From an uncultured Chloroflexia bacterium (lineage in GTDB: Bacteria; Chloroflexota; Anaerolineae; Anaerolineales; Anaerolineaceae), in contig CAVWEE010000005.1 in the NCBI GenBank assembly GCA_963753895.1, positions 19,036 to 83,035 of the forward strand: a stretch of DNA of 64,000 nt, in the 5' to 3' direction. The position numbers and the translations under genes are program-made. The notes under the pieces were generated by a model that was given only the letters and a program-made list of their open reading frames with translations, was not told where the DNA came from and searched no databases. Shown one piece after another: positions 1-64,000 of the stretch (position 1 is its first letter; every line of letters starts with the position of its first letter).

Positions 1-215
1 AGGTTGTTGTGAATAGCGACGGTCAACCAGAGTGCGCTGCAGAAAATGAGCAACGATCACAATGAAAGCAATGGCTGCAATAATTGCTAACAGGGTGGTG
101 ATATATATTCATTTCCATATTTTTACCCTACAGGTATTTTATCTTTACTATAGACATTCGCCGATTTTCAGTTGTTCATCCACCTGGACTATTTATTCGG
201 TGAACATGCTATCGA

Positions 216-590
216 TTAAAACATTGTATTGTCATTTTTTGATGTCTCCGGTATCACCTGGAGAACGTCCCAATGCTCGACAACTTTGCCGCTATCATCC
301 AGCCGGAAGATATCGATACCGGCATAGTTTTGATCCCCGGGCCATTCCTGGAAGCAATGCAAAACAACAAGGTTCTCTTCAGCGATCGCGCGCTTGAAGT
401 GCACGCGTTTGCCGGGATATTCCTGCGCCATTTTGTCGAAGTAGGCAATGAAGGCTTCTTTGCCATCGCCGACTTCGGGATTGTGCTGAATATAAACATC
501 GCCGGCATATTTCTCGATGGCTTCGGCGGGCTTGCATTGATTAAACATCAGGTCATAAAAAGCCATTGCGTGTATTCTTGTTGCGTTCAA
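216..590 (-). CDS. SnoaL-like / NTF2-fold small protein, function unknown
   Basis: Intact 124-aa ORF. Size and sequence pattern ([17 protein letters not shown] ... VVEHWDVLQ) match the SnoaL_2/NTF2-like family as I remember it. No search run. Confidence 0.65.
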
Positions 591-728
591 GTTGATCGTT
601 CATTTCTTGCGCTCCAATTCATTCAGATAATGAAAACACCTCTATCGTTTTACAGGCTACTTTTTCGAGGTGTCCCGGGCGATGCAATCTTACCAGTTCC
701 AGGGCTTCTGCGCCCACAGACCAGCGTT

Positions 729-1147
729 TCAGTCGACAAAACCAAATTTCGCATACAATGCAAGGGCAGGCAGGTTCTTTGCCGCCGTTTGCACAGTCAT
801 AGGATCAGCGCCGAAGTTCTCAATCAGCGTATGCAAAAGGATGCTTGCTATGCCTTCCCGCTGCCTAGCAGGGTGCACGACAAGTGAGGTAATGTTCTGC
901 GCTTCAGGGTCTTCATCCGGGCCAACGCTGATCACCCCGACCAGAGTCTTATCATCGAAAGGCTGCGAAATATTGCTCAGTGGAAATTTGAATATCGAGA
1001 ACTGTACGTTCCAGCGGCGGGAAATGCCTGGCCCCAAGCAAGCGGGCTTCCTGGGCGTACGCCGCCATGTGGACAGCATGGATAGCTGCCGCCATTGCGG
1101 GATCATGGTGGTCAACTGGCTTGACCTCAATCACTGTAAGGCTCCAT
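729..1147 (-). pseudogene. GNAT-family N-acetyltransferase, reading frame interrupted as sequenced
   Basis: The N-terminal half (LTVIEVKPVDHHDPAMAAAIHAVHMAAYAQEARLLG) is in the frame of ORF 952..1257. The acetyl-CoA-binding core (SLVVHPARQREGIASILLHTLIENFG ... ALALYAKFGF) is in ORF 729..1130. The ATG at 1147, preceded by an AAGGA RBS, lies in a third frame. That gives at least two frame breaks. Confidence 0.6.
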
Positions 1148-1241
1148 AGTTTTCCTTCGATGAAAGTCGTTAAATTTACAGCCTGCTTACTTGCAGCAGG
1201 TGAACCACATCGCCGCATCGGAGATATTGCCAATCTTTTCC

Positions 1242-1823
1242 TTACCCTCCCGGACATTTATCGGGGTACATGCCCATTTCCTCCATACATTCACCACAGG
1301 GCACAACCTCAGGACACACGTCGCGAATATCTTCGTATTTCTTGTTCTCTTCCTTGCACTGCTCACATTCCACACAGGGAGGGCAGTTCCTGATCCTGGT
1401 ATGGATCTCTTCGCGGCAGTCTTCACACACCTTACAGTCCGGGCAGAGCTGGTAGCGTTCTTCCTCGTCCTTGAAATTGTGCAGGTATTTGTTCTCACAT
1501 TCGCGGCAGGTGGTATTGCACTGCGGGCAGGATGCCAGCCAATCGTACTGCGCCTGACATTCCTGACACGGACCGTAACATACGGGACATTCATTCGTGT
1601 AGTCGTTGTAGGAGCTCTCGCACTCACGGTATGCTGCGCAGTCGGGGCAAATGTCGGGGTGGAAGAGGTCCACCGGCCAGGCTGTGCCGCCGGCTGCCTC
1701 ACATTCTGCAAAGGTGACCCACTGCGCCTGCTCGCGGAAATGCAGGAAAGCGAAAACCGCGGCCACGATCAAAACCGCTGCACCCAAAATGATGAGGAAA
1801 CGTTTTTTGTTCATATCTTCCAT
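1242..1823 (-). CDS. Membrane-anchored, acidic, cysteine-rich (24 Cys) CxxC-repeat protein, no family recognised
   Basis: ORF 1242..1850; I place the start at ATG 1823 (GGGGGA just upstream). An N-terminal KKR plus ~19-residue hydrophobic helix is followed by clustered CxxC units (CPVCYGPCQEC, CPQCNTTCREC, CPDCKVCEDC, CPPCVECEQC). It lies directly downstream of darA on the same strand. The longer antisense ORF 1191..1952 runs into darA and is discounted. Confidence 0.65.
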   Translation of the reverse strand: MEDMNKKRFLIILGAAVLIVAAVFAFLHFREQAQWVTFAECEAAGGTAWPVDLFHPDICPDCAAYRECESSYNDYTNECPVCYGPCQECQAQYDWLASCPQCNTTCRECENKYLHNFKDEEERYQLCPDCKVCEDCREEIHTRIRNCPPCVECEQCKEENKKYEDIRDVCPEVVPCGECMEEMGMYPDKCPGG

Positions 1824-1855
1824 CCCTATCCCCCGTCTGATTACTTGCAATCGTT

Positions 1856-2149
1856 TTATAGCTTTATGATCTGTTCCATGTTCTGCACAAAGACGACTGC
1901 TCTGCTTACCTGTGTTTCGACCAATAATCGGGAGGATGGAGGTTGGACGTGAACCTCGGCATGCGCCCGGATGATCTTCAACATTCTGTCCAGGTCATCA
2001 TCCTCAATTGCGCTGATGAAAACCGTATTGCCCATGCGCAAGAAACCACCGGTACTTGCCAGACGCGTGATATAAAAACCATTCGAAACCAAAGCCTCTG
2101 AGACTTTGTTCGCGTTGTCATTGCGAACGATGACATGAATGAGCTTCAT
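1856..2149 (-). CDS. darA: PII-like cyclic-di-AMP receptor protein (DarA/PstA, YaaQ/DUF970 family)
   Basis: Intact 97-aa ORF. MKLIHVIV ... ITRLASTGGFLRMGNTVF matches the DarA/YaaQ family, including the STGGF loop. Recognised from memory of B. subtilis YaaQ-type sequences. Confidence 0.8.
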   Translation of the reverse strand: MKLIHVIVRNDNANKVSEALVSNGFYITRLASTGGFLRMGNTVFISAIEDDDLDRMLKIIRAHAEVHVQPPSSRLLVETQVSRAVVFVQNMEQIIKL

Positions 2150-2164
2150 TGTTGAACCTCCTGT

Positions 2165-3154
2165 TTATAATGTAGATGAGATTTGGGCAGGAACGATTTC
2201 CAGGGTCACTTCACTTCTAAATCCAGTGCGTTCATATACGAAAGCGGTGATGGACCGGGCCAAATCATTGGGGGGTGTTTCAAGAGCCTGATACCGCACT
2301 TTGGCCTGGATTGTTGCGATATCGTCACCCAGCAGGGTGACGTTGATTGTATATTCTCCCAGCCAGTTGATTGGTGAGTCAATCAGGGCAAACTCCACAG
2401 CCTGACGGATCTTCTTTTCCATGACAAGATGTTTGTATCGTATCCCCCGAAAAGCCAGCATGAACATGCTGCCGAACAGATCAAGCCCGAGAACGTTAAC
2501 GATCATCAACAGAAAGGCGTTATAGCTGATGTTGGGTTGTCCAAAAGCCAGGCCGATGCCGATAACGGAGGCGGGAGGGATGAGAGAAATCGCAATTTCG
2601 ACGCCAATGACTGCGTCTACTACCTGCCCCCATGGCGTTTCTACTATTTTGGGATCGGCTGTCAGCGATAGGGATGCGGCTACACCTGCCGATATGGCAA
2701 CGATAATACTGAGCACCACCTCTCGCATGGTGGGCATGGCCCGCAGCAGGATTTCGGGGGTGATCTCAATACCGGGCACGCTGGCTAGCAATAGCGCAGT
2801 AAGGGCATAGGCAACTCCTCCGCCAATGATCACCAGGCCCAAGAGCTGTTTTGCCAGTCCACCAAGCATAACCTTACGGTTATGAAAAAGACCGCCGATA
2901 CATACTGCCCTTGAAGCACCAAGGAAGGGCGCCACGCACATCGAACCAATCACGATGGCCGGGCTGTTCAGCAGCAATCCTCCGGTGGCTAAAAATGCTG
3001 AAACGACAACCATCAAGATGTATCCAAAGGTGATTTCAGCCCCCGCTTTGGCGCGCCGCTCCAGATTGGTGTAGTAGTCTCGTACGCCCCACACACTAAA
3101 CCAGTTCTGGTTTAACGTCCACCGCATTTCAAAGAACGTGTTTTTTCTGGGCAT
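2165..3154 (-). CDS. DUF389-family polytopic membrane protein (TIGR00341/TIGR00271-like hydrophobic domain)
   Basis: Intact 329-aa ORF. Contains NSPAIVIGSMCVAPFLG and several Gly/Ala-rich helices, with a ~90-aa soluble C-terminal domain. It ends 15 nt upstream of darA, so it is likely in the same operon. Confidence 0.7.
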   Translation of the reverse strand: MPRKNTFFEMRWTLNQNWFSVWGVRDYYTNLERRAKAGAEITFGYILMVVVSAFLATGGLLLNSPAIVIGSMCVAPFLGASRAVCIGGLFHNRKVMLGGLAKQLLGLVIIGGGVAYALTALLLASVPGIEITPEILLRAMPTMREVVLSIIVAISAGVAASLSLTADPKIVETPWGQVVDAVIGVEIAISLIPPASVIGIGLAFGQPNISYNAFLLMIVNVLGLDLFGSMFMLAFRGIRYKHLVMEKKIRQAVEFALIDSPINWLGEYTINVTLLGDDIATIQAKVRYQALETPPNDLARSITAFVYERTGFRSEVTLEIVPAQISSTL

Positions 3155-3591
3155 CGCAGGCCCCTTTCCTTAGATATATTGTTAGTAGAAAGCCAGCCAG
3201 CGTCATCGTTTGAGACAAATCATGTACTACGATTGAATTTGTCCTACTACCTCTGTATTGGAAAGATGTCTTTTGAGGTGGTAATTTCTCCAGTGAAATT
3301 ATTTTGAATGATAATCAGTATGTTGAGTTGTTGTAATCAAAATGATGTAGAGCGTTTGATTATGATTATTGTATGAAAAACAGGGTTGCGAGTCAACAAA
3401 TTCAGAAGGTCAATAGTCTGTCAAATCTTGAAGCTGTTCAGATATTTTGATCGTTTTGGCATGGCCAGAGTACTATGAACCAATTTGTGCACGGATACCA
3501 GATCCTGACATTCCTGGCAGGGGACGCAGCTCTTGCGTATAGTAGTTGAAAAAGCTAGGGGAGGGCTGCTTGCCGAATATTTCCGCAGTTT

Positions 3592-4862
3592 TTAGTTGAC
3601 CGGCCGTCGCACTCCTCTGGTATCGGGATCCATTTGTTCTGGCTTTCCCAGGTTCAGGATGGCCGGATTCGCAAAGCCGACACCACCGATGATGATTGCC
3701 AAGAGACCGCCCCATCGATACCAGATCAGCGGCCCTAGAGTGTCAAATACCGGCCCAGCGATCCCCAGGCTGAGGGGAGAAATGAGTGTCGATGCGCTGT
3801 TCATGATCGTGAACACTCGCCCCTGCATGGATGGGGGGACTGTACTTTGTACCAGGGCCTGGATCGGCCCCGTGCACAGGGGCATCATGAAGCCCGCCAA
3901 GAAGATACCGCCCGCTCCAAGTGATAATGCTGTCTGCGGTGAAAGCCCCACAATCAGGATTGCAAAGCCTGCCCCCACAATGCCGGTCAATGAAGTCTGC
4001 ATCTTGCGATCGAAGCCGCCCCAGATACTCAGGACAAGTCCGCCAGCTACGAAGCCAGCTCCCAGAGCGGCGCCCATCCAGCCAAAGGCAATTTCATCGC
4101 CGCCAAAATGACCGACAACCAGTACGGCAATCAACTGAAAGGAAGGGCGCATGATGAAGTTGATCAAAGTGGATATGCTGAGCATCCCGACTGCTCCGCG
4201 CCAGTTCTTGATATATTGGAGTCCTTTTACAATATCTTTCCATACAGAACTTGCGCTCTCAGATGACGTGTCAACTTGCGGCTGCGGAATGGATATAAAT
4301 AACAGCGGGAAAACCGCCAGCAATGCTCCGGCGATGTCAAGCGCGACAATAGTACCAACCGACATGACCCTAAACAGTAGTGCGCCCAGTGGGGGAACGG
4401 CGACCATCACAATGCCATTCATCATTTGATTCATGCCCGCAACGCGAGAGAGGTGTTTATTCGGCACCATGAGGGATGTGGAGGCCAGCATGGCTGGCAT
4501 GTGAAAGGCGCCGCCGATGGCGCGAAGCAGGATGATTACATAGATTTGCCAGACCTGTACGTTGTCGGTTGCAAAGCTATAGGCCAGCCAGACCAGTGCC
4601 AGGGCAATCCCCATATCGGCAAATATCATCACCCTGCGCCGGTTCCAGCGGTCCACCAATGCTCCGCTTAACGGGCTGATGATCGCCTGGGGGAGGATGG
4701 CAAGCATGGTAGCGATCGACAAAACGGTTGCCGATTTGGTGCTTATCGATCAGCCACCACACCAGAGCAAACTGCACCAGCTCGCTGCTGATAAGTGACA
4801 AAGCCTGCCCTGTCCAGATGGTGAAAAAACGGGGCTGCCAATTTGCTCACTTCTTTCATCAT
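3592..4862 (-). pseudogene. MFS transporter (drug/siderophore-exporter-like), interrupted as sequenced
   Basis: The MFS sequence (LSGALVDRWNRRRVMIFADMG ...) is spread over three frames. It starts at ATGATG 4862 (GGAGAGG RBS). One break falls in or next to the A6 run at 4824..4829, leading into ORF 4577..4801. A second break near 4700 leads into ORF 3592..4722. The start is 19 nt after the marR stop. Confidence 0.75.
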
Positions 4863-4880
4863 ATGCTTATCCTCTCCGCC

Positions 4881-5330
4881 TTACTGCCAGTAAAACCCCA
4901 GACTGTGGGAAGTTTTCAGCAGCAGTTTGTGCAGCATGTGCTGTTCATCTTCAGAGAGGACGGAGAAAAATTTTTGCGAGTAGGAAACCGTGCCGGAGAT
5001 TGTCTGGCGGTAATGAGCCTGCCCTTCCTCGGTGAGATGCAGCAGCCAGTTGCGCCGGTCATTCTGGTCCTGCGATTTGTCCACCAGACCTTTTTCGACA
5101 AGCCTTTGAATGTATACCGAGATGGTGCCTGGGGTGATATCCATGATGCCAGCCAATTGGCGCGAATTCAGCGGTGCCAATTGGCCCAGGACCATCAGCA
5201 CTGCCCGGTCTGAAAGCAGCAAGCCGGTTTGCTGTAGTTTTTCATCTTTGAGCATAAGTGATTCGTAAGCGTTTGTCAGGCTGAACAATGCCTGATTGAT
5301 TTGTAGATATTCTTTGTCGGAAAGAGCCAT
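4881..5330 (-). CDS. MarR-family transcriptional regulator
   Basis: ORF 4881..5375; the likely start is ATG 5330 (AGGAG RBS). Winged-helix pattern LAGIMDITPGTISVYIQRLVEKGLVDKSQDQNDRR. It sits upstream of the MFS gene on the same strand. Confidence 0.85.
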   Translation of the reverse strand: MALSDKEYLQINQALFSLTNAYESLMLKDEKLQQTGLLLSDRAVLMVLGQLAPLNSRQLAGIMDITPGTISVYIQRLVEKGLVDKSQDQNDRRNWLLHLTEEGQAHYRQTISGTVSYSQKFFSVLSEDEQHMLHKLLLKTSHSLGFYWQ

Positions 5331-5362
5331 AATTGATCTCCTGAAAGGGGATATTGTTAATA

Positions 5363-5385
5363 GTTTGAATATCAAACAATTTGAT
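5363..5385. promoter_or_regulatory. Overlapping palindromes, candidate MarR operator
   Basis: GTTTGAATATCAAAC (5363..5377) overlaps ATCAAACAATTTGAT (5371..5385), ~35-55 nt upstream of the proposed marR start. Confidence 0.4.
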
Positions 5386-5571
5386 TATACAACTAAATGA
5401 TTAGCGTGTCAAGTCAATAATCAGGGATAGGGTGCAGGGAACAAATGAAATAAATAGCTAGTTCATATTCCCTGGTTGACGCATCCCTCCCCCCTGTTGT
5501 ATAGTTAAAGCAATTCGAAGAGAACCCTGTTGTGCAACAGGGTAATAAGTACAATAAAGGTAGAGTGCAGC

Positions 5572-7718
5572 ATGGCAGATACCCCGAAAATTCCGTTTGA
5601 TCCCGAAAATCTGGATAACCCCGTCAACTATATTAACCGTGAGATGGGCTTGCTCCAGTTTCAGTGGCGCGTGTTTGAAGAAGCCAAAGATGAGAGCAAT
5701 CCTCTGCTGGAGCGGGTGAAGTTCCTGGCTATCGTTGGCTCGAACATGGACGAGTTCTTCATGGTGCGCGTGGGCGGTCTCATTATCCAGCAGGTGACCG
5801 GGATGACAGACCTATCGGTGGATGGGCTCACCCCTGCAGAACAATTGGCTGACATCCGCAAGGCAGGCAGGGGATTTGATGGAAGAGGTGCGGGTATATT
5901 TTCATGAAGTGCTTGAACCTGCTTTGGACGAGGCTGGTATTCATATCCTCAATTATGATGAACTAGGTGAGAAACAAAGAGGTATCCGTCGATGCTTATT
6001 TCGATGAGGTGGTTTTCCCGGTGTTAACCCCGCTGGCCTTTGACCCCGGGCATCCTTTCCCCCATATTTCCAATCTGAGTCTTAACCTGGCGGTGCTGAT
6101 CAGCGACCGCGAGGGCGATTCACCATTTTGCGCGGGTTAAGGTGCCGGCTACCCTGCCGCATCTGGTGCCGATCAAGCGGTCTTCAGGCGGCGTGCGCAA
6201 GGATGGCACCGTGCCGCATAATCATTACTTCGTGTGGAACAGCCAGGTCATTATGGCTAATCTGGATGATCTCTTCCCCGGTATGGAGGTGATCGAAGCG
6301 CATCCTTTCCATGTTACCCGCAACGCCGACCTGGATATCCAGGAGCTGGAAGCGGTGGATTTGCTGGAGACGATGGAAGAGAACGTGCGCAAGCGCCGCT
6401 TTGGCCGCGTGGTGCGTTTGCTGGTCAACAAGAACATGCCCGATTACATCCGCGAGATCCTGGAAGAAAACCTGGAAATGGATCCCAAAGATGTGTATTT
6501 CATGGATACCCCGCTCAGCTTCAGCGATTTGATGCAGTTGGCGAAAGATAGACCGGTATGATCTGAAATACCGTCCCTTTGTGCCCGCTGTGCCGCCGCA
6601 GTTGCTCAAGGCATTGGAAGACCCTAAAATCACCATTTTCTCCCGCATTCGCAAGAATGATATTCTTCTGCATCATCCTTATGAATTCTTCACACCGGTG
6701 GTGGAGTTTTTGCGGGCTGCGGCGCGTGACCCCCAGGTGCTGGCGATCAAGCAAACCCTGTACCGGGTGGGCAAGAATTCCCCGGTTGTGCAGGCTTTGT
6801 TGGAAGCCCGCCGCGACTATGGCAAGCAGGTGGCGGTGCTGGTGGAGTTGAAAGCACGTTTTGATGAGGAGTCCAATATCGGCTGGGCCAGGATGCTGGA
6901 GCAGGAAGGCGTGCACGTCACTTATGGTCTGGTGGGCTTGAAGACTCACTGCAAGATCGCTCTGGTGGTACGCAAGGAAGGCGACCATATCCGCCGCTAT
7001 GTGCATCTCGGCACGGGCAATTACAACCACATCACCGCCCAGCTCTATGAAGATGTGGGCATGTTCACCTGCGATGCAGAAATTGGCGCAGATTGCACCG
7101 ATATGTTCAATTATCTGACGGGCTATTCGCTGAAAGAGGATTACCGCAAGCTGCTGGTGGCGCCGATCAACCTGCGCAGCGAGTTTGAAAACCTGATCCG
7201 GCATGAGATGGAGGTGCAGCAAAAAGGCGAACGCGGGCACATCATCTTCAAGATGAATTCGCTGGTGGATCCGCCCTTGATCAAATTGCTTTATCAGGCG
7301 TCACAGGTTGGTGTGAAGATTGATTTGCTCGTGCGCGGGATTTGCTCGCTGCGCCCGGGCATCAAGGGTATGAGTGAGAATATCCGCGTGGTGAGTGTGC
7401 TGGGGCGATTCCTGGAGCACAGCCGCATTTATTATTTCCGCAATGAGCGGCAAGCCGAAGATCTATCTGGGCAGCGCTGACTTGATGCCGCGCAATCTCA
7501 ACCGCCGCGTGGAGGTGCTCTTCCCTGTGGAGGACACCACGCTGACCCGCCGCATCCGCACCTATATTTTGAAGACGATGATGGAAGATAATGTGAAGGC
7601 GCGTGTCATGCTGCCGGATGGCGGCAGCCGGCATCTCAAGCCGCGGTCTGCGCGCACAGCCCGCAATGCGCAGGAGATTTTGATCAAGTCAGCAAATCAG
7701 CGCTCGAAGGAGGGGTAA
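5572..7718 (+). pseudogene. ppk: Polyphosphate kinase 1, five frame breaks as sequenced (probably sequence errors)
   Basis: A PPK1 sequence that is continuous at the protein level (MADTPKIPFDPENLDNPVNYINREMGLLQFQWRVFEEA ... HLGTGNYN ... [19 protein letters not shown]) is distributed over ORFs 5530..5907, 5822..6007, an unlisted frame at ~5985..6140, 6142..6561, 6581..7480 and 7395..7718. The first break sits at the GGGG run 5880..5883. Confidence 0.9.
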
Positions 7719-7721
7719 AAA

Positions 7722-7790
7722 CACCCCCTTCCACTGCGCGTTCCCCCAAAAACTCATTTTTAGGGGAAGCATATGGTGAATTTGTTGCGG
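7722..7790 (+). repeat. Hairpin repeat family, copy A (4 nt after the ppk stop)
   Basis: CACCCCC ... TTCCCCCAAAAA-ctca-TTTTTAGGGGAA ... GTGAATTTGTTG. It shares flanks and stem with the copies at 19629, 19863, 46601 and (divergent) 37384. Confidence 0.6.
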
Positions 7791-7988
7791 TGATGATTTA
7801 AGTGGAAAAATTCCTTTTACCTTACCTCGCTCAATACTTCATGGTTTAGCGGGGGATTTGTTATGAATTCCTCCAAAACTCATTTCCAAATATTGGCAAG
7901 AATGCGTTATAATATACTATATAAGATAATATTTATCGCATATGGTGATCTTGCTATAATGCTGTTTGTAAAACATCAAGGAGAAAAA

Positions 7989-9404
7989 ATGGAAAAATAT
8001 ACTGCGGTGATCATTGGCGGCGGGCCTTCGGGCCACAGCGCAGCCGTGCGCATTGCCCAGCTTGGCGGCCGGGTGGCGTTGGTGGAACGGGATTATATCG
8101 GCGGCATCTGCACCAACTGGGGCTGTACGCCCAGCAAGGCGATGATTGAGTCCGCGAAGATTGCCCGCGATGTGAAAGACAGCCATAAATATGGCATTGA
8201 CGTGTCGGACTTCCAGATCAATTTTGCCCGTGTGGCTGCCCGCCGCAATCAGGTGGTGTTGAACACCCGCCAGGCAGTCACTGACCTGCTGCTGCATCAC
8301 AAGATTGACCTTTTCCAGGGCGAGGCGCAGATGGTTGCCCCCGGCAAGGTGCGCGTGTTGAATGGCAAGCTGGATGATGAAGGCGAGACGATGCATTACA
8401 GCGGGGGAGAAGAAATGCTGGAAACGGAGAACATCATCATCGCTACTGGCTCCAAACCGCTTATTCCCGGCTTTGTGGACAAGAATGATCCGTCCGTTGT
8501 CAGCAGCAATCGCCTGATCACGATTGATGAGCGCCCCGAGAAGCTGACCATTGTCGGCGGCGGGGTGATTGGTCTTGAGTTTGCGACCATTTTCTCCAAC
8601 CTGGGCAGTCAGGTGACTGTGGTGGAATTCCTCGATCGCGTGCTGGCCGGTATGGATGAAGACGTGTCTGCCGAGATCACCCGATTGATGGAAGCCAATG
8701 GTGTGCGCATCCTGACTTCACACAAGGTGCAGTCGGTCAAAGATGGCGTGCTCACTGCGGAAAACCAGAAGACCGGTGAAGAAGTGAAGATTGATTGCAG
8801 CATGACCCTGGTTGCTATCGGACGCGTGGCTGTTGTGCACGAAGAAACGTATGACGCGCTGGGCATTGAATATACCCGCCGCGGCGTGGATGTCAATGAC
8901 TATCAGCAGACCAACGTGCCCGGCATCTGGGCGATTGGCGACGCTACCGGCAAATCCATTCTGGCCCATGTGGGTATCCAGCAGGGGATTGTGGCTGCCG
9001 AGAATATCATGGCGAAGGCCGGACAACCGCTGCGTGAAATGGATTATGAAGTTATCCCGGCAGTCATTTACAGTCTGCCCGAAATTGTGGGCGTGGGGAC
9101 TGTGCCGGAAAATCTGGATGGTGTCCAGGTGGTCAAGGTGCCTTTTGCTGCGAATTTGCGCGCCGGGATCGAAGATTTCACCGACGGCTTCATCAAGTTG
9201 TGGATCAGAGACGACCGTGTGGTGGCTGCACAGGCGATCGGGCATGGTGTTTCCGAGATCATGCAGGAGCTTGCCAATATGATCGCGCTCAAAACGGATA
9301 TTCATGATGTGGCCGAAATCATCCATGCCCATCCGACTTACGCCGAAATCATTCGTTCGGCGCTGGAATATTCGCTGGGCAAAGCGGTGGATTTCTATAT
9401 CTAG
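7989..9404 (+). CDS. lpdA: Dihydrolipoyl (dihydrolipoamide) dehydrogenase
   Basis: ORF 7863..9404; the start is likely ATG 7989 (AAGGAGAAAAA RBS). Shows the FAD motif VIIGGGPSGHSAA, the redox disulfide GGICTNWGCTPSK, an NAD motif and a C-terminal HAHPTYAE interface motif. Confidence 0.9.
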   Translation: MEKYTAVIIGGGPSGHSAAVRIAQLGGRVALVERDYIGGICTNWGCTPSKAMIESAKIARDVKDSHKYGIDVSDFQINFARVAARRNQVVLNTRQAVTDLLLHHKIDLFQGEAQMVAPGKVRVLNGKLDDEGETMHYSGGEEMLETENIIIATGSKPLIPGFVDKNDPSVVSSNRLITIDERPEKLTIVGGGVIGLEFATIFSNLGSQVTVVEFLDRVLAGMDEDVSAEITRLMEANGVRILTSHKVQSVKDGVLTAENQKTGEEVKIDCSMTLVAIGRVAVVHEETYDALGIEYTRRGVDVNDYQQTNVPGIWAIGDATGKSILAHVGIQQGIVAAENIMAKAGQPLREMDYEVIPAVIYSLPEIVGVGTVPENLDGVQVVKVPFAANLRAGIEDFTDGFIKLWIRDDRVVAAQAIGHGVSEIMQELANMIALKTDIHDVAEIIHAHPTYAEIIRSALEYSLGKAVDFYI

Positions 9405-9501
9405 AATAATCTTACGCAATTTCAGCAGGCTTCTTTCAGACGGAAGAAGCCTGTTTGCTTTATAATGAGGAACATCAGGTGAAAACAGGAGGACAGGATC
9501 A

Positions 9502-10512
9502 ATGACTGAAACCAAAACAACGCACATGGAACCCCGCGAGGATGTACGCACTTTATGGGGTGGCATTCTTTTCAGCGCAGCTGTGGTAGCTCTGGTGTGG
9601 GCGCTGGGCAATCGCCTTGATGCGATTGAATTGCTGCCGGATACTGGCCCGGCCTGGTATGAATGGCGGCTGCCCGTGCCAACTTTCTGGTCGCGCTTCA
9701 CTTCCTGGGGACTGTATGTGATCCATCAGGTCGGCTTCTGGTATTTCATTGCCCGCGCCCAGCGTGAGAAGCTGAAATACAGCACTAGTCTAAATCGCTG
9801 GAACAAGTGGGCTTTGGGTTGGAATGCGTTCTTTGTCCTTGTGCATTTTGCGCAAACCCACCTGTGGTATGACGGTCTGGCGCAGGACATGGCCGTATGG
9901 ACGTCGCAAGGCTCGGTGATCGTACTGCTGGTGTGGGTGCTACTCATGGAAAACAAGCAGCGGGGGTTGTTCTGGGGCAAGAAGGTTCCGATTCGCAAGC
10001 AAATCATCCAGTGGGCGCGCAAATACCACGGGTATTTCTTTTCGTGGGCGATTATCTATACTTTCTGGTTCCATCCGATGGTCAGTACCAGTGGTCATCT
10101 GGCAGGATTCTTTTATATGTTCCTGTTGATCTTGCAAGGTAGTTTGTTCTTTACCCGCATTCATATCAACCGGTGGTGGAAAGTGGTGCAGGAATCATTG
10201 GTGATGATCCACGGCGCGCTGGTAGCAGTGATGCAGGGCAACAATATGTGGGGCATGTTTGCGTTTGGATTTGGCGGTATCTTCGTGCTGACCCAAATGC
10301 ACGGACTGCGGCTATCCAAAGCGGTGCGCTGGGGCATACTGGCCGTCTATTTGACGGCAGCGGTGCTGGTTTACAATTTCTTGTTTGGCATACAGAACAT
10401 TCATCAGATCACCTGGATCCCATTTATTGAGTACCTGGGTGTATTTGTATTTTCCCTCCTGATTGGGTTGGGACTACGGCTGGCAGGAAAATGGCAGCCC
10501 ATAGAAGAATAA
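9502..10512 (+). CDS. Polytopic Trp-rich membrane protein, unknown function
   Basis: Intact 336-aa ORF with ~8 hydrophobic segments and 23 Trp residues. No family recognised. Confidence 0.6.
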   Translation: MTETKTTHMEPREDVRTLWGGILFSAAVVALVWALGNRLDAIELLPDTGPAWYEWRLPVPTFWSRFTSWGLYVIHQVGFWYFIARAQREKLKYSTSLNRWNKWALGWNAFFVLVHFAQTHLWYDGLAQDMAVWTSQGSVIVLLVWVLLMENKQRGLFWGKKVPIRKQIIQWARKYHGYFFSWAIIYTFWFHPMVSTSGHLAGFFYMFLLILQGSLFFTRIHINRWWKVVQESLVMIHGALVAVMQGNNMWGMFAFGFGGIFVLTQMHGLRLSKAVRWGILAVYLTAAVLVYNFLFGIQNIHQITWIPFIEYLGVFVFSLLIGLGLRLAGKWQPIEE

Positions 10513-10519
10513 GACACCG

Positions 10520-10550
10520 CCCCGCTTCCGAATTTGAGAGCGGGGTTTTT
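10520..10550 (+). terminator. Rho-independent terminator
   Basis: CCCCGCT ... AGCGGGG stem followed by TTTTT, 8 nt after the stop at 10512. Confidence 0.8.
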
Positions 10551-10708
10551 ATGTGAATTTTAAGGGTTATGGTTGGAAATCTGTTAGTATATAGACAGGA
10601 AATTGTAATTTATTCTGGCACTTTATATGCACGGGTAATGGATAGTATGCTTGTTTAAGGTTAGTATCTTGATCAGAATACTATGGTTTTGACCAGACAG
10701 GGATTGAG

Positions 10709-12172
10709 TTGATGAATTTTTCAAAAGACCCGGTGATCCTGATAGCAGATGATAATCCAACAGTGCGTCAGACGATGGAAATCATGCTCGCTGATCAGGG
10801 TTTTTCTTTATATTATGCTGAAGATGGTCAGATAGCATATGATAAGGCCGTGGAAATTCAGCCTGATTTGATTTTATTGGACATCATGATGCCTGAGATG
10901 GACGGGTTTCAAGTTTGCCGCATGCTGCGAGATCATCCAGATTTACGCGAAGTCCCGATCGTTATGGTGACTGCACTAAATGATCGGGATTCCCGCCTTG
11001 CAGGTATCAAGGCAGGCGCAGATGATTTTATCTCAAAACCTTTTGATGTCTTGGAACTTTCAGCACGGGTGAAAACGATTTTGCGTCTGAACCGCTATAA
11101 AGTACTACAAAAAGAACGGGCACAATTTAAATGGGCGGTTGAAAAAGCGGGAGAGGGGTATTTGCTGATTGATCAGCATGATCATATTGTCTATGCTAAC
11201 CAGAAAGCGCGGGATTTCCTTGGGTTGACGTTTGAAGAAGAAACCTCCAGTCAAATTACTTTCTCTGAAATTACCAAAAAGCAGTTTACACGCTATCCAA
11301 CTTATCTGTGGGATGATTGGCGTGAGCCCAGCAATCAGCAGCGATATCTCATGATCCCTGAGACCAGCTCAAATCGCGCTTTTTGGTTGGAGGTGGATGT
11401 GTTTTCCGGGCTTGATGATGATCAGGTGAATGTGGTGAGTTTGCGAAATGTGAGTGGGGTAGTGAATGCTGAACAGGATTTCAAAAAATTCCACTACCTG
11501 ATTTCACACAAGTTGAACACACCACTTAACGGGGTGTATGGGGTCGTAGAACTGCTCAATGCCTCTGCCGATGATATGTCCCGGACCGAAATCAACGAGC
11601 TTTCCCAGTTGGCATTGGTAAGCGCAGAGCGATTGCGGTCGGATGTGCAAGATATTCTGAATTATCTTCAGGCTCCTTCATCCGTGAAGAAGGGGAAAAA
11701 TTTCCCATTGTTGAAAATTACAGAAATTGCACATGAGATTAGTAAGGACCTCGGATTAAACCTGCGGTTGTGCAGAATAGCTGCTGCTGTTCATAACAGC
11801 AGCATCGTGCTTTCGAAAGTGTCCTTTGAATTGATCTTGATGGAATTGTTTGAAAACAGCAAAAAATTCCATCCAGATCATGCCCCAAATATCAAAGTGA
11901 TCATCAGCAAAATTGACGATGGCACCATCAGTATCAAGGTTGAAGATGATGGACTGCACCTTTCTGTTGAGCAGCGCGCCGCAATTGTTGAACCTTATCA
12001 ACGGGTGGAAACGAAGTTTACCGGGGAAGTGTCGGGCTTTGGTCTGGGCATTCCGATGGTGGTCACAATTTTGCAGAGTGTTGGCGGCCGGCTGAATATT
12101 TATAACTCTCCCAATGGTCCGGGGTTGATCGTTGAGATGCTGGTGCCGGCGGGGATAAACGTAGCATACTAG
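10709..12172 (+). CDS. Hybrid response-regulator / PAS / histidine kinase (REC-PAS-HisKA-HATPase_c)
   Basis: Intact 487-aa ORF (ATG at 10712). REC domain (ILIADDNP ... LLDIMMPEMDG ... KPF), H-box SHKLNTPLNG, N-box ELFENSKKF and G-boxes DDGLHL / GFGLGIPMV. Confidence 0.85.
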   Translation: MMNFSKDPVILIADDNPTVRQTMEIMLADQGFSLYYAEDGQIAYDKAVEIQPDLILLDIMMPEMDGFQVCRMLRDHPDLREVPIVMVTALNDRDSRLAGIKAGADDFISKPFDVLELSARVKTILRLNRYKVLQKERAQFKWAVEKAGEGYLLIDQHDHIVYANQKARDFLGLTFEEETSSQITFSEITKKQFTRYPTYLWDDWREPSNQQRYLMIPETSSNRAFWLEVDVFSGLDDDQVNVVSLRNVSGVVNAEQDFKKFHYLISHKLNTPLNGVYGVVELLNASADDMSRTEINELSQLALVSAERLRSDVQDILNYLQAPSSVKKGKNFPLLKITEIAHEISKDLGLNLRLCRIAAAVHNSSIVLSKVSFELILMELFENSKKFHPDHAPNIKVIISKIDDGTISIKVEDDGLHLSVEQRAAIVEPYQRVETKFTGEVSGFGLGIPMVVTILQSVGGRLNIYNSPNGPGLIVEMLVPAGINVAY

Positions 12173-12309
12173 GGGATTTTTGATTAACTGACTTCCTGAT
12201 TCACTGAATCCTGTCGAATATCTGTTCCCTGAAACCCTGATACATTGTATAATCAGGGATATTAAGCCCTGACCAACCAATCTGTCAGCGGCATTTGGGA
12301 GTTTGAATC

Positions 12310-14012
12310 ATGGCTGCAAATGAAACATCTGAATCAAAGGACTTTGTTCCGCGAGATTTTATCCGCACGATCATTGATGAGGATCTTGCCAATGGCAAGA
12401 ACGATGGGCGGGTGCATACCCGTTTCCCGCCGGAGCCGAATGGGTACTTGCACATCGGGCATGCAAAGTCGATCTGCCTCAATTTTGGTATTGCGCAGGA
12501 TTTTGGCGGATTGTGCAATTTGCGTTTTGATGACACCAATCCCTCCAAAGAGGATGTGGAATATGTTGACTCCATCCAGGATGACATCCGCTGGCTGGGC
12601 TTTGACTGGGAAGACCGTCTTTATTACGCCTCGGATTATTTCGAGCAGATGTACCAGTATGCCGTTCAGTTGGTTAAAAAAGGCAAGGCATTTGTGTGTG
12701 ACTTGACCGCGGACGAGATGCGCGAATATCGCGGCACGTTGACCGAACCTGGCAAAAACAGCCCTTACCGCGACCGCCCGATTGAAGAGAACCTCGATTT
12801 GTTTGAGCGCATGCGCGCCGGGGAATTCCCCGATGGCACGCGCACCCTGCGCGCCAAAATCGATATGGCCTCGCCGAATATGAATATGCGCGATCCGATC
12901 ATTTACCGCATCGTACATGAGTCCCACCACAACACTGGTGACGAATGGTGCATCTATCCGATGTATGATTTTGCCCACGGCATCGAAGATTCGATCGAGA
13001 GAATCACCCATTCTATCTGTACGCTTGAGTTTGAAGATCACCGCCCGTTGTATGACTGGTTCCTTGATGAGTTGGGCGTTTACCATCCACAGCAAATTGA
13101 GTTTGCCCGCCTGAACCTGAACTACACGGTCATGAGCAAGCGCAAATTCATCAAGCTGGTGCAGGATGGGCATGTGCGCGGATGGGATGATCCCCGCATG
13201 GTGACCATCTCCGGCATCCGCCGGCGGGGTTATACACCGTCATCGATCCGCAAGTTTGCCGAGCGGGTAGGGGTTGCCAAGAACAACAGTGTAATCGACA
13301 TGGCCTTGCTGGAGCATACCATCCGTGATGAACTGAACGACACTGCGCCGCGGGTGATGGCTGTACTGCGTCCGTTGAAAGTGGTGCTCACCAATTACCC
13401 CGAAGACAAGACAGAGCGTTTCGAAGTGCAGGACTTCCCGCATGATGCTGAACGCAATCAGGTGCGCACGGTTCCTTTCTCACGTGAGATTTATATCGAG
13501 GAGACGGACTTCATGGAAGAGCCGGCACGTAAATTCTTCCGCCTGGCCCCTGGCAAGGAAGTCCGCCTGATGGGCGCATATTACATCACCTGTGATGAAG
13601 TGGTGAAGGACGAGGATGGCACGTGTGGTGGAATTGCGCTGCACGTATGACCCCGAATCCCGAGGTGGTACAAGCCCGGATGGCCGCAAGGTGAAGGGTA
13701 CTTTGCACTGGGTCTCGGCAGAACATGGCGTGGCAGCTGAAGTGCGCCTGTATGACAAGCTGTTCCTGGTGGAGAACCCCAACAAGGCGCCTGATGGTGA
13801 GGATTTCACTGCGCATTTGAATCCTGAGTTCGCTGGAAGTACTCATCGGCTGCATGGTAGAGCCTGGCCTGGCCGACGCCACGCTGGATGACCGCTTCCA
13901 GTTCATCCGTCACGGGTATTTCTGTCTGGACTCCGGTGATTCAAAGCCGGATGCGCTGGTCTTCAACCGCACGGTTTCGCTGCGTGATACCTGGGCGAAG
14001 ATGAAAAAGTAA
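12310..14012 (+). pseudogene. glnS: Glutaminyl-tRNA synthetase, two frame breaks as sequenced (probably sequence errors)
   Basis: Class I motifs [14 protein letters not shown] and VMSKRK are in ORF 12310..13650. The C-terminal anticodon-binding part continues in ORF 13616..13891, then in a third frame ([17 protein letters not shown] ... [16 protein letters not shown]) to the TAA at 14010..14012. Confidence 0.9.
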
Positions 14013-14034
14013 GAATACAGAATTCCTTGAAGAG

Positions 14035-14064
14035 CCTCCCGCTGATTGAGCGGGAGGTTTTTTT
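14035..14064 (+). terminator. Rho-independent terminator
   Basis: CCTCCCGCT-gattg-AGCGGGAGG followed by TTTTTTT. Confidence 0.85.
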
Positions 14065-14259
14065 GTTGCTGGTAATGCTGCTAATGCTTGTCTTTATCCT
14101 CTCACGGCAAATGGTGGAGGGTGCGATTCCTCCACTGACCTGATTTTGCATATCCTCCCAGCGACGGGGCTAAGACGGGCCTTGAGACCCATCCCAAATT
14201 GTAGGCATTTCGACTATCCTTTATAAGACGAAATCAAATCAACATTAACGAGGGATAGC

Positions 14260-15702
14260 ATGAAAAAAACAGGTAAAAAAATCTGGATCATTGCCGGTGT
14301 GATCGCAGCGGTGGTGGTTCTCTTTGTGTTCTTGGTCAATCCGATGCTTCAGGCAAGGGCAGCAGCAAATTCTGATGAAATCCAGACGGTGGAGATCAGC
14401 CGCGACAACCTGGTGGCTGAAGTGGGTGGTACCGGCACGGTGCGCGCAAATCAGTCAGTGCAGTTGAGCTGGCAGACGAGCGGCCGCGTGGATGATGTGC
14501 ATGTGGCCTTGTTGGACAACGTGCAGACCGATGAGCATTTGGCTGAGCTGCTGGAAAGTTCGCTTTCGCAGAGCATTATTCTTTCAGAATCCGAGCTGAT
14601 CAATGCGGAGCGCAGGCTGGATGATTTGCTGGCTTCAAACGCTACCACGGCCCAGGCACAGCTTGCCCTGGCCAAAGCGGAGATTGCCCTGGAAGATGCT
14701 GAGGAGGACCGCGAAAGCAAAAAATACCAGCGTGCCAGCTCAGCCACGCTGGACGGCATCCGCGCGGATCTGATCCTGGCACAGCAGACTTTGGATGATG
14801 CCAAGGAGTTTTATTCTGCATTTGAAGACAGTGCCGAGACCGATGTTGGTCGGGCGGCGGCGCTCAGCCAGCTTTCGAATGCCCAAAAAGCCTATGACCG
14901 TGCGAATTACAATCTGCAATATGCCGAAGCCTTGCCAGAAGCGAATGAGGTTGCAGAGGCGGAAGCCGAGGTGGAAGTCGCACAGGCCAATCTGGCCGAT
15001 GCTCAGCGCGAATGGGAGCGTGTTAAGGAAGGCGCTGATGATGATGACATCACAGCCGCGGAGGCGCAGGTATCTGCCGCTCAGGCTGCGTATGATCTGC
15101 GCTATATCACCGCACCTTTTGCAGGAACAGTAACGGATATGGATTTGCTGCCTGGTGACCAGGTGACGATGGGGACATACGCCATGCGTGTGGATGATCT
15201 GAGTCGTTTGCTGGTTGAAGTGGGCGTGCCGGAAGTAGATATTAACCTGATTGCCATCGGACAGCCTGTGCGCCTGACATTCGACGCCATTCAGGGCGAG
15301 GAATACAATGGCGAGGTGGTTAAAGTGGCCCAGGTGGGCACAGTAACCCAGGGCGGTGTGGACTTCACCGTAACGATTGAATTGACCGATCCTGATGAAC
15401 TGGTGCGCCCCGGCATGACGGCGGCTGTGAATATCATTACCTATGAATTGAGTGACATCCTGATCATACCCAATCGCTCGGTGGAACGTGTGGATGGCAA
15501 GCAGGTTGTTTACAAAGTGGTGGATGGCAAGTATGAACCTGTGGAAGTCACCCTGGGTGCTTCGCAGGACAGCTATAGCCAGGTGCTTTCCGGTGACCTA
15601 AAAGAAGGCGATACGATTGTGGCCAATCCTTCTAAATTGACGGATGTGATGGATGCGATGCCTGGTGCGCCGCGCCCTGGCGCTGGCGGCGGAGGGTTCT
15701 AA
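14260..15702 (+). CDS. HlyD/MacA-family periplasmic adaptor (membrane fusion protein)
   Basis: Intact 480-aa ORF with an N-terminal TM anchor, a long coiled-coil ([19 protein letters not shown] ...), then beta-barrel/lipoyl-like segments. The stop overlaps the next ATG (TAATG). Confidence 0.85.
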
Positions 15703-16388
15703 TGAGTGATGTTGTTATTCAAGCCCGCGATCTGGTCAAGAGTTACCAGATGGGTGAAATTGAAGTGCATGCCCTGGCAGGCGTGAGCTTCGACATCCAG
15801 CGCGGAGAGCTGCTTTCGATCATGGGGCCTTCGGGTGCTGGTAAGTCGACGTTGATGAATATCCTCGGCTGCCTATCCCTGCCGACCAGCGGGAGATTTC
15901 ATCCTTGACGGCGAGCATGTATCAGATCTGACACAAGATGAGCTGGCCGACATCCGCAACCGCAAGGTGGGCTTTGTGCTTCCAGAGCTTCAATTTGCTG
16001 TCGCGGTCCACGGCGCTGGCGAATGTGACCCTACCCATGCGGTATGCCGGCGTCTCGGAACCTGAGCGCAACGAACGTGCGCGCAAAGCCCTGGAATCAG
16101 TAGGGCTGGGGGACCGGGTACACCATAAGCCAACCGAACTTTCCGGCGGCCAGCAGCAGCGCGTGGCGGTTGCCCGCGCTCTGGTGAACAATCCGGCCAT
16201 CCTGATGGCTGATGAGCCAACAGGTAATCTGGATTCAAAATCAGGACGGGAGATCATGGATTTGCTCCTTTACCTTGAACCGCGAACAAGGTGTAACCGT
16301 GATTGTCGTTACCCATGACCCCGAGATCGGCGCAGAGGCACATCGCATCATCAAACTGAAAGATGGTTTACTGGAGAGTGGCGCATGA
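15702..16388 (+). pseudogene. MacB/LolD-type ABC transporter ATP-binding protein, two frame breaks as sequenced
   Basis: Walker [10 protein letters not shown] is in ORF 15702..15908. The signature [15 protein letters not shown] and Walker B ILMADEPT are in ORF 15938..16318. The tail ([32 protein letters not shown]) returns to the first frame. The stop overlaps the next start (ATGA). Confidence 0.85.
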
Positions 16389-17626
16389 ATATTGGCGGTG
16401 TGATCATGGAGGCTTTAGAGAGCCTTAATGCAAACAAAATGCGCTCAGGTTTGACGATTATTGGTATGGTGATTGGCGTAGGCGCGGTGATTGCGATGCT
16501 GTCTTTGGGAGAAGGGGTGCAGGCGAGCATTACCGGTGAGATCAACAGCATGGGCAGCAACTTGATGTTCGTTTTTTCCGGCAATGATGGGGAAGAGGTC
16601 CGCAATGTGGAGCCTTTGAAGGAGGCCGATGTAGATGCGCTCAACGATCCATTTCAACGCCCCTTCTGTGGGCAAGGCAGTTGCTTCGCTTGGTGGAAAT
16701 GTTGAGGCATCCTTATGGTGGCGAAGTCGGGCTCCTATAGTCTGACGGGGACGACAACGGACTATGCCAGTGTGCGCAGTATTGAAGTTGAATGAAGGTG
16801 AATTTTTAACCGAGGAGCACCAGCTTGGTCGTGGCATCGGTGGCTGTGATCGGCCCGGATGTGGCAGAGCAGTTGTTTGACCGCACAGAAGATGTGGTGG
16901 GCGAGACCATTCGCCTGGACGGCCAGCCATTCCGCGTGATCGGCCTGACCGAAGCGAAAGGCGGCGGTGCGATGGGCAGTGAAGATGATATTATCATCGT
17001 TCCTCTATCCTCAGCACGCACGCGTCTGGTTTCCCGTGACGAATATGGGCAGGTGGATGTGATTTTCATCCAGGCAGTGGATGCAGGATTCGGTGAATGC
17101 TGCTACAGACGAGGTAAGCGAATATCTTCGTGACCGTCATCGTATCGACCCGGGTGAAGCGGATGACTTCACGATTTTTACCCAGAGATTCTGTTGCCGA
17201 GATGGCAGAGAGCATTACCAATGTATTGATCATCTTCCTGGGCGGCGTGGCTGGTATTTCTCTGCTGGTGGGTGGTATCGGTATTATGAACATCATGCTG
17301 GTCTCGGTGACCGAGCGCACACGCGAGATTGGACTGCGCAAGGCGCTGGGTGCGCATAAGTCGCATATCCTCACTCAATTCCTGACCGAGTCGGCTTTAT
17401 TGAGTTTGATCGGCGGCGTGTTGGGGATCCTGCTGGGGTGGGGGCTGGCGGTAGGGGTTGGCATTTATCGCAGAGAGCGAATGGTACGGATATTTCTCCG
17501 GTCTTCACTGCCAATTCGATCCTGCTGGCGACGTTGTTCTCGGCTGCGGTGGGCATCTTCTTTGGCATTTACCCCGCCAACCGCGCGGCCAGTCTGGAGC
17601 CGGTGGAGGCGTTGCGCCATGAATAA
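16385..17626 (+). pseudogene. MacB/FtsX-type ABC transporter permease, many frame breaks as sequenced
   Basis: The MacB_PCD/FtsX sequence (MEALESLNANKMRSGLTIIGMVIGVGAVIAM ... VAVIGPDVAEQLF ... [15 protein letters not shown] ... [19 protein letters not shown]) is scattered over ORFs 16385..16705, 16825..17133, 17081/17130.. and 17438..17626. I count about 7-8 breaks. Confidence 0.8.
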
Positions 17627-19574
17627 ATCGACCTTCAAAAATGGCTGGCGCAAGGCATTGATGACTGCTGTGTTGGTCTCCCTGCTCTGGACATCAGATC
17701 AGGTATCGGCGGCGCCGCACGCGGTGATTGAGCCGGATGAGCCTGTGCTGGCGGTTGACCTGAATGAGAATAGCAAAAGCTCGTCGCCGGATCACTTGCT
17801 GGCTGTTGGTGGAGACTCTGTTCTTCGCTGCGGACAGCACCGAGACTGGTGTGGAACTATGGCTGAGCCTACCGCCCTATGATGCGGACAGCACCCGTCT
17901 GGTGGCAGACATCTTCCCCGGCGAGGGGAACAGCAACCCGGCTGGACTGGCTGCTGTAGGCGAGACGGTTTTTTTCCAGGCGCGGGGCACCAGCGGCGGT
18001 GTGGAATTATGGCTGACTGAGCCCCCGTACTACTCGGCGCGGATGGTGACCGACCTGAACCCGAATGGGGATTCGAATCCCGAATGGCTGACCGGCGTTG
18101 GTAATGCTTTGTTCTTTGTGGCGGAAGGAATTGGCAGCGGGCGCGAGGTATGGAAGACCCAACCGCCATATACAGAAGTATCCCTGGTGGAGGATGTGTT
18201 TTCCGGCGGGGCCAGCTCTAACCCGAAGCGCCTGACCGCGCACGGCTGGACGTTGTTTTTCGTGGCGCACGACAGCAGCGGGGAGGAACTTTTCAAGAGC
18301 ATCCCGCCCTATAACAGTGCCAGCACGGAGCGCGTAAAGCAGATCAACGCGGAGGGCTATGCCTCCCCGGATTCATTTGCTTTCATCGATGACACCCTAT
18401 TCTTTGCGGCAACAGACCGCGATGGCCACCGTGAGTTGTGGAAGTCACGCCCGCCCTATGACGAGTACAGTACCGAGCTGGTGGACGAGTTCGATGAGCG
18501 CGATTACAGCTCAGAAGCTTTCGACCTGCATGCTGCCAACGGCACCCTGCTTTATACGGGGTACCGCCTAATGAGCGGCTTTGAGCTGCGCAAGGTGGAG
18601 TATCCCTACACGGCCACGTACATGTCACGCGTAGAAGATATTGGGACCGGATTTTTTAGCTCCATGCCGGACAAGAAGATGTCGATCGATGGCACGGTGT
18701 TCTTCATCGCGGATGATGGCGTGAACGGGCAGGAGTTGTGGAAGTCTGAATATCCTTATACCGAAGAAGTCAACTGACCTGGTGAAGGACATTCGCCCGG
18801 GCAGCGCCGCATCGCAGATCTCGGATCTGACCGCGGCGGGAGATACGCTTTTCTTCCGCGCTGATGATGGCGAATTTGGCATGGAGCTATGGCAATCTGC
18901 GCCGCCGTATAATGAAAACAGCACGGCTCGGGTGGGCGATATCCAGCGCGGGGGCAGTTCCTCGCCCACGGACTTGACAGCTATCCATTCTTCGCTGATC
19001 TTCGCAGCAGGGAACATGGATTATGGACGTGAGCTGTGGAAGGTGGGCCGGTTCTACGGTTTGCCCAACTCCGGCTTTGCGCCGGACCAGGTGACCGCCC
19101 TGCCTGAGCAGCCTGCTGTGCAGGAATACCAGACAATGGAAACGATGATGCCTCACTATCCCGGATCTGGGTGTGGCAACGGAGATCGTGGGCGTGCCCC
19201 TGGGCACCACTGGCTGGGATACGACCTGGCTGGGAGCCAGTGCCGGGTATCTGGCAAGCACAGCTTTCCCCACACATGCGGGTAATACCGTCCTTACGGC
19301 GCATGCCGTGCTGGAAAACGGCCAGCCGGGGCCTTTCCATGACCTGGTGTCCCTGAATTGGGGCGACCGGATTGAGGTGCAGGCCTGGGGCGAGCGCTTT
19401 GTATATGAAGTGCGCAGCCAGCAGGTGGTTTCGCCGGATGATGCCAGCCCGCTGGCGCATGAAGACCTGGATTGGCTGACCCTGATCACCTGCCATGATT
19501 ATGATCCTGAGACAGGAGATTATGCCAGCCGCCTGGTTGTACGTGCTGTGTTGATCGAGGTCGTGCCGGAATAA
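17619..19574 (+). pseudogene. Secreted ELW-repeat (ELWxxDGT-repeat-like) propeller protein with C-terminal sortase domain; three frame breaks as sequenced
   Basis: ATG 17619 overlaps the permease stop. Signal peptide [31 protein letters not shown]. Nine ~50-aa repeats with core G-x-ELW-x-(S/T)-x-PPY are in ORFs 17764..18777 and 18782..19285. LPNSGFAP lies at 19061..19084. The sortase-like domain (ORF 19173..19574) has LTAH (His), TLITC (Cys codon at 19491) and a C-terminal Arg. Breaks are near 17815, 18778 and 19150. Confidence 0.75.
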
Positions 19575-19628
19575 ACTATACGTTGACTATTTCCCTGAAG
19601 CGGGGTCGGCCACTCCCTCGGCCGAATA

Positions 19629-19696
19629 CACCCCATCCTAACCTTCCCCAAAAGAACTACATTTTTGGGGAAGGCATTTGTTAAATTTAGTGGGGG
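19629..19696 (+). repeat. Hairpin repeat family, copy B
   Basis: CACCCCATCCTAA-CCTTCCCCAAAA-(loop)-TTTTGGGGAAGG-CATTTGTTAAATTTAG, a 12-bp perfect stem. Confidence 0.7.
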
Positions 19697-19862
19697 TGGT
19701 TTTTGAAGATGGATTATTTTCCTTATGCTGATGGAAGCGGAAATTAATCGCGTGTAGATAAATCATTGTACGGCAAGCCGATCACTTTAGTGGTTATGCC
19801 GGTGGAGAAAATGGCTGGGGGAGTGAAGTGATGCTAACGCATGAGGGTGGACGGTGGTACTG

Positions 19863-19931
19863 CACCCCATCCTAACCTTCCCCAAAAGAACAGCGTTTTT
19901 GGGGAAGGAGTTTGTTAATGGTTTGTGCGGG
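19863..19931 (+). repeat. Hairpin repeat family, copy C
   Basis: CACCCCATCCTAA-CCTTCCCCAAAA-(loop)-TTTTGGGGAAGG-AGTTTGTTAATGG, lying 234 bp after copy B. Confidence 0.7.
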
Positions 19932-20067
19932 TATTTCTTAAGGTTGTAACTTAAGTTTGCTGATTGGAAAAGCAATGCGTGTAGATGAGTAATTGTACGG
20001 CAAGCCGACCACTTTAATGGTTATGGCTTATGGGGAGAATGGCAGAAGTCGTTCCTGCAAGGGGATG

Positions 20068-20727
20068 TCAGTTGTCCTTGCGCACGATGCCTTCCCGCCA
20101 GGCGAAGACGGCGGCCTGGGTGCGGTCGGAGAGGTGCAGCTTGTTGAGGATATTGCTAACGTGGCTTTTGACGGTCTTCTCGCTGATTACCAGGGCTTCG
20201 GCAATTTGGGCGTTGGACATACCGTCCGCGATGCGGCGCAGGACTTCCTGTTCGCGCTCGGTGAGGGCATTATAGGAATTGATCGCTTGATCCTGATCAC
20301 CGCGCAGTTCGGCCATCATTCGGCTGGCAACTTTGGGGTGTACGGTGGCTTCGCCGCGGGATGCGCTGCGGATGGCTTCGGCCAGTTCCTGCGGTTCAAT
20401 GTCCTTGAGCAGGTAGGACAGCGCCCCGGCCTTGATGGCGGGGAAGATGTGGGTATCTTCGTGATAGGAGGTGAGCACGATCACCTGCGAACGCGGGCTG
20501 ACGCGCCGCACGCGCCAGGTGGCTTCAACCCCGTCCATCTGGGGCATCAGCAGGTCCATGAGGACTACGTCCGGGGCCAGCTTTTCGGCCAGTTCCACGG
20601 CTTCTTTGCCGGAGGCAGCTTCGCCGACGACTTCAATGTCTTTTTGTGCCGAGAGGTAGGCAGCCACGCCGCCGCGCACGATGGCGTGGTCATCGACCAG
20701 CATGACAGTGATCTTGTTTTCACTCAT
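20068..20727 (-). CDS. NarL/LuxR-family response regulator
   Basis: Start is ATG 20727 (GAGGAG RBS) within ORF 20068..20880. REC domain (VMLVDDHAIVR ... VLMDLLMPQMDG) plus a LuxR HTH (LTEREQEVLRRIADGMSNAQIAEALVISEKTVKSHVSNIL). Intact. Confidence 0.9.
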   Translation of the reverse strand: MSENKITVMLVDDHAIVRGGVAAYLSAQKDIEVVGEAASGKEAVELAEKLAPDVVLMDLLMPQMDGVEATWRVRRVSPRSQVIVLTSYHEDTHIFPAIKAGALSYLLKDIEPQELAEAIRSASRGEATVHPKVASRMMAELRGDQDQAINSYNALTEREQEVLRRIADGMSNAQIAEALVISEKTVKSHVSNILNKLHLSDRTQAAVFAWREGIVRKDN

Positions 20728-22212
20728 TGGGGTTCTCCTCTTGAGGTCTTGAGCGGCAGGCTGAAGATGAGCCGCGTGCCGTTTTCTCGAGCTGATCATT
20801 TCCAATTGTCCGCCTTCGGCCTGGATGCGTTCCCGCATGGAGTGCAGGCCCATGCCCTTGTGTTCCTGCGTCGGTGTCAAAGCCGCGCCCGTTGTCGCTG
20901 ATCTCCATCAGCAGCTGGGTGGTGTTGAAATGCAGGATCACGCTGGCTGCTGTGGCGCTCACTGTGGCGATTGATGTTGGAAAGGCTTCCTGGGTGATAC
21001 GGAAGAGGGCTTGTTCGGTTTCTTTGGGCACGCTGCCACTGCCTTCCACCTGGAAGATGGTGGGGATATTGCTGCGTTTTTCCCAATCGCTGATGTGTTC
21101 GCGCAGGGCTTCACCAGTCCCTGGTCTTTCAAGCTGCACCGGCCGCAGGGTATGGATGAGGGTGCTCAGTTCTCCCTGCGCCTGGCGTGAAAGCTGGTTG
21201 GCGGATTCCAGCTCGCGGCGGGCCTGTTCGGGGTTTTCTTCCCATTGCAGTTTGGCTCGCGCCGAGGGTCATGGTGATGGCGAAGACCTGCTGTTTGACG
21301 CTGTCATGCAGTTCGCGCGCCAGACGGTTGCGTTCTTCCAGGGCGGCCAGATTTTGCCTGGTTTCCATCATGTTTTGCAATTCCAGTGACATGTGGTTAA
21401 GCCCATCCGCCAGTTCGCTGATCTCGTCGCCGGTATTGTCATTGACGCTGACGGAGAAATCACCCTTGCCCCCAGGCAGCGGCGGCGTCGGAAAGTCTGT
21501 TCAGACGGCGGGTGAGCCAGCGCGCCATGATCAAGCCAAAAAAGATGCCAATCACGCCTGCGATGGCAAAGAAGAATGCCAGGGTTGGGACGAAAGCTTG
21601 CAAGCCAAGCTGAATGGTTTCCTGAAAAGTGATGGGGGATAATCTGTGCAAAAATGATCCCGACCAGATCTTCATTGTTGAAAAATGGGAACAGCGACGG
21701 ATAATTTTTTGTTATCGTTGACGTGATACATTTCTGCTGCATCGGTGTCAATATCTTTTACTCTGTTGATCAGCGCTGCTTCTTCGGATGAGATGCTTGT
21801 CAGGATGGGAATATTTTCTTCAATGATTTCGGTTTGGTTGGATGCGAGAACAAAACCGGATCTGATCCAGGATGACAAGCACACTCTTGCTCATGCTGAA
21901 GGGAATGGCTACATCCATTTCTGTCTCATACAGGCGACCGCCCGGTCCTCTGATGTTCATGAGCCAGTCTTTGATGGTTTCCTGGTCGGGCGGATCCTGG
22001 GTGAGGGCTGGAATCAGTGTGTTGGCTTCTTCGCGGATCACCCGGATGGCGGCCAGGGGCAGTTCGGGCTGGTTTTGGGCAAAGGAGGCAAGCCCCATGA
22101 AGAAAATTAATTCGATCAGAAACAGGGCAGTCACAGTAACCAGGGTATAGCCCAGGGTCAGTTTCCACTGCAGGCGTTTCATGGGGGAAAAGAATTGGCG
22201 GATTTTGTTCAT
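20724..22212 (-). pseudogene. NarL-type sensor histidine kinase (TM-HAMP-HisKA_3-HATPase_c), ~7 frame breaks as sequenced
   Basis: The sequence runs through ORFs 21820..22212, 21672..21884, 21460..21675, 21129..21392 (NRLARELHDSVKQQVF) and 20720..21139 (DNGRGFD). The tail ENGTRLIFSLPLKTSRGEPQ ends in ATGA overlap with the regulator. One break lies in the C5 run at 21469..21473. Confidence 0.8.
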
Positions 22213-22584
22213 ATTTAGATTCTACCCCAGAACGCCCAGAGATTTTTCCAGCAGAAAAAGGGCCAGTACAGGCAAGAAAAGCTGCGGAATGCCGGTGTCA
22301 GCGATGCAGATATCGATATTCCAAGGATAATCGCTGTTTGTAAAGTTGCAATCGGTCTGAGGGTCGGAGATTGCGCCCAACCAGCGATGGGTTTGGGAAG
22401 AAACAGGTAATTTATTTCAGAATGTTAAAGAAACCGGCCGCCGCGTTTGTATTTTTGATGTCTTCGCTATACAATATGTTTACGATTCCAGTTGATCTTC
22501 ATTGACAGATCAGACGTGTTGGCAATTCCGATCCGCACGGATGCGTGAGAGGACTTAATTTAGTGTTTTATTCATAGAGGAAAT

Positions 22585-24186
22585 ATGAAAAAAGTTGTTG
22601 CGTGTGCGTTGGGCGAATGCGTCCATGTGGCCGGCGTGATGAATTTCCTTCGCCTGGCAGAGCAGGCCGGCTGGCGGACGGTCTTTCTGGGCCCGGCTGT
22701 GTCTGTCGGAGCGATCTTGCAGGCCGCCAGAGAAGAAAAGGCGGATCTGGTGGCGGTTTCTTACCGCCTGACGCCGGAGACCGGCGAGCGCCTGCTGGGC
22801 GAGTTTGCCGAAGCGCGGACGAACTGCGCGGGCAGGGGATGCGGTTTGCTTTTGGCGGCACACCGCCGGTGGCAGAACGCGCGGCAGCAGATGGGTTTCT
22901 TTGAGCATGTCTTTGACGGCAGCGAGACCAGTGAAGAAGTCATTGGCTTTCCTGCGCGGGAAACAGCTGGACGCCTGAATGAGACCAGTTATCCGCAGAC
23001 CACCGTCGAACGCATCACTGGAAAGCGCCTTATCCCATCCTGCGCCATCATTTTGGCTTGCCGACGATGGAGGCCACGATTGACGGGATTGCGAAGATCG
23101 CCGAAGTCGCGCCTGCTGGATGTGATCTCGCTGGGCATTGACCAGGACGCGCAGGCAAACTTTTTCCATCCCGAACGGCAGGAACCCGCGCCGAACAGGA
23201 GCGGGGGGCGTGCCGGTGCGCAGCGCGACAGGATTACCGTGCTCTGTTCCAGCCAGCCGGCGCGGAAATTATCCGCTGCTGCGCACCTATTCCGGCACCG
23301 ATGATTTCATCCGACTGGCGGAGATGTATGTCGAGACGATCAACATCGCCTGGTGCGCGATCCCCCTGTTCTGGTTCAACCAGATGGACGGGCGCGGCCC
23401 GTGGGATCTGGAAGGCTCGATCCGCGAGCACCAGAAGGTGATGGCGCTGGTATGGGGAACGCGGCATTCCGGTGGAGCTGAATGAGCCGCACCATTGGGG
23501 CATGCGCGATGCGCCGGATGTGGTCTTTGTGGTTTCGGCCTACCTCTCGGCGTACAACGCCCGCGCATTTGGCGTGCGGGACTATATTGCCCAGATGATG
23601 TTCAACAGCCCGCCCGGGCTTTCGGACGCGATGGACCTGGCCAAGATGCTGGCGGTCCTTGAGTATGATTGAGCCGTTGCGAGGACGATGATTTCCGCAT
23701 CTGGCGGCAGACCCGCACCGGGCTGCTCAGCTATCCGCTGGAGGCGAATGCGGCCCGCGCGCACCTGGCGGCCAGCGTGTATCTGCAGATGGCGTTGCGA
23801 CCGCATATCGTGCACATGGTCGGGCACACCGAAGCGCACCATGCCGCGACAGCCGAAGACATGATCGAGGCCTGCCGAATGGCGCGCCGCGCGATCGAGA
23901 ATGCGCTGAACGGCCAGCCGGATATGACGGCAGATGAACGCGTCCAGGCCCGCAAAGCGGAACTGGTGCAGGAAGCGAGGGTCACCCTGCATGCGATCGC
24001 CGACCTGGCCTCGGCAGGCACATGCAGATCCGTTGACTGACCCGGACTACCTGGCAAAGGCGGTCACACGGCATCCTGGATGCGCCGCACCTGAAGCAAT
24101 AATCCATTTGCCAGGGGCTGGTGCAATCAACACGTATGATCAATGGCGCCTGTGAGGCGGTGGATGCTGCACGGTCAGTCCGCTGA
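22585..24186 (+). pseudogene. Protein with N-terminal cobalamin(B12)-binding-like Rossmann domain plus a large C-terminal (TIM-barrel-like?) domain; heavily frameshifted
   Basis: MKKVVACALGECVHVAGVMNFLRLAEQAGWRTVFLGPAV ... ADLVAVSYRLTPE resembles B12-binding-domain proteins, but the canonical DxHxxG is not obvious. The rest (LLRTYSGTDDFIRLAEMYVETINIAWCAIPLFWFNQMDGRGPWDLEGSIREHQ ... ELNEPHHWGMRDAPD ... HIVHMVGHTEAHHAAT) is spread over at least 7 frame switches. The end coordinate is uncertain. Confidence 0.45.
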
Positions 24187-24228
24187 TCTGAGCAAATACG
24201 TATCGGTTTATATAACCTGGAGGAGTTG

Positions 24229-25350
24229 ATGATGACATATCCAACAAAATATACAGTGATCGGCGCCGGCCATGGCGGAAAGTCGATGGCCGCCCATCTG
24301 GCCTCATGGGCAAAGAGGTGACGGTGTATAACCGCACCTACGCCCATATTGAGATGATCGCCAGACCGCGGAGGGATTGAGCTGGAAAGCTATGAGGGCG
24401 GACCGCACGGCTTTGGCAGAATTGAAACTGGTCACATCAGATATGGAAGAAGCGCTGAAGGATGCGCAGGTGATCATGGTGGTGGTGCCGTCCTCGGCGC
24501 ACGCGATATTGCGCGACTGGCATGGCGCCGTATTTGAAGGATGGGCAGATCATGATCCTCAATCCCGGCCGCACCTGCGGCGCGATTGAGTTTGATATGT
24601 CGCTGGAAGAGTGCAATGTACGGCCGACGTGACCATCGCCGAGGCGGAGACCTTTATCTATGCCAGCCGCTCAGACGGCCCGGCGCAGGCGCGCATTTTC
24701 CGCACCAAGAACGCCGTGCCGCTGGCGGCCCTGCCGGCCACCCGTACAGCAGAGCGTGCTGGAAGCGATCAATGATGTATATCCCGCAATTCATTGACGG
24801 GGTCAATGTGCTGCAACACCGGCCTGAACAATATGGGCGCAATCTTCCATCCGGCGCTGACCATCCTCAATGCCGGACGGATTGAGTCCACGCAGGGCGA
24901 TTTTCAGTTCTATATCGACGGGGTGACACCATCGGTGGCGCCGTTTTGGAAGCGCTTGACCGCGAACGGGTGACGGTGGCTGCCAGCATCGGCATCCGCG
25001 CCCGCACGGCCATGGAATGGCTGAGATGGCATACAATGTGACCGGGGACGAACTTGCACGAAGCGATCCACAACCAGAGCCGGATATTATGGGATCAAAG
25101 CGCCCAGCACGCTCAACCACCGCTATATCTTTGAGGATGTCCCGATGAGCCTGGTGCCGATCGCGGCGATGGGGCAGCGGTACGGGGTCATCGGTGCGCG
25201 GCGATGGACAGCATGATCCGCCTGGCCTGCATCATCCACCAGACCGATTACTGGCGCCGCGGGCGCACGCTGGACAAGCTGGGCATTGATGATTTCTCGA
25301 GCATCGAGATGCTGCGCTATGTGAACGAAGGGATCAAGCCGGAGTATTAG
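24229..25350 (+). pseudogene. NAD/NADP octopine/nopaline (opine) dehydrogenase-family protein, at least 10 frame breaks
   Basis: KYTVIGAGHGGKSMAAHLA ... VIMVVVPSSAH ... IMILNPGRTCGAIEF ... NNMGAIFHPALTILNAGRIESTQGDFQFYIDGVTPSV ... HRYIFEDVPMSLVPIAAMGQ can be read only by repeatedly changing frame. GGAGG RBS before the ATG at 24229. Confidence 0.65.
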
Positions 25351-25388
25351 GGTTTGCTTTTCTTTGTGGCCTTCGCTAAAATCATTTC

Positions 25389-26391
25389 ATGAATACGATG
25401 CCTGTCATCCAGCCCAATGACGTGGGCCTGATCCTGTCATACCAATGCAACAGCAACTGCGCGCATTGCATCTATAACTGCGGGCCGCGCTGGAAGGATT
25501 GGGCCGGCGAGGAGACGGTGCGCCAGGCACTGGAGGCAATGCAGGTCTGGCAGCCGGATGTGCAGGTGCATATCACCGGCGGGGAGCCTTTCCTGCGTTT
25601 TCCGCTTGCTGCTGTATGCGGTGGAGACGGCCCGCGAGCTGGGGATTGCCGTGTATCTGGAAACCAATGCGGGCTGGGCGGTGCGCGAAGACCTGGTGGA
25701 CGATCAACTGCGCCAGCTTCGTCAGGCCGGGCTGGCGGCGGTGTTGATCTCCTGCTCGCCGTTCCATGCGGAAAGCATTCCCCCTGAGCGCACGATGCGT
25801 CTGATCAGCAAGGCGATCGAAGTCTTTGGCATGCAGCGGGTGATCGTGTATCAGTCGCAGTGGCTGGAGCAAATGCGCCAGTTCGGGGATGACCTTCCCA
25901 CGCCCTTGGAACGGTACACGGAGGAATTTGGGGCCGAGGCGGCAGGGCGCATGTTCTGGCAGGGGTATGGCTTGATGGGCGGCGGACGCTCCGGTTATCG
26001 TTTGGGGCATCTCGTGCCGGGGAAAGCGCCTGAGGCATTTCGGCTCGAAAGCTGCCGCTGGGAAATCCTGCACGGCCGCCATTCCCACATGGACCTGTAC
26101 GGCAATTTCATCCCTGCTTTTTGCGGCGGGCTGAGCCTGGGGGACTGGCACGATCTGCCGGGATTGATCGCGTCTTATCAGGCCGGTGAGGCTCCGCCTT
26201 TGCTGACGCGCCTGATCGAGGGCGGTTCGTATGGGCTGTTCACCTGGGCGCGGGAAGAATATGGCTATCAGCCGCTCCCGCAGGGCTACGTGGACAAATG
26301 CCACCTGTGCGTGGATGTGCGGCGGCATTTATATACGATTGGCGGCTTTGAAGAATTGCAGCCGGAAGGGTTTTATTCTGATCCGGTTTGA
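25389..26391 (+). pseudogene. Radical SAM domain protein, one frame break as sequenced
   Basis: CNSNCAHC (CxxxCxxC) is at residues 20-27 of ORF 25389..25787. The sequence continues in ORF 25558..26391 after a break near 25600. There is a C-terminal CHLC motif. Subfamily not recognised. Confidence 0.75.
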
Positions 26392-26948
26392 TGGATAATG
26401 GAAGTATGAGAAGAAACTGGATTGTCTTTTGGATCGTTTGCGGCGTTTTCCTCGCAGGCTGTACAGCGGGGTCGGCGCTTGAAGAGGAGGATTTTATGAC
26501 ACTGGAAATCACCAGCCCGGCATTTGCGCATGAGCAGGGCATCCCTGAATTGTATACCTGCAAGGGGAAGAATATTTCCCCGCCTTTGCAGTGGTCGCAG
26601 CCGCCAGCGGGAACGCAGAGTTTTGTGCTGATCATGGACGATCCCGATGCGCCGATTGGCACCTGGGATCACTGGCTGGTTTTCAACCTGCCCGCTGAAA
26701 CGCGCGAGCTGGCGGAAGCGGTGTCCAGCCTGCCGTCAGGCGCGCAGCCCGGACGCAACAGCTGGCAGCGAAATGATTATGGCGGGCCCTGCCCTCCCGG
26801 CGGCGCACGGCACCGTTATTTCTTTAAGTTGTATGCGCTGGACACGCGCCTGGATTTGCCGGATGGAGCGCGCAAGGCGAAGCTGGAGAAGGCGATGGAG
26901 GGGCATATCCTCGCGCAGGCGGAGTTGATCGGGATTTATAAGCCGTAG
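26388..26948 (+). CDS. YbhB/YbcL-family PEBP (Raf-kinase-inhibitor-like) lipoprotein
   Basis: Intact ORF overlapping the radical-SAM stop. The probable start is ATG 26406, giving MRRNWIVFWIVCGVFLAGC (lipobox). PEBP motifs DDPDAP..GTWDHW and GPCPPGGARHRYFFKLYALD. Confidence 0.85.
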   Translation: MMDNGSMRRNWIVFWIVCGVFLAGCTAGSALEEEDFMTLEITSPAFAHEQGIPELYTCKGKNISPPLQWSQPPAGTQSFVLIMDDPDAPIGTWDHWLVFNLPAETRELAEAVSSLPSGAQPGRNSWQRNDYGGPCPPGGARHRYFFKLYALDTRLDLPDGARKAKLEKAMEGHILAQAELIGIYKP

Positions 26949-26997
26949 AGAAAGGTTGTGCAGGGGCGACGCATGCTTCGCCCCTACGATATCGCTT

Positions 26998-29001
26998 TTA
27001 CTCACATCCCCGCAGATCGTATAACCTGCGAAAGCGCGGCTCGCGCTTGGCGGTGTTTTCATCTATCAGGAGCACACACTCATCTTGCAGTGATTCCTGC
27101 ACTGCCTGCGGGAGTCCATCCCAGTACAGTTCATCGACATACAGATAGTCATAGCCCGCCGCGACGAGGCCGTCGAGCCAGGGTTCTTTTTGCAGGGCGC
27201 GCCACTCGGGTTTGACTTCATACCAGGTGGCGTAGGAGTCGCTGACGCGGGCAAAGAGGGTTGGCGAGCGCGAGGGCAGGGGGTCGAAGACCATGCTGCC
27301 TTCTTCCAGTTTATCCCAGTGGTTTTCCATCATCTTCACGTCCAGCGGGTCGATGAAGTAGCTGAGTACCGGCTGCTGGATGGCGAAGAACTCGGTGGTC
27401 AGATAGACCAGCCCGCTGACCAGGAGCAGCGCGCCCGCCGTCCCGGCCGCCAGTTTCGCGCCGTCTTTGCGATGGCGTGCCCAGTTCCAGGCCAGGGGGA
27501 CGAAGAAGAGCATTGACAGGTCGGCAAAGGTGTACAGGCGCACGGTGTTGCGCACGCCGGTTGAGCCGGTGAAGTTGACGAAGAGCATGGCAAGGGAGAT
27601 GACGCCGGACAGCACCAGGGCGGCTTCGTACCAGCGTTCGGCGCGCCAGGCTTTCCAGCCCCAGATCACCAGCAGGGGGAGGATGAGGATGGACGGGCCG
27701 ATCTCCAGCAGGGCGGTGAGCAGCTGCCAGGGGTTGAACAGGGACAGTTCGCCCAGTTGGGTGGAGATGATCTCCGGCGGCCAGGCGAGGGCAAAGCCGA
27801 GGGTTTGATAGGATGTGCTTTGTGCGCCGGTGAAGAGGGCGCTGATCTTGCTGGCGAGGGTGTCGGTGAGCGCGCCGCCCTGCAGCAGGGCAAAGACTGT
27901 GCCGATGGCTGCCGCCAGCAGCCAGGATTTGAATTCGGGCGGGAATTTGAGACTGCGCTGGCGGATGGCGGTGAGTACGGTCAGCAGGCCCCAGGCGGCG
28001 GTCATCAAGACCAGGAAGGTCTCGGACATCAGGCCGGTGGCGCCGATCAGGAAGATGGTGACGACCAGCGCCCATTTATTGCGCCAGCGGTTGAAGGTCA
28101 ACAGCAGGAGGAAGATCACGGCGGAGTTGATCGTGCTGTTGCTGGCAAACATGCTCATGGCACTGTTGCCGATCAGGCCGTTGCCAAAGGCAAAGGAGAA
28201 GGGACGCGGGCCGCCGCCTTCGAGCGCCCAGTTGTTCATCAAGGCTTCGGCCAGGGTCGGGGCGGTGTTGGCGCCCGATCCGATCAGGGTGATGTGCGCT
28301 GACAGGCGGGCGAGGATGCCCGGCGGGATGAGCAGGAGCAGCCAGCGCGTGCCGGAGCCGAGGGCAGTGACCAGGCCGGTCAGGGCGCCGGCCACCTTGC
28401 TGCGGGTCATGCGGTAGCCCCATAGGCCGGCGGCGGTGATCGTCAGGGCATACACCAGGGCGCGCGCCAGGTCAAAAGCGGTCCACACATACAGGCCGCT
28501 GATGCGGATCACCTGGGCGGTGAAGAGCATCACGAAATAGTGGTAGGAGTAGGTAACATTGGGTGCGAGGCTGTAAATGGGGGGGATGTTTCCGGCGGCG
28601 ATCATCGATACGGTTGGAATATTGGCAAAATCGTCGTAGATGGCAAAGCCGCGGGAGATGAGGAAGCTAACCCCGAACAGGAGCAGGAAGACGGCCATTT
28701 GCACCGGGCGGACCTTGATCTGGAGCAGGCTTTTCCAGCCGTTTTTCAGGTTGAGCAGCAGCCCGGCGGCAAAGACCAGCACGGCGCACAGCCAGAAAGC
28801 CAGCGTCATGGGCATCACCCGGCCGATAAAGTTGGCGAGGATGGTTTCGATGATCAGCCCAATGAGGATGCCGAGAATGACTTCCTCGCGGGGTTCCAGG
28901 CGGAAGGCGCGGCGCACGATCCAGATGCCGCCCAGGCTCCACAGGCCGAGCCAGATTAGCAGATAGAGTGCGTATTCAGGGTTGGCAGAGAGTGAAAACA
29001 T
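26998..29001 (-). CDS. Large polytopic membrane protein with soluble C-terminal domain (GT-C/ArnT-like glycosyltransferase possible), unknown function
   Basis: ORF 26998..29079; the likely start is ATG 29001 (MFSLSANPEY). At least 14 hydrophobic segments followed by a ~130-aa hydrophilic tail. The family call is tentative. Confidence 0.5.
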   Translation of the reverse strand: MFSLSANPEYALYLLIWLGLWSLGGIWIVRRAFRLEPREEVILGILIGLIIETILANFIGRVMPMTLAFWLCAVLVFAAGLLLNLKNGWKSLLQIKVRPVQMAVFLLLFGVSFLISRGFAIYDDFANIPTVSMIAAGNIPPIYSLAPNVTYSYHYFVMLFTAQVIRISGLYVWTAFDLARALVYALTITAAGLWGYRMTRSKVAGALTGLVTALGSGTRWLLLLIPPGILARLSAHITLIGSGANTAPTLAEALMNNWALEGGGPRPFSFAFGNGLIGNSAMSMFASNSTINSAVIFLLLLTFNRWRNKWALVVTIFLIGATGLMSETFLVLMTAAWGLLTVLTAIRQRSLKFPPEFKSWLLAAAIGTVFALLQGGALTDTLASKISALFTGAQSTSYQTLGFALAWPPEIISTQLGELSLFNPWQLLTALLEIGPSILILPLLVIWGWKAWRAERWYEAALVLSGVISLAMLFVNFTGSTGVRNTVRLYTFADLSMLFFVPLAWNWARHRKDGAKLAAGTAGALLLVSGLVYLTTEFFAIQQPVLSYFIDPLDVKMMENHWDKLEEGSMVFDPLPSRSPTLFARVSDSYATWYEVKPEWRALQKEPWLDGLVAAGYDYLYVDELYWDGLPQAVQESLQDECVLLIDENTAKREPRFRRLYDLRGCE

Positions 29002-29155
29002 AGGGCGCTCCCACAAGATAGACTGATTTTGTGAAACTATACCATAAGAGGGATGGATTGATGAGTGAAATAGGATCAAAAAAATCTGTGCTTTGATGTA
29101 TAATTAAGATAATAATGGTGTGAATTATAGCGAGTGTTTTAGGCAGGAGGCTGCT

Positions 29156-29998
29156 ATGGCTATTTTGCGACAGGTTGTCAGAAAGATCATTCCGCAGTGG
29201 GTTTCAGAAGGTGCGGGGGTGCGTTTGCGGCGCAGCATTGCCACGCCCACATTGGATTATCTTGACCCTTTTTTGCTGTTTGATCATTTTGGGTCTGAAG
29301 ACCCCCAGGATTATCTGGCCGGATTTCCGATGCACCCGCATCGCGGGATCGAAACGGTTACTTATATGCTGGCGGGAAAAGTCAGTCATCAGGACAGCAT
29401 GGGCAATCAGGGCACGATTCAGGCTGGGGATGTGCAGTGGATGACGGCTGGCGGGGGGATCATGCATGAAGAAATGCCTGGCTCTGAGGAGGGCCGCATG
29501 GAGGGTTTTCAGCTATGGGTGAACCTGCCTGCCAGCCACAAGATGATGCCGCCCCGGTATCAGGAGATCAGGGCTGAGGATATTCCTCTGGTCGAGCGGC
29601 CGGATGGCACCCGCATCCGCGTGATTGCCGGGGAGGTGGACGGTGTGCGCGGACCGGTGACTGAGGTGCTGGCCGATCCGACCTACCTGGATGTGACGGT
29701 GCCGCTGGGCGTGACTGCCAGGTTTTCCATCCCGACAGGGCATACCGCCTTTGTGTATGTCTTCAGCGGGGCGGGGCGGATAGGCGGGCAGGATGTTGAT
29801 GAGTCTCCTCAACTGCTTGTGCTGGGAGAAGGCGATCTGATGGAAGCCACCGGGTTGTATACGGCGCTGCGGTTTCTACTGGTGATGGGGCATCCCCTGG
29901 GTGAGCCGATTGCCCGCTATGGTCCGTTTGTGATGAACACCCAGGAAGAGATCCGCCAGGCATTGCAGGACCTGCGCAACGGCACTTTTGTGCAATAG
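29156..29998 (+). CDS. Pirin-family protein
   Basis: ORF 29120..29998; start likely ATG 29156. Pirin motifs FPMHPHRGIETVTYMLAG and GDVQWMTAGGGIMHEE. Confidence 0.9.
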   Translation: MAILRQVVRKIIPQWVSEGAGVRLRRSIATPTLDYLDPFLLFDHFGSEDPQDYLAGFPMHPHRGIETVTYMLAGKVSHQDSMGNQGTIQAGDVQWMTAGGGIMHEEMPGSEEGRMEGFQLWVNLPASHKMMPPRYQEIRAEDIPLVERPDGTRIRVIAGEVDGVRGPVTEVLADPTYLDVTVPLGVTARFSIPTGHTAFVYVFSGAGRIGGQDVDESPQLLVLGEGDLMEATGLYTALRFLLVMGHPLGEPIARYGPFVMNTQEEIRQALQDLRNGTFVQ

Positions 29999-30072
29999 AA
30001 AAGGCGTCCCCAATTCATTTATGTCGAATTGGGGACGTGTTGTTTGAATGGCATGTTGTTGTCTTGTGAAGT

Positions 30073-30930
30073 TTACGTCCAGGATTCCCGATAGTCTTCA
30101 ATATATTGGCGCAGGGTGATGGGGTCACGGCCGGTGAGTTGTTTGAACCCATCGGTCACCTTGTTTGCCATGCCAAAGCGGGTGGAGGTGTACAGCCCGG
30201 CCATCACCAGGGCGAATTCACGATTGACGCCTTTTTTGGTTTGCGTGCGAATGAAGCGCAGCAGCGAAGGGCTGCGGTAGCGGATATCCCGCCCCAGCAC
30301 TTTGCTGAAGAGGGCGGTTACCTGGTTGTAGTCCAGGGCTTCCGGGCCGGTCAGCTCGTAGGCTTTGTTCTCATGGCCTGCTTCGGTCAGGGCAAGAGCG
30401 GCCACTGCGGCGATGTCGCGCACGTCGATGAAGCTGGTCTTGCCTTTGCCAACTGGCACAGCAATCTCGTTGTCATCTTTGATCTCGCTGCGGTGGGTGG
30501 TGTTCAGGTTCTGCATGAAGAAGCTGGGCCGCAGGAAGGTCCAGGCGACATCACATTGCAGCAGGTACTGCTCGACCTTGTAATGGGGGACGATCTTGTT
30601 CTTCTCGATCCCGATCAGGGAGAGGAAGACGATGTGTTTGACCCCGGAGGCAATGGCGGCGTCAATTGCGGGGAAAAGATACTGCTGGACGTCCGAGATG
30701 GCCGGGGGACGCATCAGGAACATCTTCTCGATGCCCGCCAGGGCGGGGGCGAAACTTTCCGGCTTGAAGAAATCAAATTCCACGGCTTCAACTGAGTCAC
30801 CGAACATGGCTTCTGCCCGTTCAACTTCAAATTCTGCGGCGCGTACTTCGTGCCCTTTTGCGAGCAATTCCTTGACGATGGCGCTGCCAACATTTCCGGT
30901 TGCACCTGTTACCATTATTTTTGCTGCCAT
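30073..30930 (-). CDS. NmrA-family / atypical SDR NAD(P)-binding protein
   Basis: Intact 285-aa ORF with the VTGATGNVGS Rossmann motif. Divergent from the TetR gene. Confidence 0.85.
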   Translation of the reverse strand: MAAKIMVTGATGNVGSAIVKELLAKGHEVRAAEFEVERAEAMFGDSVEAVEFDFFKPESFAPALAGIEKMFLMRPPAISDVQQYLFPAIDAAIASGVKHIVFLSLIGIEKNKIVPHYKVEQYLLQCDVAWTFLRPSFFMQNLNTTHRSEIKDDNEIAVPVGKGKTSFIDVRDIAAVAALALTEAGHENKAYELTGPEALDYNQVTALFSKVLGRDIRYRSPSLLRFIRTQTKKGVNREFALVMAGLYTSTRFGMANKVTDGFKQLTGRDPITLRQYIEDYRESWT

Positions 30931-30960
30931 TTTGTTCTCACCTCTAAAATCAGATAGAAT

Positions 30961-31004
30961 TTGTCAAATTTCCTCTTGACAATATATAGACCAGTCGTTA
31001 TAAT
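30961..31004 (+). promoter_or_regulatory. Consensus sigma-70-type promoter plus inverted repeat (candidate TetR operator)
   Basis: TTGACA (30976..30981), 17 nt, TATAAT (30999..31004). The inverted repeat TTGTCAA-n8-TTGACAA (30961..30982) overlaps the -35. It lies 24 nt before ATG 31028. Confidence 0.6.
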
Positions 31005-31027
31005 TATTGTAACACAAAGGAGCAGAA

Positions 31028-31591
31028 ATGAACACCACCCGTGAAAAGATTTTGACAGCTACTTCACAACTGATGGAAGCACAGGGCTATTTTGCCACCG
31101 GCTTGAATCAGATCATCGAGGAAAGCGGTTCGCCGAAAGGTTCGCTGTATTACTATTTTCCTGAGGGGAAGGAGCAGCTCACCGAAGAGGCCATCCGCCA
31201 GGCTGGGGAGCTGATTTCTGCGCAGATGGCTGCGGTGCTTGGTGCTGAAGCGAACCTTGCGGATGCATTTGGCGGCTTTGTGGAAGCATTGAGCGAGCAT
31301 GTGCAAGCATCTGACTGCCGGTTGGGCGGCCCATTGACGACGGTTGCTCTTGAGACAGCCAATACCAGCCCACGGGTTAATCAGGTTTGCCAGGAAATGT
31401 ACCGCGCATGGCGGGAGATTTTCCAGGCGAGGTTGGAGCGTGGTGGCTTTTCAGCAGAGCGGGCGGCATCGCTGGCGGTTTTTATCAATGCCGCCATTGA
31501 GGGCGGGATCATTCTCAGCCGCACCCGGCACACTGCCGAACCGTTGCTGCAAGTGGCGAAAGAACTGCGTTTGCTGCTCTCAACCGAATAG
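31028..31591 (+). CDS. TetR/AcrR-family transcriptional regulator
   Basis: Intact 187-aa ORF with an N-terminal HTH (ILTATSQLMEAQGYFATGLNQIIEESGSPKGSLYYYF). Confidence 0.9.
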   Translation: MNTTREKILTATSQLMEAQGYFATGLNQIIEESGSPKGSLYYYFPEGKEQLTEEAIRQAGELISAQMAAVLGAEANLADAFGGFVEALSEHVQASDCRLGGPLTTVALETANTSPRVNQVCQEMYRAWREIFQARLERGGFSAERAASLAVFINAAIEGGIILSRTRHTAEPLLQVAKELRLLLSTE

Positions 31592-31652
31592 AATTGTTTT
31601 CAACCGCCTGTTGCAGGCGGAACATTATTTAAGATAAATTTGGAGTTAAAAG

Positions 31653-32290
31653 ATGAAATTACTAATATTAGGTGCTTCCGGCCGTACCGGTCAACATTTG
31701 GTCCAACAGGCTTTGTCCGCAGGCCATCAGGTTACCGCCCTGGTGCGTAACCCTCAAAAACTGGATGTGAAGGATGAGTGCTCTGACAGTGGTACAGGGA
31801 GACGTCACCGATGCAGCGGCTGTCAGCAAGGCTGCCGCAGGCAATGAAGTGGTGCTCTCGGCCTTGGGGCCGACCCGCACGTCCGGCGAGGACATGCTGC
31901 AAACGGCAGTCAGGAACACGATTGCTGCGATGCAGGAACATGGCATGCGCCGCGATGATTGTGGTCACCGGGGCCGGGGTCAGCGACCCGCAGGACAACC
32001 CGCAATTCTGGAACCGGATCATGTCTGGACTGTTGAATTTGCTGGCAAAGCGTGTGCTGGCGGATTCGCTGGGCGCGGCCAATTTGCTGCGCGCGTCCGG
32101 GCTGGATTGGACGATGGTGCGCGTGCCGGTGTTGACCGATGATCCCTCGGCAGGAGAACCGTGGGTAGGTTACGTGGGCAAAGGCATGGGCGGCCGAATC
32201 CCGCGTGCCGATGTGGCCGCTTTCATGCTCCAGCAGGTGACGGATGACAGTTGGGTGCAAAAATCGCCGGTGATCACGTCGCAGCGTTGA
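31653..32290 (+). pseudogene. NAD(P)H-binding (BVR-B/atypical SDR-like) protein, two frame breaks as sequenced
   Basis: MKLLILGASGRTGQHLV is in ORF 31653..31847. The sequence continues in 31774..32142 (LTVVQGDVTDAAAV) and 31811..32290 (MIVVTGAGVSDP ... DWTMVRVPVLTDD). Confidence 0.8.
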
Positions 32291-32396
32291 GCTTCCCGGC
32301 TATGTTTTCAAGGTAAATAGAAAACCACATCCTGAGATTATTTCAGGATGTGGTTTTTGTCTACTTGGCTGCAACACTACAAAGCAGGAAATTTTT

Positions 32397-33008
32397 TCAG
32401 CTCGCTTTGTTGCCAATCGCAGGCCGCAGGGTGTCGCCGATGCCATGCATGAGTAATTGGTAATACTGGTCGGCTATTTCCTGCGGCGAAAAGGGCATTT
32501 CGTTTTCCAGCCACCAGATAACGATCCCCAGCAGCGAGGTGGAGAAAAACTGGATCAGCAGCGGCAGGGGCAAGGACAGGGAGGCGGCATTGCCGCCAAG
32601 TTGTTGCAGTGCAATTTCAAATCCCTGGGTGATATGGTGATTGATGATCTCCTGGACACGCCCGGCGGTGGTTTCTACCCCGTGGCCTTGCAGCAGGATC
32701 TGATAAAATTCGGCGTTTTCGGCGGCGTGTTCAAAGATCAGCTCTGTGGCTGGTTTGAGCTTGCCCACCCCTGGCTGGAAAGCGTCCAGGCGCTGCACCA
32801 GTTCGGCGGCAACTTCGTCTATGGATTGGGTGAGCAGGTCATCCTTGTCTTTATAGTGCAGGTAGAAGGTGGTGCGTCCGAGATCGGCGTGTTCGGTGAT
32901 GTCGCTGATCGTGATGGCGTCGTAGCCCTGTTTGAGGATCAGATCCCACAGGGAGTCGCGCAGTTGGGCGCGGGTGCGGGTGATACGGCGGTCCTGTTTC
33001 ATGAACAA
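32397..33008 (-). CDS. TetR-family transcriptional regulator
   Basis: Intact 203-aa ORF with HTH LILKQGYDAITISDITEHADLGRTTFYLHY. Divergent from the ABC operon at 33144. Confidence 0.9.
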   Translation of the reverse strand: MFMKQDRRITRTRAQLRDSLWDLILKQGYDAITISDITEHADLGRTTFYLHYKDKDDLLTQSIDEVAAELVQRLDAFQPGVGKLKPATELIFEHAAENAEFYQILLQGHGVETTAGRVQEIINHHITQGFEIALQQLGGNAASLSLPLPLLIQFFSTSLLGIVIWWLENEMPFSPQEIADQYYQLLMHGIGDTLRPAIGNKAS

Positions 33009-33054
33009 CTCCTGTGTCTGTGTCTATTATTGAACAGGTTGGTTAGATTGCTGA

Positions 33055-33118
33055 TTGACATGGATTGAAGTTTGGTTATAATATGAACACAATGTAAGAT
33101 AATATACATTATGTTCAT
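33055..33118 (+). promoter_or_regulatory. Promoter plus 14-bp-arm inverted repeat (candidate TetR operator)
   Basis: TTGACA (33055..33060), 16 nt, TATAAT (33077..33082). ATGAACACAATGTA (33083..33096) and TACATTATGTTCAT (33105..33118) form an inverted repeat with one mismatch, directly after the -10. Confidence 0.6.
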
Positions 33119-33143
33119 TATTATACCCGTTTAATTGAGAAAA

Positions 33144-33896
33144 ATGAATAATCCCGACAAAGCTCAACCCCAGCCAAACGCCCTGCCTGCTGATCTTACG
33201 CCATTGATCCAGATGCGCGGGGTGACGAAGACCTACGCTTCCGGCGGCCGCCCGGTGCAGGCGTTAAAAGACCTTGACCTGTCGATTGATGCCGGTGAGT
33301 TCGTGTGCATTTTTGGCAAGTCCGGGGCGGGCAAGACGACGCTGATCAATATGATCACCGGCGTGGATGATCTCACATCGGGCGAGGTGATCGTGGGCGG
33401 GGTGTCGCTGCATGGCTTGAGCGAAACCGAGATGGCCCAGTGGCGCGGGGAAAATCTGGGGGTGATCTACCAGTCTTTTCACCTGATGCCGACCCTGACC
33501 CTGCTGCAAAATGTGATGCTGCCGATGGATTTTTGCGGGCAGTACCATCCGCTGCGCAGTCCGCGCAAGGCGATGGATTTGCTGTGTCAGGTGGAACTGG
33601 AAGAACACATGCACAAGCCGCCGTCGAAGATCTCCGGCGGGCAGCAGCAGCGGGTTGCCATCGCCCGCGCCTTGGCCAATGATCCGCCGATCATCGTGGC
33701 GGATGAACCCACGGGCCGCCTGGATTCGGTGACGGCGGAGACGATTTTCAGTATTTTTGAGGTGCTTGTCCGCCAGGGGAAGACGGTGGTGATGGTAACT
33801 CATGATGAGAGCTTTGCTCACCGTGTGTCGCGCAGCATTCATCTGGCGGATGGGCGGATTGTTTTTGACAGCAAGCAAAATGGAGGGTTGGCATGA
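33144..33896 (+). CDS. ABC transporter ATP-binding protein (MacB/LolD-like)
   Basis: ORF 33135..33896, ATG at 33144. Walker [10 protein letters not shown], signature [15 protein letters not shown], Walker [10 protein letters not shown]-loop VTHD. Confidence 0.9.
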
Positions 33897-34945
33897 GCGC
33901 GCTGCCAAATGCCAACATGAAGCCACTGATCGAGATGGTTGATGTGGTCAAGACCTTTTCCAGCGCGGCGGGGAATTTCACCGCCCTGAAGCAGGTCTCC
34001 AACACCATCTATCAGGGCGAATTTGTGAGCATCATCGGCAAATCGGGCAGCGGCAAGTCGACCCTGGTGAATATGATCACGGGCATCGATCATCCCACTT
34101 CAGGGAAGGTGCTGGTGGGCGGGGTCAGTGTGACCGAAATGAAGGAAAGCGAGAGCGCCCTGTGGCGGGGCAAAAATCTGGGGGTGGTGTTCCAGTTCTT
34201 TCAATTGCTGCCGATCCTGTCTTTGTTGGAAAACGTTGTCCTGCCGATGGATTTTTGCAATCTGTATGACCTTGATGAACGGGAAGATCGGGCGTTGGAA
34301 CTCCTGAAACTGGTGGGGCTGGAAAATGAGGCACACAGCCTGCCGGCGGCGGTCTCTGGCGGGCAGATGCAGTGTGCCGCCATTGCGCGGGCACTGGCGA
34401 ATGATCCGCCGGTCATCCTGGCGGATGAACCCACCGGCAATCTGGATTCCAAAACCGCGGCGCAGGTGATGGATTTGTTTGAAGGGATGAAGCAGCGCGG
34501 CAAGACGATCGTGATGGTGACGCATGACCGCAGCCTGGCGCAGCGCGCCACGCGTACCATCCTCATCACAGATGGTGAGATGGTCGAGGCAGACATTGCC
34601 CGCACGCTGCCGATGCTGCCCTATGCGCACATGGAGCGGCTTGCGGAATGCTGGCAGACGCTGGAATTTGCGCCCGATGCACCGATCGTGCTGGAACGTC
34701 CCTTGTATATGATCCAGTCCGGTGCGGTGCTTGCGTCCGGCAGGGTCGTGCTGCACCCCGGAGACTGTGTCAGCATTTTTGACCTGAAATTCCTGTCGGA
34801 GCATGAGATTGGTTTGCAGGCCGGGGATACGCCGCTGCAATTGCTCAGTCTGACAGCAGAGCAATACGAGGATTGGGTTGCTTCTGTCCCTGCTGCTTTG
34901 GCGCGCCTGCGGGAATTGGCGGCAAACCGCTGGGGGCAGGGATGA
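33893..34945 (+). CDS. ABC transporter ATP-binding protein with extra ~120-aa C-terminal domain (cyclic-nucleotide-binding/cupin-like, tentative)
   Basis: Intact 350-aa ORF. Walker A GKSGSGKST, atypical signature VSGGQMQCAAIARAL, Walker B ILADEPT. The C-terminal extension contains LYMIQSGAV ... LHPGDCVSIFDL. The start overlaps the previous stop and the stop overlaps the next start (ATGA). Confidence 0.8.
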   Translation: MSALPNANMKPLIEMVDVVKTFSSAAGNFTALKQVSNTIYQGEFVSIIGKSGSGKSTLVNMITGIDHPTSGKVLVGGVSVTEMKESESALWRGKNLGVVFQFFQLLPILSLLENVVLPMDFCNLYDLDEREDRALELLKLVGLENEAHSLPAAVSGGQMQCAAIARALANDPPVILADEPTGNLDSKTAAQVMDLFEGMKQRGKTIVMVTHDRSLAQRATRTILITDGEMVEADIARTLPMLPYAHMERLAECWQTLEFAPDAPIVLERPLYMIQSGAVLASGRVVLHPGDCVSIFDLKFLSEHEIGLQAGDTPLQLLSLTAEQYEDWVASVPAALARLRELAANRWGQG

Positions 34946-37376
34946 TCCCCTCTGAACGCCCGATGATGCGTCCGCGCTGGAGCAAGGTGCTGCAGGACCT
35001 GTGGGGGAACCGCACCCGCTCGGCGCTGGTCATCCTGTCCATTGCGGTGGGCTTGTTTGCCCTGGGTATGATCGTGACCATTGATCAGGTGATCGAAACC
35101 GATCGGGATGTTAGTTATCGGGCCATCCATCCGGCCAATATTTATCTTTCGCTGGCCGGTTTTGACGAAACATTGCTGAGCAAAGCTGCTCATCAGGACG
35201 GGGTAGATCGGGCGCAGGCATTGCGCATAGCCTCATTCCGGGCGCAGGCCATTGATGGACAGTGGATCGCACTGGATATCAATGCAGTCGATGATTTCAG
35301 GCAGCAGCAGGTCAATATGCTGACCTTGCTCGAAGGCCGCTTGCCTGTGAATCGCTATGAAATTGTCATCGATCAGTTTAAACTGGATGAACTGGGTTAT
35401 GCTGTGGGGGATACTTTTCAAGTCGAGCTTGTGGATGGTCAAACCCGTTCCCTGACACTGGTCGGCATTGTGCAGGATCAGACCATCGGAGCAGCCAGTG
35501 GCGGCGGCAGCTTTTTCCTTGCGCCGGTGCAGGGCTATGTGCAGATGGATGCCATGCCCAGGCTGGGCCAGCCGCAGGTTTATAACACGCTGCTTGGTCA
35601 CCGCATCCAATGGCGGTGATGATCTGGACAGTCTCAATCGATTGAACGAGGAACTGCAGGATATGGTCAAGCATGCCCATCTGGAATTGCTCAGTTCCAG
35701 CGTCCGGCGCAGCAGTGACCATCCCACATCCATTTATGCGAACACAATTGGGAATATTCTCATTTTCCTGGGCCTGTTCATCGTCTTTTTAAGCGGCTCC
35801 CTGATCAGTAATACTCTGACGGCGCTGCTCAACCAGCAGCGCGAGCAGATTGGCATCATGAAGAGTTTTGGGGCAAGCAGCAAACAAATCATCCTGATGT
35901 ATGTGCTGCTGTTGTTTGTGCTGGGTCTGCTTGGCTTGATGATCTCTATCCCGCTCTCCTATTGGGGGGCTTATCAGGTGCTGAATGGTCTCATTGCTGC
36001 GTTGAATTATCAGTTGCAGCCGAAGCATTTCGTTTTTTCGGCCGTCCTTGTTCAGGCATTGGTGGCATTTATCGTGCCGCAGTTGGCGGGTTTGTTCCCC
36101 GTGCTGCAAGGAACGCGGGTCAAGATCCAGGACGCCTTGAGCGGCTTTGGCGGTGAGGTGCCCCAGGCGGATACCGGCCTGGGTAGATTTCTGAGCCGTT
36201 TCCGCAAACTTTCCCGCCCCATGCGGATTTCTTTGCGTAATACCTTCCGTCGAAAAGGCCGTCTCATTCTGACATTGGTCACCCTCTCTCTCGGCGGGGC
36301 CATCTTTATTGCCACGTTAAGCGTGCGTGCTTCGCTGGATGCGTATATGGATCAAGTCGGGCGTTATTATCTGGCGGATATCAACATCACCATGAGCCGG
36401 CCCTACCGCATCAGCCAGATTGAGCATTATCTATCCTCTATCTCCGGGATCGAGGAAGTTGAAGGCTGGACCATTGCGCGCTGTGAAATGCCCGGAAGGG
36501 ATGAGGATATGTCCGGCACATCGGTAACGATCATGGCGCCGCCGATAAATAGTCCCATGGTTGAGCCGATCCTGATTTCCGGCCGCTGGATCGAGAATGC
36601 TGGTAAAAACGAGATTGCCCTGAACGAACAGTTCCTGAATGATTTTCCCGATTTGAGCGTAGGGGAACTGCTCGAGCTGCGGGTCAATGGCGAGACGACC
36701 GAGTGGAAAGTGGTTGGTTTCTTTCAACTGGCAGGCAAGAGCGCCGGGTATATTACCTATACGGATTATGATTCGCTGGTCAAGGAGATCGATCAGCAGG
36801 AGCAGGCGATCGTTTTCCGCATCAAGCTGGATGAAGAGCAGGTCCCGCTTGATGAGCAGGCCTGGTTTCGCAGCCAGTTGAATGCCTATCTGGATGACAA
36901 AGGGGTGCGCATCCGTGATATGCAGGGCGGTTCTTCATTGCAGGAAGCCGCCACGGATGGGCTGGATATCATTACCCAGTTTTTGATGATCATGTCTGTC
37001 CTCACTGCTCTGGTGGGCAGTATTGGCCTGACCGGAACGATGAGCATGAATGTGATCGACCGCACGCGGGAGATCGGTATTATGCGTGCCATCGGTGCCC
37101 ATGACAAGGTCATCACCCAGATGGTGATCGTCGAGGGCCTGTTGATTGGTTTGATGAGCTGGTTTTTGGGCGGATTGCTTTCCATTGCCCATCAGCCGGG
37201 GGTTATCCAATACGATCAGCTATGCCTTGTTTGATGTGCCGGCTACCTATTCATTTTCCGCGATCGGATTTGTGTACTGGTTTGTGATTGCTGTTGTCCT
37301 GGCGGTGGTTGCCAGCATTCTGCCGGCGCGCAGCGCCACGCATTTGACGATCCGCGAGGCGATATCGTACGAGTAG
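34942..37376 (+). pseudogene. Large (~810 aa) double-FtsX-domain ABC transporter permease, two frame breaks as sequenced
   Basis: RWSKVLQDLWGNRTRSALVILSIAVGLFALGM is in ORF 34873..35619. The sequence continues in ORF 35468..37234 (QQREQIGIMKSFGAS; DRTREIGIMRAIGAH) and 37185..37376. Breaks are near 35590 and 37200. Confidence 0.85.
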
Positions 37377-37383
37377 AAATCAC

Positions 37384-37460
37384 CACACCCCCTCCTACCC
37401 TCCTCCGCATTTTGCGTGAGCTGCAAATTAGGGGAGGCACTTATTGAGCTTGTTTGACTG
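37384..37460 (+). repeat. Hairpin repeat family, divergent copy E (8 nt after the permease stop)
   Basis: CACACCCCCTCCTACCCTCCTCC ... GGGGAGGCACTTATTGAGCTTGTTTG. The flanks resemble copies B and C, but the central hairpin differs. Confidence 0.45.
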
Positions 37461-37611
37461 ACGTCTTCGTAAAGATAATTGCCACATTTTCAGTAGTGGC
37501 GAGGCCCGCTTCGCCAGTCTTCAATCTGCAAAAATTTTCCATCGAATGAAAACAACATATGTCTGCTTTTCTCGCGAAGGTTAACATTTTGTGATTTTCG
37601 CGAAAAACCTG

Positions 37612-37662
37612 TTGACTTTCCTTTCAAAAATCTGTATACTAGAGATTGGACGTCCAACCTCT
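37612..37662 (+). promoter_or_regulatory. Promoter plus 22-bp palindrome (candidate GntR/HutC operator)
   Basis: TTGACT (37612..37617), 17 nt, TATACT (37635..37640). It is immediately followed by AGAGATTGGAC|GTCCAACCTCT (37641..37662, one mismatch). Confidence 0.6.
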
Positions 37663-37690
37663 CAATAATAAAAGTGAAAATGTGGTGAAA

Positions 37691-38422
37691 ATGGCGATCA
37701 ATACTGGCAGTCGTATCCAGCAAGTGAAGGCATATTTACTGAATTACATTGAGCGCAATCAGTTGAAGCGCAATGACCAGCTGCCATCAGAGGCATCGAT
37801 TGCCAAAACACTGGGGGTCAGCCGCAATACATTGCGCGAGGCGTATGTTTCGCTGGAAAATGAGGGCGTGATTGTCCGGCGGCACGGGATTGGCACGTTT
37901 GTCGCCCAGGCGCCTTATATCAGCGACTCGCTGAATGATTTTTTGCCCTTCGCACAGATCATCGAAGATGTCGGCTATACCCCGCATTTCAAAACTCTTT
38001 CCATTAACCATATCAATGCTTCGTCAGATATTTGCGATGAGTTGGATGTGCTGGCTTCAACATCCGTTTTTCACATCAAGCGCATTGTGCTGGCTGACCA
38101 GCAGCCCGCGATTTATGTTGACGATTATTTGTCCCCGCTGGTGGAAGCGGAAGCCATCGATTGGGACAATTTTAAAGGCAATATGGTGGAAGTGCTTTCT
38201 TCTACTTTCGGTACTCCGCTGCATCAAATCCAATCCAGGATCCGCGCTGCCGCGGTGCCGCCGGAAATTTCGGAATGCTTGCAGCTTCCTGAAGGCACAC
38301 CTGTTCTTTCCATTGGTTCGACAATTTTTGCTGAGGATAACAAACCGGTAGCCTACAGCAAGATTTGTTTCAATTCCAATATTATGGAATTGAATATTGT
38401 GCGGATGATCCGCAAAAAATAG
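37691..38422 (+). CDS. GntR-family (HutC subfamily, UTRA domain) transcriptional regulator
   Basis: ORF 37646..38422; start likely ATG 37691. wHTH LPSEASIAKTLGVSRNTLREAYVSLENEGVIVRRHGIGTFV plus a UTRA-like C-terminal domain. Confidence 0.85.
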   Translation: MAINTGSRIQQVKAYLLNYIERNQLKRNDQLPSEASIAKTLGVSRNTLREAYVSLENEGVIVRRHGIGTFVAQAPYISDSLNDFLPFAQIIEDVGYTPHFKTLSINHINASSDICDELDVLASTSVFHIKRIVLADQQPAIYVDDYLSPLVEAEAIDWDNFKGNMVEVLSSTFGTPLHQIQSRIRAAAVPPEISECLQLPEGTPVLSIGSTIFAEDNKPVAYSKICFNSNIMELNIVRMIRKK

Positions 38423-38449
38423 TCCCTGTTCTAGAAAAAGGAAAAAAAG

Positions 38450-39847
38450 ATGAGCACACCTAAACGAATGTTGTTTGTCCTGTTGATCTTGATGCTTGGT
38501 TTATTGTCCGCCTGCACACCGGCTGCCCCTGCCGAAGCGCCGATGGAGGAAGCTCCTGCCGAAGAAGCAGCTCCGGTTGAAGAAGCGGCCCCGGTCGAAG
38601 AAGAGGCAGCTCCTGTTGAGGAAGAACCTGCAATGGAACCGGTTACCATTCAGGTGTTCTATCCAGTCGCAGTGGACGCCCCCATTGCTGCCATTCTGCA
38701 AGGCTATATTGATGACTTCCAGGCGGAATATCCGTATATCACCGTAGAACCGGTCTTCTCCGGCGGCTATGGCGATGTGCAGACGGCCATTCAGACCACC
38801 ATTGATGGCGGCGGCGAACCGCCCGCGCTGGCAGTGATGCTGGCTACCGCGATCTATGACCTGATCAATGCCGATTACATCGTTCCTTTGGATGGCTATA
38901 TTGCTGGCATGGATGGCGGCGATGCCTATGTGGATGATTTCCTGCCCGCATTCCTGGCTAATTCTTATTACGACGACCAGCTTTGGAGCGTTCCCTTCCA
39001 GCGCAGTGCTGTAGTGATGTATTACAACGTTGATATGTTCAAGGAAGCTGGGCTGGAACCGCCCACAAGCTGGCAAACCTGGGCCGAAGCCGCACAGGCT
39101 TTGACTGTTCAGGATGGTGACGTGACCAATTATGGTCTGCACTTCTCCTCTGATTGGCCGTACTGGCTCTTCCAGCCCCTGGCGATTGGCGCCGGGCAGA
39201 ATATCCTGGATGATGACTGCACGGTTACCTTTGATGATCCTGCTGTGATCGAAGCTGTTCAGTTCTACATTGATCTTTCCGCCGAGTATGGTGCCATGCC
39301 CGCCGGGGTGCAGGCCAGCTGGCCGACGGATCCCCCGGATCTGGCAAGCGGCGCCACGGCAATGATCGTGCACTCTTCCGGCAGTTTGACTGGTTTGCTG
39401 GAACAGGCTGACTTCGAGCTGGGTGTAATGCCCTATCCTGGCAAGGAAGAAGGCACCACGGCCAGCGTTCCTGGTGGCGGCAATATTTATATGATGAACG
39501 GCGTTTCCCCCGAAAAGCAGGATGCTGCCTGGAAATTTGTGGAATTCATCACCCGCCCCGACTATGTAGCTGATTTCAGCATCAACACTGGCTATATTGC
39601 CAATCGCTATAGCGCTTATGACACTGATGCCATGCAGGCTTACGTTGCTGACGTGCCTCAGGCTCTGTTGACCCGTGATGCCCTGCAATCTGCCGGCGCC
39701 GAACTGGCAACCCAGAATCTGGGTCAGGTACGTGGTATTTTCCACGATTACCTGCAGCGGGCGATCAATGGTGAGATGGGTGCTGCAGAGGCCATGCAGG
39801 CCGCCCAGGCCGAAGCGGAAGCTGCCCTGGCGGATTTCTGCGAATAA
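38450..39847 (+). CDS. Sugar ABC transporter substrate-binding lipoprotein (family 1 SBP)
   Basis: Intact 465-aa ORF with lipobox LLSAC, then an acidic Pro/Ala/Glu linker and an SBP_bac_1-like body. Confidence 0.85.
   Translation: MSTPKRMLFVLLILMLGLLSACTPAAPAEAPMEEAPAEEAAPVEEAAPVEEEAAPVEEEPAMEPVTIQVFYPVAVDAPIAAILQGYIDDFQAEYPYITVEPVFSGGYGDVQTAIQTTIDGGGEPPALAVMLATAIYDLINADYIVPLDGYIAGMDGGDAYVDDFLPAFLANSYYDDQLWSVPFQRSAVVMYYNVDMFKEAGLEPPTSWQTWAEAAQALTVQDGDVTNYGLHFSSDWPYWLFQPLAIGAGQNILDDDCTVTFDDPAVIEAVQFYIDLSAEYGAMPAGVQASWPTDPPDLASGATAMIVHSSGSLTGLLEQADFELGVMPYPGKEEGTTASVPGGGNIYMMNGVSPEKQDAAWKFVEFITRPDYVADFSINTGYIANRYSAYDTDAMQAYVADVPQALLTRDALQSAGAELATQNLGQVRGIFHDYLQRAINGEMGAAEAMQAAQAEAEAALADFCE
38561..38632 (+). 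repeat. Tandem 18/18/21-nt coding repeats (EEAAPV linker)
   Basis: GAAGAAGCAGCTCCGGTT / GAAGAAGCGGCCCCGGTC / GAAGAAGAGGCAGCTCCTGTT, encoding EEAAPV-EEAAPV-EEEAAPV. Confidence 0.8.
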
Positions 39848-39874
39848 GAATCACGTAACCCCGAATGATCTATA

Positions 39875-40816
39875 ATGGGGGTGACCATTATGGTCACCCC
39901 CGATGTTTCCAAGGAGCTTGCCGTGCAAACCCAGGCTGCCCGCAAACCATTCAAACCCCTGCCGTATCTCCTTATTCTGCCAACAGCAGTTTTTGTCGCC
40001 GTGTTCACCGTGTGGCCGGTGCTGCTTTCTGTGTACCAAAGTTTCTTCCGCCAGCGGATGAACATTGCCAAATTTCGGGAACCGTCCTGGATCGGTCTCG
40101 GGAATTATATTGAGCTGTTTCAGGATCCTTATTTCATCAAGGTCATCAGCAATACGTTGAAGTACATCATCGGCACAGTACCGATCAGTATCATTTTAGG
40201 GTTCCTGTTTGCCTTGCTGGTCAACCGAAAAGTGCGCGGGGTGGGCTTCTTTCGTCTGGCTTTCTTTCATCCAATGGTGCTGCCAATGGTCAGTGCGGCA
40301 ACTATCTGGCTGTTTTTCTTCACTCCTGATTATGGCCTGTTCAATACTGCGCTGCGCTTTTTGGGCTACAGCGGCCCGCAAAACTGGACGGGCAATCCTG
40401 ATCTGGCGTTATTATCCGTCATCATTGTAGCGATCTGGAAAAATTCCGGCTATTATATGATTTTTTATCTGGCAGGGCTGCAAAACCTGCCGGGGGATGT
40501 TTTTGAAGCAGCGGCATTGGACGGCGCCAGCGACTGGCAAACCCTGTGGAAGATCACTTTCCCCCTGCTGCGCCGCACGACCCTTTTCATCAGCACGGTG
40601 GCTTTCATTGATGCCTTCCGCACGATCGACCATATCTTCGTTCTTACCGCAGGCGGCCCCAGCCGGGGCAGTACAGTGCTGCTGTTTGAACTATGGTCAC
40701 AGCGTTTTGAGTACCAGGATATTGGCATTTCAGCGGCGATCACGGTCATTTTTGTGGTCATTCTGCTGGCCTTCACTATCACTAATTTCATTGTATCTGA
40801 GCGGAAGGAGGCCTGA
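39875..40816 (+). CDS. Sugar ABC transporter permease (MalF/BPD_transp_1 type)
   Basis: Intact 313-aa ORF with EAA-loop region AAALDGASDWQTLWKITFPLL. Confidence 0.9.
   Translation: MGVTIMVTPDVSKELAVQTQAARKPFKPLPYLLILPTAVFVAVFTVWPVLLSVYQSFFRQRMNIAKFREPSWIGLGNYIELFQDPYFIKVISNTLKYIIGTVPISIILGFLFALLVNRKVRGVGFFRLAFFHPMVLPMVSAATIWLFFFTPDYGLFNTALRFLGYSGPQNWTGNPDLALLSVIIVAIWKNSGYYMIFYLAGLQNLPGDVFEAAALDGASDWQTLWKITFPLLRRTTLFISTVAFIDAFRTIDHIFVLTAGGPSRGSTVLLFELWSQRFEYQDIGISAAITVIFVVILLAFTITNFIVSERKEA
39877..39899 (+). promoter_or_regulatory. Perfect 10-bp-stem intercistronic hairpin over the permease start codons
   Basis: GGGGTGACCA-tta-TGGTCACCCC. It begins 2 nt after the A of ATG 39875 and contains the in-frame ATG 39890. 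Confidence 0.6.
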
Positions 40817-40817
40817 C

Positions 40818-41672
40818 ATGTCTGCATCCATGCCCAAAAAGGCCCGCTTACGCAAACAGATTGGCAGGTGGCTTGGCAGTGCGTTTACCACTGGCCTGGC
40901 CCTGCTGTGGTCTGTGCCGGTGATCTGGGCGGTGGTGGCTTCTTTCCGCCCTGCCAATGATGCTATCAGTCACGGCGATGTGTGGTTCAGCACCAGCCTC
41001 ACAGTGGAGAATTACACCCGCGCCTGGTCAATGGCTCCCTTCGGGCAGTATTATCTCAATACAATCATCGTTGTATTGCTTATTCTGGCTGTGCAGCTGG
41101 TGACAATCATTTTGGCTGGTTTTGCCTTCGCTAATTACAAGTTTATGGGAAAAAAATGGGTGTTCTTCTTCGTCTTGCTGCAAATGATGATCCCCACTTC
41201 CGCACTTCTGGCGCCAAACTTTGCCACTATCCGCGAGTTGGGCATCTTTGACACCCGCCTGGCGATCGCCATTCCATATTTTGGCTCGGCTTTTGGCACC
41301 TTTTTGATGCGGCAGGCATTTCTGGAAGTGCCGCGTGACCTGGTGGATGCGGGCATTATGGACGGCTGCTCATGGTGGCAGTTGATCGTGCATGTGTATC
41401 TGCCGCCAGCCGTACCTACTCTCATCGCTTTTGGTCTTTCCTCGGCCACCTGGCACTGGAACGAGTTCCTGTGGCCGCTGATCATCACCAACAGCGACAA
41501 GAGCCGACCGTTGACGGCCGGGCTGGTGCGGTTCACCCAGCTGGGGGAGATTGGCGCGCAGTGGTCATTGCTTACCGCGGCGACTTTGATGGTGATCGCA
41601 CCCTTGTTCATTGTTTTCCTGGTGTTCCAGCGGCGGTTTATTCAGAGCTTCCTGCATTCAGGGTTGAAATAA
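40818..41672 (+). CDS. Carbohydrate ABC transporter permease (MalG type)
   Basis: ATG 40818, 2 nt after the previous stop, within ORF 40497..41672. EAA-loop region DAGIMDGCSWWQLIVHVYLP. Confidence 0.9.
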   Translation: MSASMPKKARLRKQIGRWLGSAFTTGLALLWSVPVIWAVVASFRPANDAISHGDVWFSTSLTVENYTRAWSMAPFGQYYLNTIIVVLLILAVQLVTIILAGFAFANYKFMGKKWVFFFVLLQMMIPTSALLAPNFATIRELGIFDTRLAIAIPYFGSAFGTFLMRQAFLEVPRDLVDAGIMDGCSWWQLIVHVYLPPAVPTLIAFGLSSATWHWNEFLWPLIITNSDKSRPLTAGLVRFTQLGEIGAQWSLLTAATLMVIAPLFIVFLVFQRRFIQSFLHSGLK

Positions 41673-41702
41673 TCCCCGTCATATTTTGTAATTGATTTTC
41701 AG

Positions 41703-41732
41703 CACTCAGCCCGCCATTTGGCGGGCTGAGTG
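41703..41732. terminator. 13-bp-stem hairpin between convergent genes (terminator-like, no clear U tract)
   Basis: CACTCAGCCCGCC-attt-GGCGGGCTGAGTG. Confidence 0.55.
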
Positions 41733-41763
41733 AATATTACTTATTCGGGTGCTTTCAGGTCAC

Positions 41764-42330
41764 TCAGCACCCCTCGCTGCAGTTGTCACAGCAATCGGAT
41801 TTGTTTGGCGTATAGTCGATCAGGTGCCCGTACCGGTCAAATTCAAACTGGCAGCAGTCTTCGAGGTTTTTTTTGAGCAAAGCCCGACCGCGCTGGACAC
41901 GCGACTTGGCGCCGCTGATTGAGAGGGAAAGATGCTGGGCAAGGTCTTTTTGTGACACGTTTTCAAACTCGGTCATCATCAGGGCCTGATGGTATTTCTC
42001 CGGCAGTTCTGCAATAAAGTCTTTCAAACCATTTGCGATTTCATTTGCAGCAAGTGGCTCCGGTGACCAAACCGGAATATTCTCTTCATTAAGGGGAGAG
42101 TCGGGCGGACGCTGGGTGCGGTAATGATCGATGATCGTGTTGCGGGTGATCTGGTACAGCCAGGAAAGCAGACGTTCGTCATCTCTCAAGGAGTGGATGT
42201 TCTGGTGGATTTTGAGAAAGACATCCTGCAGAATATCATCTGCATCCTGCCGGTCATTCACTCGCTTGAGAATGAAGTTTTTTAATTGTTGGCTGAATTG
42301 TTCCCACACACAATGCGTACATACATCCAT
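41764..42330 (-). CDS. sigZ: ECF-type RNA polymerase sigma factor, SigZ-like, with Cys-rich C-terminal extension
   Basis: Intact 188-aa ORF with sigma-70 regions 2 and 4. The C-terminal CCQFEFDRYGHLIDY...CCDNCSEGC matches the CCxFEFD..G.IIDY tail I recall from B. subtilis SigZ. There is also an N-terminal CTHC. Confidence 0.75.
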   Translation of the reverse strand: MDVCTHCVWEQFSQQLKNFILKRVNDRQDADDILQDVFLKIHQNIHSLRDDERLLSWLYQITRNTIIDHYRTQRPPDSPLNEENIPVWSPEPLAANEIANGLKDFIAELPEKYHQALMMTEFENVSQKDLAQHLSLSISGAKSRVQRGRALLKKNLEDCCQFEFDRYGHLIDYTPNKSDCCDNCSEGC

Positions 42331-43082
42331 TACTGTTTGACGCCCTCCAGGGTGAGACTGCCTGTGCCATACTCTTCATGCTTTGTGGCATCATAGATTT
42401 TGAAATTGTGGATGATCAGATCATCAAAGCCGCAATCACGGACAAGCTCCAGAAATTCTGTTTTGTCCATTGCGCCAGCCACGCAGCCTGCCCATAAGTT
42501 CATATCCTGGCGGATAGCTTCCGGGACTTTCCCAAATGTTACCACATCCGAAATGCAGAATTTTCCGCCGGGTTTCAGGACGCGCTGCATTTCTTTAAGC
42601 ACGCGACGTTTGTCCGGGGCCAGGTTGATGACGCAATTGGAGAGGATCAGGTCAATGCTGTCATCATCTACGGGCAAGTTTTCAATCTCTCCCAGGCGGA
42701 ATTCAACATTGGTGATGCCGGCTTTTTCGGCATTGGCACGTGCTCTCTGGATCATTTCTTCGGTCATATCTACGCCGATTGCCAGGCCATCGGGGCCAAC
42801 TTTTTGAGCGGCCAGAAAAACATCAATCCCTGCTCCGCTGCCAAGGTCGAGAATGGTTTGGCCGGGCAGGATCTGCGCAAACTGGGTTGGCATGCCGCAT
42901 CCCAGGCCAAGATCCGAACCTTCTACAGGTTTTATGCCGCCCGCATCATAATCAATCAACTGGCTCATATCCAGGTCAATGTCACTGCAACAACTGGATC
43001 CACTGCCACAGCAACCACTTTTGGTCAGGGCAACGCCCCGATATTTTTCTTTCACTGCATCCTTGATGGTTTTATCGTCCAT
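42330..43082 (-). CDS. arsM: Arsenite S-adenosylmethionine methyltransferase-like (ArsM family) protein
   Basis: ORF 42330..43136; start likely ATG 43082 (AAGGAG RBS). SAM motif ILDLGSGAGID. The four Cys positions typical of ArsM are present (GCCGSGSSCC, LGCGMP, SNCVINL, AGCVAGA). The stop overlaps the sigZ ATG by 1 nt. Confidence 0.8.
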   Translation of the reverse strand: MDDKTIKDAVKEKYRGVALTKSGCCGSGSSCCSDIDLDMSQLIDYDAGGIKPVEGSDLGLGCGMPTQFAQILPGQTILDLGSGAGIDVFLAAQKVGPDGLAIGVDMTEEMIQRARANAEKAGITNVEFRLGEIENLPVDDDSIDLILSNCVINLAPDKRRVLKEMQRVLKPGGKFCISDVVTFGKVPEAIRQDMNLWAGCVAGAMDKTEFLELVRDCGFDDLIIHNFKIYDATKHEEYGTGSLTLEGVKQ

Positions 43083-43245
43083 TTTAAACTCCTTTTTTGA
43101 TATTGTCTTCATTCTTAAAGACGAAGTATTTTGCAAAAAGACGCAAAAACAGGGGATGCTTATTGGGGTTTCGTCGGGTTGTTCTTTGTTATCAGCTATA
43201 ATTTATAGTAATTCATATCCATTATAAAACCCTGAGGGAAAAACC

Positions 43246-45646
43246 ATGAAAGACATCAAAAATTTGATCACACAAATGACGGTTGAGGAAAAAGCCTCGT
43301 TATGTTCTGGCAAGGATTTTTGGTTTTTGAAGGGCATCGAGCGATTGGGCATTCCTGAAATGATGGTCACGGATGGACCTCATGGGCTGCGCAAGCAGGC
43401 CGGGAGGAGCGACCAGCTTGGTTTGCGGGACACCGTCCCGGCGGTGTGCTTCCCTACGGCATCGGCGCTGGCTGCCACCTGGGATCGTGACCTGATCTAT
43501 CAGGTGGGTGTCGCATTGGGGGAAGAATGCCGCCAGGAAGAAGTGGCCGTCATCCTCGGGCCGGGGGCCAATATCAAACGCTCGCCGCTGTGCGGGCGCA
43601 ATTTCGAATATTTCTCGGAAGACCCTTACCTGTCCGGACAGATGGCAAAGAGCCATATCAACGGTGTACAGAGCCAGGGGATTGGTACCTCTTTGAAGCA
43701 TTTTGTGGTTAACAATCAGGAGTCCCGCCGGATGACGATTGACGCGGTGGTGGATGAGCGCGCCCTGCGGGAAATTTATCTGGCTGGTTATGAAACGGCG
43801 GTTAAAGAAGCCCAGCCGTGGACAGTGATGTGCGCCTACAACCGCGTGAACGGCACCTACTGCTCAGAGAACGCCTTCCTGATGACGGATGTGCTCAAGA
43901 GAGAATGGGGGCATGAGGGTCTGGTGGTAACCGACTGGGGCGCGATGAACGGGCGCGTAGATGGTCTGCGTGCAGGGGTCGAGCTGGAAATGCCCGGGAT
44001 GCCCAACGGCAACGATGCAAAGATCGTGGCGGCTGTGCAGTCCGGGGAACTGGATGAAGCGGTTCTGGACCGCGCGGTGGAACGCATTTTGACGATGATC
44101 TTCAAGGCTGAAGAAACGCTTTCTGAGGTTTTTGCATATGACAAAGAGGCACATCATGCCCTGGCACGGAAAGTGGCTGGCAAGGGGGCGGTGCTGCTCA
44201 AAAATGACAACGCTGCGCTGCCCGTGATGGAAGGGGCTAAAATTGCTCTGGTGGGGCGCTTTGCCAAAGCGCCGCGTTATCAGGGCGGGGGGTCTTCGTT
44301 AATGGAACCGACGCAACTGGATACCCTGTATGACGAGATGCTTAAGCTGGTCGGAGCGGACACCCTGCACTATGCACCCGGTTATGACGAGAAAGGTGAC
44401 TTGCCTGACGAAGACCTGATCCGGGAAGCGATCGAAATCAGCAAGGATGCGGATGTGGTCGTGGTGTGTGCTGGTTTGCCTGATCTGTATGAGACGGAAG
44501 GGCTGGACCGCAAACACATGCACATGCCCCCTGGACATGATGTTCTCATTCAAAAGCTGGCGGAGGCACACGCGCGGGTGGTTGTGGTGTTGAGCAACGG
44601 TTCACCGGTGGAAATGCCCTGGGTGAATGATGTGCAGGCCATATTGGAAGGCTATCTTGGCGGGCAGGCTGGCGCGGGCGGCATCGCGGATATTTTGCTT
44701 GGCCGGGTCAACCCTGGCGGCAAGCTGGCCGAGACCTTCCCACTGCGGCTGGAAGACAATCCGTCTTATCGAAACTTCCCCGGCGGCCCGGCTACGGTCG
44801 AGTACCGTGAGAGTATCTATGTTGGTTACCGCTATTACGATGCTGTCCAGCAGGAAGTGCTGTTTCCTTTCGGACACGGTTTGAGCTATACCAGTTTTGC
44901 CTACAGCGATCTGGCCGTCCAGCCGGGAGCGGAGACGTGACTCATTTGTCGTCACCTTGAAGGTGAGGAATACCGGTGCTGTGGCGGGTGACGAAATCGT
45001 CCAGCTGTATGTGCGCGACGTGGAAGCCAGCGTTTTCCGGCCGGAGAAGGAATTGAAGGGCTTTGCGCGGGTGTCTTTGCAGCCAGGTGAAGAAACCGTG
45101 GTGACGATGGAACTGGACAGCCGCGCTTTTGCTTTTTATGACACGGTGCGCAAGGACTGGGTCGTGGAAGCCGGTGCATTTGAGATTCTGGTGGGGGCTT
45201 CTTCGCAGGATATCCGGGTGAGTACGATTATCGAGACCGGGAGTGTCGTACGGAAGCACCCCGCATACGAGAATTTCCCGAAGGGTGCAGCGATCAGCGA
45301 TGCCGATTTTGCAGCCTTGCTGGGGCGGCCTTTGCCGTCCAATGATGGTGAGAAGAAGGGCGCATATACCCTGAATACACCCATCTGTGAATTGGGCGGG
45401 TCTTTTGTCGGGCGGCAGCTTTACAAGATGATGCAGAAGCAAGTTGCCAAAATGATTGCCGGAGATGAAGATACTCCTACGGCGTTGATGATGAAGACCA
45501 TGATCAAGGAAATGCCGCTGCGTAATTTGTTGATGATGGGCGGTGGACCGCTCAATGCCGGGATGCTGGATGGCTTGTTGACGATGATGAACGGCAGATT
45601 TTTTAAGGGATTGTCTGCGTTATTGCGGGCAAGGAAGGGTAAATAA
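43246..45646 (+). pseudogene. Glycoside hydrolase family 3 beta-glucosidase, one frame break as sequenced
   Basis: GH3 N- and C-terminal domains are in ORF 43246..44940 (TDGPHGLRKQ ... VVTDWGAM). The Fn3-like C-terminal domain is in ORF 44897..45646 (FVVTLKVRNTGAVAGDEIVQLYV). The break is near 44935. Confidence 0.9.
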
Positions 45647-45829
45647 CTTATGTCGAAGAACACCGTACGGCGAGCTTATGAGTAACCCTGAATCGGGGCT
45701 TCGAAGGATACAGGAATGCGAAACCTGTCCCTACGGCATTTTCGTGCATAGAACTTTGTGAACATTCTGAACGGGAAGCTGAAGTGGGATTGAACTTCAA
45801 AATTAAACAATTAAGGACTTTAAACCTAT

Positions 45830-46591
45830 ATGACAATATTTCAATACATCCTGATCGGCGTGGCGGCTTTCCTGGGCGGGGCAGTGAATGCCCTGGCCGG
45901 CGGTGGCACGCTGATCACATTCCCGATGATGACGGCGGTGGGCATCCCTCCCGTTTCGGCCAATGTGACCAATACGATCGCCCTGGTGCCCGGTTATTTT
46001 GGGGCGACCATGGCACAGCGCAAGGACTTGAAGGGACAGGAAAAGCGGACGCGCATTTTGCTGCCCATTTCTGCGCTGGGCGGGCTGCTGGGCGGCATTC
46101 TATTAATTCGCATAGATGAATCGGTTTTTGATGCGCTGGTGCCGTACCTGATCCTGCTGGCGACGGTTTTGCTGGCGGTAGGCGCACCTCTGCGCAAATG
46201 GGTGATCAAACGCGGCGAGGAAGGCAAAACGGCGGCATCTCTGGAAAAATGGGCGCCTCTGCCGGTTGGGCTGGCGGCGATCTATGGCGGTTATTTTGGG
46301 GCCGGGCTGGGCGTGATCACCCTGGCTGTATTGGGATTGGTGTATAACGACAGCATCACGCGGCTGAATGCTCTCAAGCAGAGTATTTCCTTCGCCGTCA
46401 ACACGGCGGGAGCGATTTTCTTTCTCTTCTCCGGGCGGGTGTACTGGCTTGCGGCACTGATCATGGCCGTGTTTGCCTATGCTGGCGGGACGCTGGGCGG
46501 CCGGCTGGCAGGCAAGGTCAAGCCGCAGGTGCTGCGCCGTGTGATCGTGGTGATTGGTCTGATCGTGTCGGTGATCTATTTTGTGAAGTGA
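45830..46591 (+). CDS. TauE/SafE-family sulfite/anion exporter
   Basis: Intact 253-aa ORF, polytopic, with a Gly-rich N-terminus (GGAVNALAGGGTLITFP). Confidence 0.85.
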   Translation: MTIFQYILIGVAAFLGGAVNALAGGGTLITFPMMTAVGIPPVSANVTNTIALVPGYFGATMAQRKDLKGQEKRTRILLPISALGGLLGGILLIRIDESVFDALVPYLILLATVLLAVGAPLRKWVIKRGEEGKTAASLEKWAPLPVGLAAIYGGYFGAGLGVITLAVLGLVYNDSITRLNALKQSISFAVNTAGAIFFLFSGRVYWLAALIMAVFAYAGGTLGGRLAGKVKPQVLRRVIVVIGLIVSVIYFVK

Positions 46592-46600
46592 GAGGAAATA

Positions 46601-46673
46601 CACCCCTTCCCAACCTCCCCCAAATAGATATTCTTTAAAGGGAGGGGCTTCGTGAATTTGATTTGTAGTCAGG
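46601..46673 (+). repeat. Hairpin repeat family, copy D (10 nt after the TauE stop)
   Basis: CACCCCTTCCCAACCTCCCCCAAA ... TTTAAAGGGAGGGG-CTTCGTGAATTTGATTTGTAG. Confidence 0.6.
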
Positions 46674-46688
46674 TATATAAAATTTTAT

Positions 46689-46753
46689 CCAAAAACAACA
46701 TTTTTGAGGGAGGGGCTTCGTGAATTTGATTTGTAGCCAGGAATGTAAAATTT
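46689..46753 (+). repeat. Partial direct duplicate of the 3' half of copy D
   Basis: GGGAGGGGCTTCGTGAATTTGATTTGTAG is identical at 46640..46668 and 46708..46736 (68-nt offset). Similarity continues ~17 nt further. Confidence 0.75.
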
Positions 46754-46774
46754 GTTTGAAAAGGTTGGTGGATC

Positions 46775-47551
46775 ATGTCAAATGCAAACCACAGAAGTGA
46801 TGGCCGTGCAGCGGATGCGCTGCGCGAGGTGAAATTTACCCCGGATTATGTGGAATACCCGGAAGGCTCGGTCCTGATTGAGATGGGCAAGACGCGGGTG
46901 CTGTGCAATGTGAGCATTGAAGAGGGTGTGCCAAAATGGATGAGCGGACGCGGTACAGGCTGGCTAACGGCGGAATATGCCATGCTGCCACGTGCCACCC
47001 ATACCCGTTCTCCGCGGGAGACGAAGGGTCTCAAGGGACGCACGCAGGAGATCCGCCGTTTGGTGGGCCGTTCCCTGCGGGCAGCAGTAGACCTGGAAAA
47101 ATTAGGTGAATTTACCATTCTGGTGGACTGTGATGTGCTGCAGGCGGATGGCGGCACGCGCACGGCTTCGGTCAATGGCGGGTATGTGGCTGTGGGCCTG
47201 GCTTTGCAGCGGCTCGCTGCCAACGGTTTGATACCTGCTGATGCATTATTGCCCCCGGTTGCAGCAATCAGCATTGGCAATATTGACGGCATTCCTCTCC
47301 TTGACCTGTGCTATGAAGAAGATCACCAGGCCGAAGTGGATCTGAATGTGGTCATGACGGCGGATGGCCGCTTTATTGAAGTGCAGGGCACCGCCGAAGG
47401 TGAGCCGTTTGACCGCGCCATGCTGGATGCCATGCTGGCACTGGCCGAAAAGGGGATTGGAGAAATTATCGAAATGCAGCAGGCGGCCCTGGCGGGTAAG
47501 TGCATAATTTATAATGCACAATGGATAATGAAAAGCTCCTCCCGCGGGTGA
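46775..47551 (+). CDS. rph: Ribonuclease PH
   Basis: Intact 258-aa ORF. RSDGRAADALREVKFT ... GSVLIEMGKTRVLC ... TAEYAMLPRATHTR ... DCDVLQADGGTRTASVNG is a classic RNase PH pattern. Confidence 0.92.
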   Translation: MSNANHRSDGRAADALREVKFTPDYVEYPEGSVLIEMGKTRVLCNVSIEEGVPKWMSGRGTGWLTAEYAMLPRATHTRSPRETKGLKGRTQEIRRLVGRSLRAAVDLEKLGEFTILVDCDVLQADGGTRTASVNGGYVAVGLALQRLAANGLIPADALLPPVAAISIGNIDGIPLLDLCYEEDHQAEVDLNVVMTADGRFIEVQGTAEGEPFDRAMLDAMLALAEKGIGEIIEMQQAALAGKCIIYNAQWIMKSSSRG

Positions 47552-47574
47552 ACGCTGCGTGAGGAGTTTTTTTC
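47536..47574 (+). terminator. Terminator-like hairpin with T7 tract enclosing the rph stop
   Basis: CTCCTC ... GAGGAG followed by TTTTTTT. Confidence 0.55.
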
Positions 47575-47647
47575 TTTGCGTTGCAGCTTTGCGTGAGCAT
47601 TTTTGTTTAGGTTAAGAACCTGTTCTGCAAGGTGGCAAAGTCATGTA

Positions 47648-48306
47648 TTAATCACTCGTCCAGCCGATGTCGTTGTGAGTGCTGTCGCAGAAGGGTTTCT
47701 GTTTGGATGCGCCACAGCGGCACATGCCTGCCCGGCAGCCGGAGTAGAGCAGTTCGCCCGTCCATTGAATACCTCAAAATTCCCCATAAAGCGGATCGAC
47801 TTGTTTGGCCTGACCATAATGCGCAGCACGTCATCCTCTGCTGACTGCTCAACGGATGCTCGAGGTGTGCCGACACCGTCGGCAGTAAAGCCAGTTTCCA
47901 AATGGGTGTTATCGCAGAAAGGCTTGTTTTTGAAATCACCGCAGCGGCAGAGGGCCATGCGGGTGTCCTTGTGTAATACATTGCCTTCCGGGTCGATCAG
48001 CTCGATATTGCCATGCACATAGAGGGGGCCATCCTTGACGAACCAGGCTCTGTTCTTGACCGGAGGGCGCTCGGTTTCTCCTCCGTCTGTACGTACAAAA
48101 TGCAGGGCGCCAGTCGGGCAGCCCAGCACGGCATTGACCAGTTCCTCGGCGGGGGTATCGTTGGGCTGCACCCAGGGGCGCTGGTGCTGACTGAAGACTT
48201 CTGGCAGGGCATGGATACATTCTTCAGCATGGATGCAGCGTTTGACATCGTACTGGATGGTGACGCCCTTGCCCTGGTATTCGCGGATTTTTGGTTTCTT
48301 GTCCAT
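47648..48306 (-). pseudogene. Fe-S protein: divergent 4Fe-4S mono-cluster domain plus two CDGSH-type domains, one frame break as sequenced
   Basis: ORF 47641..48306 carries the N-terminal Cys motif (KRCIHAEECIHALP ... GCPTGAL) and the first CDGSH-like motif, CRCGDFKNKPFCDNTH. The second motif, CRCGASKQKPFCDSTH, lies in another frame and ends at the TAA at 47648..47650. Confidence 0.7.
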
Positions 48307-48423
48307 TTATATCTTCCTGATTGCTATGGTTGTTGTTTGACAGATTATATAGGACTATTTTAGCCTGAATTCACAGAATTAAGCAAGGGCATAGCGGTTG
48401 ATCTGCTTTGCTCTTGACCCAGG

Positions 48424-48463
48424 TTAAAGAAAAGAGCTGTTCCAGTTATGCGGGAACAGCTCT
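48424..48463 (-). terminator. Rho-independent terminator of the triple-RidA gene
   Basis: AGAGCTGTTCC ... GGAACAGCTCT, an 11-bp stem. On the minus strand it is followed by TTTTCTTT. Confidence 0.8.
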
Positions 48464-48525
48464 GTGTTGATTTAGACTAGCCACCTGACAGTTTTAAAAA
48501 GAGGGCATAAAAGGTGGCCAACAAA

Positions 48526-49794
48526 TTATGCTTGTGGAGGTGTACCTTCACCGTTAGAAACAACTGCATCAATTTGTACCAAAGCATCCATAGGGATAGC
48601 TGAAACGCCAACTGTTGTTCGTGCAGGAAGATCGCTTTTGAAGAATGTTGTGTAAACTTCGTTTACAGCATCAATATCTGCGATATTTTTAAGTTGGATA
48701 TTTACTTTAACTACATCGTCCATAACGTGGTCGACACTTTCCACAATTGCCTTGATATTTTTTAGGCACTGTCCAGCCTGCTCTTTTACACCACCAGCTA
48801 CCATTTCACCAGTTTTTGGGTCTAAAGGTAATTGACCTGAAATATGATTGTAATGAGAAAAAGCTACAGTTTGTGTAGATACAGAACTTTTTGGTGCATT
48901 TTCCGTATTGTTTGCCCTTATGACGAGTCCATGCCTGTCTTCAACAGCTTGTGGGGGTGTACCATCTCCGTGTGACACAACTGCATCAATTTGTACCAAA
49001 GCATCCATAGGTAAAGCTGAAGCTGCAACTGTTGTCCGTGCAGGAACATAGGCTGCGGTCCTGGCGATAGCCGAGTCTGGGAAAAATGTTGTATAAACTT
49101 CGTTTACGGCTTCAATATCCGAGAGGTTTTTAAGGAAGATATTTATTTTAACAATATCGTCAAAAGGAACGTCGATACTTTCTAAAATTGCCTTGATATT
49201 TTTTAGGCACTGTCCAGCCTGCTCTTTTACACCACCAGCTACCATTTCACCAGATTTAGGATCGATAGGTAATTGAGCTGAAATATTATTGTAATGAGAA
49301 AAAGCTACAGTTTGTGTAGATACAGAACTTTTTGGCGCATTTTCCGTGTTTCTTGCAACTTTTATGAGATCGCGAAGGCGCTTGTGAAGGTGTACCTTCA
49401 CCGTTTGAAATAACTGCTTCAATTTGTACCAAAGCATCATCCATAGGTAAAGCTGCAACTGCGACTGTCGTCCGTGTAGGAAGATAGCTTGGGAAGAATG
49501 TTGCATAAACTTCGTTTACAGCGTCAATATCTGAGATATTCTTAAGGAATATATTGATTCTAACAACATCGTCCATAACATGGTCGATACTTTCTACAAT
49601 TGCTTTAATATTTGCTAAGCACTGCTTTGCCTGCTCTTTTACACCACCAGCTACAATTTCACCAGATTTTAGGATCTACAGGTAATTGAGCTGAAATATT
49701 ATTGTAATGAGAAAAAGCTACAGTTTGTGATAGAGACCGAACTTTTTGGTGCATTTTCCGTGTTTCTTGCTAATACTGCGTTATAGCCGCTCAT
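48526..49794 (-). pseudogene. Three tandem RidA/YjgF/L-PSP domains in one polypeptide (~420 aa); three frame breaks confined to the first copy and linker
   Basis: ATG 49794 (GGAA RBS). Copy 3 is at 48529..48918, copy 2 at 48946..49353 and copy 1 at ~49354..49767. Each copy reads NTENAPKSSVSTQTVAFSHYN.IS.QLP.DPK.GE.VAGGVKEQA.QCL.NIKAI ... P.RTTV ... PMDALVQI.AV. Copies 2 and 3 are intact within ORF 48526..49506. One break in copy 1 is a T4-versus-T3 run at 49667..49670. GC is ~38-42% in the lines I counted. Confidence 0.8.
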
Positions 49795-49954
49795 GATCGT
49801 ATTTCCTTTCAAACATATTTATTGATTCAAGTTTCGCGCCGTAAAAACCGGTATAACCATTGAAAACCTGACGATTTTTCAGAATTTGGTTAAACTTTCA
49901 GCCTGGTTATATCAAGACTTTGCTGCCTGATTTCTGTTGCATAACTTGAATTGG

Positions 49955-49972
49955 TAACCACTCGAGTGGTTA
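49955..49972. promoter_or_regulatory. 18-bp perfect palindrome abutting a minus-strand TATAAT
   Basis: TAACCACTCGAGTGGTTA. On the minus strand, TATAAT (49977..49972) directly precedes it. Confidence 0.55.
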
Positions 49973-50003
49973 TTATAGCAGGCATCCTTCTTTTTGGCTA
50001 CAT

Positions 50004-50029
50004 ATTGTCAGACAATATTGTCTGACAAT
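50004..50029. promoter_or_regulatory. 26-bp perfect palindrome (candidate operator)
   Basis: ATTGTCAGACAAT|ATTGTCTGACAAT. It lies just upstream of the putative minus-strand -35 (TAGCCA) and ~160 nt upstream of ATG 50187 on the plus strand. Confidence 0.55.
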
Positions 50030-50186
50030 TAAATGAAGTTTTGATTTTATTGAGTGAAATTAAGAATTTCCAGGGGCTGATTTCCTTTTCTTTGCAACTA
50101 TTCCTCGATGTTCCCGTATACAATCATAGAGGTGATGCAATATACTCCTTATAAAATTAGGTTTTGTGTATTTACCGGAGAAGATA

Positions 50187-50741
50187 ATGAACATTGTAGT
50201 TTTCGATGCAATCCCCGATCCTCAGGATCATGACAGCCAGGCATATCTGAACAGCATGGTAGAACAACTGGAGTCCGAAGGGAATCAGGTGAATGTTTTC
50301 ACCCTGCGTGACATGGATATCAAATATTGCACTGGCTGCTGGACCTGCTGGTGGAAGACCCCCGGCCGCTGTGTTTTTCAGGATGATATGGAGCAGGTGT
50401 ACCCCGCCATGATGGCCGCCGACAGGCTGGTCATGTTCAGCCCGCTCTCGATGGGCTTTGTCAGCAGCCTGCTGAAAAAGGTCAATGACCGTTCTGTGGC
50501 GCTGCTTCATCCCTACATCGAAATTGTACAGGGCGAGTGCCACCATCGTAAACGCTATGAGAAATATCCCGACCTGGCGTTGATCGTCAATGAGGAAGCC
50601 GATACAGATGCCTATGATCTGGAGATCATTGACGATCTGTATCAACGCTTTGCGCTCAACTTCCGCGCTGACCTGAAGGTATTTACCAGCGTGGCCCAGA
50701 CCACCCCCCAGGAGGCCGCATATGCAGTTAGCCGTGTTTAA
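50187..50741 (+). CDS. Flavodoxin-fold protein with compact Cx2Cx2Cx7C motif (iron-sulfur flavoprotein, Isf-like)
   Basis: ORF 50166..50741; start likely ATG 50187 (GGAGAAG RBS). CTGCWTCWWKTPGRC matches the compact 4-Cys motif described for Isf-type FMN proteins. Confidence 0.65.
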   Translation: MNIVVFDAIPDPQDHDSQAYLNSMVEQLESEGNQVNVFTLRDMDIKYCTGCWTCWWKTPGRCVFQDDMEQVYPAMMAADRLVMFSPLSMGFVSSLLKKVNDRSVALLHPYIEIVQGECHHRKRYEKYPDLALIVNEEADTDAYDLEIIDDLYQRFALNFRADLKVFTSVAQTTPQEAAYAVSRV

Positions 50742-51330
50742 TGGTTCACCCCGAGGGGTAAAGAGTAACACCCGTCTGCTGATGGAACAGATGCTGGCGG
50801 GTTATGAAGCTGCCGGCGGTGAGGCGGACGTGTCTGTGCATTTTCTTGCCAAAACCGGACAACTGGCCGAGCAGGTGGCGGCGTATGAAGCAGCAGACCT
50901 GGTGATCCTGGCTTTCCCCCTGTATACCGATTCGATGCCCGGCATTGTCAAGGCGTTCATCGAAGCGCTGGCGCCGGTGCAAAAGCAGCCGGGTTTCAAG
51001 ATCGGCTTTCTGGTGCAGTCTGGTTTCCCCGAGGCGGTGCATTCTGCCCACGTGGAAGCGTATCTGGAGAAGCTGACTGATCGTCTGAGCGCGGAGTATA
51101 TTGGCACGATCATCAAGGGCGGGGTGGAAGGGATCCAGATCCAGCCGGAGCAGATGACGCGGAAACTTTACGAAAGTATGCGTGCATTTGGCAAAGACCT
51201 GGCGGAAACCGGGTCATGGGACCTGGGCAGGATCATGACGCTGCGTAAGCCTTACCGTTTCAGTGCCTTGAATGCCTTTATGTTCCGGCTCGTTACGCTT
51301 ACCGGTCTGACGAATTTTACTGGAATATGA
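50722..51330 (+). CDS. NAD(P)H-dependent oxidoreductase, flavodoxin-like fold
   Basis: Intact 202-aa ORF overlapping the previous gene by 20 nt. MQLAVFNGSPRGVKSNTR ... LVILAFPLYTDSMPG is typical of FMN-reductase-type proteins. Confidence 0.7.
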   Translation: MQLAVFNGSPRGVKSNTRLLMEQMLAGYEAAGGEADVSVHFLAKTGQLAEQVAAYEAADLVILAFPLYTDSMPGIVKAFIEALAPVQKQPGFKIGFLVQSGFPEAVHSAHVEAYLEKLTDRLSAEYIGTIIKGGVEGIQIQPEQMTRKLYESMRAFGKDLAETGSWDLGRIMTLRKPYRFSALNAFMFRLVTLTGLTNFTGI

Positions 51331-51591
51331 ACCTGCGCAAGCATGATGCCTATGACCGGCGTTTTGACCGGCCGTATCAACCCTAGCCTATCTTCTGATT
51401 TGACAATCCAATTGCGCTGCCGTCCCTTTCTGTCACCGGGCGGCAGCGCGATGTGTTTATTTTCCATAACAATGACTGCCCCAAATTTCATCAAATCACT
51501 ATCTCTTATTCATCAATTCTTCACAGGTGAATTGTATATTCATATCATCCAATGAAGGATGAAAGGAGATTTGAAATGAAATTCGAAAAAT

Positions 51592-52357
51592 ATGAAAAAA
51601 ATGATGTTGATGGTGATATCCCTGGTATTGATGGTTAGCCAGTGTTGCTTGCAGTCCTGCGAGTGCAGCCGTGCAGAAAAAATGATTGAAGAGACCGGTG
51701 GTGCAGGAAACTGTGGCATCCGTGAGTGAACCGGCAGCCGTTGAGGCGGTGCCTGCTTCAAATGAAACAGCGGCTGATTGAGTGTGCGCCTGCTTACTGA
51801 TGGCGTTCTGACTGATGCAGAAATGGAAGGTTTGTTGTTCATGCGGGAAGAAGAAAAACTGGCTGGTGATGTGTACCGCTATTTTTATAACATGTATGGC
51901 AGCTCGGTGTTCCAGAATATTGCCGGCAGCCGAGGACACGCACACGAATCGGTTCTGAGCCTGCTCAACCAGTATGGCATTGCAGACCCTGCTGTTGCTG
52001 ACCTGGCGTGTTCAGCAACCCGGATCTTCAGGCGCTTTATGATCAGTTGATTGCCCAGGGCAGCCAGTCTTTGCAGGATGCTTTTTTGGTGGGTGCAGCG
52101 ATTGAAGAGATTGATATTCTTGATTTGGAAGAACGCATCGCGCAGACCGATAAAGCGGATATCCAGCTTGTGTATCAGAGTTTGCTGCAGGGTTCAGAAA
52201 ATCACTTGCGCGCATTTGTGCGCGTGATGGAAACCAGTCTGGCACTGCCTACACGCCGCAATATATGACCCAGGATCGGTATGATGAGATCATGGCCAGT
52301 CAGAATGGCGCTGGAAACGGACAGGTTGGCAAAGGCAATGGAAGACGCTGGAATTAG
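51592..52357 (+). pseudogene. DUF2202 (ferritin-like) secreted protein or lipoprotein, at least 4 frame breaks
   Basis: Signal-like MKKMMLMVISLVLMVSQC. After an A-run break near 51677..51682, the linker and core (EMEGLLFMREEEKLAGDVYRYF ... SVFQNIA ... PDLQALYDQLIAQGSQSLQDAFLVGAAIEEIDILDL ... GSENHLRAFV ... YTPQYMTQDRYDEIM) are spread over several frames. Confidence 0.65.
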
Positions 52358-52395
52358 GAAGACTTCTCCAATCAGTTGAACAGCAATTAAGGATG

Positions 52396-52422
52396 AAAAG
52401 GCCGCGATGAGCGGCCTTTTTT
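52396..52422. terminator. Bidirectional rho-independent terminator
   Basis: AAAAGGCCGC-gatga-GCGGCCTTTT flanked by A and T tracts, between convergent genes. Confidence 0.85.
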
Positions 52423-52454
52423 CGTTTCTCTAAAAATGTATGGGACTGTTTCTG

Positions 52455-52658
52455 CTACACCTGTCCAGATTGAACCAGCCGGGCGAAGTGCTCAAAGGAG
52501 CGGTCATAGGTGCGTTCGGCTGAATCGGGGAAGGAGCAGGCGGGCAGTTCGCGGTTGCGCAGGTGGTATTGCATGCAGTCACAGCACACGCCTTTGCGTG
52601 AGCAGGAGCCATAGCTGCAATTGCAGTTGACCAGATTGCGTTCTTTTTTACATTCCAT
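52455..52658 (-). CDS. Small Cys-rich cytoplasmic protein (DUF6485-like)
   Basis: Start at the MECKKE codon (52658) within ORF 52455..52787. MECKKERNLVNCNCSYGSCSRKGVCCDCMQYHLRNRELPACSFP ... AERTYDRSFEHF matches the small family I recall as DUF6485. Confidence 0.6.
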   Translation of the reverse strand: MECKKERNLVNCNCSYGSCSRKGVCCDCMQYHLRNRELPACSFPDSAERTYDRSFEHFARLVQSGQV

Positions 52659-52789
52659 GTGGTTCTCCTCCGGGTAACTTCTAATTTGTGGATATTTCCA
52701 GTGCCTGTCAGTTTTTTGGTGCGTTACCAACGGACAGTTCGGATGACTCTTGTTCCCGTCATAATGATCGGTCAAAACCATGACCATAC

Positions 52790-53471
52790 CTACAAAACTA
52801 TCCTGTGGGAAGGGGGATTGTTCCTTCCGGTTAACGCTTCCAGCACGCGGTTTTTGGACATTTCGATCTCATTGCGCACAATCTGTTCGGCGCGGTCGGG
52901 ATCGCGTTCGCGGATGGCCTGCGCCAGCGCGGTGTGGGCATCGTGCATTTCGGCGGCGCTGTCACGGATGCCCAACCCCAGATGAAACAGGCGGGTCAGT
53001 TCGTCGAGCAGGTTGGAGATCAAATCTACCAGCCGCTGGTTGCCGGACAGCCTGGCGATGCCGATGTGAAAATCGCGGTTTTGCCCCAGGAAATCCTTAT
53101 AGCTTTCAATATCCTGATACACATAGCTGAAATCGGAACTGGCGATCAATTTTTCCAGGGCGTCCTGCGGGGCACGCAGGGCGGCCAGCCGCGCCGCCGC
53201 CACCTCTACAATGGTGCGCAGTTCATACATCTCATGCACATCTGAAAAAGTGATCGGGGTGACGATATAGCCCAGACGCGGGATGGATTGCACAAAGCCT
53301 TCCAGGGACAGCCGCTGCAGGGCTTCACGGATGGGGGTAATGCCAATCTCGTAGCGCTCGGTGAGCGCCGCCTGGGCGATCTGCTCTCCTGGTGGAAATT
53401 CGCAGGTGATGATGTCATTTTTTAGCAGGCGGTATGCCTGATCGGCTAAAGATTCTTTGTTGATTCGTCAT
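52790..53471 (-). pseudogene. GntR-family (FadR/FCD subfamily) regulator, one frame break in the first codons
   Basis: ATG 53471 (GAGG RBS) is out of frame with the body (ESLADQAYRLLKNDIITCEFPPGEQIAQAALTERYEIGITPIREALQRLSLEGFVQSIPRLGY..., then an FCD domain). The break lies within the first ~5 codons, near an AAA run. Confidence 0.8.
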
Positions 53472-53522
53472 GGGATGCCTCGTTTGTTGTCCTTGCTTCC
53501 GCTGCGATTATAACATTGCCCG

Positions 53523-54846
53523 TTAGTTTACCCGCTCGCGGATCATCTCCAGCACCAGACGGTCGGTTTCCACCATGCCCGGGTCATTGATCTTTCCCAG
53601 GTTTTCCAGGGTTTCTTCCAGACTGCCGCCCACAATGCCGTTCATGGACGGGATACTGGCGTGATCCATCGCCAGGAAGGCGGCCTCGACCGCGGCGGAA
53701 ACGCCCCGGCTGACCTTGTAGGCGCAGGATTCTTTGGCGCCATCGCACAGGATGCCAGTGTAGGTGCCCAGCAGGGTCTGGATGGCCGCTGCCATGGTTT
53801 CGATATCCCCGCCCAGCAGGAAGACCGTTCCGGCGGCCACGCCGGCGGTGGGGGCGAGGGCCGATCCACAGTACGCGGTTACCCGTCCGGTGTATTCCTT
53901 GGTGTAGACTCGTCAGCACGGAACTGAGGGTGATGGCGCGGATGATCTCCTCGCGGGGGGCGCCCAGCGCTTTGCCTACCGCCAGCATCCCCAGAAAATT
54001 GGCGATGCCGTGGTTGCCGCTGCCGGCAATCGACATGATGGGTACCGGCAGCCCGCCCATGCGCGCCTCACTGGCTGCGCTGGTCCACAGCTGTGCCTGG
54101 TGTACGGCGGCAAAGGGCAGGGGGAGTTCCTCTTCCATATTTTGCATGGCCTGGCCGATACCATCCTTGTTCTTCTCCAGTCCTGCCTGTGCGGCCTGCA
54201 AATTGGTCTGGGCGGCATCCCAGAGGAACTCGTATTGTGCCGGGTCTTCATTCAGGGCAGCTTCGATCAAAGCACTGCCAGCGATTCCACGGAAATGGAA
54301 TTTTTCCGGGCCATCCGTGGTGACCGTTTCTTCCGCAAAGAAACACACACTGTCATCTTTTCTGATCTCGCTGATGCGCTGGTGTCCCCCGCTCAGCGTG
54401 GCGGTAACGGTGTGCCCGTCTTTTTCCAGACGCGCCTGGGCGTAGATCAATTCATCTGTATCCTGCAAATCCACGTGGATCTTCTTCTCGGCAACCAGCT
54501 TCTCGGCCTGTGATAAATCGTCTTCGTTGGCGTTTTCCAGGATGGAAAGCCCTGCCTGCGGGGTCTGCATCACACTGCCCATGGCGGCGGCGATGGGGAT
54601 GCCGCGCCCGCCCGTGCCGGGCACGCATACATTGATGCCGTTCTTCATGATGTTGGGGCTGACAGCAAGGTCAATCCGGTCGGGGATGGCGCCCAGTTCT
54701 TTCGCAGCCACGGCGGTCAGCAGGGCAATGCAGCCCACCTCAGTACAGCCGGTGGACAGGGCCATTTCTTGTTGCAGGGCATCGCGGATGTTGAATTCCA
54801 TTCCATCTCCTTGGGAAAACTGGTCAAACAGGGAAATTGTCTTCAC
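53523..54846 (-). pseudogene. UPF0597 / L-cysteine desulfidase family protein (YhaM/CyuA-like), one frame break as sequenced
   Basis: STGCTEVGCIALLTAVAA and IAGSGNHGIANFLG are in ORF 53584..54846. After a break near 53895 the sequence continues as VYTKEYTGRVTAYCGSALAPTAGVAAGTVFLLGG ... ILCDGAKESCAYKV in ORF 53523..53840. Confidence 0.75.
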
Positions 54847-55076
54847 AGATATATTGCTAATATATCACAGATATATCTCAATGGGAAGGCGCAAAGCTGG
54901 CTGTTTGTGGCATTTGAAATATCAAGGTAGAGGGTTGGGAATGATTGGTTGGGCGCAAAATTTTCACAATTTCCTTATCATTCCATAATAACTTCTTAAC
55001 AGGTTGTCGATAAGATATGGGTAGTTGTGAAGTAGTGCACAACACATCAAAAACCAAATTGAAAAGGAGGTACACC

Positions 55077-55319
55077 ATGTTCGTCTTGATCCCCATTATT
55101 ATTGTTGCAGGTTTGTTCATTGTATTCAGTTTTGCGCCATTTTTGTGGCGGCGCCCGATGTGGGGACCGCGGCCGCGCATGATGTATCGCCCGCTTGTTG
55201 CGCCATCATCGGCCGATGCACCATCACCATCGACACTGGTAAATGAGGTTTATCTTCATTTCACCGGTGATAACCCTGACCACATTATTGGTAGAAAATA
55301 TCGAAAGAGGAATGAATAA
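55077..55319 (+). CDS. Small single-pass membrane protein, unknown
   Basis: ATG 55077 with a strong AAAGGAGG RBS, within ORF 55017..55319. [24 protein letters not shown] followed by an Arg/Pro-rich tail. The stop overlaps the next ATG (TAATG). Confidence 0.5.
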
Positions 55320-55663
55320 TGGTTGAAAAAGAAATGACCCGCCGCCGTTTCCTTGTGATGGCTTCGGGAACAGTGGCAGCAGCAGTGTTGGCTGGCTGTG
55401 TGCGCAAGGAAGAAATTGATACGATTCTCAGCTGTGGTGCAGGAGGCCGCACCAACTGTGGGGGCAACGAGTGTCCCTGCAGCGACAGCGGTATCCAGTC
55501 CCACGGCGGCGCCAGCCAGCCCAACGGCGACTGCTGTCCCACGGCACAAAAGAATGTGCGCTCTGCCTGCCCGCGCGGATTGGTCAACGATCCTTACCCT
55601 GGAAAATGCAAGCGCTATGTCGATAAAAACGGCAATGGGATCTGCGATCTTTCCGAGGTGTGA
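55319..55663 (+). CDS. Tat-signal lipoprotein with C-terminal [27 protein letters not shown] module
   Basis: [22 protein letters not shown] gives a twin-arginine signal plus lipobox. The middle part may be mis-framed: the alternative frame (ORF 55398..55697) reads as a Pro/Thr/Ala linker. Confidence 0.55.
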
Positions 55664-56045
55664 GCATTATTTCCAGGAAGGTTGGAAAGGAACCTGATGC
55701 AAAAAGAAAAACCACTGCTTTTAAATATGCTGGTTATGGCAGCTTTTATTTTGGGATACTTCTTGCTGCCAACGTAATCTTCATTTTCACCTATTGAGGT
55801 TCACGTAAATGAGTTAAGAAATCCGTAGTGGAATAGCATGCTGTTCCATCGAGCACAATAGAGAAACGGGGATGAACAACAAAAGATATCGGACGGTCCT
55901 CGGCACCATCTCTGGAATTTCAGAGGTGGTGTTGTTTTTAAGGAACTGGGATCAGGCAACCAGTCAATCAGGAAGACACCGTTTTTGGTTGATCATTCTC
56001 CTGATTGACGAATGGACTGATCCCTTTTTGCTGTGTATAGCCTGC

Positions 56046-56074
56046 TTGACAATATGTATAGTTTGCTATACAAT
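56046..56074 (+). promoter_or_regulatory. Near-consensus promoter with embedded inverted repeat (candidate XRE autoregulatory operator)
   Basis: TTGACA (56046..56051), 17 nt, TACAAT (56069..56074). TGTATAG-tttg-CTATACA (56055..56072) fills the spacer. An AAGGAG RBS precedes ATG 56098. Confidence 0.65.
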
Positions 56075-56097
56075 ACAGATAACAAAGGAGAACGCCT

Positions 56098-56322
56098 ATG
56101 AAATTAAAAAACCGAATTCGGGAACTGCGTTTTCAAAACGGGGAGATGAGCCAACAGGCACTGGCGGATGCTGTCGGCGTGACGCGCATGACGATCTATT
56201 CCATTGAAAAAGAGAAATTTGTGCCTTCCGCACTGCTGGCTTTCAAGATTGCCAGAGCGTTTGGGACAAACATCAATGACGTCTTCCACCTCGAAGACGA
56301 GCAGGATGGAGGTGAAAAATGA
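56098..56322 (+). CDS. XRE-family (HTH_3) small transcriptional regulator
   Basis: Intact 74-aa ORF with HTH MSQQALADAVGVTRMTIYSIEKEKF. Confidence 0.9.
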   Translation: MKLKNRIRELRFQNGEMSQQALADAVGVTRMTIYSIEKEKFVPSALLAFKIARAFGTNINDVFHLEDEQDGGEK

Positions 56323-57206
56323 GAACGAGCAAGGCGAAAAAGATTTTCACGGCTTTGGGAAGCCTGGCCGTGCTGGGGATGGGATACTGCTTCTGGGCCT
56401 ATTTCCGTTTACGTCCGATTCTGGTGCCGGAGAATGTGGAACTGCCCGCGCTGGTGGACAGCCTGACGATCGGGATCATCCTGTCGATGTTTGTTGTGGC
56501 GGTGTTCCACTTATTCCTGCTGGTCTTCAGTTTGCGGCGGCTGACCGGGCAGGATATGCCACGGTTTTTCAATGCGGTGTTTTTCAGCGCCGTCATCCTT
56601 TCCGGTATGCTGATCCTGAGCGATGCGGCCCTGCTGCATGATCTGGGGGCGGAATACCTGTACTGGGACATCAGCATGGAATGGACGCTGCTGCTGGTCA
56701 TCTCGGCCTTCCAGACGGTGGTGATGCTGGCCGGGCTGGTGCTGCAGGCGCGCACAGCGCCGCAGCCGGAAGGGAAGTTGTTCGAGCGCGTGCAGCGCGG
56801 GGATGATGTGGTCTTCATCAGCCTGAATCAGGTGGGCTTGACATGTGCGCTGGCGGGGCTGGCCCTGCTCGTCCCGCCGTACCTGCTGCCGCTGGCCGAG
56901 CGCTACCGCCCGGGCTGGTTATTAGCCCTGGCCTGCCTGGCCGTCATGCCGCTGCTGCTGATCGCCATCTATTGGCTGCTGCGCAACCGGCAGAAGAAGC
57001 TGAATGCCCTGCTGGATGAAAAACAGATCATGGACCTGACCTTCGGCGGATTTGTGGCATTGGGGCTGGTGGTGGGGGTACTGTTCATCTATCTGATCCT
57101 CGCTGCCCGAAACAGGATTGACCTCAACCAGCCGGTGTACATGGTTGGACTGGTGGATGCGGCCTTTGCGGTGCTGTTCGGGACGGTGCTGAGAAGGTTT
57201 GGGTGA
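56319..57206 (+). CDS. Polytopic membrane protein, unknown (partner of the XRE regulator)
   Basis: Intact 295-aa ORF with ATGA overlap with the regulator and ~8 hydrophobic segments. Confidence 0.65.
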   Translation: MRTSKAKKIFTALGSLAVLGMGYCFWAYFRLRPILVPENVELPALVDSLTIGIILSMFVVAVFHLFLLVFSLRRLTGQDMPRFFNAVFFSAVILSGMLILSDAALLHDLGAEYLYWDISMEWTLLLVISAFQTVVMLAGLVLQARTAPQPEGKLFERVQRGDDVVFISLNQVGLTCALAGLALLVPPYLLPLAERYRPGWLLALACLAVMPLLLIAIYWLLRNRQKKLNALLDEKQIMDLTFGGFVALGLVVGVLFIYLILAARNRIDLNQPVYMVGLVDAAFAVLFGTVLRRFG

Positions 57207-57275
57207 GGAAGAGTGGATTTGCGAATATCAGCGCATGGTGCGGGCAGTGTTGGCGGAAGTGAGATAATGGATAAT

Positions 57276-57306
57276 GAGCCGGGTAAGATGCCCGGCTCTT
57301 TTTTTG
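57276..57306 (+). terminator. Rho-independent terminator
   Basis: GAGCCGGG-taagatg-CCCGGCTC followed by TTTTTTT. Confidence 0.85.
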
Positions 57307-57345
57307 TCTGATAAACTAGTAGCAGCGTTTAAAGTTTAAGGAGAA

Positions 57346-58098
57346 ATGATGAAATTCAAAAGGATCTTGAAATTTACCGGTATCGGTTTGCTGGCTGTGC
57401 TTGTGCTTGCGGCCGCGGGCCTCTTCATCTGGTCGGCGACGAGCACGTATCCTGCGGGTGAAACCGCCCTGGCCGCCCTGGAATCTTCTTCCACGGTACG
57501 GGTTACCCAAGGGCGCTGGATCGTGTTCACGCCAGCCATCGAGCCAGAGGGAGGGCTGATCTTTTACCCCGGCGGACTGGTGGCACCCGAGGCGTATGCC
57601 CCCGTTTTGCGTGAACTTGCAGAACAAGGCGTGCTGGTGGTGATCACGCCCATGCCCTTGAACCTGGCCATCTTTGATACGAATGAAGCCAATGCTGTGA
57701 TCGAGGCGTATCCCGCGATACGAAACTGGGTGTTGGCCGGGCATTCTCTGGGCGGGGCAGCCGCCGGGATCTATGCAGAAAACAACCCGGACAAAATCGA
57801 CGGGCTGGCGGTTTGGGATTCCTACCCGCCGGACAGCGCGGACCTGTCGGATAACGATATCGCCGTGATCTCCATTCACGGCACGACCGGCGGCATTCCC
57901 AATACCGATAATTTTGACGACAAGAGATATTTGGTGCCAGAGGACACGATCTTCGCCCCGATTGAAGGCGCCAGCCATGCGCAGTTTGGCGACTATGGGC
58001 CGCAGAAAGGGGATGTGGTGCCGGTGATCCCTATGACGGAACAGCATGAGCGGGTTGTGGAATTGATGATGGGGTTTCTGGACGAAGTGTTTCCTTAA
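57346..58098 (+). CDS. Alpha/beta hydrolase, membrane-anchored or secreted
   Basis: Intact 250-aa ORF with an N-terminal hydrophobic segment and the nucleophile elbow GHSLGG. Confidence 0.8.
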   Translation: MMKFKRILKFTGIGLLAVLVLAAAGLFIWSATSTYPAGETALAALESSSTVRVTQGRWIVFTPAIEPEGGLIFYPGGLVAPEAYAPVLRELAEQGVLVVITPMPLNLAIFDTNEANAVIEAYPAIRNWVLAGHSLGGAAAGIYAENNPDKIDGLAVWDSYPPDSADLSDNDIAVISIHGTTGGIPNTDNFDDKRYLVPEDTIFAPIEGASHAQFGDYGPQKGDVVPVIPMTEQHERVVELMMGFLDEVFP

Positions 58099-58199
58099 GC
58101 AGGAAGGGGAAAATTTATCGACCTGTTGATTGTATATCAGGCAGCATTTTGATGATTACACCAATTTTTATCCGGCAATTAATTTTACACTAAACAGAA

Positions 58200-59168
58200 A
58201 TGGAGGGTATCTGGGAGATGGTCAAAAGAATACTCCTTATCTTGACTGCAGTAATCGTCATAGTGCTTCTTGGTGCCTTTGTATTCACAGTCATTTATCA
58301 GGCTGGAACAGCAGAAAAATTCCCGCCTTTCTCATTGGTGGATGTAGACGGTACACAGATGCATTACCATGAAGCAGGTGAGGGGGCTGATGTATTGATT
58401 ATCCACGGGGGCAGCGGTACTTTGCATGATTTTTTACTTTCCCCACTATATGATGTATTGATCGAAAATTACCATGTTGTGATCATCGACCGCCCGGGTC
58501 TGGGATATAGTGAAACAGGACCGCATGCTGGCGCAGGTCCTCAGGCTGATCTGGTGTATGGATTGGCACTGGAACTGGGGTTGGAGCGGCCGGTTTTGAT
58601 CGGGCAATCGTGGGGGGCTGGTGTGGCGATGATCTATGCTGTACAGTATCCTGACGAGCTTTCAGGGATCTTGATGCTGGGTGGGCATCCCTATGTGTGG
58701 GAAGAAGAAGTCAAAGAGGACTTTATTTACAGCCTGGTAGAGATCCCGGTTCTCGGTGATTTTTTACTCAATACGATCTATACTCCGCTGGGCGCAATCG
58801 TGATTGGTCCCTCTCGTTTTGAACAGTCTACCATTTTGGCTCCGTTGACAGAATGGCCGTCAGCGCACGCCGAAGCTGTGCTGCGGATGCAACTGCGCCC
58901 CAGCCATGTGCGAGCTCAGGCTTGGGAGTTCTTTCACTATGAAGAGAGTTTGAAAACCTGGCAGGGCCGCTTCAACGAAGTTAGCGTTCCGATTGTGTAC
59001 ATGGTGGGTGGGCTTGATGAGGGATCACTGGAACAGTACGAATATATGCAGCTGGAACATGCATCAACACCATTAGTATTGTTGCCTGACGCAGATCATT
59101 TTTTATGGTTTGCTTATCCGGACGAGGTTGCGAATGCATTGGATGATCTGGTTGGGATGATTGAGTAG
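58200..59168 (+). CDS. Alpha/beta-fold hydrolase
   Basis: Intact 322-aa ORF (alternative start ATG 58218). N-terminal TM segment, HGGSG oxyanion region, GQSWG nucleophile elbow and a C-terminal DADH. Confidence 0.85.
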   Translation: MEGIWEMVKRILLILTAVIVIVLLGAFVFTVIYQAGTAEKFPPFSLVDVDGTQMHYHEAGEGADVLIIHGGSGTLHDFLLSPLYDVLIENYHVVIIDRPGLGYSETGPHAGAGPQADLVYGLALELGLERPVLIGQSWGAGVAMIYAVQYPDELSGILMLGGHPYVWEEEVKEDFIYSLVEIPVLGDFLLNTIYTPLGAIVIGPSRFEQSTILAPLTEWPSAHAEAVLRMQLRPSHVRAQAWEFFHYEESLKTWQGRFNEVSVPIVYMVGGLDEGSLEQYEYMQLEHASTPLVLLPDADHFLWFAYPDEVANALDDLVGMIE

Positions 59169-59247
59169 TTTATTTGAGACGGGTTTACATCGAGATATTA
59201 TCGGTGATTTAATATTTTTGTGGACGATTTTCCGGGGGATTAATAGC

Positions 59248-59273
59248 GACAGCCACCTGAGTGGCTGTCTTTT
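59248..59273 (+). terminator. Rho-independent terminator
   Basis: GACAGCCAC-ctga-GTGGCTGTC followed by TTTT. It abuts the 3' end of the convergent tRNA. Confidence 0.7.
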
Positions 59274-59274
59274 G

Positions 59275-59348
59275 TGGGCGCGGAGAGACTCGAACTCACG
59301 ACCTCACGGATGTGAACCGTGCACTCTAACCAGCTGAGCTACGCGCCC
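59275..59348 (-). tRNA. tRNA-Val (anticodon CAC)
   Basis: 74-nt cloverleaf folded by hand: acceptor GGGCGCG/CGCGCCC, anticodon arm CACGG-TTCACAT-CCGTG, T-loop TTCGAGT. There is one T-T mismatch in the T stem, and no CCA is encoded. Confidence 0.85.
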
Positions 59349-59465
59349 GAATAGCGAGAATGATTTTAGCACAGGACGTATCTCTTGACAAGGATTCTGC
59401 CGTTTAGCGGTATAATTAACGGGTTGAGGAATCATTGAAATCAGGAAGGCAAAAGAGCATTCAGT

Positions 59466-61946
59466 ATGGAAATTGGACATAAAGTAGAACCTATCGATAT
59501 TAACAAAGAGATGCGTAGTTCGTACATCGACTATGCGATGAGCGTGATCGTTGCGCGCGCCCTGCCGGATGCGCGAGACGGACTGAAGCCGGTGCACCGC
59601 CGCATCCTGTATGCGATGAATGATATGGGTATCCGGGCCAGCGGCGCGCATAAGAAGTCCGCGCGTATTGTGGGTGAGGTGCTGGGTAAGTACCACCCGC
59701 ACGGGGACTCGTCAGTCTATGAAGCCATGGCGCGCCTCTCGCAGGATTTTTCCCTGCGCTATCCGCTGGTGGATGGTCAGGGTAACTTTGGTTCCATCGA
59801 CGGTGACTCACCGGCAGCGATGCGTTATACCGAAGCCCGTCTGGACCGCCGGGCCGAAGAAATGCTCGTCGATATTGATAAAGAGACCATTGACTGGGGC
59901 GAGAATTTCGACGGCAGTCTCAAGGAACCTCTGGTGCTGCCTGCCCGCCTGCCCAATTTGCTGCTGAATGGTTCTTCCGGTATTGCCGTGGGGATGGCGA
60001 CCAATATCCCTCCGCATAATCTGAATGAGCTTTGTGCGGCATTGATCTATCTGATTGACAATTACGAAGAAGCTGAATCTGTCGGACCTGAGAAATTGAT
60101 GGAATTTGTCAAGGGGCCTGATTTCCCCACGGGCGGCGTGATCGCCAGCCGGGAAACAATCCTGCAGGCATACAGCACCGGACGCGGCAAGATCATTGTG
60201 CGCGGACAGGTGGAAATCCGCCCGATGACGAGCGGCCGTATGTCGATCGTGATCACTGAGATCCCCTATCAATTGAATAAAACCAGCCTGATCGAGCGCA
60301 TTGCTGAACTGGTGCGCGGCGGGCGGCTGGATGGAATTTCTGATCTGCGCGATGAGTTGGACCGCGACGGGATGAATATTGTCATCGAGGTCAAACGCGG
60401 GGCACAGCCGCAGCGCATTGTGAACCAGTTGTACAAATACACCGCCCTGCAATCGACCTTCGGGGTCAACCTGCTGGCGCTGGTGAATGGCGAGCCGCGC
60501 CTGTTGTCACTCAAACGCGCGCTGCTGATCTACATTGAACACCGTTTTGACGTGATCACCCGCCGTTCGGAATTTGAGCTGGCAAAAGCCCGCCGCCGTA
60601 AACATATCCTGGAAGGCTTGTTGATCGCCCTGGCGAATCTGGATGATATCATCAACACCATCCGCCAGGCGCCCGACGCAGACGTTGCCAAAGAAAACCT
60701 GATGACCCGTTTCAAGTTGTCCGATGTACAGGCGCAGGCCATCCTTGACCTGCAACTGCGCCGTCTGGCTGCCCTGGAGCGGATGAAGATCGAAGACGAG
60801 ATGCGCGAGGTGAAAGAATTTGTAGCGTATCTGGAAGACTTGCTTGCGCATCCTGAGAAAATCCGCGCCTTGATTAAGGAAGACCTGGAGCAGATCACCG
60901 AGAAGTACGGCGATGAACGCCGCACCCGCATTCAGAAATATGCTTTCGGCGAGTTCCGTGAGGAAGACCTGGTCAAGGACGAGCCGGTGTTGATCAGTCT
61001 CACCGAGCAAGGGTACATCAAGCGCGTTTCGACCGCTGCCCACCGGGTGCGTAACCGCGGACGGTTGGGGGCTTCTGGCCAGAATTTGCGGGATGAAGAT
61101 GAGATCATGGAAATGATCCACGCCCGCACGCATGATAGTCTGCTGTTCTTCTCTGATCAGGGCAAGGTGTATTGCGATCGTTGTTTCAATATCCCTGAAG
61201 CGGGTCGTGCTGACCGCGGCAAGCCGATCATTAATATGCTGCCGTTGACCACGGAAGAGCAGATCACCGCAGTGGTGGCAGTGCCTGATTTCAAGACGGC
61301 CAAGTATTGCACGATGGTCACGAACAATGGCTATATCAAGCGCGTATCCCTTTCTGAATTTGAAAGTGTACGCCCCTCCGGGTTGATCGCGATCAGTCTG
61401 GAAGATAATGATAAGCTGGGTTGGGTGCGCCTGACCAGCGGTAAGGATGATGTGATCCTGGTGACAGCTTTGGGACGCGCCCTGCGGATGCACGAGGATA
61501 CGGTGCGCGCGATGGGGCGTCAGGCGCGCGGTGTCCATGCGATCACGCTTAAGCCCAATGATTACGTAACGGCGGTCGAGATCAGCGAACCGGACGGTTA
61601 CCTGGCCGTGATCACCGAGCTGGGCTATGGCAAGCGCACGCCTCTGGAAGAATACCCCGTCAAGGGACGCAATACCCAGGGCGTGTACACCACCAATCAC
61701 CGCCACCTGAAAGACATTGGCAAGATCGTGGATGCGCGCGTGGTTCAGGAAGAAGACCAGCTGACCATTATCACTTCAGCCGGCATTGTGCTGAAGATCG
61801 AAGTGACAAGTGTTTCCGTCTCTGGACGTCCTACACGCGGTGTGCATTTGATGGATGTCAAGGATGAGGACAGCGTGGTTTCATTGGCCCGGATTCAGAA
61901 GCTGCCGGAAAGACAGGCGCGAGGCGAGAACTCCCTCCATGGATGA
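59466..61946 (+). CDS. gyrA: DNA gyrase subunit A
   Basis: Intact 826-aa [31 protein letters not shown], the active-site region [10 protein letters not shown] and C-terminal beta-pinwheel repeats. An acidic tail may continue in another frame to 62052. Confidence 0.95.
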
Positions 61947-62183
61947 AGAAGGGGAGGCGGAAGTTGAGCCGGATGATGAACAGAACGTAGAGGAATCTGA
62001 CGGAGGAAGGTCTGGAGACAGACAGTCCGCCGGAAGAATAGATCGCACCTGAAACTGAAATACGAAACCGGTTTCTTTCGCCCATAGTGGATGACCACGA
62101 CGGGAGAAGAAGCCGGTTTTCTTATTAACGCGCACATTGAGCTTGTCAGGGAGGGCCAGTGCTCGTGCGGGATGATGACGATG

Positions 62184-62417
62184 TTAGCCGATGGGCAGCC
62201 AGACCTTACCAGTGAGGATGAGCACAAAAGTTCCCAGGAGGCAGGTCATCATCATCAATAACAGTACAACGATGAAACGCTGCGGCGCGGTAAGACCCAG
62301 GAATCTTGCATCTTCTTTTTTCTTCTTCTTTTTACCCGGTGACGGTTCCGGTGCTTCCGGGATTGGTTCTTCGTCCAGGTAAGATGATGCGGCTGAATTA
62401 CGTAGATCGTCCAGCAT
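62184..62417 (-). CDS. Small membrane protein with K6 tract, unknown
   Basis: Intact 77-aa ORF: acidic/Pro-rich N-terminus, KKKKKK, then one TM helix (FIVVLLLMMMTCLLGTFVLIL). Confidence 0.45.
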   Translation of the reverse strand: MLDDLRNSAASSYLDEEPIPEAPEPSPGKKKKKKEDARFLGLTAPQRFIVVLLLMMMTCLLGTFVLILTGKVWLPIG

Positions 62418-62489
62418 GTTTTATTCTCCTTGTGAACCCCTCTTTATTCAAAGAGTTTCTGCGATTATTTAATAACAATACCATTGCAA

Positions 62490-63275
62490 CTATTGTACCG
62501 GATTTTTACCAATTCGGCGCAAGTGAACATCTCCGGCGGAAAAGCTGCTTTGGGTGCCATCGGCCAGTGTCAGGCGCAGATCACCTTGCGGGCTGATGCC
62601 GCTCAGTCGGCCGGTGATGGTTTTCTGGTCCGGCTGAATGAGCTGTACCTGTTCACCGATGAAGGCCAGGCGGTTTTGCCAGGCCCGCAGGAAGGCGGGG
62701 GAGGGTAACTGCCTCCGCCATGTGAAGAGGGCTTCCAGCAGGGCAGCCAGGAGAGCATAGCGGTCAACGGGCTTTCCCACGGCGGCTTCAATGCAGGTTG
62801 CGGGGAACTGTACCTCGTCAACGGGCGGAACGGACGCCAGCCCGACATTCACGCCGATGCCGAGGATGATTGCCTGGGGCTTGCCGTCTTGCCAGACGCT
62901 CTCGGCCAGAATGCCGGCGGTTTTCCTGTCGTCGAGGAGGACATCGTTGGGCCATTTGATGGCGGGATGGAGATTGTAGCGGGATTCGAGGGCGATGCTC
63001 AGGGCCAGTCCGCCGAGCGGTGAAAACAGGGCCGGTTTGTCCAGCTCTTGTTCCGTGGGGCGCAGCACCAGGCTGAAGGCGAGGGCGCAGCCGGGAGGGG
63101 TGAGCCAGCGGCGGGATAGTCGGCCGCGTCCAGCCGTTTGTGTGTCGGCTACGATCAGTGCTCCGTCCGGCGCGCCGGATGCTGCCCAGGTTTGGGCCAG
63201 GTCATTGGTTGAGGACACGCTTTCATAATAGCGGTACGCTGGTACGGGCAGACAGGAGAGGGCTTCAGGTTCCAT
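62490..63275 (-). CDS. birA: Biotin--[acetyl-CoA-carboxylase] ligase (group I, no HTH)
   Basis: ORF 62490..63311; the start is either 63275 or 63311. STNDLA ... ADTQTAGRGRLSRRW ... IKWPNDVL ... GIGVN are BirA catalytic-domain motifs. Confidence 0.88.
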   Translation of the reverse strand: MEPEALSCLPVPAYRYYESVSSTNDLAQTWAASGAPDGALIVADTQTAGRGRLSRRWLTPPGCALAFSLVLRPTEQELDKPALFSPLGGLALSIALESRYNLHPAIKWPNDVLLDDRKTAGILAESVWQDGKPQAIILGIGVNVGLASVPPVDEVQFPATCIEAAVGKPVDRYALLAALLEALFTWRRQLPSPAFLRAWQNRLAFIGEQVQLIQPDQKTITGRLSGISPQGDLRLTLADGTQSSFSAGDVHLRRIGKNPVQ

Positions 63276-63351
63276 GGTTGAATTGTACTCGCATTTTATT
63301 AACAAAAGCAAAACGCTGTAGTCATCACTTCAATGGTTAATTCGGGCATAC

Positions 63352-63389
63352 AGTTAAAGAAAACCCCGTCAGCGCATGCGCGGACGGGG
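63352..63389 (-). terminator. Rho-independent terminator of hsp20
   Basis: CCCCGTC ... GACGGGG stem. On the minus strand it is followed by TTTTCTTT. Confidence 0.75.
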
Positions 63390-63410
63390 TTATGGAGAGG
63401 AAGCGTACGA

Positions 63411-63830
63411 TTATTTGTCGGTTTTGATCTTGATCGTTTTCGGCATGGCTTCTTCGGCCTTGGGCACACGAAGCTGCAAAATGCCATCGTGCAGTTCTGC
63501 TTCTGCCTTGCTGGCATCAAGTGCATCCGGCAGAGAAATGGAGCGATAGAATTTGCCGAACGGGATTTCGTGGGCGAGCCATTCGCCTTCCTGGCTTTCG
63601 GCCTGTTTCAATTCGCCCTCGATGGTGATGTTTTCATTGACGATCTGGATATTCAGGTCATCTGACTGGACACCGGGCAACAGAGCGGTAACCACAAAGG
63701 CGTCTTCCTGCATATGAACATTCATCGGCACCTTCAGGCGGCGTTCGTATTCCGGCTGGGTTTCCTGGATCATATCGTTCAACATACGGCGGGCCATGCG
63801 GTTGTAAGGGCGGCTAACATAGAGTGTCAT
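63411..63830 (-). CDS. Hsp20/alpha-crystallin-family small heat-shock protein
   Basis: ORF 63411..63884; start likely ATG 63830 (GAGGAG RBS). Alpha-crystallin domain (PMNVHMQEDAFVVTALLPGV ... FYRSISLP ... AELHDGILQLRVPK). Confidence 0.9.
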   Translation of the reverse strand: MTLYVSRPYNRMARRMLNDMIQETQPEYERRLKVPMNVHMQEDAFVVTALLPGVQSDDLNIQIVNENITIEGELKQAESQEGEWLAHEIPFGKFYRSISLPDALDASKAEAELHDGILQLRVPKAEEAMPKTIKIKTDK

Positions 63831-64000
63831 TTTATTTTCTCCTCTTTCAATTGATAAGGTTGTGCGAATATGATTCGCAATCATTTGTGTTTATTTCTAT
63901 ACATAATCATAGACCCCGAATATAAGAGAATTGATAATGAAAGATTGTCGTTTTGTTAGAGGAAAATCTGAAATATATAAGAAATGAAAACGTTCACTGT

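Follow-up and report, generated by a model that had tools for sequence, protein, structure and literature searches.

In described sortase systems, a separate membrane-bound enzyme serves many substrates, each kept in the membrane by its sorting signal. A different logic is followed in Hedgehog autoprocessing, where the C-terminal catalytic Hint domain forms a (thio)ester at the end of its passenger and leaves, while the passenger becomes covalently attached to an acceptor; any analogy to the proteins described here would be confined to logic and architecture, as fold and chemistry are unrelated. Sortase and LPXTG site have been combined in one chain by engineering. These BISOP-type fusions are man-made, contain S. 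aureus SrtA in the order sortase-LPXTG-target and serve for release rather than attachment; their reported cleavage by their own sortase shows that the chemistry works in fused format (PMC2901362). The closest relatives of the sortase studied here were class C enzymes, represented by Actinomyces oris SrtC-1 (2xwg), the Enterococcus Ebp sortase (24rr) and GBS SrtC1/C2 (PDB profile E = 1e-16, Foldseek E = 3e-11, TM 0.63–0.66). They share the His-Cys-Arg barrel and an N-terminal segment, located ~25–30 residues ahead of strand beta-1, that is able to fill the substrate groove; in class C enzymes, this lid overlaps the bound LPAT peptide (PMC3493515). A literature search for natural sortase–substrate fusions, Anaerolineae or Chloroflexi sortases or C-terminal sortase domains returned no published account, in line with an earlier note on the present DNA that knew of no characterized example.

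We analyzed a 64,000-nucleotide stretch of an uncultured Chloroflexia genome, referred to as the window. Translation of positions 17619–19574 on the forward strand, after removal of three +1 frame breaks, yielded a single chain of 650 aa. This locus almost certainly represents a secreted-type, nine-blade ELW propeller followed by an LPx(T/S)G motif, a conserved 25-residue linker and a C-terminal sortase domain, and belongs to a family with this architecture. The ATG at 17619 overlaps the end of an upstream MacB-type permease gene (stop codon 17624–17626) and opens a Sec-type signal peptide of 31 aa (17619–17711), ending in DQVSA ahead of AP. It is followed on the same strand by the passenger (17712–19060), the sorting-type pentapeptide LPNSG (19061–19075), the linker FAPDQVTALPEQPAVQEYQTMETMM (19076–19150) and the catalytic domain at the extreme C terminus (19152–19574). 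The signal peptide is the sole hydrophobic segment of the protein, and a scan found no hydrophobic 19-mer anywhere beyond it. The translation thereby bore out several features that the earlier note had read from the sequence: the signal-peptide-like N terminus, the LPNSG position, a sortase with LTAH His, TLITC Cys and C-terminal Arg, and the lack of a transmembrane anchor behind it.

The passenger comprises nine repeats of ~48 aa, counted by eye, with the core G-x-ELW-x-x-PPY; one of them reads GHRELW. Its membership in the ELWxxDGT repeat proteins, proposed in the earlier note together with a profile search as a check, was supported by a TIGR04534 score of 215.7 bits against a cut-off of 65, distributed by HMMER over six stretches in the NCBIfam search. 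The full-length AlphaFold model is all-beta in this region, with four strands per repeat and pLDDT values of 80–90, and its Foldseek matches were all propellers (LRP6, prolyl oligopeptidase and sortilin Vps10p). The beta-propeller assignment thus holds, whereas two features set the protein apart from described members: the repeat carries PPY instead of DGT, and the chain ends in a sortase cassette.

The other suggested profile, PF04203, placed the C-terminal domain in the sortase superfamily (E = 3.2e-22; 79 bits, cut-off 26.6; positions 1–124 of the 125 in the profile), and TIGR01076 (sortase_fam) scored 43.8 against 39.35. The domain opens with LTIPDLGV at 19152 and terminates at the stop codon 19572–19574, with the catalytic His at 19302–19304 (LTAH), Cys at 19491–19493 (TLITC) and Arg at 19530–19532. 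As these three residues are invariant in 295 family sequences, every copy retains predicted catalysis. Structure prediction, also proposed in the earlier note, recovered the eight-stranded beta-barrel fold of sortases with its triad: the deep-alignment AlphaFold model (pLDDT 93.9, pTM 0.89) gave 50 top Foldseek matches in the PDB that were all sortases, led by class C enzyme 2xwg (E = 2.9e-11), and a PDB profile search agreed. No curated sortase class model reached its cut-off for the window domain. Class C model NF033745 scored 55.0 bits against 160, class E 47 against 160, SrtD 46.5 against 140, class D 45.4 against 165, class GN 36.6 against 158 and class F 34.1 against 166, and no class A model was among the NCBIfam matches listed. 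In place of the class C DP[F/W/Y] lid, the equivalent segment reads LPNSGFAPD and thus contains a full LPxTG-FAP-type sequence, and the chain ends 27 residues after the catalytic Cys, where class C enzymes have a C-terminal transmembrane helix. Furthermore, class C sortases are small membrane proteins, whereas this sortase forms the C-terminal end of a large secreted one.

Compared to canonical sortase A/LPXTG sorting, the family shares the signal peptide, a surface-type passenger, an LPxTG motif with the same positional conservation and the catalytic triad, but enzyme and substrate form one polypeptide and no membrane-anchored enzyme is involved. The window motif lies ~165 aa from the C terminus as opposed to ~35 for a canonical sorting signal, with Ser replacing Thr, and the place of the hydrophobic segment and positively charged tail is taken by the sortase domain. 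The same exchange characterizes the entire family, in which an LPxTG-FAP-linker-sortase cassette stands in for the usual LPXTG, membrane helix and basic tail. A column profile of 157 distinct relatives gave the motif as L77/I10-P100-x-T98-G100-F99-A89-P92 (percentages), always ~137 residues before TLITC, and showed nothing conserved upstream. Invariant Pro and Gly, Thr at 98%, a free x position and the absence of upstream conservation form the pattern typical of a recognition site where two modules meet. The junction motif is therefore conserved family-wide and not a chance occurrence, and the sorting-like pentapeptide pointed out in the earlier note proved to be family-defining. Downstream of the Gly, the linker is conserved as F-A-P-G-x-V-T-x-L-P-x-Q-P-x4-Y; in canonical signals, by contrast, the residues at FAPG-x-VT-x-LP-x-QP are not conserved. 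A pattern of xPx[TS]G[FY] was present in 84 of the 88 homologs that reach this position and in 144 of 146 top library representatives, while a few members carry Ala or Val in the Thr position or a degenerate motif. The consensus is [L/I/M]-P-x-T-G; a Ser in fourth position, present in 2%, is common to the window (LPNSG) and its closest relative, locus L001 (LPQSG). Motif and linker were modeled with pLDDT ~95 in the deep-alignment model (residues 11–30) and as disordered (pLDDT < 50) in the shallow-alignment full-length model. Modest MI-APC couplings (z ~4–5) linked FAP to residues 88–92, which follow the catalytic His, position 14 to Cys+2, and the free position of the motif to 126/141 in the beta6/beta7 region; mean-field DCA, dominated by gap columns, did not reproduce them.

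The survey of architectures suggested in the earlier note revealed a widespread cassette. At E ≤ 1e-30, matches fell into 1,466 representative clusters, nearly all of Anaerolineae origin. Far from being unique, the window copy belongs to a very large family whose passengers are of many types. We define this family by xPx[T/S]GF(A)P located ~137 residues before W-L-T-L-I-T-C, a sortase at the extreme C terminus and an N-terminal signal peptide. The window protein has LPNSGFAP at the right spacing and is 57% identical to its best homolog and 77% identical to the L001 protein. Relatives are unbroken open reading frames (ORFs) that carry signal peptides and range from 600 to 4,400 aa in length. 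The 49 that are complete at the 5′ end span 613–3,396 aa, the maximum in the representative library being 4,446 aa; 42 of the 49 begin with a signal-peptide-like N terminus, and none has a hydrophobic helix within the last 220 aa. Passengers include ELW and FG-GAP propellers, DUF11 and SpaA-like domains, beta-helices and Ig-like arrays; SpaA-like, DUF11 and propeller domains are typical cargo of sortases. Even in tandem gene pairs, each member retains its own sortase. Exclusivity was assessed in 1.19 Mbp of loci around cassette genes, found from a nine-sequence alignment, plus the window. Within these sequences, the motif never occurred without a sortase behind it, apart from three copies that are broken or truncated and three matches due to chance, and among 5,282 ORFs there was no genuine canonical LPXTG with helix and basic tail, the two matches being spurious.

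Each of the three frame breaks noticed in the earlier note is present in the given sequence and amounts to one net additional base when compared by tblastn with the intact L001 ortholog. The first lies at 17811 in GTTGGTGGAGACT (tblastn segments stop at 17810 and resume at 17812, shifted by +1) and the second at 18769–18773 in GAAGAAGTCAACTGAC (end 18768, restart 18770, +1), where the intact reading is ...YPYTEE(V/S)TDLVKDI. The third, at 19151–19152, is an extra C in ATGATGCCTCACT, with the intact reading ...ETMMLTIPDLGV; together with a stop codon just upstream in the sortase frame, it makes the sortase unreadable from the propeller frame. As sequenced, the gene cannot make the fusion protein. 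The two parts might therefore be taken for a propeller protein and a sortase encoded by separate genes and mis-stitched, since their frames differ and a 133-aa ORF starts from a GTG at 19173. That ORF, however, misses the first beta-strand, LTIPDLGV, and the frame break is a single extra C. Moreover, passenger, motif and sortase are read without interruption in ~60 relatives outside this genome, among them the orthologs of Leptolinea tardivitalis, Leptolinea sp. HRD-7 and Ornatilinea apprima. We consider two genes extremely improbable and reject this arrangement, which the continuous relatives already refute at the family level; the single chain postulated in the earlier note stands.

Whether this copy is a functional gene with sequence errors or a decaying pseudogene was evaluated from the pattern of breaks. 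Three frameshifts occur within 2 kb, and damage extends to neighboring genes on the same strand, located by tblastn with L001 proteins and identified by Pfam on intact counterparts in L001 and L006: an ABC ATPase (~15642–16376), a MacB_PCD/FtsX permease (~16343–17626) and one further gene are broken, and an HlyD-type adaptor (14260–15702) is intact. The closest ortholog, in L001, has a TAT-to-TAA nonsense codon ahead of the catalytic Cys, and both copies have the uncommon Ser where cleavage would occur, which would also fit decay. On the other hand, eight of ten breaks are clearly resolved and all of these are +1 insertions, the remaining two being compatible with two insertions each; they are confined to 13.6–19.2 kb, whereas 8.2–13.6 kb is clean. 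This pattern resembles uncorrected long-read sequence. Bacterial gene decay is deletion-biased, and large deletions are absent here. In addition, the catalytic residues are all intact and dN/dS between the window and L001 genes is 0.10 overall (0.16 for the cassette). A pseudogene is thus unlikely, and the breaks are probably sequencing insertions. Programmed frameshifting was rejected because unrelated neighboring genes carry +1 breaks of the same kind.

The best reading of the cassette, held by us with about even confidence, is that LPx(T/S)G is processed by the sortase of its own chain. Following Sec export, the C-terminal sortase domain would fold, and its active site would take up the LPxTG of the same chain or of a sister molecule and cleave it between Thr/Ser and Gly. 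The catalytic Cys would hold the passenger as a thioacyl intermediate until its transfer to an amine acceptor in the envelope, for which a stem peptide of peptidoglycan is the most plausible candidate. Each passenger would thus supply a single-use enzyme. The position of the motif where class C sortases have their lid, in a segment modeled at pLDDT ~95, suggests such a role, as do the recognition-site pattern of the motif, the invariant triad, the low dN/dS, the pairing of motif and sortase throughout the loci covered, the typical sortase cargo and the sortase retained by each tandem gene; engineered sortase–LPXTG fusions are reported to self-cleave (PMC2901362). When positions are matched by spacing, the lid Pro of class C enzymes falls opposite the FAP Pro and not the LP Pro, and the resting state may therefore be lid-like. 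Counting against self-processing, a protein without membrane anchor leaves access to lipid II unexplained, substrates in trans may exist elsewhere in the genomes, the MI couplings are weak, the shallow-alignment model has motif and linker disordered, a few members deviate at the Thr or throughout the motif, and the copies in the window and in L001 are interrupted. A more far-reaching proposal, to which we attach somewhat less than even confidence, is that surface display in the monoderm Anaerolineae (Chloroflexota) might rely on a natural ‘autosortase’. In this model, a single-use C-terminal sortase on each passenger (up to >4,000 aa) would cleave LPxTG in cis and attach the passenger covalently to the wall or sheath, without membrane-anchored sortase or C-terminal anchor signal, and the class C lid would be a relic or relative of the in-cis substrate.

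The location of the motif at the class C lid position, however, also makes a non-cleaved role a live rival: LPxTG-FAP could be an autoinhibitory pseudo-substrate similar to DP[FWY], with the displayed sortase acting in trans on other proteins. The nearest relatives in sequence and structure are class C enzymes, whose lid is an accepted pseudo-substrate (PMC3493515), and GFAPG aligns to the GLDPF lid of the Ebp sortase (24rr_A). Conservation running 20 residues past the pentapeptide, as for a structural element, and the ordered segment in the deep-alignment model would likewise fit. Yet class C lids mimic x-P-aromatic only, whereas the full substrate consensus including the scissile Thr-Gly is kept here; no other motif-bearing or canonical-tail proteins occur within 1.19 Mbp around cassette genes; and it is hard to see why a trans-acting housekeeping enzyme would be placed behind diverse adhesin-like passengers of 600–4,400 aa. 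We regard a lid as rather improbable.

Two further scenarios retain cleavage but differ in the acceptor. If this were an amine, Lys or N-terminal, on a second passenger molecule, intermolecular cross-linking would generate covalent fibers, a sheath or a surface layer. Anaerolineae hosts are filamentous, the nearest relatives are pilus-polymerizing class C sortases, adjacent tandem genes occur and some passengers contain SpaA-like and DUF11 domains, as pilins and adhesins typically do; but propellers, beta-helices and Ig-like arrays appear too diverse for a common pilin-type acceptor motif, which renders polymerization doubtful at best. With water as acceptor, the cassette would be a one-shot protease that frees its passenger into the medium. 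Sortases slowly hydrolyze their acyl-enzyme when a nucleophile is absent, and once the signal peptide is removed neither side of the motif has a membrane anchor. A secreted protein needs no such release, however, and a 140-aa transpeptidase with intact triad on every paralog would be costly for mere hydrolysis; we judge this very unlikely.

Should self-processing be correct, it would constitute a second way to run the sortase reaction, in which the enzyme replaces the anchor and acts in a stoichiometric, self-contained and possibly membrane-independent manner. It would explain envelope decoration in a major, little-studied monoderm lineage, have a bearing on how the class C lid arose and offer a possible compact, genetically encoded self-ligating tag for protein engineering. 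As orthologs exist in the cultured L. tardivitalis and O. apprima, the idea is directly testable.

Downstream of the gene, an Rfam search with a repeat returned nothing above noise, and a terminator-like hairpin, CCTTCCCCAAAA-N9-TTTTGGGGAAGG, is located on the forward strand at 19642–19674, 68 nt past the stop codon.

Translation resolved the gene at 17619–19574 on the forward strand into one protein split across three reading frames. An ATG and a signal-peptide-like N terminus (31 residues, then AP) begin at 17619 in frame 0, most of the repeat region lies in frame 1, and the last two repeats, LPNSG (19061–19075) and the linker follow in frame 2. The sortase domain lies in frame 0 again, from LTIPDLGV at 19152 to the stop codon at 19572–19574, with the catalytic His (19302), Cys (19491) and Arg (19530) all in place. 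The stitched protein covered the entire Pfam Sortase profile (E = 3.2e-22) and scored 215.7 bits against NCBIfam ELWxxDGT_rpt (cut-off 65). Its passenger, meaning the part between signal peptide and motif, contains nine repeats of ~48 aa, and the signal peptide is its sole hydrophobic segment. An earlier note had described the signal peptide, nine ELW repeats, LPNSG and a sortase domain with His, Cys and Arg but no membrane anchor behind it, and had proposed these profile searches; all of these elements were recovered.

The same note had read the locus as a single protein across three frame breaks, which was borne out by the closest relative found, locus L001 in a metagenome-assembled genome assigned to Anaerolineaceae. 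This locus shares the gene order of the window and carries the gene in one reading frame, with 77% identity in the C-terminal cassette (motif, 25-residue linker and sortase) and about 76% across the whole protein. Aligned to L001, the window has one extra base at each break, near 17811, at 18769–18773 and at 19151/19152. Overall, at least ten single-base frame breaks affect four adjacent genes at 13625–19152 (~5.6 kb, 13.6–19.2 kb); eight of ten are unambiguous +1 changes, and each of the remaining two would fit a pair of insertions. Three genes at 8.2–13.6 kb and the HlyD-type gene at 14260–15645 are break-free against L001. Because the single-base insertions are clustered, come without deletions and leave every conserved residue in place, they look like an uncorrected, insertion-prone long-read stretch of the assembly rather than gene decay. 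A dN/dS of 0.10 in comparison with L001 means that selection acted on the gene for essentially all its history. Decay within the small window/L001 clade nevertheless keeps some probability, since L001 has an in-frame TAA at codon 599 (~10270; TAT-to-TAA at the family's conserved Tyr, GRYV*EVRS) that cuts the sortase short upstream of the catalytic Cys, and both copies carry a rare Ser at the cleavage position. We regard a decaying window copy as rather unlikely, with an appreciable residual chance.

Fusion and motif are features of a whole family. Searching with the last 201 residues of the window protein yielded 119 homologs, all annotated as plain sortases or unnamed. The motif xPx[T/S]G[F/Y] occurs in 84, 31 are fragments starting downstream of its position, and four extend to that position without it. 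Scanning a single genome for each species gave 78 loci, nearly all from Anaerolineae; they include loci of Ornatilinea apprima P3M-1, Leptolinea tardivitalis YMTK-2 and Leptolinea sp. HRD-7, whose genome is complete. Open frames with the sortase span 600–3,500 aa, with a median of 1,638 aa among the 49 5′-complete ORFs; 42 of these 49 have a signal-peptide-like start, and none has a hydrophobic helix within its last 220 residues. In these loci the motif always precedes TLITC by about 137–139 residues, and the protein ends 27–46 residues past this Cys motif. Among the passengers are ELW and FG-GAP propellers, arrays of DUF11, proteins resembling beta-helices, and SpaA-like and GEVED domains. 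Two cassette genes adjoin in four loci: L028 (2363–2944 and 8393–10510), L032, L072 and L073. Searching 1.84 billion representative proteins with a profile returned 1,466 clusters at E ≤ 1e-30; in all 150 top clusters the match lies at the extreme C terminus, and the proteins reach lengths of 4,446 aa. In loci L045, L075, L077 and L018 and library protein P0215, giant and otherwise unrelated-looking passengers share, a few dozen residues ahead of LPxTG, the stretch S(T/H)ER(F/Y)(Y/H)DPxxxV(N/D)IY, pointing to a shared final domain among passengers of the DUF11/SpaA-like subgroup.

Among the top library matches, 144 of 146 new sequences contain the motif, the other two having Val or Ala instead of Thr. 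Across 157 distinct sequences, the pentapeptide columns were L77/I10/M6/N4, P100, x (A28, E15, D11 and others), T98/S2 and G100, followed by F99, A89, P92, G62/N18/D13, x, V/I, T94 and x, and further along the linker by L78, P71, x, Q77, P80, four variable positions and Y83. The eight positions before the motif Leu are unconserved, so conservation begins exactly at the pentapeptide. Within it, the columns, including the free x position, are conserved in the way expected of a sortase recognition site. Ala or Val replaces the Thr in L018 (LPNAGFAP), P0260 (LPEAGFAP) and P0215 (LPDVGFAP), and L072_3 has a degenerate VSGGFGFAP. His, Cys and Arg do not vary among 295 family sequences. Motif and enzyme are paired exclusively: across the window and 1.19 Mb of loci, a sortase follows the extended motif in 78 cases, the remaining occurrences being three copies that are broken or truncated and three matches, attributed to chance, in spurious ORFs. 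No ORF in this set ends in a canonical LPXTG, hydrophobic helix and basic tail.

None of the curated NCBIfam sortase class models reached its cut-off for the window protein (bits/cut-off: class C 55/160, E 47/160, D 45/165, F 34/166, GN 37/158); only the generic sortase model did. Pilus-specific class C sortases are the nearest structures, both when PDB sequences were searched by profile and when a confident sortase model (pLDDT 93.9) was submitted to Foldseek. In the best PDB alignment, the class C lid aligns with the LPxTG–FAP segment, GLDPF opposite GFAPG. Published work describes this lid as a pseudo-substrate, its DP[Y/F] overlapping with the LPAT peptide in the sortase A complex (PMC3493515). 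An N-terminal segment with the motif's spacing can therefore reach the active site. By spacing, the class C lid Pro is matched by the Pro of FAP, not that of LP, which makes the resting register uncertain. Motif and linker were modelled at pLDDT ~95 from a 48-sequence alignment and <50 in a full-length model from nine sequences, where the sortase domain was also mediocre. In the latter model the passenger consists entirely of beta structure, four strands to a repeat, and its Foldseek matches were exclusively propellers, which supports a propeller.

We give an even chance to self-processing, in which the family's own sortase domain acts on the motif. After export, this domain would cleave the Thr/Ser–Gly bond of its own or a sister chain, carry the passenger as a thioester and transfer it to an envelope amine. 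Engineered sortase–LPXTG fusions show that the chemistry works within a single chain (PMC2901362). The segment may instead be an uncleaved lid on a sortase acting on substrates in trans, as its alignment with the class C lid and the match of the FAP Pro to the lid Pro would allow. We consider this unlikely; every paralog keeps its own active-type enzyme and no free-standing substrates were seen nearby, which favors one enzyme per substrate. Cross-linking of passengers to each other appears more doubtful still, and simple hydrolytic release of the passenger is the least probable outcome.

The note's author knew of no characterized example, and our full-text literature search, of incomplete coverage, likewise found no description of a natural passenger–LPXTG–sortase fusion or of Anaerolineae sortases. 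Public records name the proteins 'sortase' or 'hypothetical protein' (for example L. tardivitalis WP_158423395.1, KPL72770.1 and UniProt A0A0N8GLK7; Leptolinea sp. HRD-7 BCY18347.1). The parts are known, but their arrangement, which is uncharacterized, implies that the sortase reaction operates differently here.

Genes for an HlyD-type adaptor, an ABC ATPase and a MacB_PCD/FtsX permease adjoin the ELW-propeller–sortase gene. They lie upstream in the window (14260–17626) and L001 (5223–8589), where the sortase gene start overlaps the permease stop, and downstream in Leptolinea (L006, 10464–13891; L007, 10553–13895), so the linkage, limited to the ELW subfamily, was kept despite rearrangement. 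Just 3′ of the window gene, a ~230-bp unit is tandemly duplicated (19629–19798 and 19863–20025; blocks 83–91% identical). Each copy has a perfect 12-bp hairpin, CCTTCCCCAAAA-N9-TTTTGGGGAAGG, at 19642–19674 and 19876–19908; a terminator scan detected both, the window has no further copy of the hairpin, and the repeat had no Rfam match. Downstream on the reverse strand lies an intact LuxR-type response-regulator-like ORF of 270 aa (20068–20880), followed within 20068–21139 by a histidine-kinase-like C-terminal fragment, recognized by eye in the ORF list.
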